Source of the DNA: Mobula hypostoma | Lineage: Eukaryota | NCBI RefSeq assembly: GCF_963921235.1 | Contig: NC_086097.1 | Coordinates: 127,722,001 to 127,786,000 of the forward strand | DNA length: 64,000 bases | Direction: 5' to 3' | Shown here: positions 1 to 64,000 of the stretch, piece after piece | How the letters are laid out: each line of letters opens with the position of its first letter | Numbering within the stretch: the stretch's first letter is position 1 | Position numbers and translations under genes: made by a program | The notes under the pieces: generated by a model | Told to the model about the DNA's origin: nothing | The model's input: only the letters and a program-made list of their open reading frames with translations | The model's database searches: none

Positions 1-954
1 ACCAGTCAGAGATGCCAGGGTGTAAAAGATACTATAGTATTCTTTTGACGGAGAACAGGGTAAATGCTTCTGGGCCTGGTCCTTTTATATTGCCGCTGTG
101 GATTTTGCTGTTGTGTTTCCTTTATGGTAACAGAAGTGTTTCCTTAGTTACAAATTAGGACCACTGAAATTATGAGATGAATAATATTATTGCAAATCTT
201 CCTCTCTTTTCGTTACATCCTCGGAATCTGATCCAGAGGGAGCTTCTGGAATAACCTTTTCTCCCACAAGGACCATAAAACTAATATCGTTTGTGTTATT
301 CTAATTATCCTTTTAAGATGTTTACATCCAACTACCAAGTGTCATGCTTTTCTGTCATCCTGTTTATTTTCAATAGGTAGCAACAGCACCAAATCAGCAC
401 AATAACCAAATTAATGCAAATAGGTCAACCAGTGCAGTGGAAAAATCAGGAGATGAAATCTAATCTTTATGTGTCGATAGTCATTATGTTCATTCCTTTT
501 TAAGAGATGGCTGTGATAAGGAAATAAGAATAATTTGCTTGTCACAAATAGACTTATAGTTCCCCTACTGTTATTTAACCAGTGGATATGTTCAGAGTAT
601 ACTTCAAATAGTTCACATTGCTTATATGGGCTATACAGGTTAAGCAATTTATCTGACTCAAGGGACCTCCCAATCCTCTGAAAGTGGCTAGTGCTTCCTA
701 GGAGATGGCTTCTCTCGGGAAATGTTAAGTGTCTCAAATAATTTTAGATCATGAAAAATATAACAAACTTTCTGTAAAAATCATAGAGTCACAGAGCTGT
801 GCAATCATACAGCCTTTGGAATACCTGGTCCATACCAACCAAGATAGCCATCCAAACTGGTTCCATTTGCCAACATTAGTCTTATATCCTTTGAATCCTT
901 TCCTATCTGTGCACCCATCCAAGTGTCTTTTAAAAGTCGTTAAAAATCAGAGCC

Positions 955-1193
955 TGGGTGCTAAAGGTGCATCTACTAAATACTGACTTGAGTAATTATG
1001 CAATCAATTATTTTGTGTTTAATAATTGTAATAAATTTAGACCAATTTTGTTGTCATTTTGATATGAAAGAGTCTTCTCTGCTGATCAGTGTCAAAAAAG
1101 CCAAATTAAATCCATTGTGATTCAATGGTGTCAAACAATAAAACACAAAAACTTTGGGGGGGGGGTGTGGGTGAATACTTTTTATAGGCACTG
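955..1193 (+). mobile_element. Tc1/mariner right-end remnant (terminal inverted repeat)
   Basis: Ends ...gaatactttttataggcactg followed by TA (1194-1195). It starts with aaaggtgcatctactaaatactga (KGASTKY*), the typical end of a Tc1 transposase. Confidence 0.75.
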
Positions 1194-1719
1194 TACCATT
1201 GCAGGAAGATAAAAACTAATCAAAAGCATTATTTCAGTGAGGAGAAGTTTGTTTTCACTGTGTCCCTGTTGATATTTATTACTCTGTCCACATTTCTATA
1301 TGAGGTTGATGTTTATGGAAGCTAACTGTGTATTGATCAGCTGTTATTTGCCATAGCATAACAGGAACTACATTAAAAAAATCCAAGACTACTATGGTAT
1401 AGAAAACTATGTTTTAGGCTAAGTGGCTACTGTGTATTAACAGTAGCCTCTGTACTATTGTGAGTCACTCTGTTCTGGAAGACATTGTTGAGACTGCAGC
1501 ACGAATGGACATTTTGTGAATGCTTCTGCAGAAGCAAAAAGTGGAGAGCTGGGATACTATTTGGTATAACTATGAACCATGTAAAGGCAGGTGGATATGG
1601 CTGCAAGGAGGAAGCAAAATCCCAATTATAGCTTCACACAAGCAAAAAAAGTTTAATGATGTCGGCTGGTTACCAAAGATAAGAACTTTATATTAAGACA
1701 TTACATTAGTATTAAATTT

Positions 1720-2885
1720 ATTGATAAATACAAACAAATGAAGACAAATATCCGTTTTCTACATCAAGTGATACATTGCTCCTTGACTCATGTAATGCCC
1801 TGGTTAAGTTTTTTACTGTTAATGTTGTAGGGTATTTCATTTCATAGCTTTCTGTAGAAGCAATGTGTCCTGCTGATGGTGTTTGGGTTTCAGTTAAAGA
1901 TAAAGGGGCTATGATGTTCAATTTAGGAAAGTTGTATCAGCCAATCAGGATGGTAGAATGGGAGAAAGTTCTAGAGAAAGTTGGGTGGAGAGGATTTGTG
2001 ACAGATGCTAGTGGGGGTTGCGGTCTATTTGGTGGGAGATGGAGTGAGGAAAAGATTGGAAGACATGGCCATAGGATTTGATCCGATGGGAGGGCGCGAT
2101 TCAAAGAAGTCCAAGATGGGAAGTTCAGTAGCTGTTAGCAGTGTGGCTAATGAGCCAGGTTTGTATAGAAGTCTGGTAAAGGCGGAGGGGTTTCATTGTG
2201 GGGGCTCATCCGGGATTGATTTGCTGAATGCTGTATGATTGCTGTAAGAATTGATGAGTGGTTTGTGTGTTTAAACTAGTGTCAGGGAAAGTGATTAAGG
2301 TACTTGATTATGGATGCCACAGGGATTAAGCTTTGGTGCAATTCAAAGTGATTACCTACAACCAATTCTTGTGTTCTGAGCGGGGTGGATATCTGCAGCC
2401 CAGATGAATTGTTGATTAGAATTTTAAGTTTATTTCCAGTATTAGGGAAAGTTCCACTTATTGAATGGCGGTTTGACCAAACTGCTGGCAAAGATGTCGT
2501 TATAGTTCAGACTTGCAGGGATGTGACTGAAGTTGCGATGCCTGCTACAATTGGGGCACTTGGAAAGGCGAATCCATGGGCTGTCCATACGTTTAGAGAA
2601 GGGAGGAATGTAGCCAAGGGTGAAGAATTTGAAGGCAAGTTTCTTGTAGCTGATGGCGTAGACTTTAAAGACAAGTTGCTTTCATTTCTGCAAGGTGAGG
2701 GGAAGGAGTTGTTTGGTGTGAAAGGCCCAGTAAAGGGGGGGGGGGCGGTGTTTCACTTAGAAAAAATATCACGTGGAGAATTAATTTATAATGTTCCATA
2801 TGCTTTAATCGGTTACTTCTTCAAGCCTTGAAGATTCAGATTCCGATCCAGCTTGCATCTGACAATTAATAGTCTGCATTCTTCT
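1720..2885 (-). mobile_element. Highly decayed non-LTR retrotransposon ORF2 fragment
   Basis: Minus-strand remnants resemble LINE RT segments (SGTFPNT.., KLNPCGIH) with many frameshifts. The clade cannot be assigned. Confidence 0.35.
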
Positions 2886-2954
2886 TAACGGAGAAGGCAC
2901 CACTTAACTACATGAAGAGAATAGAATGGAAAAAAAGGCTTTTGAGGGCATGTG

Positions 2955-3845
2955 GAACATAGACTAGTACAGCACAGGAACTGGCCCTTCGGCCCACAAT
3001 GTTGTGCTGAACCAAATAAATTAGTAATGAAAAGGCCAACTGAACTAATCCCTTCTGCCGACACAATGCCCATTTCCTTCTATTTTCCTCAAAATCATGT
3101 GCCTATCTAAACGTCTCTGAAAAGTCTCGAGTTTCTGCCTCTACGCCACCCCTGACACCCGCCACGATCTGTTTAAAAAAACCTGCTCTCACATCTCTTT
3201 GAAATTAGCCCCTCTCACTTTAAATGTATGCCCTCTGGTATTATTCATTTCAATCACTGGAAAAAGATATTGTCTGTCTACTCTAGCAATGTCTCTCATA
3301 ATGTTTTAAACCTCTATCAGATCTTCCCTCAGCATCCAGTGCTCCAAAGAAAACAACTCGTTTGTCCAACCTCTCGTTATAGCACATGCCCTCTAATCTG
3401 GGCAACAATCTGGTAAACTTCTTCTGCACCCTCTGTATGCAATACTTCAAAGGTATACTCCAATGGCAACTTTTATTAAGTTACAACATAACTTCCTGAC
3501 TCTTAAACTCACTGACTCGACTAATAAAGGCAAGCGTCCCATCTGCCTTCATATCCACCCTATCAGCCTGTGTAGCCACTTTCACAGAGCCATGACTTTG
3601 GACCTAGAGATCCCTCTGCTCATCAACACTGTTAAAGATCTTGCCTTTAACAGTGTACTGTCTCTTTACATCTGACTTACAAGAGTGCAACACTTCACAT
3701 TTGGATGGGTTAAACTCCGTTTGCCAGTTCTCTGCCCATATCTGCAACTAATCTACATGCCATTGTATTCTTTGCCAGTCTTCCATGCTATTCATAACAC
3801 CACCAATCGTCATATCATCTGCAAGCTTACAAACCCACCCACCTG
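2955..3845 (-). mobile_element. CR1-type LINE, 3' part
   Basis: CR1-like 3' tail near 2955-3010 (acagcacaggaactggcccttcggcccac) and an ADDMTIGGV RT motif on the minus strand near 3800-3830. Confidence 0.75.
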
Positions 3846-4214
3846 ATCATGAAATGTATTAGAGGTCCCAGTCCTGGCTAGGACAAGTGACAAGATTTTG
3901 TAAAGGGATTTCAGGGAGTTCAGTGCCAAGTTAAAGGACAGAACCTCTAGGGTTGTGATGCCCAATCTGTTACTTGCGTCATGTGGCAGTGAGGCCAGAA
4001 CCAGGCAGATTATACAGTTTAACATGTGGCTAAAAAGTTGTTGTAGGAGGGAGAGTCTAAGGTTTTTGAATAATTAGGCTCTCATCCAGGGAATGTGGGA
4101 CCTGTACAGAAGATGCAAACAACAGGAATTCTGCAGATGCTGGAAATTCAAGCAACACACATAAAAGTTGCTGGTGAACGCAGCAGGCCAGGCAGCATCT
4201 CTAGGAAGAGGTGC

Positions 4215-4250
4215 AGTCGACGTTTCAGGCCGAGACACTTCGCCAGGACT
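4215..4250 (-). ncRNA. Minimal hammerhead ribozyme, core-mutated copy
   Basis: Minus strand reads AGTC CTGGCGA AGT GTCTCGG CCT GAAA CG TC GACT, with A6>G in the CUGANGA box and a helix II mismatch. Confidence 0.75.
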
Positions 4251-4591
4251 AACTGAAGGAAGAGTGAGTAAGGGATTTGAAAGTTGGAGGGGGAGGGGGA
4301 GGGGGAGATCCAAAATGATAGGAGAAGACAGGAGGGGGAGGGATGGAGCCAAGAGCTGGACAGGTGATAGGCAAAAGGGATATGAGAGGATCATGGGACA
4401 GGAGGTCCGGGAAGAAAGACGGGGGGGGGGACCCAGAGGATGGGCAAGGGGTATATTCAGAGGGACAGAGGGAGAGAAAGGAGAGTAAGAGAAAGAATGT
4501 GTGTATAAAAATAAGTAACAGATGGGGTACGAGGGGGAGGTGGGGCATTAGCGGAAGTTAGAGAAGTCGATGTTCATGCCATCAGGTTGGA

Positions 4592-4776
4592 GGCTACCCA
4601 GACGGAATATAAGGTGTTGTTCCTCCAACCTGAGTGGCTACCCGGATGGAATATAAGGTGTTGTTCCTCCAACCTGAGTGGCTACCCAGACGGAATATAA
4701 GGTGTTGTTCCTCCAACCTGAGTGTATAAGGTGTTGTTCCTCCAACCTGAGTGTATAAGGTGTTGTTCCTCCAACC
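4592..4776. repeat. Tandem repeat of PLE ORF-end sequence (3 x 44 bp, then 29 bp and 24 bp)
   Basis: Unit ggctacccagacggaatataaggtgttgttcctccaacctgagt at 4592, 4636 and 4680, with shortened units at 4724 and 4753. Confidence 0.9.
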
Positions 4777-5123
4777 CACCAGCCTCCGGGTCCAACATAT
4801 TATTCTCCATAACTTCCGCCACCTCCAACGGGATCCCACCACTAAGCACATCTTTCCCTCCCCACCTCTCTCTGCATTCTGCAGGGATCGCTCCCTACGC
4901 AACTCCCTTGTCCATTCGTCCCCCCCATCCCTCCCCACTGATCTCCCTCCTGGCACTTATCCATGTAAGCGGAACAAGTGCTACACATGCCCTTACACTT
5001 CCTCTCTTACCACCATTCAGGGCCCCAAACAGTCCTTCCAGGTGAGGCAACACTTCACCTGTGACATACATCAAAGTTGCTGGTGAACGCAGCAGGCCAA
5101 GCAGCATCTATAGGAAGAGGCGC

Positions 5124-5159
5124 AGTCGACGTTTCAGGCCGAGACCCTTCGTCAGGACT
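5124..5159 (-). ncRNA. Minimal type I hammerhead ribozyme (intact core)
   Basis: Minus strand reads AGTC CTGACGA AGG GTCTCGG CCT GAAA CG TC^GACT. Helix I is extended here to 64 bp. Confidence 0.85.
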
Positions 5160-5873
5160 GCGCCTCTTCCTATAGATGCTGCTTGGCCTGCTGCGTTCAC
5201 CAGCAACTTTGATGTATGTTGCTTGAATTTCCAGCATCTGCAGAATTCCTGTTGTTTGCGTTTAACTTCACCTGTGAGTCGGCTGGGGTGATATACTGCG
5301 TCCGGTGCTCCCGATGTGGCCTTTTATATATTGGCGAGACCCGACGCAGACTGGGAGACCACTTTGCTGATCACCTACGCTCTGTCCACCAGAGAAAGCA
5401 GGATCTCCCAGTGGCCACACATTTTCATTCCACATCCCATTCCCATTCTGATATGTCTATCCATGGCCTCCTCTACTGTAAAGATGAAGCCACACTCAGG
5501 TTGGAGGAACAACACCTTATATTCCGTCTGGGTAGCCTCCAACCTGATGGCATGAACATCGACTTCTCTAACTTCCGCTAATGCCCCACCTCCCCCTCAT
5601 ACCCCATCTGTTACTTATTTTTATACATACATTCTTTCTCTCATTCTCCTTTTTCTCCCTCTGTCCCTCTGAATATACCCCTTGCCCATCCTCTGGGTAC
5701 CCCCCCCTCGTCTTTCTTCCCGGACCTCCTGTCCCATGATCCTCTCGTATCCCTTTTGCCAATCACTTGTCCAGCTGTTGGCTCCATCCCTCCCCCTCCT
5801 GTCTTCTCCTATCATTTTGGATCTCCCCCTCCCCCTCCAACTTTCAAATCCCTTACTCACTCTTCCTTCAGTT

Positions 5874-5909
5874 AGTCCTGACGAAGGGTCTCGGCCTGAA
5901 ACGTCGACT
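5874..5909 (+). ncRNA. Minimal type I hammerhead ribozyme (intact core)
   Basis: AGTC CTGACGA AGG GTCTCGG CCT GAAA CG TC^GACT, with predicted cleavage after 5905. Confidence 0.85.
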
Positions 5910-6038
5910 GCACCTCTTCCTAGAGATGCTGCCTGGCCTGCTGCTTTTACCAGCAACTTTTATGTGTGTTACCTGTACAGAAGAGATGGTTTGCACCTGA
6001 AATGGAAAGGAACTAATATTCTGGCAGGAAAGTTTGCT

Positions 6039-6911
6039 CAAGCAACACACATAAAAGTTGCTGGTGAACGCAGCAGGCCAGGCAGCATCTGTAGGAAGAT
6101 GTGCAGTCGACGTTTCAGGCCGAGACCCTTCGTCAGGACTAACAGAAGGAAGAGTGAGTAAGGGATTTGAAAGTTGGAGGGGGAGGGGGAGATCCAAAAT
6201 GATAGGAGAAGACAGGAGGGGGAGGGATAGAACCAAGAGCTGGACAGGTGATAGGCAAAAGGGGATACGAGAGGATCATGGGACAGGAGGTCCAGGAAGA
6301 AAGACAGGGGGGGGACCCAGAGGATGGGCAAGAGGTATATTCAGAGGGACAGAGGGAGAAAAAAGAGAGTGAGAGAAAGAATGTGTGCATAAAAATAAGT
6401 AACAGATGGGGTACGAGGGGGAGGTGGGGCATTAGCGGAAGTTAGAGAAGTCGATGTTCATGCCATCAGGTTGGAGGCTACCCAGACGGAATATAAGGTG
6501 TTGTTCCTCCAACCTGAGTGTGGCTTCATCTTTACAGTAGAGGAGGCCGTGGATACACATGTCAGAATGGGAATGGGATGTGGAATTAAAATGTGTGGCC
6601 ACTGGGAGATCCTGCTTTCTCTGGCGGACAGAGCGTAGATGTTCAGCAAAGCGGTCTCCCAGTCTGCGTCGGGTCTCGCCAATATATAAAAGGCCACATC
6701 GGGAGCACCGGACGCAGTATATCACCCCAGTAGACTCACAGGTGAAGTGTTGCCTCACCTGGAAGGACTGTTTGGGGCCCTGAATGGTGGTAAGGGAGGA
6801 AGTGTAAGGGCATGTGTAGCACTTGTTCCGCTTACACAGATAAGTGCTAGGAGGGAGATCAGTGGGGCTGGATGGGGGGGGGGACGAATGGACAAGGGAG
6901 TTGTGTAGGGT
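6039..6911 (-). mobile_element. Penelope-like element, 5'-truncated copy (GIY-YIG domain plus terminal repeat)
   Basis: ORF 6432-6758 carries VIYC..C..C.LLYIGET. Flanked by 9-bp direct repeat AAGTTTGCT (6030-6038, 6912-6920). Confidence 0.92.
6105..6140 (-). ncRNA. Minimal type I hammerhead ribozyme (intact core)
   Basis: Reverse complement of agtcgacgtttcaggccgagacccttcgtcaggact. Confidence 0.85.
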
Positions 6912-9796
6912 AAGTTTGCTAATGCTGCACGATAGGGTTTAACCTGGAGTTGTGGTGTTGTAGTGGGGGATGGGGGATGGAGTGCTGTATGTCAGACCAG
7001 TTAGTGGAGAGGCTGTGGAGACAGTTGCTGGTAAGTCTGCAGAAAAAGTCAGGAATCAAAAGGTTGAGCATGGTGTGACTAGTGTCCTGAGCTGCATATA
7101 TTTCAATGCAAGAAATATCATAGGAAATGCGGATGAGCTCATTGTATGTATCAACACCTGGAATTATGATATTGTAGCTATTGATGAGACTTGGTTGCAG
7201 GAGGGACAAGAGTGGTAGCTCAATATTCTGGGGTTCCATTGTTTTAGACGTCCCAGAGGGGGAGGTATTAAAGGAAGAGTGGTGGCATTACTAGTCAGGA
7301 AAAATGTCATCATGAAGCACTGGAGAACTTGTCTAGTTATGGGTGGAACTTGAGGAATAAGAAAGGTATGACCATGCTAATAGGGTTAGATTACAGACCA
7401 CTGAACAGTGGGAGGGATTTAGAGGAACAAATTTGTAGAAAGATTGCAGACTGTTGCAAGAAACATAAGGTTGTCATAGTAGGTGATTTTAACTTTCCAC
7501 ATATTCACTGGGACTCCCATACTGTCAAAGGAATAGATGGGATTGAGCTTGTCAAATGTGTTCAGGAAAGTTTCCTTAATCAGTACACAGAAGTGTACTG
7601 GGGAAACTTAGCATCTTGTGACTCACAATGCTATTAGTTTAAATAAATATGAAAAAAGATAGGTGTGGTCCGTGGGTTGAGATTCTAAATTGGAGAAAGG
7701 CCAATTTTGATGGTATCAGAAAGGATCTGGCAAGTGTGGATTGGGACGGGCTGCTTTCTGGCAAAGGTGCACTTGGTAAGTGGGAGGCCCTCAGAAGTGA
7801 GATTTTGAGAATACAAAATTAGCATGTGCCTGTCAGAATAAAAGGTAAAGATAACATGTGTAGGGAACCTTGGTTTTCAAGAGATATCATGGCCCTGGTT
7901 AAGAGAAAAAAGGAGGTGCCTAGCAGGTGTAGACAATTAGGAATAAATGAAGTGCTTATGGAGTATAAAAATGCAGGAGAACACTTAAGAAAGAAATCAG
8001 GATGGCTAAAAGAAGGCATTAAGTTGCTGTAGCAGACAAGGTCAAGGAGAATACTAAGGGATTCTACAGATATTTAAGAGCAAAAGGATCTCAAGGGAGA
8101 AAATTGTTGCCCTGAAAGATCAGAATGGTAATCTATGTGCAGTATCAAAACAGATGGGAGAGATCGTAAATATTTTTTATCATCTCTATTTACTCAGGAG
8201 ATGGGCACAAAGTCTATAGAAGTGAGGCACAGCAACCTCAACTTCATGGACCCTATACAGGTTACAGAGGAGGAGGTTTTGCAAACCTGGGGCAAATTAG
8301 GGTGGATAAGTCTCCAGGTTCTGACAAAGAATTCTCTTGGGCCCTGTGGGAGGCAATGCAGAAATTGCCGGAGCCCTAGCAGAGATGTTTAAATCATCCT
8401 CAGCAACAGGAGGTACCTGAGGACTGGAGAATTGCCAATGTTGTTCAGTTGTAAATGTAAACCAGGAAATTATAGGCCATAAAATCTGATATCAGTTGTG
8501 GGAAAGTTATTGTGGAAGATATTCTAAGGGACTGGATATATAAATATTTGGACAGATGTGGATTGATTAAAGATAGTCAGCATGACTTCATACGTGGTAG
8601 ATCATGCCTAACCAATCTTATAGAATTTTTTGAGGAAGTTACCAGGAAAGTGGATGAAGGCAAGACAGTAGATGTTGTCTACATGGACTTTAGCAAGGCT
8701 TTTGACAAGGTTCCAAATGGGAAGTTGGTCAATAAGGTTCTGTTGCTTGGCATTCAAGATGGGGTAGTAAATTGGATTAGACATTGGCTTTTTGGGAGAA
8801 GCAGAGATGGTTGCCTCTCTAAATGGAGTTCTGTGGCTAGTGGAGTGCCGCAGGGATTGGTGCTGGGTCTGTTGTTGTTTGTCATCTATGTCAGTGATCT
8901 GGATGATAAGGTGGCTAACTGGATCAGCAAATTTGCGGATGACACCAAGATTGGGGGTGTAGTGGAAAGTGAGGAAGGCTATCGTGGCTTGCAGAGGAAT
9001 ATGGATCAGCTGGAAAAATGAACTGAAAAATAGCAGATGGAGTTTAATGCAAATAAGTGCGAGGTGTTGCTCTTTAGTAGGACAAACCAGGGTAGGTCTT
9101 ACACAGTGAATGGTAGAGCACTGAGGAGTGTGGTAGAAGAAAGGGATCTGGGAATACAGATTGCATTATTCATTGAGAGTGGCCTCATAGGTAGATCGTG
9201 TCTTAAAGAAAGCTTTTGGCACATTGGCCTTAAATCAATGTATTGAGGTCAGGAGATGGGATGTTATGTTGAATTTGTATTAGACATTGGTGAGGACTTG
9301 GAGTATTATTTGCAGTTTTGGTCACCTACCCGCAGGAAAGATGTAAATAAGTTTGAAAGAGTACAGAGAAAACTTACAAAGATGTTGCCGGGTCTGGAGG
9401 ACCTGAGTTATAAGGAAAGATTGAATAGGTTAGGACTTTATTCCTTAGAATATAGAAGATTGAAAGCAGATTTAATAGAGATATACAAAATTCTGAGGGT
9501 TATAGATAGGTTAAATACAAGCAGACTTTTTCCACTGAGGTTGGGTGGGACTACAATCAGAGGTTATGGGTTAAGGGTGAAAGATGAAATATTTAAGGGG
9601 AACATGAGGGGAAACTCCTTCACTCAGAGGGTTGTGAGAGTGTGGAATGAGCTGTCAGTATAAGTGGTGCATACAAGCTCAATTTTTTTTTGTAATTTAT
9701 TTTTTATTGAAGTTCATCATCAAACAAACATTTCCATAAGATGTATTTCAGAAACTGTACATATATATCATATAGTCATATTTGTCACAAATAAGC

Positions 9797-10800
9797 AATT
9801 TCCAGCATCTGCAGAATTCCTGTTGTCTACTATAAGCCTACTGACTCTCACAGCTATCTGGACTATTCCTCTTCTCACCCTGTCTCTTGCAAAAATGCCA
9901 TCCCCTTCTCGCAATTCCTCCGTCTCCGCCGCATCTGCTCTCAGGATGAGGCTTTTCATTCTAGGACGAGGGAGATGTCTTCCTTTTTTAAAGAAAGGGG
10001 CTTTCCTTCCTCCACTATCAACTCTGCTCTTAAACGCATCTCCCCCATTTCACGTATATCTGCTCTCACTCCATCCTCCCGCCACCCCACTAGGAATAGG
10101 GTTCCCCTGGTCCTCACCTACCACCCCACCAGCCTCTGGGTCCAACATATTATTCTCCGTAACTTCCGCCACCTCCAATGGGATCCCACCACTAAGCATA
10201 TCTTTCCCTCCCCGCCATCCCTCCCCACTGATCTCCCTCCTGGCACTTATCCGTGTAAGCGGAACAAGTGCTACACATGCCCTTACACTTCCTCCCTTAC
10301 CACCATTCAGGGCCCCAAACAGTCCTTCCAGGTGAGGCAACACTTCACCTGTGAGTCGACTGGGGTGATATACTGCGTCTGGTGCTCCCGATGTGGCCTT
10401 TTATATATTGGTGAGACCCGACGCAGACTGGAAGACCGCTTTGCTGAACATCTATGCTCTGTCCGCCAGAGAAAGCAGGATCTCCCAGTGGCCACACATT
10501 TTAATTCCACATCCCATTCCCTTTCTGATATGTCTATCCACGGCCTCCTCTACTGTAAAGATGAAGCCACACTCAGGTTGGAGGAACAACACCTTATATT
10601 CCGTCTGGGTAGCCTCCAACCTGATGGCATGAACATTGACTTCTCTAACTTCCGCTAAGGTCCCACCTCCCCCTCGTACCCCATCTGTTACTTATTTTTA
10701 TGCACACATTCTTTCTCTCACTCTCCTTTTTCTCCCTCTGTCCCTCTGAATATACCCCTTGCCCATCCTCTGGGTCCCCCCCCTTGTCTTTCTTCCCGGG
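9797..10800 (+). mobile_element. Penelope-like derivative (repeat tail fused to RT C-terminus plus GIY-YIG)
   Basis: The tail aatttccagcatctgcagaattcctgttgt is fused to YYKPTDSHSYLDYSSSHP. Nearly identical to the reverse complement of about 45945-46950. No TSD seen. Confidence 0.92.
9975..10658 (+). CDS. PLE-derived ORF: RT thumb/linker, Cys-rich linker and GIY-YIG endonuclease (227 aa)
   Basis: Uninterrupted frame with PCKRNKCYTC, VIYC..C..CGLLYIGET, R..EH, EE..LI..L and P.GMN. Expression is unknown. Confidence 0.6.
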   Translation: MSSFFKERGFPSSTINSALKRISPISRISALTPSSRHPTRNRVPLVLTYHPTSLWVQHIILRNFRHLQWDPTTKHIFPSPPSLPTDLPPGTYPCKRNKCYTCPYTSSLTTIQGPKQSFQVRQHFTCESTGVIYCVWCSRCGLLYIGETRRRLEDRFAEHLCSVRQRKQDLPVATHFNSTSHSLSDMSIHGLLYCKDEATLRLEEQHLIFRLGSLQPDGMNIDFSNFR

Positions 10801-23105: not shown

Positions 23106-25232
23106 TTACTTTTTATAAAGGCATTTAATATTGGTGTGATGTGTGATGGAACAATGCAGAAAACTGAACAGATGTGAGGATGTTGAAAGGACATCAGCCT
23201 CATTCTAATGGCCTATTATTCATATTGATTCTGACTGAAATAATGTGTAAGATTATGCTACTATATTCACATTACCAATAAGCAAATTATTTTTATGTTG
23301 TTTGAAATTATTTCAGGGTTATTTGTTTGGCTTAATCCTGCTCTTTTTTTTCTTTCAAGGATGTAATTAACTCCAGTAAAATGTCCCAGTGATCAAACGC
23401 AATCTGAAAATTGTGACCATCTTTTAGGTAAGTAGTAGGAATGGGAAGTGCAAATAACCTTTCATCTGCTATTCAGAGTACAGACTCCTTTTCAAAATTG
23501 ATCAGTGAATCATAGGGGTAAAAGGACAGCATAAATTTATACATGTAGTTTTCCTATAAGGAACAAACACTTTCAAATCATGAAACTTAAAATAGTGCTG
23601 TAAATATCACTGGAATAGGAATAATTATCAAATAAGTTTATTCATTTTCCCCCAAGAGTCTTGATCAAATAGCCAAAACATTTTTGAAAAGCTGGAAATA
23701 CAATTATTGATTTAAATTACTTTTGTGTGCAATAAGACATATTTTGGAGTGAATCCAGTGCAAAATTGCACCTGAACTTTCAAATTATCACAGCTGAGGA
23801 AAACAAAACGCCTTTACATCAGTCGTGCAACATCTATATTGCAACAATGCCCACACAAATATCTGAATTTGTCATTCTTTGGAATGCATTTTAAAACTTG
23901 AAAGTAGATATTAATGGAAATTATTGGTAAATTACCAGCTAGTGAGAATGCAGGATCATAACAGAAGTAATCCATCGTGTTCATTCACACCCTCATTTAA
24001 AATGCAGCAATATCCACATAGATAAGATTTATATTACGTGTATATTGACCACAAATACAATTGTTGAAGATCCAATATTTTAAACTCTGTTTAACTTGTT
24101 CATACCTTGTATTAAAAATATCTGGCATATAAACAGCGATAACTAAGTGGATGTCAATTCCTCCTACAAATTTAAATAAATCCAAGGAAAATATACTAAT
24201 TGCAAAAAATTGAAACTTAGTATGATGCTTTACACTATTTCTTTTTGTAATAGAAAGCCCCCAAACTCTGAAACAGTGAAAAACAAATTAAAAAATAAAC
24301 ATTAAGCATTAAAAATAATTTATGCAAAAACAGAATGATATAATTGTTATAACACAAATTTGGTTTTGGTGTGGGATAGGGTAGGGACCAGTGCAACATC
24401 TTTGTACTTTCCCGGTTTCTTTGACTTCTGCTCTTAATAAAAAGGTAACCAGTAGGCTTAGCTGAGACACTGTGAAGAACAAAAATGTTTTGGCAATATA
24501 TGGCAATTATGACAGTCATTTTTGTGAACTAGTATAAATTAAATACAATGAAGAATTCTTGATCTAGCTAGGGTCACTACTGAATGAAAGTTTCATGGTA
24601 TTCCTTACTGTAACTATATAATTTAATGTACATTTTCAAACTGCATGCCCCACACTTGCTGTGGATTGATTCAGGAACCCAGTACAAACAAGTTGCATCA
24701 AGTATATTTGAAGGGCATATATATTTATGATAAATAACAATTTTAAATACTACCACACTACAATTATTTCAATTAAATTGTGCACACACATATAATTAAA
24801 AAACACATACATTTTGTCATAACTGATATATTTGTAATTTCCGTTGAATAAAAAGAAATAGCAAAACACAAATGTGATTCATTTACAAAACTTAAAAAGC
24901 ACAGGCCACTGCTCAGAATTCAAACAAAGACAAAGCACAGAGGGACCAAGTGAAAGTACTGTAATTCAAAAGTCTGGAATTTTATACGCATTATTAGTAA
25001 ACAATCATTGTGATAGTTATGGAAAACATAGTCCAAGCTTTACATTGTTCCCTTTTATCACATTTGTATAGTTCATATTTTTTCCAGCTTTGATCATATT
25101 TTTCTCATCGTACAACTAGTCATCAGTTGCATTAATAGTAGGCATACAAGTGCACTTATGCAGAATGTCCTGTCAAGGCCAACCAGTGATGGCAATGCCC
25201 AATCAAATCAGAAGCAAAAACCAATGTGGGCT

Positions 25233-25380
25233 CTACACCCTCTCTGAAGTAGGTCTCATTTGCCTTTTCCGGATTTTATTCCGAATGTCAGTCAGTGAAG
25301 GCAGCCTAATTATGTCCTTGTTTTTGCTGTAAATATTCAGGAAGATACCAATGAGGACCAGAAGACCTGACCATATATAG
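25233..25380 (-). CDS. SLC35B3: PAPS transporter 2, terminal coding exon
   Basis: Acceptor ttctcttcaag|C (phase 2). Encodes YIWSGLLVLIGIFLNIYSKNKDIIRLPSLTDIRNKIRKRQMRPTSERV* with TAG at 25235-25233. Confidence 0.95.
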
Positions 25381-26558
25381 CTTGAAGAGAAAAAAATATA
25401 TATAATTAATATAGCACTTGCAGTGATTTACAAGCTGAAGCTTTGGTATGCCATATCAATGTTAATAGCACCGGTTTAACTGGTAGTATTTATTATCACA
25501 CTTAAAATTACATCAAAAATGGACTCAGTTGCATCATTCAGATCAGCCTTTCAACTTTGTTTTCAACTACAATAGCAATAAGTAAGAAAATATAAATAAA
25601 TTAAGATAGTTTCAGCCCACCGTGAGTCTGCTCAAAATGAATGGGAGTGTGATCAGAGAAAGAAAACAATGTAAAAATAGCAGAGGAAGATAAGTAAATA
25701 TAAGAAAAATGTCTTCAGTGGTCAAATGTCAATGAGAACATGACAACTGTTTGCAGTCTACCCCTCTCTCTGATGATCCAATTAAAACCAAAAGTTGCTG
25801 CACTAATGTAACACTGCTTGTGTTTGTTTTGCTGTCTTTAGAATGATATAGCAGCATAATAATGACAAAATTAATATAGGCTAAAGAAAAACAATTTAGT
25901 AATAGTCGTATAATATGCTAATTAAAGAAATTCAGAAGTTACTGTGGCCTAAATTTACAAATAGAGCACTGCATTTAACTAGAGTCAATGATAAAAAATA
26001 TATACACCAGATGTTGTTAACAAGGGACAAAGTACAAATTCTAAAAAGTGTGGCTGCTGTACAAGTTACTGGTCATTGGACCAAGTCTCTTAGATTCCAT
26101 GCATCCATAATTCAAGTTATCAGAACAAGTTCAGTGTTTTAGAAAACAGATTTTACAAAATGACCCAGACAAATATAATGAAGAGTGTAAATACCACAAG
26201 AAAATTTTGAATTAGGCAATTAGGAGCAAATGATGCAACATTTTCATCCTTAAGGCAAACCTGTATAAAGTTTCTGGTGCAAGATGTTTTGAAATAGTTT
26301 TGAGGGAGAATAAATGCTTTCCTAGAGAGAATGAACTTGCTGAGAGATTTGGGAAAATAGGCAGAATTACCTATGAAAACAACTGAACATAATCAGTGTT
26401 AGCCATTCCAGTTCCTGCTCTATTGTACATAATTGGGGTTCTTGAGCACTGTGGGGAGAACCTCAACTTTGATACTGGACTGCATTACTGCTTCTGAGAT
26501 CTCATATACATATCAGTCTCATATACATATCAGTTTCATACATGAAAGATTTACTTAC

Positions 26559-26628
26559 TGCAAAGTAAAAGGCTTTGAAAAGAAGAGAAATGAAAGACCA
26601 ATGGTCATTGCTTTTCTTCCTGTGGTTA
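26559..26628 (-). CDS. SLC35B3: PAPS transporter 2, coding exon (70 bp)
   Basis: ttgtag|..|gtaagt. Encodes (V)TTGRKAMTIGLSFLFFSKPFTL, including the SLC35B TT.RK motif. Confidence 0.96.
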
Positions 26629-26984
26629 CTACAAAGAAAGAAACATAGAGGTCAACTCCATTATGGACTTGAAACTTCTTAACCCAATGTTCTGAATGTT
26701 TCTCTGACAAGTGAAATAGTTAATTAGCAATCTGACACATTTGTGATTTTACAATGAATAACTCTATACATCTTATCAGTGAAGGATTTCTTTTTCTAAA
26801 AAAATGCAAATATAATTTACAACACCAGATACACAGTAATGGTGCAAACTATTTCAAACTCTCCTTAGTGAAGATTAGTACGAGATTGTAGGAATAAAGA
26901 AATACAAACATTTAATGAAGAAAACAGGCTTGCATGCTCTCCTAAAGGAATAATAAAACATTCACTAATGTATAGTCAATACTG

Positions 26985-27300
26985 CAAAACTGGAAATATA
27001 GCAGCCAATATGCAGTTAACCACAAAGAAGAACATGATTGGCACAGATACACCATTCTTATGTTATTGATTGAGAGACAAAGACTAGCCCTGACTTACTC
27101 TTCTTCAATAGAGTGCCATGGGACCTTTCATTTCCACTGAGTCAGCAGGACCAGAGTTAACTGTTGCAGGTGAAAGGCAACAGTTCCAATACTGCAGCCC
27201 CCTGCTCAATATTGCATTTGCATGTCAGCTACATTTTTCAGATCAAGTTTCAGGTGTGGGACCAGCAATCCAGAAACAGAAATGCTACCCACTGAATTAG
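26985..27300 (-). mobile_element. Ancient Deu-domain SINE remnant (intronic)
   Basis: ctcttcttcaatagagtgccatgggacctttca is the reverse complement of the recalled Deu core (..AAAGATCCCATGGCACTATT.GAAGAAGAG). Confidence 0.6.
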
Positions 27301-27349
27301 AGTCTGTGTCAACTTAGAGCAAGGGTAGTATTAATGGTTTCAAAATGAA

Positions 27350-28800
27350 GAAGCAGGAATTGGGCATTTGCCCTCTTATGCTTACTCCACCATCTTGGTT
27401 CATCTTCTACTTCAGCCAAGTCACTACTCTGCAATGACCTGACATCCCTTTGTTCCTTTAATATCTAAAAGTCCGTGATAACATCCTTGAATATGCACAA
27501 GAGGTAGCACCTAGGATGGAGATGGAGAAGTTCAGAGATTCACTACTCTCTGGTTGAAGAAAATTTTTTTTCCCCATCTCTGTGATTATTTCACCTTGAG
27601 ACTATGACTCCTTGTACCACAAACAGTGCCAGGGAAACATCAACTACTTCATCAACCTGAGATTTCTTTTATGCACTTTAATGAGATACTCTGATACTAC
27701 AATTTCTGAAGAGTATAGACATGGTCTACTGAATTTCTCCTTACATGAACAATTGACATCCCAGATATCAATGACGAACCCTCGCTGACCTCCATTTATC
27801 ACAAGTACCTACCTCCTTACGTAGGAGGACCAGACATATACACATTTTTCTGGATGCAATCTCACCAGGGCTCTACATTATTAAAGCAGGATGTCTCTAT
27901 TCTAAACTCAAAACTTTCTTTCAATTAAAGGCGAACATATCATTCGCTTCCTGATTTTGATCATTAACATTCAGTGATTTGGGTAGTTTCCGTGGAGGAG
28001 ATACAGGCCCCTCTCTAAAGACCACACCTCCCAACCTCTCACCATTTAAAAACAATTCATTTTTCCCCAATTTTCTTTTTATCGAATGGCATTACTTTGC
28101 ATTTATTCTATCTACTGTCACCTTGCCCATCCTCTTAGTTTGGTGATATCACTCTGAAAGTCTCTGCATACGTTTTTTGCATCATCAGCAAATATTAATA
28201 TATTACACTTGAAGCCTTTATCCAACTCACTGATATAGACTGTGAGCGGTGGGGGGGAGGGGGGTGCACATCAATACAGTACTGTGACATTCCCTTGGTT
28301 ACAGTTCCCCACATTGAAGATCAACCATTTACCTTGACTCTACTTTCTTTCCATTAACTAAGTCTTAATCCATGACAGTATATTACCCTTAAAATCATGG
28401 AGTCATGCTTTAATAATCTTGTGTAGGATTTATCTTAAGTTTCTCAACGTCCAAGTACACTATACCTACCAATAAAAATTTCAACAGATTTGTGAAAAAC
28501 ATGATCTTTCATTCATCAAAATGCATCAAGTCTGCTCAATGCTATTATTATTTTCTAATTATGTCCTTAACAATGAATAGCAGCATTAAATGTACTAAGT
28601 GATTACCTGCTTTCTCTCTCCCTCCTTATTTTTAAATAGTAGGGTACATTTGTCACCTCTCCAAACAGTTGGAAGCATTGAAGAGCCAATGTAATTTTGA
28701 ACTGTGACAACGAGTTAATTGACCAGCTCCAACTTCACCACCTTCATAACCCAAATGCAGGTTATCAGGTCCAAGAGGTCTATTCCCTGTCAGTTTTATT
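27350..28800 (-). mobile_element. Very old CR1 LINE
   Basis: Decayed minus-strand RT motifs (gcatcatcagcaaat = FADD) and a CR1-like 3' region. Confidence 0.55.
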
Positions 28801-28837
28801 ATCTTCACCAATACTGATCTCCAATCCAACATTACTT

Positions 28838-29612
28838 TGAACCCTGGAGCACATCCTCAGCGGCTGTGCAAGGGCACTTGGTGAGGGACGGTACAGGTGG
28901 AGGCATGATCAGGTCCTGAAGACCATCGCTGAAGCCGTCAGCGCAGGAGTTGAGTGGGCGAAGCGGTCCCGACCCTCCAAGCAGACCATTGCCTTTGTCA
29001 GAGCTGGGGAGCAGCCAATACCTGCCAAAAGAACATCTGCAGGCATTCTGACCTCTGCAAGGGACTGGCAACTGTTGGTGGACCTCAAAGGGCAGCTGAA
29101 GTTCCCCAACCATATCGCAGCCACCACCCTGCGACCAGACATTGTCCTTGTGTCTGAGTCGACTAAGCAAGTGGTGCTGCTGGAGCTGACAGTCCCATGG
29201 GAAGATAGCTTGGAAGAGGCCAATGAAAGGAAGCTCTCCAAGTACGTAGGACTGGTCAGCAACTGTCAGCAGGCTGGATGGACAGCGAGGTGACTCCCTG
29301 TGGAGGTTGGTTGTAGGGGATTCGTAGCCCGTTCTTTAGTTAGAGCCTTCAGCATTTTGGGCATCGAGGGAGAGAGGAAGAGGAGAGCCATCCGCAGTAC
29401 CACCGATGCGGCAGAGAGGGCCTCAAGATGGCTGTGGCTCAAAAGAGGGGAGCCATGGAGTCATAAGTAGCTAGCCATCTGGACACAAGCTGGGGTCTGA
29501 TCAGCCCCGGCTGGGTCACCTGGAGGAGGTTGTATGATGTTGAAAGATCCGAAACACCCGATGATTCCAGGAACATCACTGAAGATGTGTCCAGAAGCAT
29601 CAATAGATGTAT
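28838..29612 (+). mobile_element. 5'-truncated RLE (restriction-like endonuclease) non-LTR retrotransposon, Hero-like
   Basis: A single frame reads TLEHILSGC..GRYRWRHDQVL..RPDIVLVS..LLELTVPWE..ERKLSKY..PVEVGCRGF..ERASRWLW. One premature TGA at 29291; terminal TAG at 29468-29470. Confidence 0.85.
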
Positions 29613-29699
29613 GTACACAGTATGTTATTTACATATGGTCCCTTTTTCCTCGAGATGTCTTATTGTACAAAAGGACTTGCAGAGACTTCGAAACAGGGT

Positions 29700-30065
29700 A
29701 ATGCGAATCTCATAAAACTAAAAGCCTTTTGCAAGGAAGAATGGGCGAAAATCCCCCAAACAAGAATTGAAAGACTCTTAGCTGGCTACAGAAAGCATTT
29801 GCAAGCTGTGATACTTGCCAAAGAGGGTGTTACTAAGTTTGACCATGCAGGGTGCCCAAACTTTTGCTTTGGGCCCCTTTCCTTTTTTGTTATTTTGAAA
29901 CTGTAAAAGATGGAAATAAAAAAGTAATCTTGCTTTAAATATTAAAGAAATGTGTCATCTTTAACTTTATTCCTCTTTTTGAAAATCAGGTCATCTTTTA
30001 CTCGCTGAGCTATTCACAGTAGCAAAAATTTTGACCAGGGGTGCCCAAACTTCTGCATGCCACTG
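29700..30065 (+). mobile_element. Tc1 transposon 3' end with IR/DR-type terminal repeat
   Basis: LKAFCKEEWAKIP..RIERLLAGYRKHLQAVILAKEGVTK. The direct repeat gggtgcccaaactt occurs twice. Ends cactg|TA. Confidence 0.85.
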
Positions 30066-30837
30066 TATGTGTTTGAAAACCAACAAATCTGAGCAGATTG
30101 ACCTTTATACAGGAGATGTGCTGATATATTCTGTTAAACAAGCATAGCAACATAGAACAAAAATATTCCCCAGTTCATCTTTGACATGTTGAGATCTCTT
30201 AATATAATTCATATGATTCTTGCATGTCCATGTAATATAGCAATATAGAATAGGGTTGTGTATGAAATGACTGCCATATGTTACTACCTCTCCTCTCCCA
30301 TTCAACCACCTGGGCCAACTCTAAAGCTTGCTACCACCAAACTTCCAGATATGAACAGTAACAATCTCAAATCTGGATTAAGTGGTTAAATGTGTCTAAG
30401 CACAAAACTACTGGAGAAAATGCTACCAGGATCTACTTCTCCAAGTGTAAACTACTTATTGTGATACTTAAACGAGCAGCTTTCTAATACGGCCACGTGA
30501 CAGAAACTTGAAGTTAACTTTCCTGAATACTTATTTTTCAGGCAGCTATACCTCTGAACAGTTTTACTTTCAGGCAGCATTAATGTCTTTCTAAGATAGT
30601 GACTATGCGAAAGAACAGTCACTTGTGGATGGACATTTCTGTGGTCTTTCAATGGCCTAACTTTTGGTTTTGTCTGTACTTCTATCCCTAAGCAGTAATG
30701 AATAACCAGTACAGGCTTATTCCAAGCTAATTGTTAGCCATGAAGGAATATGAAAAATGTCAAGAAGAGTGGAAGTAGAAAAAACAGATGTCTTTGTTCT
30801 TGTCATGTGGTAAAAGGAATGAAAGTCAATATTTTGA

Positions 30838-31035
30838 GAAACTCAGCAGGCCGGGCATCATCGATGGAAAAGAGCAAACAATCAATGTTTTGGGTGGAGG
30901 ACCTGATGAAGGGTCTCGGCCTGAGATGTCAACTGTTTACTCTTTTCCATAAAGCATGCCTAGACTGATGAGTTCCTCCAGCAATTCATGTGTGTTGCTT
31001 TGGAACTCCAGCATCTGCAGATTTTCTTGTGTCTC
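30838..31035. mobile_element. Short fold-back PLE terminal-repeat element with decayed hammerhead
   Basis: A minus-strand tail half is joined to plus-strand CTGATGA AGG GTCTCGG CCT GAGA TGTC AACT and its tail. Confidence 0.75.
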
Positions 31036-32347
31036 TTGATTTTGTGAAACTGTTCTGTGCCCTCCATTTTGTGAACTGGTTTTGCTCAGGAATTGCAGGA
31101 TCATGCCAATTAAAAACAAACATAATGATACCCCTACTGATATCTGCTGAACAAAAGACAATTCCCAAATAAGAAGTTATTTGTGAAATGTTCTTTGGTA
31201 AAATAGAGCATGCAGGTTTATGAATAGAGCACTCTGTGTCTGTGATTTGAAATAACTTTGATCTAGCAACTGGCTGATCTGGCTAAGTTGGTTTGAACTA
31301 GTCTGTATCAGGGAGGACAAAGGAAGAGACATGAAGTACAGGTCGTACTTGGGAGAAGGGCAATAAAGTGATGCTGCCTTGGACCAGAGCTAATGAAAGG
31401 CTGACATACACAATAGCCAGATGGGCTAGAGCCAACAAAATCCAAACACAACAGTTTGAATTGATAAGGAAAGAGAATAAGAATGAGGGGCTCTGGATGC
31501 AAAGCAGTGAGAACTCTGGAGTCGAAGTATCATAAGAAAGAATGCCATACCAAGAGCAGAAAACAAAGGATCAATCATTTAGCCAATAGAAGTCCCCTAT
31601 TTCAGTGTTATAAGTTGGAGTGAGTATTGGTACAAAGGGAACAATAGAATTCATGGCTTAAATTGTCAGCCTGAGGTCAACGTAATTTATGTTACTAATT
31701 GCATAGAGACAATAAAGTGCAATTTTTGATTGAATTAATTAAGATTCATGTAGTGATCTGAATAACCTAGGTCGGTTTGTTATAGGTCAACAGGCTGGTC
31801 AATATTGACTTGTACTGAGAAGATAAAGAGTATGGAACACAACTAAAACGGTGAACAAGTGTCAGTAAGTGGCAACACAGTACAAGCCACACATTCTAGG
31901 CACATAATGTTAATGATGGGGCTGAGATGGGGGAGGACTGGATTTTATTTTCTGCAAGGTGAAAAAAAGATTCACATTACAAAGAACAGATAAAATTATG
32001 AGATCTCCTAAGTATCATTTTCTATCTCAGTCCAAAATAAGCATAGGTAAAATTCTTTACAGTGCTCTATGAATGCTACACATATGACAAGCCAGTATCA
32101 TAGCACTGCTTTAATAGCTCATTGTTATACTCGGAAGAGGTTTGCCTGCTTTCTTGGTGTTTTTAATCTATTATGCCTTTATTTTCAGTTTGCTCTGCAT
32201 AACTGAGAAAACAATAAGTGCTGATATTTCTGGTTAGTTAGCTTTTGCTTGAGATTACAACAGGCTGGCAGGCTTCAGTCTTAGTTTTAACCAATACATA
32301 ATTTCAGTAAATCTTAACAGTGGCAACCAAACTGAAGTACATATTAC

Positions 32348-32459
32348 CTGTTACAGCTATTAGTGCACCGAAGAGCTTTATCAAGGCTAGTACAAAGGAA
32401 ATTCCAAAATATCCTGTCAATGAAAACACAAATGCATATCCATATGTCTCCAGTAGATG
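32348..32459 (-). CDS. SLC35B3: PAPS transporter 2, coding exon (112 bp)
   Basis: ttttgcag|..|gtaata. Encodes HLLETYGYAFVFSLTGYFGISFVLALIKLFGALIAVT. Confidence 0.97.
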
Positions 32460-33389
32460 CTGCAAAACAAACATGGAAACCAGATATTATTCCAATGATT
32501 CAAAACTACAGTGTAAGGATTTATTCTATAAAGTCAAACACTAAACATTAAAGTATACTTGAAGCTTGTTAAGTAGCAGTTTTTGGAAGAGTAAAATTTC
32601 AAGCGAAGTCAATAAACAAATTAGTAGTTATTATTACTATTTACAATGAAATCAAAACAGCTGGCAGTCATATCCAAAATAAGGATCCGCACTAAGTACT
32701 TAAATAGTATTCAAAACATTACCAGGCCTGATAAATCAGTAAGTAGTGATTAAGTGGTATCAAGTCTCTACTTTTATACTTGTAAATCAAAGAAGGGAGT
32801 TTGAAATTTAAGAAACCATACAAAGGTTATTGAATTTAATAAGGTAACAATATCGACATTAAAGGTTAGGAATTACAGTCACCTGGAATAATAGAAATTT
32901 TGAGATTGTCTAGATTATCTGAAGTTAGTTGTGAACATGTAGCAGTGGGTTCTGACTGGTTGTATTGAGAAGGGGTATGCTTGGTGGGCTGGAGGACAAA
33001 CTCACCCTGCAATGCTGGCCCATATTCACTGCTTAAAAGACACCGATTCTCATGGTCTGACAACTCTTTAACTAAAGAGGTTTCTAAGAGACAGAACTAT
33101 GGGTGGTTAGAGTTAACTATGGATGGTTAAGGTTAACTCTGAAAGAGAATGTCACTAAGAAGCAAGCAGGATCACTGTGAAATTAAAATAGCTAATCCAC
33201 CTCCCAGTATAACAATCTACTAGAGGACTGTAGCCAGTCGAACAGCATTTGTGGGTGGAAAGGAAACATGCACAATTCTTTTCTCATCGCAGATTGTTTG
33301 CGGCTCCAGATTCCAGTACCTACAACCTCTTGTGTCTCCAACTTCTTGAGTAATCTGGACTAAAGTTGAAACAATGAAGGATGCTTGAC

Positions 33390-35480
33390 AGTTATGGCAG
33401 GGCTTGAATGCAATCACCCCTTGTAAAGTAAAATCAAGCGACATAGGTGGCAATAGGGCTTTGCTTCCAAATAAGTTTAATGTCTTCTATGTTTGTTTTG
33501 ACTGTCAAAACATGGAGGAACCATCACAGACTCCCACAGATCCCGATGTCCCTGTGATTGCAGTCTTTGAGGCTGACGTGAGAGCACCCTTCAGGAGGGT
33601 GAGCTCGCACAAAGCATCTAGCCCAGATGGGGTAGCTGATCAAGCACTAAAGACTTGTGCTGATCAACAGGCTGGAGTGCTCACTGAGATCTTTAACCTT
33701 TCACTGGCAGGCTGAGATACCTACCTGCTTTAATCAGGTTTAAATTATACTGGTGGCTAAAAACATGGTAACTTGCCTCAATGACTATCATTCAGTAGCA
33801 TTTAGATCCGCAATGATGAAGTGTTTTGAGAGATTGGTGATGAAACATCAACTCCTGCCTGAAAAGGGATTTGGATCTGCTCCAACTTGCCTACCAGCAC
33901 AATGGGTCCACAGCAGATGCCAACTCATTGGGTCTTCACTCAACCGTGGAACATTTGGACAGCAAAGATGCAGACAACAGGATGCCCTTTATGACTATAG
34001 CTCGACATTCAATACTATCATCTGCTTAAGACTAATTAACAAGCTTCAAGACCTTGGCCTCAATACCTCTGTGCAATGGATTCTCGATTTTCTCACTTGC
34101 AGACCCTAGCCAGTTTGGGTTGGCAACAACATGTCCTCCACAATCTCCTTCAGCACAGGTGCACCAGCTCCTGTGCTTAGTCTTCTGCTCTATTCACTTT
34201 ACACTTATGACTGCATGGCTAAGCACAGCTCCAATGCCATATTTAAATTTGCTGACAATGCCACTGTCAGAGGTCAAATGAAAGGTGGTGACATATCAGC
34301 ATATAGGAGGGAGTTTGAAAATCTGGCTGAGTGGTGCCACAACAAAAACTTCTTACTCAATGTCAGTAAGACCAAGGAGCTGATTATTGACTTCAGGAGG
34401 AGGAAACTAGAGATCCATGAGCCAGTCCTCATCAGGCAATCAGAGGTGGAGTGAGTCAGCAACTCTAAATTCTCAGCGTTATCATTTCAAAGGACCTGTC
34501 CTGGCCCAGCACACAAGTGCAATTACGAAGAAAGCACAACAGCATCTCTACTTGTGTAGATTCGGCATAAAGTCTAAAACTCTGACAAATTTCTATAGAT
34601 ATGTGGTGGAGAGTATATTGACTGGCTGCATCACAGCCTGTTATGGAAACACCAATGCCCTTGAATGGAATATAATACAAAAAGTAGTGGATAGGCCCCA
34701 ATGCATCATGGGTAAAAACCTCCCCACCAATGAGCAAATTTAAATGGAGCATTGTCACAGGAAAGCAGCATCCATCACAAAGGACCCCCACCACCCAGGA
34801 AGGACATGCTCTCTTCTCACTGCTGCCATCAGGAAGGTGGTACAGGAGCCCTGGGACTCTCACCACCAGGTTCAGGAACAGTTATCACCTCTCAACCATC
34901 AGGCTCTTGAACCAGTGTGGATAACTTCACTTGCCCATCACTGAAATGTTCCCACAACCTATGGACTCACTATCTCAAGTTTTTAATATTTATTGCTTAT
35001 TTATTATTACTATTTGTTCTTTCTTTTTGTATTTGTACAGTTTGTTGTCGTTTTCATACTGGTTGTATGCCTAGTTGGTACAATCTTTCATTGTTTCTAC
35101 TATGGTTATTGTGGCGCGTGACCAAGTGGTTAGGGCGTTGGACTAGTGATCTGAAGGTCGTGGGTTCGAGCTTCGGCCAAGGCAGCGTGTGTCCTTGAGC
35201 AAGGCACTTAACCACACAATGCTCCAGTCTACCCAGCTGAGAATGGGTACCGGCAAAAATTACGATAGACTGGCGTCCTATCCGGGGGGAGTCTCGTACT
35301 CTCAGTCGCTTCATGCCATGGAAACCAGCATAAACACCGGCCTGATGGGCCACAAGGTTTGTGACAAACTTTAATTTAATTATGAGTTTTATTGGATTTA
35401 TTGAGTATGCCCACAAAAATAAATCACATAGATAGTGACATATATGTACTTTGATAATAAATTTACTTTGAACTTTGAAG
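33390..35480 (+). mobile_element. Rex1/Babar-type LINE (RT plus 3' UTR), decayed
   Basis: KASSPDGV..LKTCADQ.AGV.TEIFNLSL, CLNDYHSVA..MMKCFERLV, DYSSTFNTI, LYSLYTYDC..IFKFADN, LNVSKTKELIIDFRR, NFYR..VESILTGCIT. Confidence 0.88.
35111..35385 (+). mobile_element. tRNA-derived CORE-type SINE inserted in the LINE 3' UTR
   Basis: A box (tgaccaagtgg), B box (ggttcgagc), CORE-like gtgtccttgagcaaggcacttaacc and an AT-rich tail. Confidence 0.8.
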
Positions 35481-36849
35481 TTGAGCGCATTTCATCTTTT
35501 TTGCATCTATTGAAACTGGGTCTTGGGTCAATTTTGGGAGTCATTTAAATGATAACATTTCAATTAACACCTGCAGTTTTGTAATTAACTTGTATTTCTC
35601 TCATGCCATTGCTGTTTAGCCATAGGGAAAACGACAACAGTGTGCCAATTGTTTAATGAACCTGTGGAATGCAGACTGATTGATGCTGAAGTCCCCTGAA
35701 TCAGTGTGGAGAAAGTCAACGTCAAATGGCTCAAGGCCTAAAGTAATACAGAAAACTCATAGCATTCCTAGAACTCGACTTGAAGTCACCTTAAAACACT
35801 CAGCACAATGTGCTGCTGCAAGAAATTTTTTCATTGCATTTAAATGTACTTGTCCATGTGACAGGGCATCCAAGATTCTGGGGAGAAAGCAGGAGAATGG
35901 GGTTGATGGGGATAATGAGTTAGCCATGATGGAATTGTCTAATTCCGCTCCTATACCTTATGGTTAAAAAAAGTCCATTTTGACTCATCCAGGTATCCAA
36001 ACAAATTAATATTAGACATGTAAAATAAACTGAACACTGTCAGTGGTTAAGGATATCAAGATAAAGATGTGTATGAAGTCTCCGAGGGTAACGTGACCAA
36101 TTTTCTTTAAAATCCATAAGCTAATCCCCTCTCTCTTCAAAGTAACATAACAGGCGCCAGTGATGCAGAAGGGCATGACCTGAACTAATCACTGGTTATT
36201 GAGCATAACAAGAAAAAACACAAAAGAATAAACAAACTTCTCATGTAGAGCAATAAATAAATAAAATATTTTAAACTGGACCACTACGATCTCTGTCTAT
36301 AGAACTCATTACTTTGGTAAAGCAACGAACAAAATCAAAGTCCAGACCCACCCCATATGTTTTCTCTTCTCCCGACCCTTTGGGTAGAAGACGCTAAAGC
36401 CTGAAAGCACAAACTACTAGGCCCAAGGACAGCTTCTATCCCACAGTTATAAGACAAATGAACTGTTGCCTAGTATCTTACAACATACCTTGCCATTGCA
36501 GTGGCACCTAATTGCCTGTCTACAGTGCACTTTCTCTGTAACTGTAATATTTCATTCTGTTATTGTTTACTCTTGTACTACCTCACTGCACTGATGTAAT
36601 GAAACTCTCTTTTAGGTCGTATGCAAAACAAAATATTTCACCATCCCTCAGTACCTATGACAATAATAAAACCAATTTACCATGTTCACTAGATCCTGTG
36701 TATCAAAGTTTAAAGCCCCGTGGCAGGAGGCCACTGAAATAACAGAAGCAGGTTCTGCAAAAGTGCCATGATGCTGGAATGGAACAGAACAGACTCAATG
36801 TTCCAGTCTACATTAAAAAAAATGGTTAAATCAGATTTGTGACCAAATG

Positions 36850-37420
36850 AACATATAACAGAATGGGCCCTTCAGCCCTCGATTTGTGGTAATCTTTTAA
36901 CCTATTCTACAATCAATCAAATCCTTCCTTCTGACATTCCCTCCTCATTAGACATGTCCTCGAATCCAGGCAACGTCCTAGTAAATCTCCTCTGTGCCCT
37001 CTCTAAATCTTCACATCCTTCCTATAATGAGGCAACCACAAATGAATACAATACTTCAAGCATGGTCTAGTCAGAGTTTTATAGAACTGCAACATTACCT
37101 CATGGCTGTTGAACTCCATTTCCCTAACTAATGGAGATCAACACACCTTACACATCTTCTTAACCACCCTATCAACTGGCATGGCACCTTTGAGGGATCT
37201 CTGGACACGGATCCCAAAATCACTCTGTTCCTCCACACTGCTAAGAATCCTGCCGTTAATTGTGTATTCGGCCTTCAAGTTCAACCTTCCAAAGTGTGTT
37301 ACTTCACACTTTTCCTACTAAACTCCATCTCAGCCCAGCACAGCACCCTGTCAGTGTCCAGCTGTAACCCATAACAACCTTCCACAATACCATCTTTGTA
37401 TCATCTGCAAATGTATAAAC
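36850..37420 (-). mobile_element. CR1 3' fragment (internally deleted)
   Basis: Minus-strand FADDTK at about 37395-37412 and a CR1-like tail near 36850. Confidence 0.7.
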
Positions 37421-37880
37421 CCAGTAAGATTGAATGAGTACAGAGAAAATTTACAAGGATGTTGCTGAAATTTGAGGACCTGAGTTATCAGGAAAGGATG
37501 AACAGGTTTGGACTTTATCCGCTGGAACATAGAAGAACGAGGGGAGATTTGACAGAGGTATACAAAATTATGAGGGGTATAGATAGAGTAAATGCAAGCA
37601 GGCTTTTTCTGCTTAAGTTTGCTGATACCAGGATTAGAGGTCATAGGTTAAGGGTGAAAGGTGAAATATTTCAAGAGAAATCTGAGAGGGAGCTTCTTCA
37701 CTCAGAACAGTACGGAACGATGGAAATGGGGGATGTGGATTTGATAGCAACACTTAAGAGAAGTTTGTATAGGTACTTAGATGGGAGGGGTATGGAGGAC
37801 TATGGTCCAGGTGTGGGTCGATGGGACTTGCAGAAGAACAGTTTGAAAGATAGGCCGATGGGTCTGTTTCTGTGCAGTAG
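37421..37880 (+). mobile_element. CR1 3' fragment
   Basis: EDLSYQERMNRFGLYPLEHRRTRGDLTEVYKIMRGIDRV. Confidence 0.85.
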
Positions 37881-39394
37881 TGCTTCCACTTCCTCATCCA
37901 AGTCATTTCTAAAATCATAATAAGCAAGGTCCTAGACAGACCGGTTAAATAAATGTTTGTACTGGTATAAATGGAAAATATTATAAGCACCTTGGAACTT
38001 CAGCTATGACTGAGTGTTTTTTTTTAAACCACTGAGGAACAATAGATTTTGGGCATTAAAAACAATTTCTTTAATTCACAATTATAGATTTAAACTTACT
38101 GAATAAGTATTTACTCATCCAATTCCTTTCAAATATCTATCCACAGTCTATTTGTAGCTGCTTAAAAGAGAAGGGTTTATTGTATGAAAGTAACATATTG
38201 TACTTCATGCTCAATACATATTATCTTGTACATCAGGATACAAGAAACTGGATCAACATGTCTCCAAAAGGCATCCACAACATTGATGAGGAAGTGCAAC
38301 TCTGAACCATTAATAAACTATTATATAGAATGTTTTTTTCCCCTAGTTTAAACATCTCAACTTTAAGGATTTACAGATTTGTTATTTAGTTTTATGTCCG
38401 CTGACTACATTTGTAATATGGATTACAAAACACACAATCTCTTTCTTTTGAACTGTGTGCATTGAAGTAAATATGTGCAGGTTCACAAACAAAAATAGGG
38501 AGTTTTCTGCGGAAAGCTCCATCATAGAGAATTGTGTAGCAAAAAAAAAATTAATAATTCTGGAGATATTCAACAATTCAACCAAGAATGAAACACTACG
38601 TGATGGATACTGCACGGACCAGCATATACAATATTTTCTCTTTTGGTGGAGTGTGCTCACTGCTTGATCCGAGTTCAAATCTACCACTCATTAAAATCTA
38701 ACATTAAATGTTTAATTGCATGAACAAGCGTTGCTAACCTAAGATTAAACACTGGGTGTGGATTTATAATACATTGTAGAAGAATTCCCTTCAATGGATC
38801 AATATCACATTACCCACTGAGATAAGGAGGCAAGAACAGCTGTTACAGTTCCCTGCCTGTACTACACCAGTTCATCTAACAGCAGCTTCATTTCCTGCTC
38901 TCATTACTTTCTTAAGGACAAGGACAATCAATGATCAGATGTAACTTTGATGCTTGTTTATGAACTAGAATCATTAATTTAATATCATTTTGGCAAAGTC
39001 TCCAGATGAGTAATGGTGAGTACATCAGTAAAGGGAAAGCAATGTAACTATTGATGCATTCAAACATTTCACTTTGTTCTGCAAAGTTTTATAGTGGGTC
39101 AATTATCATCAGGAGTTCCTATAGACCAATAAAAGGTAAAAATCAAAAAGTGCACACGTAATAATTAACCAAAGATTACCCACCATAATCCTGTTCAACG
39201 ATTACATCGCATACGAGCAAACTAAATATTTAGTATTGGAAATACAAAGCATTTTAAATGCAACAAGGATGAAGCAGTTCTGCTCATTTAAATCATAAAT
39301 GTTCAACTGAATGAACATAAACATTGCATTTTCTTTGAACATAGATTTAAAGGCAAATACTCAGACATATTTACATATAGGTAAACCCACTTAC

Positions 39395-39487
39395 CCTAGA
39401 ACAAAAGACAAAAGCAGGGCCCAGTCCATGGGTACAAACCAAACCCATTAATATATATAGAAAACCTATCGAATAGGAATATAAAAC
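39395..39487 (-). CDS. SLC35B3: PAPS transporter 2, coding exon (93 bp)
   Basis: ttcctag|..|gtaagt. Encodes VLYSYSIGFLYILMGLVCTHGLGPAFVFCSR. Confidence 0.97.
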
Positions 39488-41959
39488 CTAGGAACAAGAG
39501 GAGACATGTAGATTAATGAACTCGGATGTGCAGCTGTTCAAAATGAAAGCAGTTGCTTATACTGTTATATAAAACAGAGAACAGTGCAAATGATAAATGT
39601 AAGGCAACAAAGGTGCCAAAAGGCAAACACCTGGAACTTTTAAAAAATATATAGTTTGACCCGCATTGCGTTTTAATCAAAACTACAATAAAATATAGTA
39701 ATACTACATTAGCCAAGGACTACCTAAGAAAAATAATGGTTGATTCTTTGTGTAAAAGTTTGACAAATAAAATAATTCTAATCAGTAGAACACATTTGCA
39801 TATAGCTGGTGGGTCTCATATGAAATGATATATGTCTAGATATTCTGGTGTGATGCAACAGTGGGGATCTAATAGCCACTTCTGTCATTGACCCCCCCTG
39901 TGAAAACTTCATTTGCTTCAGGGGCCATGGGCAAATGTTATATTTCCTAGAACAATTGTGAGGCTCATTTCTGGGAGTCGGCATCCACAGATTCAAATGG
40001 ACTCATGCTAGGACTTAGCTGGTGGTGGGAAAAGAATGTGGTGTAAAGCTGCATAATGGAAGCAGGCATTTTGGAAGTTGGCAGCTGAATGGTAATAGTG
40101 GGCTAGAGTTTGAGGAAAGATTAAGTGAAAAGTTCAGGGTCACAACCAAGATTCATTCAACATGTATTTTGGGGTGGGGGGGTAGGAAAGCACCTTACAG
40201 CCTATAGGAGTCAATACTGAACTTAACAATTCAAATAATTATCTACTTCAGTCTTGAATCTCATTTTCCAACATTCAGTCATCTCTTTCTTCAGATTTCA
40301 CTTGCTCCTTCCAGTTTATTTCTTTATCACCTTCTTTCAGTTATCATCATCACATTTAATTCGTTCACTCCTGGTCTCCACCCAACATAGTCTTCGCCAC
40401 CTTCTTCCCCTTCTCTCCAAATTAAACTTCATTACTTGTATATTTCTCATGATGCAGGTCAGATTCGGATTCATATATCACATGTACGTTGAAACAGACA
40501 GTAAAATGCATCATTTGCTTCAACATCCAACGCAACCTAACAATATGATAGGGACCACCGGCACAATCACCACGCATTCCAGCGCTTAACATAGTATGCC
40601 CACAATTCCCTGCAGAGCAACCCAGAATGCAAGCAACAAAAGAGCAACAGCAAGATGAGCTCTGTTTCTCCCTCCCACCCAACGCACACGCACAGTCGTC
40701 CAACACCAGTACCAGCCATCTTTGGCCTCCAGCGGACTTGTGGATTCAAGGCACAAAACATCGAATTCCCCAACAGACTCGCAGAGACTTGCAGCCCCAG
40801 GCTTCCGCAGACTTTCTGACTTCTGATTAACCATTGGGCTTCCATCTTTAGTACAGACCCCAGGACTTGCCAATGACGATGAATGAAAACCCTAGATGAG
40901 GACCCTGAATACCAGGCCTCAAACTCTGGTTTTGCTGATTCATGTACCAAGGGGGTCACTGGCGTCACGCCTCCTACCTGCACAGAATTCGAATCCTGGA
41001 ACCTGCCAATAACTCGTTGACCTGGGAGGGCCAACTAACCCTCATACTTGCTGGTCTGCCGGCCCGATATTCAACTACATATGTCCCATGCCTGCGTGGC
41101 TGGCCTTCGAATGTGGAGCAAAGGCATAGATTCTGGTCTGACCTCTAATTCCCTAAAACAGCCTCTTTGGGATGTGGGCAAAAACTGGAGCAGCTCGAGG
41201 AAACCTACACAGACATAGGTAGAATGGAACAAGGTTAGGGTTTCTCTTACTCTGCATTCAACATAATTTTATAATTCCTGGTAGATAATTATGCCATTTA
41301 ATTATAATGAAAATTTCTGTTTTCCATTAATCAACTACCACTCCCACCTCATCCCCTGAAAAAAGGGTTTAGCTGAAAATGTAAACTCTGTTCTCAAAGC
41401 TGTTTACAATTCTACTCATCAAGTATTGCTCCTTATAAGAATAGCTCTGTAACAATATGTCCAAACAAAATGGGCAATTTCATGGTGAACCTCTAACAGT
41501 GCAGGGCCTTATTACCAAAGACTCTCCCTAAAGCTTCTTTTGCATAATAATAACAACATGATGCATCCAAGCAAGCAAAATAAATCCCACTCACAAAATG
41601 AGTTAAAAAAAAAATTACTATCATCTGAGTCATGTTTCCTGACTTAGCCAGGACAGCCAAATGATCAGGACAATCTGAATGTGTTTGAGACATTCAGAAC
41701 TATAAAAGTTCAGAAGTTGTAAAAATACTACAAAAAAAAAAGCAAACTAAGACACTCAAACACTGATTGGTGGCTGGGTTGAGTTGTTCTCCGATCATGG
41801 CAATTTACTTGCAACCCTTTCATCACCATGCGAGGAGTCATCGTGCGGCAAACTTTTCGTGCGTTGTGGTCTGGGGCATGACTTCAGGATTGAAGGACGT
41901 CCATTTAGAAAAGAGATGCAGAGAAATTACTTTAATTGTGTCCTCTTGTCCTAGGCTCC

Positions 41960-44015
41960 TCTACCACGGGAAATAACTTTGCCATATCTCAGGCGTTTTA
42001 ACTTGCAGAATGTTTCTATGAGATCCCTCCCCTCATTCTCCTAAACTCCAGGGAATACAGCCTAAGAGTTACCAGACGTTCCTCATACGGTAACCATTTC
42101 ATTCCTGGAATCATTCTTTTGAATCTTCTCTGAACCCTCTCCAATGTCAGTATATCTTTTCTAAAATAAGAGCCCAAAACTGCACACAATACTCCAAGTG
42201 TGGTCTCATGATTGCCTACAGAGCCTCAACATCACATCCCTGCTCTTACATTGTATATCTCTAGAAATGAATGCCAACATTGCATTTGCCTTCTTCACCA
42301 CCAATTCAACCTGGAGGTTAACCTTTAAGGTATCCTGCAGAAGGACTCCCAAGTCCCTTTGCACCTCTGCATTTTGAATTCTCTCCCCATCTAAATAATA
42401 GTCTGCCCATTTATTTCTTCCACCAAAGTGCATGACCATGCACTTTACAATATTGTATTTCATTTGCCACTTCTTTGCCCATTCATCTAAACTATCTAAG
42501 TCTCTCTGTAGGTTCTCTTGTTTCCTCAACACTACCCACTCCTCCACCTATCTTTGTATCATCGGCAAATGTAGCCACAAATCCATTAATCCCATAGTCC
42601 AAATCATTGACATATATCGTAAAAAGCAGCGGCCCCAACATCGACCCTTGTGGAACTCCACTGGTAACTGGCAGCCAGCCAAAATAGGATCCCTTTATTC
42701 CCATTCTTGTTTTCTGCCAATCAGCCAATGCTCCACCCATGCTCATAACTCTCCTGTAATTTCATGGGCTCTTATCTTGCTAAGCAGCCTCATGTGCAGC
42801 ACCTTGTCAAAGGCCTTCTGAAAATCCAAGTACACCACATCTACTGCATCTCCTTCATTTACCCTGCATGTAATTTCCTCAAAAAGTTGTAGTAGGTTAG
42901 TCAGGCAGGATTTTCCTTTCAGGAAACCATGCTGGCTTTGGCCCATGTTGTCACATGCCTCCAGGTATTCCATTATCTTATTCCTAACAATCGATTCCAA
43001 CAACTTCCCAACCACTGATGTCAGGGTAACAGGTCTATAAGTTTCCTTTCTGCTGCCTCCCACCCTTCTTAAATAGCAGAGTAACATTTACAATTTTCCA
43101 GTCATCCGGTACAATGCCAGATGATTCTTGAAAGATCATTGTAAATGCCTCTGCAATCTCTCCAGCTACTTCCTTCAGAACCCGAAGGTGCATTCCATCA
43201 GGTCCAGGAGATTTATTAAGCCCATTAAGCTTTCTAAGCACCTTCTCAGTCGTAATTTTCACTGCACATACTTTAGTTCTTTGACACTCTTCAATGTCCG
43301 GTATACTGCAGATATCTTCCACTGCAGACTGATGCAAAATATGCAATCAGTTCCTCTGACATCTCTGCGTTTCTCATTACAATATCTCCAGCGTCATTTT
43401 CTATTGGTCCTATATCTACACTCAACTCTCTTTTACCCTTTATGTACTTAAAAAAGCTTTTAGTATCTTCTCTGATATTAGTTGCCAGCTTCCTTTCGTA
43501 ATTCATCTTTTCCTTCTTAATGACCTACTTAGTTTCCTTCTGCAAGTTTCTAAAAAGCTTCCCAATCCTCTATCTTTCCACTAACTTTGGCTTCCTTGTA
43601 TGCCCTCTCTTTTGCTTTTACTTTGGCTTTGACTTCACCTCTCAGCCACAGTAGTGTCCTCTTTCCATTCGAAAATCTCTTCTAATGTGGAATACACCTG
43701 ACTTGCACTCCCCTCATTTTTCGCAGAAACTCTAGTCATTGCTTCTCTGCTGTCCTTCCTGCTAGTGTCCTTTTCCAGTCAACCTTGGCCAGTTACCCTC
43801 TCATGCCATTGTAATTTCCTTTATTCCACTGAAATACTGACACATTGGAATTTAGTTTCTCCTTCTCAAATTTCAAAGTGAACTTGATCATATTGTGCTC
43901 ACTGTTCCCTAAGGGTTCCTTAACCTTAAGCTATCTTATCACTGCACAACACCCAATCCAGCACAGCCGATCCCCTAGTGGACTCAACACAAGCTGTTCT
44001 AAAAAGTCATCCATT
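41960..44015 (-). mobile_element. CR1 LINE ORF2 fragment
   Basis: [66 protein letters not shown]. Confidence 0.92.
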
Positions 44016-45758
44016 TGCAAGTAAATTGTCAAGATTGGAGAGCAACTTAACACAACCACTGATAAAAATATTAAACATTTGTGAAAGTATTTGAAAGTGC
44101 TCCTTTAAAAATAGTCTCAATTAACAATGAGTGACTAAAATATACTCATACGGTTCATAAAAAAACCCAGCACTGCTACAGAAAATGAGGTTAAATCGAA
44201 ATAGAGCAATGGTAGGGTACTCATTAATGTGGTGCTTCAACACCCATATGGAAATTTGTCTCCACATTTTTAAACAAGTTTTTCATTTTCCTAATATACC
44301 TTCTCTTACATAAATGTCAGAAACAGGAAGGGAGCAATCACTATTTCGAGTATTCTACAGACCTCTAACAGCGACAGAGACAATGAGGGACAGATCAAGG
44401 GGCAGATTTTGGAAAGGTGCAAAAATAACAAGGTTGTTATCATGGATGACCTCAACTTCTCTAATACTGATTTGCATCCCCTTAATGCAAAAGGATTATA
44501 TGCGGTATTGGTTAGGTGTGTCCGGGAAGCATTCCTGACATAATATGTAGACAACCCAACTTGAGGAAAGGCGCTACTGAATCTGGTGCTAGGCAATAAA
44601 CCAAGTCAGGTCTACAGGTGGGTGAACATTTCAGGGACAGTGACCACAACTCCCTGACCTTTACCATAGCCTTGGAGAGGAATGGGAGCAGATGGGATGG
44701 GGAAGTATTTAACTAGGGGAAGGAGGAATTATGATGCCATTAGGCAGGATCTTGGGAGCATTAATATAGGTTTCTCCCATTGAGGCAGCGAAAGGTGGTA
44801 GACTGAAGGAAACATGGTTTACAAAACATGTGGTACATCTACTCAAAAGGAAGAAGGTTTAACATTTTAGGAAGCAAGGATCAGAAAGGGCTCTCAAGAG
44901 TTCCAAGGCAGCCAGGAAGGAGCTGTTAGAAAGGGGCATGAGAAGGCTTCGGTGAGTGGGATAAAGGAAAACTCTAAGCCATTTTACATACATATGAAGA
45001 ACAGGAGGACGACTAAAGGTAAAACCAATAAAAAGAAACGTGCTTGAAGTTGGAGGAGGTAGGGGAGGTCCTTAATGAAAACTTTACTTCAGTGTTCACC
45101 AGTGAGAGGCACCTTGACATTTGTGAGGACAGAGTAAAACAGGCTGATTTGTCTGAAGATGTCAAGGTTAAGGAAGAGGATTGTTGGAACTTTTGAAACA
45201 CATTAAGATAAATAAGTCCCTGGGCTGGATAGGACATACTCCAGGTTACTATGGGAAGTGAGGGAAGAGATTACTGTACCTTTGGTAATGACTTCTGTAT
45301 CCTCAGTGGCAACAGAAGTGCCAGAAGATGAAAGGTCGGTAAATGTTATTCCTTTGTTCAAGAATGGTAGTAGGAATAATCCTGAGAATTTCAAACCAGT
45401 GAGTCTTATTTCAGTGGTGGGCAAGCAATAGGAGAAGATTCTTGGAGATGGTATTTACGAGAATTTGGAGAAGTATAATTTGATTACAGATAGTCAGCAT
45501 GGCTTTGTGAGGGACAGGTTATGTCCCAAGAGCCTGACTGAATTCTTTGAGGATGTGACGAAGCACATTGAAGAGAGAGCAATGGATCCAATGGTTATGG
45601 ATTTTAGGAAGGCATTTGATAAGGTTCCCTATGGTAAGCTCATTCAGAAAGTCAGGAAACATGGAATACAGGGAAACTTGGCAGTGTGAATTCAGACAAC
45701 ACACATCAAAGTTGCTGGTGAACGCAGCAGGCCAGGCAGCATCTGTAGGAAGAGGTGC

Positions 45759-45794
45759 AGTCGACGTTTCAGGCCGAGACCCTTCGTCAGGACT
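45759..45794 (-). ncRNA. Minimal type I hammerhead ribozyme (intact core)
   Basis: Minus strand reads AGTC CTGACGA AGG GTCTCGG CCT GAAA CG TC^GACT. Confidence 0.85.
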
Positions 45795-46085
45795 AACTGA
45801 AGGAAGAGTGAGTAAGGAATTTGAAAGTTGGAGGCAGAGGGGGAGATCCAAAATGATAGGAGAAGACAGGAGGGGGAGGGATAGAGCCAAGAGCTGGACA
45901 GGTGATTGGCAAAGGGGATACGAGAGGATCATTGGACAGGAGGCCCGGGAAGAAAGACAAGGGGGGGGACCCAGAGGATGGGCAAGGGGTATATTCAGAG
46001 GGACAGAGGGAGAAAAAGGAGAGTGAGAGAAAGAATGTGTGCATAAAAATAAGTAACAGATGGGGTACGAGGGGGAGGTGGGACC

Positions 46086-46778
46086 TTAGCGGAAGTTAGG
46101 GAAGTCGATGTTCATGCCATCAGGTTGGAGGCTACCCAGACGGAATATAAGGTGTTGTTCCTCCAACCTGAGTGTGGCTTCATCTTTACAGTAGAGGAGG
46201 CCGTGGATAGACATATCAGAAAGGGAATGGGATGTGGAATTAAAATGTGTGGCCACTGGGAGATCCTGCTTTCTCTGGCAGACAGAGCGTAGATGTTCAG
46301 CAAAGCGGTCTTCCAGTCTGCGTCGGGTCTCACCAATATATAAAAGGCCACATCGGGAGCACCAGACGCAGTATATCACCCCAGTCGACTCACAGGTGAA
46401 GTGTTGCCTCACCTGGAAGGACTGTTTGGGGCCCTGAATGGTGGTAAGGGAGGAAGTGTAAGGGCATGTGTAGCACTTGTTCTGCTTACACGGATAAGTG
46501 CCAGGAGGGAGATCAGTGGGGAGGGATGGCGGGGAGGGAAAGATGTGCTTAGTGGTGGGATCCCATTGGAGGTGGCGGAAGTTACGGAGAATAATATGTT
46601 GGACCCAGAGGCTGGTGGGGTGGTAGGTGAGGACCAGGGGAACCCTATTCCTAGTGGGGTGGCGGGAGGATGGAGTGAGAGCAGATATACGTGAAATGGG
46701 GGAGATGCGTTTAAGAGCAGAGTTGATAGTGGAGGAAGGAAAGCCCCTTTCTTTAAAAAAGGAAGACATCTCCCTCAT
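46086..46778 (-). CDS. PLE-derived ORF: RT thumb/linker plus GIY-YIG endonuclease (230 aa)
   Basis: Uninterrupted frame, nearly identical to 9975-10658. Expression is unknown. Confidence 0.6.
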   Translation of the reverse strand: MREMSSFFKERGFPSSTINSALKRISPISRISALTPSSRHPTRNRVPLVLTYHPTSLWVQHIILRNFRHLQWDPTTKHIFPSPPSLPTDLPPGTYPCKQNKCYTCPYTSSLTTIQGPKQSFQVRQHFTCESTGVIYCVWCSRCGLLYIGETRRRLEDRFAEHLRSVCQRKQDLPVATHFNSTSHSLSDMSIHGLLYCKDEATLRLEEQHLIFRLGSLQPDGMNIDFPNFR

Positions 46779-47013
46779 CCTAGAATGAAAAGCCTCATCC
46801 TGAGAGCAGATGCGGCGGAGACGGAGGAATTGCGAGAAGGGGATGGCATTTTTGCAAGAGACAGGGTGAGAAGAGGAATAGTCCAGATAGCTGTGAGAGT
46901 CAGTAGGCTTATAGTAGACAACAGGAATTCTGCAGATGCTGGAAATTCAAGCAACATACATCAAAGTTGCTGGTGAACGCAGCAGGCCAAGCAGCATCTA
47001 TAGGAAGAGGCGC

Positions 47014-47049
47014 AGTCGACGTTTCAGGCCGAGACCCTTCGTCAGGACT
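47014..47049 (-). ncRNA. Minimal type I hammerhead ribozyme (intact core)
   Basis: Same 36-nt motif as 45759-45794. Confidence 0.85.
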
Positions 47050-48828
47050 AACTGAAGGAAGAGTGAGTAAGGGATTTGAAAGCTGGAGGGGGAGGGGGAG
47101 ATGCAAAATGATAGGAGAAGACAGGAGGGGGAGGGATAGAGCCGAGAGCTGGACAGGTGATAGGCAAAAGGGGATACGAGAGGATCATGGGACAGGAGGT
47201 CCGGGAAGAAAGACAAGGAGGGGGGGTTGACCCAGAGGATGGGCAAGAGGTATATTCAGAGGGACAGAGGGAGAAAAAGGAGAGTGAGAGAAAGAATGTG
47301 TGCATAAAAATGAGTAACAGATGGGGTACGAGGGGGAGGTGGGGCCTTAGCGGAAGTTAGAGAAGTCGATGTTCATGCCATCAGGTTGGAGGCTACCCAG
47401 ACGGAATATAAGGTGTTGTTCCTCCAACCTGAGTGTGGCTTCATCTTTACAGTAGAGGAGGCCGTGGATAGACATGTCAGAATGGGAATGGGATGTGGAA
47501 TTAAAATGTGTGGCCACTGGGAGATCCTGCTTTCTCTGGCGGACAGAGCGTAGATGTTCAGCAAAGCGGTCTCCCAGTCTGCGTCGGGTCTCACCAATAT
47601 ATAAAAGGCCACATCGGGAGCACCGGACGCAGTATATCACCCCAGTCGACTCACAGGTGAAGTGATGCCTCACCTGGAAGGACTGTTTGGGGCCCTGAAT
47701 GGTGGTAAGGGAGGAAGTGTAAGGGCATGTGTAGCACTTGTTCCGCTTACACGGATAAGTGCCAGGAGGGAGATCAGTGGGGAGGGATGGGGGGGATGAA
47801 TGGACAAGGGAGTTGTGTAGGGAGCGATCCCTGCGGAATGCAGAGAGGGGGGGGGGAGGGAAAGATGAGCTTAGTGGTGGGATCCCGTTGGAGGTGGCGG
47901 AAGTTACGGAGAATAATATGTTGGACCCGGAGGCTGGTGGGGTGGTAGGTGAGGACCAGGGGAACCCTATTCCTAGTGGGGTGGTGGGAGGATGGAGTGA
48001 GAGCAGATGTACGTGAAATGGGGGAGATGCGTTTAAGAGCAGAGTTGATAGTGGAGGAAGGGAAGCCCCTTATAGGCTTATAGTAGACATCAGTGGATAA
48101 GCTGTCTCCAGAGACAGAGACAGAAAGATCTAGAAAGGGGAGGGAGGTGTCGGAAATGGACCAGGTAAACTTGAGGGCAGGGTGAAAGTTGGAGGCAAAG
48201 TTAATAAAGTCAACTCTGTGTGAATTCAGAATTGGCTTCCCCATACAAGCAGAAGATGGTTGTTGTAGAAGAAACGCATTCTGTATGGAGGTCAATGACC
48301 AGTGGTGTTCCGCAGGGATCTATTCTGGAACCCCTGCTCTTTGTGAGTTATATAAATTATTTGGATGAGAAAGTAGAAGGGTCTTTGGCCTTCCATGGCA
48401 AAGGCTGGCGATCCTGTGGATAGTGTAGAAGGTTGTAATAGGTTATAACAGGACATTGACAGGATTCAGAGCTGTACTGAGAAAAGGCAGATGGAGTTCA
48501 ACCTGGAAAAGTATGAAGTGATTCAACATTGGAAGGTCGAATTTGAAGGCAGAATACATCAAAGTCAAAAGTACATGGTTAGTAACAGGATTCTTAGCAG
48601 TGTGGAGGAAACAGAGATCTTGGGGTTCATGTCCATAGATCCCTCAAAGTTGACATGCAAGTTGATAGGGCTGTTAAAAGGCAGTATGGTGTGTTGGCCT
48701 TCATTAGTTAGGAATTCAAGAGTTGTGAAGTAATGATGCAGCTCTACAAGACTCAGGTTAGACCACACTTGGAATATTCTGTTCAATTTTGGTTACCCAA
48801 TTATAGGAAGGATGTGGAAACTTTAGAC

Positions 48829-48907
48829 AAGGGGTTCCAACCTTTTTTATACCATGGACCAATATTATTAAGCAAGGGGTCCATGTACCCCAGGTTGGGA
48901 ACCCCTG
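48829..48907. mobile_element. hAT (Charlie-like) MITE, about 79 bp
   Basis: TIRs aggggttccaacc / ggttgggaacccctg, with near-matching 8-bp flanks ctttagac / ttttagag. Confidence 0.75.
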
Positions 48908-50224
48908 TTTTAGAGGGTGCAGAGGAACTTTACTAGGACAGTGCCTAGATTAGACAGCATGCTTATGTGGATAGGCTGAGTGATCTAGGGATTTTCCTCT
49001 TTGCAGTGAAGGAGGATGAGAGATGACTTGATAGAGGTGTGCAAGATGATAAGAGGCACAGATTGAGAGGATATCAGAGACTTTTGCCCCCATAGTGGAA
49101 ATTGCTAATATGAAGGCCATGATTTTAATGTGATTGATGATTGATGAGGAGATGTCAAAGGAATTTTTTTTTTATTTTTTTATTAAACATAGAACACACT
49201 GCCAGGGGTGGTGGTAAAGGCAGATACTTTAGGGCATTTAAAAGCTCTTAAATGGGCACGTGTATGCTAGAAACAAATGAAGGGCTATGTAGGACAGAAG
49301 GGTTAGATTGATCTCAAAGTAGGTTAACAGGTCAGGACAACATTGTGGGCCAAAGGCCCTGTACTGTGTTGTAACATTCTATTTTAATTCTCCACTACAT
49401 GGCATTACAGACAAAAAAACATACAAATGACAAATGTATCTTTCACTTCACTACTCCCATCAACAGTTCTTATTTACTGACTGTAGCACCAGCTTTCAAA
49501 AGCCCCGTTTGCCCATAATGGCATATTTAGTCTTGAGTGGCCTCCTAACACCTCAAATATAACCTCACCTGTAACTTGACCGTTTTCATCATGGAAGTCA
49601 GGGTAACATTTACTCTCACTTTCTAGTCTCACGGTCATTTCAAGTCACTATCACAGTCTTTTGCCACATCTTCAGATTTACTGATAACAGCTGCCTCCTC
49701 TTTGACTTAATACACTTTTCTTTTAAGACAACAGCGAGTACAGGCATTTGGCTGTGTTGCAGGCTGCCCTGGCTGCAGGTCATCAGAATTCCCGCCATTA
49801 CAAATCCTCACCGGCAGCTTCCTGTCAGGAGTGCTGCTTGAGGTTTGTGAGGGTTAACCACCAACAGCATTTGTATCATCTGGATTCCCTTAGTCATAGA
49901 GTGTTAAAGCACAGCAATAAGCTCTTCGGCCTTCCATGGCAATTTTTTGGTCACGTTGGATTAGAATGTAAAATGTTTATTATTCTTCTAGTTTAACTTC
50001 CTCTATGCTTGCTTGTAACTTTTATATAATATCTTAAAAGTGTATCATTCAGTGAATGTTCAGTAATTGTCCTAGAGCTGATTCTGTATTTTTCTAGAAG
50101 CTTCTCTGCAGCCTGTGTCACACAACTGAACCTATTTCATTCTTTTCATTGGAATGTCTTGTCATCTCTCTAGACTGAGCTGGTTTTTAAAAGTATAGGA
50201 CAACCGGAACTTCTTTGGTTTTTA

Positions 50225-50500
50225 TTTAGAGATACAGCATGCAACAAGTCTTTCTGCTTTCTGGCCCACTGAGCTGCACCACCCAGCAGCATAACTATTT
50301 AACCCTAACCTAATCACAGGACAACTGACAACAACAACCAATTAAGCTCCCAACCTGTACGTCTTTGGTCTATGGGAGGAAATCAGAACCCACGCGCTCA
50401 CAGGAAGAACATACAAACTCCTTACAGATGGCGCCAGAATTAAACTCCGAACTACAGAATGCCTATGTTGTAATAGTGTCATGCTAAATGCTACACTACC
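50225..50500 (-). mobile_element. HE1/V-SINE-like element
   Basis: tgggaggaaatcagaacccacgcgctcacaggaagaacatacaaactccttacag is a reverse V-domain-like sequence. Confidence 0.6.
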
Positions 50501-50599
50501 TTGATGCATCTCTTTTGTTCTCTCCTTTTTTCCCCTCTCTCTCTCTTACATTACAGCGAGTTGATTACTGTTATTTTTACTGTTATGAACACCTAATAA

Positions 50600-51560
50600 A
50601 TGCACTTCATTGTCTTCTGAAGAATCTTCTGGATCAGAACATCTTAAGATCCATTACACCAATCCCATTTGCCTGCATTAGGGCTGCATCCTTCTATGCC
50701 TGCCTATTTAAGTATTAGTCTTATTGTTTCTTAAAATTGTAGTTGTACCTGATTCCGCCACATCCCTGATAGTGCGTTCCAGATATCAATCACTCTCTGT
50801 GCAAAATGTTTACTCACAAGGTCATATATATAAAATATAAAAGCACGCATGTATAAAAATAAAATCTTCTATTAGGTTATCCATCGGCCTCCTTTGCTTC
50901 AGGAAAAGCAAGCCCAAATTATCCAAACTCTCTCCATAATTGGAGGGTTTGAGAGGGCACTGAAGAAGTTTACCAGTATACTGTTTCGATTAGGGGGCAA
51001 GTGCTATTAAGAAGAGGTTGGATAAGATTGTTTCCTCTGGAGTGGCACAGACTGAGGAAAGACCTGATAGAAAATTACAGAATTATGAGAGGCATAGATA
51101 GGGTTAAACAACCTTTATATTTGTTTTCATTTGGGGACAAGTTGTCTGTCTTGCTTAACATGCATTAAGGCAAGGGCTGTTTAAAGGTATGTTTAAAGCT
51201 GATGTGTCAAGCAAACATTTAGTTTGGAACAGGCAGTAGGTGGAATGTGTTGCCAGGGTAGGTGCAATAGTGATGTTTAAGAGGCTCTTTGATAGGCAGA
51301 TGATGTGCAGAGAATAGGAGAATATGGACCATGTACAAGGAGAAGGTGGTTCATTTAATGAGGCATCATTGCCTTGATTAGTTCAGTACAATATTGTTTA
51401 TCTTCTGTACGATTCTATGTTCCATGATTAAAGTTCTCTGATCCAGGGCATATCTGGTGAATCCTGTCTATGCTTTCTCCAGTTGATCACAAGTCAACAA
51501 CCAGAACTGCTTATACTGCTCAATCTCGTCACTGAAAGTTGTTACAGACTTGTCCAGATC
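50600..51560. mobile_element. Nested CR1 3' fragments (plus-strand piece about 50940-51420 within a minus-strand piece)
   Basis: The plus piece has gacctgatagaa..aattatgagaggcatagatagggt. The flanks are reverse CR1 tail sequence. Confidence 0.55.
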
Positions 51561-51619
51561 TCTTTGTTCCCTGGAGATATTCCCTTACCAGACTCCCATT
51601 ATAGCAACATCCATTCAGT

Positions 51620-52320
51620 TTCTATTGATGCAATTATGAAGAAGGCGGGCCAGTGGCTATATTACATTCTGAGTTTGAGGCAATGTGGTATGTTACCAAA
51701 GACACTAGCAAATTTCTACAGATGCTCTGTAGAGAGCTTTCTGACTGGTTGTATCACCGTTTGGTATGGAGACTCCAATGCACAGGATAGAAAAAGCTGC
51801 AGAATATTGCAGACTCACCCGGCTCCATGATGAGCACTAGCCTCCCCACCATCAAAGATTTCTTCAAAAGCTGCCATCTATCATGAAAGACACCCACCAT
51901 CCAGGCCATATCTTCTTCTCATTACTACCATCAGGCAAGAGGTACAGAAGCCTGGAGACTTGCATTCAATGTTTTAGAAATAGCTTCTTCCCCTCCAACA
52001 TCAGACTTCTGAATGGTCCATGAATACTATTCTGCTATCTTTCTGCATTATTTATATTTTAAATATTTCTTATCGTGACTTACTGTACAGTCACTTTTTA
52101 AATGTATTGCATTGTATTGCTGCCACAGAACATTTTATGACATATGTCAGTGATAACACATCTAAACACGAGGAAGTCTGCAGATGCTGGAAATCCAAAG
52201 CAACACACACAAAATGCTGGAGGAGCACAACAGGGCCAGGCAGCATCTATGGAAATGAATAAACAGTCGATGTTTCAAGCCGAGAATCTTCTTCAGGACT
52301 CTAATACATCTAATTCTGAT
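51620..52320 (+). mobile_element. Rex1/Babar-type LINE 3' end
   Basis: KKAGQWLYYILSLRQCGMLPKTLANFYRCSVESFLTGCITVWYG. Confidence 0.8.
52166..52301 (-). mobile_element. Mini PLE insertion consisting only of a hammerhead and tail
   Basis: Hammerhead remnant at 52265-52300, flanked by taacacatctaa / taatacatctaa. Confidence 0.75.
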
Positions 52321-53273
52321 TTAAAAGCTTCCCTATAACTTGAAGAGTGGTGCAGGTATTCTGTTATGTCCCTTTTAAGAGTTACCTGCAAAGACATCAC
52401 CTGCAGCACATCAGCAGGGAACACTGCACTGAAAGCATAATTATCACCTTCAGTATGACATTACACAGGGGAAACCGGCAACATTACTTTGAAAACAATG
52501 CTTGTTTAAGAGAAAACTGTCAACAAAATTTAGACTACTCATATTGTTATTTTTTTTATATACCATAAGTAGCCGGGAGTAAAATCCTGTCCAAAGTTTA
52601 TTAAAAAAAAATTAAAGGACATATTTTTTCATTCAAGACCCACTTACATCTCTTGCTATATTATGAACCTTAACCAGAGGATCTCACAGATTTATTTCCA
52701 TGCAAACCAATGGAGAAATATCAGTCGCACTTCTATCCACCTGATTCTTCAGTGTCACAAGTGGGCACTTTGACGAGGTTCCCTCTCCATGTACAGCTCC
52801 ATGAAGAGGCTGGGCAAAGCACAGCAGCCTACCTAACAACAAACTGCTGACAGTGAGTTCTGACTAGATGTTTGTTATGCTTCATGCTACCATTGTCAGT
52901 GAATGCTTGACAGTTTGCCAACAATTTAATGCAAAACTGGTCTAGTCATCAACTTTCACAGAACCAAAGCGTATCATAACATGTTCACATTGAACATCAA
53001 TTGTGTATCACAAACTGAATGTAAAGATGATCTTCCAACAAGATACTTGAAATACAAGGCATTATGCAACAATTCAATTTTAAGACTCACCATACTGGGT
53101 GGTTTAGCTTTAAAGAACAAAAACACCTTGCTCAAAATACAAAGTGCAAGGCATGCAGAACAAAGGGCATTTTATAATCTTTCAATAGTTTGAAAGTCAT
53201 GTACATAGTAATACCTTTACAAACCTACTGAAATAACAGGACAACTAAGTAGTGAGTGATTTAAATTACTTAC

Positions 53274-53371
53274 CATTTCTGAATTTGAACCATTATGCAA
53301 TTTCATAGCTTTCTCTTGTACATTTCCAATAGCTGCATCTGCACAAAGGGCCATTGATATAAGCGCTATTC
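53274..53371 (-). CDS. SLC35B3: PAPS transporter 2, coding exon (98 bp)
   Basis: ccttcag|..|gtaagt. Encodes (G)IALISMALCADAAIGNVQEKAMKLHNGSNSEM. Confidence 0.97.
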
Positions 53372-54179
53372 CTGAAGGACACAGATTTTCAAAATGACCT
53401 TAAGCTTAATAAATACAATGTGCATCTTATTAAAGGATATAAAAGGACTTTCCGACAAGTCTGTAACACAATTTTACATCTTTAACATCTCATATAACGT
53501 CTCACTTCAGTAACTCCAAAGCAAACTTTATAATATTCATACAACTTAAAATTTCTATATTAAATTTCGTATTTAACACTTGATCAGCTTAAATTGCCCA
53601 CAAATAGTGAAACAAGATTAGCATCAGTGGCTGTGGGAATAAATGCAAACAATTAAATTTACAAATGTTATGGGATTCATAGGCACCAAAAATCATGCAT
53701 TTATCAGTAGTAAACTACTAAATAAATCTGCGGTTACACATGAAATAAAAACAGAAAATTCAGAAGACAGAATTTCAGTAGGTTGGGCAGCATCTATGGA
53801 GGGAAATAAACAATCGACACTTTGTACCGAATCCCTTCATCAGTCATAGTGGAGATGGAAAAGGATGTACTGAGGAAATAAAATCAATGGCTTTCTTGGG
53901 AGACAAAATCCTGATAAATAGTTTGTGTTGAAATACCTAACAGTAAAGAATTAAGTGGACATCTTTCTTCCACACCTTTAGCCTCAAACCTCACGTGTAC
54001 CTCCTCCTAATATCTGGTAAAACTATTGTTTCAATGTTTTCCTGCCTTGATTTTATTCCTCCTCCCCATGTGCAGCCTTTTTTCACCTACAGCCATACTT
54101 CTAATGTCACTATCACTTTGATGCTTTCTACTTTCATGGTCCCAACTGACTCAGCTTCCTTCCATATATCAAATCTCTC

Positions 54180-54835
54180 CACACTTTGATCTCACACCAG
54201 ATTAACGTGACAATATTTCATTAGGGACAGACCTCCAAACAGTCTCACACTACAAATCACATTCACTTACCCAGAAGCACTGGTTCTTACATTGAACAAC
54301 CTTCCTTTCTACTACATTCACAAGCCTATTAACTGTCCTGGTTTCTGTCCTCTGTCTTTATTCCTCCCCTGCTTTTCCAGTAGGATGATGGTTGTGTGGA
54401 TTCTGATGCCTTCATTTGTACAGAACTTGGAAATTTCATCAATCTTTACTACTAATTTCTATCCTACTCTCTCTTCAATTTTGTAACTCCACCTCAGGAG
54501 ATAGGCAGGTAACCAATATCCATGATAACCCCATTATATGTGGACTAAACCTCCCTCCACCCTGCTTTCTGCAAGGAACCTTCCATTATCTGTTTCTCCA
54601 GTTCCATATCTGCTCTGTTGACAGACTCTCCACATTAGGGCTTCCAAAGTGTAAACACAAGAGATTCTGCAGATGCTGGAAATGCAGAGTAACACACTAA
54701 ACAGTAAACAAATAAACAAAAGGTAGTTCTGATGAAGGTCTCGGCCTGAAACATCTACTATTTACTCTTTTCCATAGATGCTGTCTGGCCTGATGAGTTC
54801 CTCAGCACTGTGTGCATGTGCGTGCGTGCGTTGCC
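54180..54835 (+). mobile_element. Old PLE RT remnant followed by a fold-back PLE terminal-repeat piece (about 54652-54835)
   Basis: TNFYPTL and SGDRQVTNIH are homologous to PLE RT. Hammerhead TAGTT CTGATGA AGG TCTCGG CCT GAAA CA TC TACTA at 54724-54760. Confidence 0.65.
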
Positions 54836-56339
54836 ACGAAGGATGAGGTGGCTCGCATTGCAGATGCAAAAGAAATAGGATAGTTTGTAAACATATTTAC
54901 CATTTGACTTGGGGAAATTATGACTGGAGAAATAGAATTTTAAAAGAGGCAAAATGAATTGAACAAAATAAGCTGTTCAAAACAGAATTCAGAGGAGTCA
55001 GGGATAGAGATTGGTTTCGTAACAAAAGCCTTATTGGCCTCAGAGTGGAAGTTATTCCAAAGCAAACATAATATGGAAGATACAGGAAGTGGTAAAAAAT
55101 TTAGAAGTCATGAGCCAAGTATAAATCAGAAACATGATACATATCATTCAATGAAAGGTAGTTAGCACACAAAAAACATTCTGGACAAAAATGACGAGTG
55201 GGGAAAAAACGTCTGTTGAACTTGTGGCACAGCCCACTCAAAATGATGGTGAGCTGAATGACCAATATACGAATTGGTCAACAAGATAGGTGCCAAAGGA
55301 GTGTGTTATCGGGATTTGCTGTTAATCTAAAAAGGTAATGATGTGCCTCAATAATCCTGTGTCGAAGTTTGGGAGAAGACCTTACTTAGGCTCTTAACCA
55401 CCTGGTGACTGCAATTCGCTGGCCCTCTAGTTAAACCACTTTCTATTGCTTCAACTGAATTTTGTCTAGGAGGCTAGTTTTTCTTTATATTTATTTCACT
55501 ACTGCACTTAGAAGAAAGAATTTTGCTTCTCAAGGCAAAACTGTCCAGTACAAATCGGATTTAGTTGGGATTATACGCATGCCAAGATATCTTACTCCTG
55601 CAAGGAAGCTGCTGGTCAATGAAAATCCAGGTGCTTCTGTGTTATTTTGTGTGCCCAGAGATACAAAAAAAAAAGTTGCAAATCTATGTTAGGAAAGTAA
55701 ATTTAGTTGCTGATGTGACTGTCAGTCACTTTATCAGCCCCAAGGCGATTGACCTCATGTCTATGCACTATCTGAAAGTTAATACTCAGTATATCAAAAC
55801 TGTTTATATAAATAATATCCAAATTCCAAGGAGCTCACAGCCAACATCAAATTGGCTTATTTATCTTCAATAAAAAATATTTTTAAAATATATTTATATC
55901 TTTTACAAGAAATTTAATTATTCAATGACCTAACTGAACTCCAATTTTGTTTTTATAATTGAAAACATGCACACATATCCCTGCTTTTAGGTTATATTAC
56001 ATTCCGTGTCAAATTTCATCACTAATCTAGAAATGCTCTCTCAGTGATTTACATATTTATGCAGCAAAGTGCAATTGTATTGGCAGATATGCAAGAATTA
56101 GACAGCAAAAGGAATTCAAGATGTTCCACAAATAGTACTAAGTTCAAAAGATGTGACTTTAATCATAAATGCATTGAATTAAATTTACATGCTTTTATAC
56201 ACAAGTTCTCAACTATAAGATATCAAACTCCATAACACACAATTACAAGATGGAAAATATACTATATTCAGAAGTGATAGAAAGGACAAGAGGCAAATAC
56301 TTAATAACAATACTTTTCAAAAGTAACGATATGCCTTAC

Positions 56340-56447
56340 CTGCAAAATTGAAGTTGGGTGCCACTTTGCTATCAGCCAAAGTGAACCAAATTAGACCAAA
56401 ACTCATACAAAGTGCAGCCGAAACATCTATAAAATTGTAGCGTTTGC
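56340..56447 (-). CDS. SLC35B3: PAPS transporter 2, coding exon (108 bp)
   Basis: ctgacag|..|gtaagg. Encodes (G)KRYNFIDVSAALCMSFGLIWFTLADSKVAPNFNFA. Confidence 0.97.
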
Positions 56448-56774
56448 CTGTCAGAATGAAATCATATTAATAAATAGCTAAGAATGTATATTGGTGTGTT
56501 GCTCCATATTATACAAATACAAATCTTTCAAACCACAAAATTTACATCAGATTTTAGGGATGAATAATGGGAAAGTGGTGAGTTATGCAAGATTTTAGGA
56601 ATTAGCAATAACTCAAAGAAAATTGTGTGACAGGATGACTAAAATCAATTTGAAAAATAATTGAGATTAACACTGCCTGTGAATAATAGCAACAAATTTT
56701 ATCCATATCCTTGAAAGTTATTTTCTTATAAAATTTTGTAAAATGTTATCCAGCTTTCAAAAAAACAGAATAGA

Positions 56775-57135
56775 TACAACACATGCAAAATACTGGAGGA
56801 ACTCTGCAAGAAATGCATCATCTATGGAGGGAAACAGTTTCGGGACAAGACTCTTCATCAGAACTGGAAAGGAAGAGGCAGAAGCCAGAATAAGATGATT
56901 GGGTGCGGGGCGGGGGGTAGAAGAGGGAGGAATACAAGCAGCCAGGTGATAAACAAGTCCAGCTGAGGGGGAAGGTGGGCAAGTGGGTGAAGGTGGATGA
57001 AAGGGAATGATGTGAGAATGCGAGGGGTGATAGGTGGAGGAGGTAAAGAATAGGCTGAAGGAGGAATCCGATACACGAGGCCAGTGAACCAAAGAATAAA
57101 AAGGACGGACATAGGAAACCAGAAGGTGATGGACA
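56775..57135 (-). mobile_element. Old PLE terminal repeat
   Basis: Tail followed by minus-strand CTGATGAAGAGTCTTGTCCCGAAACTGT and the purine-rich UTR tract. Confidence 0.7.
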
Positions 57136-57779
57136 GATTTCCAACTTGTGTCTACAAAATATATATAGTATCTCATTAAAATGGTGCATTTATCCATCCT
57201 TTGCACAACTGAGATTTTATTGGTATCTGCCAACACACAAGTCCCTAAACAATACTACCAAAAAAAAATTCTCAAATCATCTGTGTTAATGTTATTTGAA
57301 GACCTTGATGCATAAATCAATAACAATATCTCAACAATATTTTATGGCCCCGGAAGCATTTTGTGAAGGATGCTAGATCATTTCAAGTTCACTTGCTCTT
57401 TTGAACAATCGACTATTGCAACCAGCTAGAACAACCCATTGTTTCTCTTTCCTTCTGATGACAGGCTCTTAACCGAAACATTAACTCAGTTTCTCTCTTC
57501 AGATGCAGCTTGACCAGTTGAATATTTCAATCACTGAGTCTTTGTTACAAACTCCACTTACCTCCAGCACAACATCCTCCCACATGCCAATAAAATATTC
57601 AGGTAAGAACACGACACCCCGAGGCTCATAGTCCTCAACACTCTATCCTGCACTGTCCCATTCATCCAGCAGTCCCATTCTCAATTAACCACAATGGATC
57701 ATGCCATTTAACACATCAAGTATTAAAACAACTAAGGAATGCCTAGGAAGAGTGACCGCACAGGTAAATATGGTGGTGA

Positions 57780-58350
57780 AGACTGCATATGACATTCTTA
57801 ACTGCATAGGTCAGGCATGAACTATAAAGGTTATAACATAATGTTACAACTTTACAAAATATTAGTTAGACTGCAGTTTGTGTACTATGTGCAGTTCTGG
57901 TTGCCACACCATAAGAAGGATGCAGTTTGCACTGGATCTAATGAAGAGAAGATTCATCAAGAGGTTGTCTGGATTTTAGTTATGGGGAAAGTTTAGACTG
58001 GATGGGTATGTTATTTTTGGAGGGAAAGAGGCTGTGGGATGGCATATAAAATTATAAGAGGCATAGTTTGATAGATTTTTCCTATCAAAAAACGAGAGGG
58101 CAGGGTTTTACAGTGAGTGGAAGGAGCTTTAAAAAGAACATGAAGGGATTTTTTAAAAAATATACTGAAAATGTTTGCTATTTGGAACTCACTCCCAGAG
58201 GCGGTGGTTGAGTCAGGTACAATCATTGCACTTAGGACATATTTAAACAGAAATTTAAATAGGAAAGGCATAGAAGGATATAGACCTAACATGGGCAAAT
58301 GGGATTCATGTTAATGGGCAAAAGGTTCTGCATGGTGCAACCCGTGTTCT
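57780..58350 (+). mobile_element. Decayed CR1 3' fragment
   Basis: MLQLYKILVRLQFVYYVQFWLPHHKKD-like sequence and tggaactcactcccagaggcggtggttgag. Confidence 0.7.
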
Positions 58351-58935
58351 TCAGCATGATTCTAGGATATCCTTTTGGTTCTATTTTTAATCGCCATGGT
58401 TGCTACGTTGCAGCCTCACAATCATGTGTTCAAGCTTGATATTTTTAAGTTTCCTGTCTCTTGTATCACTTCAACAGTTTAGTTCATTAATACTTTTTCT
58501 TTAGAACCTATTTCATGAACCAGCTTTTTGTTTATTCTGTAATCTTTTTAATCAATTAGTCCACTGTTAGTTATTCTTGAGCCGCCACTGAAGAATATTT
58601 CTACATTTTAAGACATGAAAGGGCATCAATAAATTCAAAATGTTAAATTAGTAAAGTCCAAGGATATTGGTTATCTGTTAAGGACGTACAATTTAATAAA
58701 GACTCAAATAAGACTGAAAAGGTGATAGTTTTGAAGAGCAGTGGTTTTTAAAGGGAATTTATGAGGGAAATGTCTGAACTCTGAATCAATATATGGTCAT
58801 ATTACATTGATCCATAGTCCTTTTGAAGACTTTCTATGCTTACAAGATGTTTGTAGCAATAACATCAGTAGAGCTGTACCAATTCTTTCAGCCACAGCTT
58901 GAAAATGATTATAGTCAGATTGCAAAAGCACCATG

Positions 58936-59777
58936 TGTGACAAAAGCCAAGTTATCAGAAGATTGATGCCGATGAGAGAGATAAGAGAGACAATGGGGAA
59001 ACATTCAGAAATGTTAATGGGAGACGAGAGAGATTAACGAAAAGACACACAGTTCCGAGTATTGTCAGACCGGTTCCTTTGAACCTGAACTGTTTGAAGT
59101 TTGATGGACAGGCGATACCCCAGCAGGGGGATAAAAGGAACAGGTTCGCTAAGGCAAGGGACACACCACAAAATCACGAGGTAACGAGACCCTGGAAGTG
59201 CGGTGCGCCCCCCCACAAGTTGGTGGGAGTTTTTTTTGGAGGTCTGGTCACAGGACCGACCATAGATGCACAGGGTAGAAAGGTACGATCGGCGGGAACA
59301 TGGTGTGTGTGTCCGCCCTTGCCTGGGTGCCGGGTTCACCGCAGAAGAACGATTGTATCTGGAACGGAGGGGTCACAGTTGGTGACCTCAGAAGACATTA
59401 CAAAGGGCTCGCCCGAAAGCTAACTGCGAGGAATATCAAAGGTCTGTTTGAATTCGATTTGAATATCATCATTCGCTCTCTCTCTCTAACGACACAACAG
59501 CGATTACTGCGAACTGTATTCAGCTGAACTGAACTCTGCGTCACTTGAGACTGATCATTTACCTCTAGACTGCGATAGAGCTTGATTGATTCCTATTATC
59601 CTAGTTCTGTGTACATGCGTGTTTTATCATTGCTAACCTTTTGCATTTATATCCATACTATTAGAATACTGTGTTACTTATTTCTTTAATAAAAACTTCC
59701 TTAGTTCCAGTAATCCAGACTCCAACTAAGTGGTCCATTTCTGCTGGTTTGGCAACCCAGTTACGGGGTATGTAACA
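58936..59777 (+). mobile_element. Solo LTR (Gypsy-like), 842 bp
   Basis: TGTGACA...TGTAACA termini, perfect 4-bp TSD CATG (58932-58935, 59778-59781) and AATAAA at 59688. Confidence 0.88.
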
Positions 59778-60293
59778 CATGCAACACTCATCTATTTAAC
59801 CGGCAAACTTCACAGCAAACATAAAAATGAAGTTTCACGATATATTTTGTGTTTTACAACTTAGAGTGAGAGGTTGGAAAAGCCAAGAAGAGTGTTATTG
59901 AAGTGGTTAGCTTAAATTGGCAATTTACTGCACAAATCTAACAAATACTTACATTAATCAATATTTTAATTCAATGACTTGCATAGAATCATTAAATTCT
60001 TAAGTCACATTTAAAAGAATTAAGTGTGCAAAAGGTGCAAATTGAAAGCATATTTATGAGAAATTATTCCAGTCAAAAACTCAGAAGACAACTTTCGTAC
60101 CTGATATTGTGATGATAAAGTTGTCAAACACATTAGAACAACATTCTGTAATATCATCCACTTAGTGCTGTCTTATTTACTAAGGGGGGTTGAAAAAGAA
60201 CTGCATACAAAGTTTTACTTTGCAAAAAAACAATTAATGATGACGTTGCACTTTAGGAACTGAATTATTCTGTAATTTACAACTCCTGTGTAC

Positions 60294-60448
60294 CTTGTAT
60301 GAAGACTCCTCCTATCATTACAGGAATCAACTTGCAGCACTTAAAAATTACTTGAGTTGGATAATTCAGATAACCAAGCGAGGTATTTGATAATCCCATA
60401 GTTGCCACTGTTAGAAATGCTATCATCATATATGTTTTCCACGGGATT
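60294..60448 (-). CDS. SLC35B3: PAPS transporter 2, coding exon (155 bp); most 5' exon found in the window
   Basis: ttttacag|..|gtacac. Encodes IPWKTYMMIAFLTVATMGLSNTSLGYLNYPTQVIFKCCKLIPVMIGGVFIQ, the SLC35B signature region. Confidence 0.98.
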
Positions 60449-62099
60449 CTGTAAAATAAGGCATAAAGAAGGCTTATAAATCAAATTAAGTTAATTTTGG
60501 TGCTTAATATGCTTTGTTTATAAACCATGGTATGTAGTCTTTGTTTACAATGTTTATATACTACAGTAAAGAAAAAGCAAAACGTTTCCTCAGTGACTAT
60601 GTTCATTTAGATTTTAATCAAAAATGCTTCAGCAAAATATTCAAATTTGTAAATACATAAAACACATACCCTGAAGTATTATCTTCTGCTGCATTATGCT
60701 TAAAGTTCATATTCATTCGACCAAATTTAAATTCTTTTTTGTTTCTTGTTACAATCCCTTTCTATATTAACTTCAATACCAATGTACCCAATTCAGTATA
60801 CTATGTCCTTATTATTCTCTGACTTGCTATCTGTGGAGCTGCATATTTGTGCAGCCAACCCTAGGCAACATTTCAAATTTGTCCTGAAGGCAGCAAAAGA
60901 GTAGTAATATGTATCTGACTTCCAAAGAATTTGTTATGTCTTTGGAGGAATCACTGCCAGTGGTCTTAGTGTTATCTGTAGTTTTTTGTTATTTACTGAA
61001 AATCTATACCCTTATCCCTTGCGAATAATGAGGACTATTTTTAATAATGTGAACTATTTTTAATGGTGACAGAATAGGAAATATTAATATTCAAAGGGGA
61101 TGATGCATCCTTAGGATAAGCATTCAGCAATTAGGAAAGCAAATGGTATATTTTGTAGTCTTGTCTTCTCACCTAATGACTGATAAATCTGCTATGAAGA
61201 TTCATTAAACTTTTTCCTGGGATTGTAGGCTTGCTATCTGGTGCAAGATTGAGTCAACTAAGTATGAGTTCTGGAGTCTATTGACAATGTCTTTGAAACT
61301 AACAAAATTCTTACAGCGTTTAAGGCAGAGAGGCTGCATCTGTCCAGTGAGGAGCCTAAAATCAGGGATTGCAGTCAGAATAAAGGATGATGATTTAGGA
61401 CTCAGAGAAGAAAGAATATTCTCACTCAGAATGGTAATACTTGAAATCTTCCAAACCAGATACCGTGGTGGTTGGTCATCAAGTTCATTCAAAGGCAGAT
61501 TCAAAGACTTCCAGATGTTAGGGAATCAAACGAAATTGGGACAGTGCAGGAAAGAATATATGAAGCAGAAAATCAGACATGATCTTAATGAGTGTCAGAG
61601 AAGGTTCAAAGTCCCAGATGACCAATTCATACTCCCAATTCTTGTTACATTTATATTTTGCATTAGATTTAAGCATACTTTTTACTTTATATTAAATTGA
61701 AAAAAGTAAAGCAAATTCTTTTTCTTCTTTGGCAAGCAAGAATGTTTTACTTCCACTTGCATTCCGAGTCCCATAAGAGAGGTACTTTCTCTGTCATGGG
61801 TGGGCAGGTGGTGCTTAAAAGGACTGGTAGGTGGGTTGAGACGCTGTATGCTCCTTCTGCTGTTTCTGCACACCCATGCTGGACAGGGCTGAAATATTCA
61901 ATGCTTTCTCCCAATGTTTGAGGAATTTCATTTAGGTTTGTTGAGTATCTATTCTAGTTATTTGACAAAAAAAAGCTGTATCACTGATATCCACAAAGCT
62001 ATACCAATTTCATAACATTTTAAAAGAAATTAAGTTCATGCCTAATGCTAAATTTAGAAGATTAATCATAAATATTCAGATTAAGTTTAAACTAAAATA

Positions 62100-62882
62100 C
62101 AGTGGATTCCGGTTAATTGCGCCAGCAGCTTATGTGGTACATCTCTTAAAGAACAAAAACTATTCGAGAAAATAGCTAGGATTCCCTTTGTTTATTTAGG
62201 ATACTATGCTGTTTAATTGGTATAGGAGACTGTTACCAAACAGTTTCTAACTAGTCATGTGCACTTGTGTGGCTGTTAAGATACTATACCATACTCAATG
62301 CAAACAATTTCAAAATAGCATGAGTTGTGAGTACTTATGTTTAAAAAGCAGTGATTGTTTGTCACTGACAGTTGGCATGAAATAAGCAGGAAGATAATTC
62401 ATAACTGTTTTGCTCACTGCAGTTTCAAGCATCCAGGCTTGGAGATGCCAGAAATGGCTGGGAGTGAAAACAAAACGATTTCACTACTTCAACAAGTTAG
62501 GACCTACAAAGGCTTTGAAAGTATTGATGATCATCTTGAATGTTAAGATGAAAATGAAGATTTGGAGGATGCATTGTATGAAGGCAGTCCATTATCTACA
62601 ATGGGTGTCTGCTTGGATTTTGTTCATTTACAGTCAAAAGTACACACAGCATGCCGCCAATAGCTATTAGGAACTAATATAGTTTTATAGTGCTGTAGCA
62701 GTATTTCTAGTGTCCTAATTTATTCTGTATTTCACTTATCTATATAATTTGTTACTCAGTTTGTGATCTTTAAAAAAATACCTTTTTAACTATTTCCATG
62801 AAACTTTGGCTAATTGGGGCAGCTGCTTAATTGGGCCAAGATGTATTGGTCCCGATCTATCCCAATTAACCGGAATCCACTG
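62100..62882 (+). mobile_element. Non-autonomous pogo/Tigger DNA transposon
   Basis: Perfect 20-bp TIRs cagtggattccggttaattg / caattaaccggaatccactg, a left TA flank, and transposase C-terminal remnant FVTDSWHEISRKIIHNCFAHCSF. Confidence 0.88.
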
Positions 62883-63048
62883 TGCGACCAATTTTCCCTG
62901 GCTTTTCCAACCTCTCCCATAACCAAGATCCTTTAACCAAAGCAACATCCTGCTGAACCACTTCTGCATTCTCTCCAGTGCAACCTTTCATGTCATATGC
63001 AAACTTATGAAACATGCCTCTTGCATACACACCCAAGCCTTTGATATG

Positions 63049-63554
63049 TACTCAGTGACACTTTATTGTACACATGTTCATCAATATAATTATCTAATTA
63101 ACCGATCATGTGGGAGCAACTCAGTGCGTAAAAGCATGTTCAGACCAAACATCCAAACTGGGAAAGAATATGATCTGACTTTGACCATGGAATGATTGTT
63201 AGTTGCAGACAGGGTGGTGTGAGTATCTCAGAAACTGCTGATCTCCTGGGATTTTTAGAGAAAGCAGTCTCTATATTTTACAGAGAACGGTGTGAAAAAC
63301 GGAACATCCAGTAAGCAGCGGATCTGTCGGTGAAAACAACCTGTTAATGGCAGAAGTCAGAGCAGCAAGTCACACTGGTTCTAACTGACAGGAAGGCGAC
63401 AGTAACTCAAGTAACCACATATTACAATAGTTGTATGCAGAGAGCATCTCTGAATGCACAACACATCAAATCTACAGCAGCAGAAGACCACAAACATGCA
63501 CTCATAACGACTTTATCAGGTTTAGGAGGAAACAAATCGAGTGGCCACTGAGTG
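63049..63554 (+). mobile_element. Non-autonomous Tc1-like element
   Basis: Imperfect TIRs ctcagtgacactttatt / gtggccactgagtg|TA with an internal decayed transposase N-terminus. Confidence 0.7.
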
Positions 63555-64000
63555 TACATCACAAACAACAATGATCACAGCATCAACCCCTATGGTACAT
63601 CATTGGTACCAAATTTCAAATCAGAAAAGCATTGTTTCATCACTGTCTTCTGTGGCCTATCACCAGGACATTTTAAAATCCAATTAGCCATATTGCCTTG
63701 ATCATGGTCTGGAGCTTCCACTAGTCACACCAGTGTCTAAATTACAAATCCCTCAATGTTGACCAGTGTAAAAGCTTAAATCAATGTCTAGTCCACATCA
63801 GGTTTCTGCAGTCTATTGCGTCGCATCACAAGTCTGCTTCTCCTTGCTCTAATAGGGAGGGTGTCAAAAGTGCATTCACAAGGATAGGCTTTCCTGCTTT
63901 ACCTTTCATCCCATTTTAGTCAGTCAAGTGGGTATTGTCCATACTGTAGGCTTCCCCAAAGTACAGGCATTTAGAGAATGCACATTTTATCGAGACCTCT

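Follow-up and report, generated by a model that had tools for sequence, protein, structure and literature searches.

A hammerhead-bearing hairpin in Mobula hypostoma is a two-armed Penelope-like insertion with its junction at helix I

Introduction

A DNA record of cleavage by the hammerhead ribozyme of Penelope-like elements (PLEs) would be valuable. In the 64,000-nt stretch of the Mobula hypostoma genome analysed here (the window), a perfect hairpin switches strand at the predicted cut GTC^GACT of such a ribozyme. Is it the fossil of a cleaved RNA, as an earlier note on this DNA had proposed? If so, counting the junctions of its class would measure how active the ribozyme is in vivo. This class is the most tempting candidate for a cleavage record, yet our controls find it confounded: the geometry of the ribozyme itself creates an inverted repeat where the cut falls, and the opposite strand of this repeat carries the main cDNA stop of the family. 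Throughout, element positions count from the predicted cut, with +1 for the base immediately on its 3' side.

Results

The hairpin is part of a larger two-armed insertion

The two arms of the hairpin, 5064-5127 and 5156-5219, are 64 nt each and 100% reverse-complementary in alignment, just as the earlier note had it, with a mismatch directly outside and another directly inside. The fold has a z-score of -21.6 against 200 shuffles. The 28-nt spacer indeed reads, on the minus strand, as a minimal hammerhead core, and the plus-strand segment starts with GACTGCGCC, also as claimed. Arms and core were thus correctly described, but the surrounding insertion was overlooked: the hairpin is contained in a two-armed, head-to-head unit of 200-201 bp (5064/5065-5264).

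The unit is enclosed by a target site duplication (TSD) of 12-13 bp, whose left copy at 5052-5064 pairs with the right copy at 5265-5277, both on the plus strand. Base A5064 is common to the left TSD and the adjacent arm, and is readable as part of either. In a sister copy, at about 6736-6748, the target site is single and holds no insertion: an empty site.

Arm A (5064-5127, minus strand) corresponds to element positions +64 to +1. Its 3' end points outward, it has no tail and its sequence agrees with the young copy at 46954-47049 at 100% identity. The minimal hammerhead core (5128-5155, minus strand; -28 to -1) is continuous with it over the cut site. Arm B (5156-5219, plus strand) covers +1 to +64 and it alone extends into a tail of 45 nt (5220-5264, plus strand; +65 to +109). 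The two meet at a 4-nt microhomology, GACT/AGTC (5156-5159), which represents the two strands of helix I; the earlier note's statement that the join uses this complement is borne out here. The four bases are assignable equally to arm A (-29 to -32) or to arm B (+1 to +4), and the switch point can be resolved no finer than this common GACT.

Altogether, the insertion is a real, two-armed retrotransposition product of a very abundant Penelope-like retroelement. It is recent-looking and its architecture is of a known kind; the product itself is dead.

The host copy belongs to the same family

The target of the insertion is another copy of the same Penelope-like family. This host copy (4777-5970, plus strand) is 5'-truncated and comprises a Cys-rich linker, part of the GIY-YIG endonuclease and the 3' end, which carries a hammerhead at about 5874-5909. 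The insertion breaks it in the endonuclease-coding part, just upstream of the GIY-YIG motif. By sequence comparison, the inverted, tail-bearing arm of the host insertion occupies 4114-4776 on the minus strand. The host insertion (4114-5970) is itself head-to-head, with its own 14-bp TSD (4100-4113 and 5971-5984). The same arrangement with an inverted 5'-truncated copy recurs in 118 pairs among the fetched loci. Around the inversion junction of the host insertion, 4592-4783, a single segment is present as 29-44-bp tandem re-copies, which suggests repeated template slips.

GIY-YIG endonuclease (PF01541) was matched on the sister copy at 6432-6938 (96% identity) with an E-value of 6e-05, above the cut-off. 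No Pfam match, to a reverse transcriptase (RT) of telomerase-like type or otherwise, was obtained in the one upstream piece scanned, the window having truncated C-terminal pieces only. ORF translations of the family contain the linker motif CX4CxxC. A CX2-5CxxC linker preceding the endonuclease is described for the Neptune/Nematis clade of PLEs (PMC8557442); as far as its sequence tells, the Cys-rich linker points to an element of Neptune or Nematis type, not Poseidon.

Older relatives of the hammerhead-bearing 3' end, 75-88% identical, lie elsewhere in the window at 19614-19706, 21298-21392, 30902-31027, 52164-52300 and 54653-54807. ORF fragments at 8476-9021 and 28841-29293 resemble what we take to be a CR1-type LINE RT and a restriction-like-endonuclease LINE end.

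The trapped hammerhead is predicted to be inactive as a monomer

The core at 5128-5155 has the CUGANGA and GAAA boxes, the NUH triplet and helices I and II of a minimal type I hammerhead (min-HHR). Its helix III, GAAACGUC, is a loop-less palindrome with 0 nt between C15.2 and G16.2. It shares with the min-HHR of metazoan PLEs (PMC4209133) the conserved boxes, the short helices I and II and a loop-less palindromic helix III for which a dimer should be required. In contrast to them, helix I is accidentally lengthened here to 64 bp by the inversion, and the predicted fold is inactive.

The hallmarks of a canonical monomeric hammerhead, namely a closed helix III, a core left free in the monomer and an Rfam match, are all absent from this RNA: an Rfam scan of the 64-kb window gave no match at gathering scores, and the 156-nt RNA is predicted to fold with its core GACG paired to CGUC, the stretch that contains the triplet (55% of the ensemble). 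The predicted dimer, too, differs from the active double-hammerhead fold. On these models, self-cleavage of the 156-nt RNA as a monomer appears unlikely, since a 64-bp helix I cannot repair a loop-less helix III. In the experiments excerpted from PMC4209133, single min-HHR motifs showed no cleavage in vitro and dimers showed low cleavage.

The helix I junction recurs in the genome

The exact 24-nt junction has 54 occurrences in the window's own genome (3.48 Gb), in which 41,400 exact copies run through the cut site. We took the first 30 of these 54 loci, one of them being the window locus. All but one (29/30) have their own TSD of 12-18 bp, with at most one mismatch, and their flanks have only short diverged repeats in common. 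A tail is found on exactly one arm in 30/30 loci, on the core arm in 17 and on the +1 arm in 13, and the junction is carried by several subfamilies. Given 54 copies, separate TSDs and several subfamilies, the junction formed repeatedly and is no artefact; the alternatives of artefact and chance that the earlier note had named for the hairpin can be dismissed on the 54 copies and the 29 TSDs.

Two other origins were considered for the class as a whole. Amplification of one founder hairpin is rejected by the tail occurring on either arm and by the several subfamilies. A MITE or fold-back DNA transposon is rejected as well: arm ends vary, the tail changes arm (17 versus 13) and, again, more than one subfamily is involved.

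Both arms are of the same +6/+18 type in 29/35 junction loci, for 8 expected at random (5 loci with short arms or indels were skipped), an agreement that a single active source locus would equally give. The difference between arms is lower, a value confounded by the choice of young copies. At one locus, L014, the arms come from two subfamilies and differ from +7 on. Joining in trans therefore happens, while cis and trans are not separable in general. Among the fetched loci, arm ends cluster near +64 and +105.

Breakpoints at the cut site

We counted as a break every copy that matches the element down to a given position and then differs at the next three bases. Genome-wide there are 394 breaks at +1, against 185 at +5, 126 at +3, 127 at +2 and 97 at -2. 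The enrichment at GTC^GACT for which the earlier note proposed to look is thus present at this level, +1 exceeding its four neighbours 2-4 times. The three-base filter hides some recurrent junctions, and the +5 count excludes the 201 junctions at +5/+25 described below. Some breaks scored at -2 are probably +1 breaks followed by AA, possibly 4 of the 11 host rows at this position. A complementary search at +1 returned 142 more rows; judged by eye on the 100 listed, roughly one in four is an in-register point mutant.

The first 70 of the 394 rows at +1 divide into 53 inversions, 8 host-joined breaks, 6 small indels and 3 same-orientation jumps. Eight of the inversions are exact helix I junctions with 4-nt microhomology, nine are joined at -15 via GTC, and many of the others have their partner between -24 and -33. 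The +1 excess is found mostly in inversions, many with GTC microhomology. Leaving out the helix I and GTC/-15 junctions, an excess of about 2x persists among low-microhomology inversions, in a rough count by eye.

Simple truncations constitute the class without self-pairing. Rows that looked host-joined by eye were fetched and tested for a TSD, with a chance rate of 4/300. Truncations flanked by a TSD were found in 3/100 rows at +1, 8/96 at +2 (4 host-like rows being left out), 10/100 at +3, 2/30 at +5 and 3/30 at -2. Scaled to the genome, this gives about 12 at +1 (CI 2.5-34; 16 if one 7-nt TSD is accepted), 11 at +2, 13 at +3, 12 at +5 and 10 at -2. In this class the enrichment anticipated by the earlier note does not appear: with small samples, there is no +1 peak among TSD-flanked simple truncations (about 12 versus 10-13), the +1 sample consisting of 3 events and still admitting a 2-3x peak. 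When all host-joined breaks are scaled, with or without a TSD, +1 has about 47 versus about 33, 19, 31 and 36 at the controls (1.3-2.5x).

At L233, L248, L249 and further rows a double switch recurs, from +1 to about -26 along the GTC repeat and then a fold-back, with a short inverted piece of helix I.

The main stop of the family is at -32

Position -32, where helix I ends on its far side, has 1,942 breaks, for 394 at +1 under the same design; the -32 search pattern leaves out the helix I junction itself. A sample of 30 loci contains 16 inversions with diverse partners, 12 host-joined copies, of which 7 have a TSD and 5 lack one, and 2 same-orientation joins. Scaled to the genome, TSD-flanked run-offs number about 453 at -32 (7/30; CI 193-821) versus about 12 at +1 (3/100). 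Ends at -32 therefore exceed those at +1 in the TSD-flanked class about 40-fold, the CIs allowing about 6-fold at least. The stretch from -23 to -48 holds 20,326 breaks versus 5,402 for -11 to +13, a rough comparison made with different anchors. The family's main cDNA stop is -32.

A cDNA ending at -32 has a GACT end, and by the geometry of helix I its nearest complement is the AGTC at +1 to +4. An extra G, the signature of a cap, shows no clear excess by eye in 100 rows at -32. The sequence around the stop, TTAGTCC, fits what we take to be the initiator consensus. Many -32 breaks (for example L401, L404, L409, L414, L425 and L428) continue with TCGT, which briefly re-copies the bases immediately preceding the stop.

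Just 5' of helix I in the host copy, 5853-5876 contains a branch-point-like TACTCAC, a pyrimidine tract and CAG/TAG. Rows of an older subfamily with the +1 break carry TACTAAC instead of TACTCAC upstream of helix I. By consensus, we take this stretch to be splice-acceptor-like. In the D. virilis Penelope element, an intron is described that runs up to the 5' end of helix I (PMC4209133).

A stem without a ribozyme site yields more junctions

Downstream of the cut site, positions +5 to +24 form a plain 8-bp stem-loop without a ribozyme site. Fold-back junctions at the base of this stem (+5/+25) have 201 matches genome-wide; the helix I junction with a comparable anchor has about 83, as estimated by eye from 15/100 rows of the 394 and 17/100 of the 142. 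A TSD is present in 23/30 of the +5/+25 loci (L341-L370), and 29/30 of them stem from the subfamily in which the stem pairs best, on a background of 17/54 unselected copies. Pairing alone thus yields recurrent fold-back junctions.

Discussion

How the arms were joined

The arms were probably joined via the 4-nt helix I complement, likely after a stop at -32 and pairing of GACT with AGTC; a ribozyme cut is unneeded. The endonuclease would make a staggered cut about 13 bp apart, of which the TSD is the visible trace. Both target ends would then prime reverse transcription, with starts at about +64 and +105, where the arms are seen to end. Such dual priming, suggested by in vitro work on the Anolis element, would fit both the single tail per insertion and the position of the arm ends. 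An uncleaved RNA serves as template for one cDNA, which extends past the cut site and the core, as arm A displays, and ends at the -32 hot spot, where either the 5' end of the RNA or a fall-off of the RT may be the cause. Its GACT end could pair with AGTC, on its own strand or on the partner cDNA, and prime second-strand synthesis. Against this account count the excess of breaks at +1 over its four neighbours, including what persists of it in low-microhomology inversions and in all host-joined breaks, and the small TSD-flanked sample at +1. Moreover, the junction sequence is the same under a -32 stop and under cleavage; the helix I hairpin of the cDNA has just 4 bp, and another DNA fold is predicted to have the lowest energy. 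Priming at the tail end of arm B followed by a plain fold-back of that cDNA was rejected as insufficient alone here, because the core would then lie in the opposite orientation.

The earlier note saw in the locus a DNA record of in vivo cleavage. Its retrotransposition origin, the join through helix I and the +1 enrichment hold, whereas the cleavage reading has weak support: arm A is uncut, TSD-flanked truncations have no peak and the main stop is at -32. A single cleaved RNA followed by re-priming is rejected by arm A: it bears the core and passes uninterrupted through GTC^GACT, which takes at least one uncleaved template. With two templates, the RT would have run off a self-cleaved RNA at +1 and the AGTC end of its cDNA would have re-primed on the GACT of a second cDNA, from an uncleaved RNA. 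We regard this as unlikely for the junction, even though L014 makes clear that two RNAs are joinable there, the hammerhead of PAc, the Poseidon element of Anolis carolinensis, cleaves with its protein present (PMC11167929), and +1 breaks exceed their neighbours overall, among low-microhomology inversions in a rough recount, and in the host-joined class. The same excess is missing from TSD-flanked simple truncations, in which run-offs at -32 dominate; tens of thousands of exact copies run through the cut site, the non-ribozyme stem is the more productive one, and in the part of PMC11167929 that treats Anolis RNA-seq, reads have no starts or ends at the site. The position of the join at the cut is weak evidence of cleavage, since helix I, which makes both copied ends complementary there, is likely what places it.

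It is likewise doubtful that hammerhead cleavage in vivo left a genomic fossil in two-armed insertions, as part of their secondary hot spot at +1. A dimeric Penelope RT would then carry one cut and one uncut RNA, and the cDNA of the cut one would be captured via helix I, a scheme that we put forward as tentatively as the fossil itself.

Microhomology-mediated joining by the host is decidedly improbable as an alternative. Two longer cDNAs would anneal through the inverted repeat of 4 nt, with trimming of the flaps, RT stops being irrelevant. Junctions do track local inverted microhomology (GTC at +1/-15, TGC at +5/+25, the GGCGCC palindrome), and many have small insertions, as is typical for end joining. 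However, the -32 pile-up also occurs in host-joined, TSD-flanked copies without an inverted partner (7/30), which argues for a true stop exactly at the end of arm A. Finally, it is very unlikely that this locus is an artefact of assembly or of a chimeric read, or that it was rearranged locally at a later time: the arms are perfect, the region is repeat-rich and contigs of three runs match it as 54-60-nt pieces, none spanning, but the TSD is clean, the site is empty in sister copies and the junction exists at 54 places with diverged arms.

Comparison with known systems

In the twin priming of LINE-1, which generates 5' inversions, both target ends prime cDNA and the cDNAs join at short complementary ends inside the TSD; the RNA segments represented in the two parts usually adjoin. 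In the present insertion, by contrast, the arms overlap by 64 nt, so two RNAs, re-copying of one RNA or a fold-back are needed.

Head-to-head insertions of endonuclease-bearing (EN+) PLEs, with an inverted pLTR, a one-sided tail of 30-40 bp and a TSD, are described in PMC8557442 and, for Pen2a_Av, in PMC3846280. The present insertion is like them in that an inverted 5'-truncated copy stands beside a direct one, with 3' ends outward, a tail at one end, a TSD round the unit and, where the two copies join, a palindrome or a short inverted repeat. It differs from those described in its size of about 200 bp, the lack of coding sequence, the 45-nt tail, and a junction that is the hammerhead helix I and recurs at at least 54 loci. 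For Penelope elements, self-priming has been put forward at palindromic junctions (PMC3846280). In the passages of the literature covered, we found no account of a breakpoint map relative to the hammerhead or of helix I junctions.

PAc nicks and extends both target strands, and two RT start sites bound its tail (PMC11167929). A PAc template with a dead hammerhead inserts equally well in vitro, and a dimer is predicted (PMC11167929). The element studied here is similar in that two RT start sites probably lie downstream of its hammerhead, both target strands would be extended and an uncleaved RNA would be the main template; it is dissimilar in that the evidence is genomic only and that the linker suggests Neptune/Nematis type instead of Poseidon. 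What is gained is a rough breakpoint map, with a strong stop at -32, fold-backs at RNA stems and one tail per insertion, which fits dual priming. The portion of an animal retrozyme preprint covered here (10.64898/2026.07.22.740005) has no bearing on the junction.

Two loci, L051 and L057, are perfect hairpins centred on the GTCGAC palindrome of the cut site; they might stem from blunt joining of two cleaved ends, or from a join through the 6-nt palindrome.
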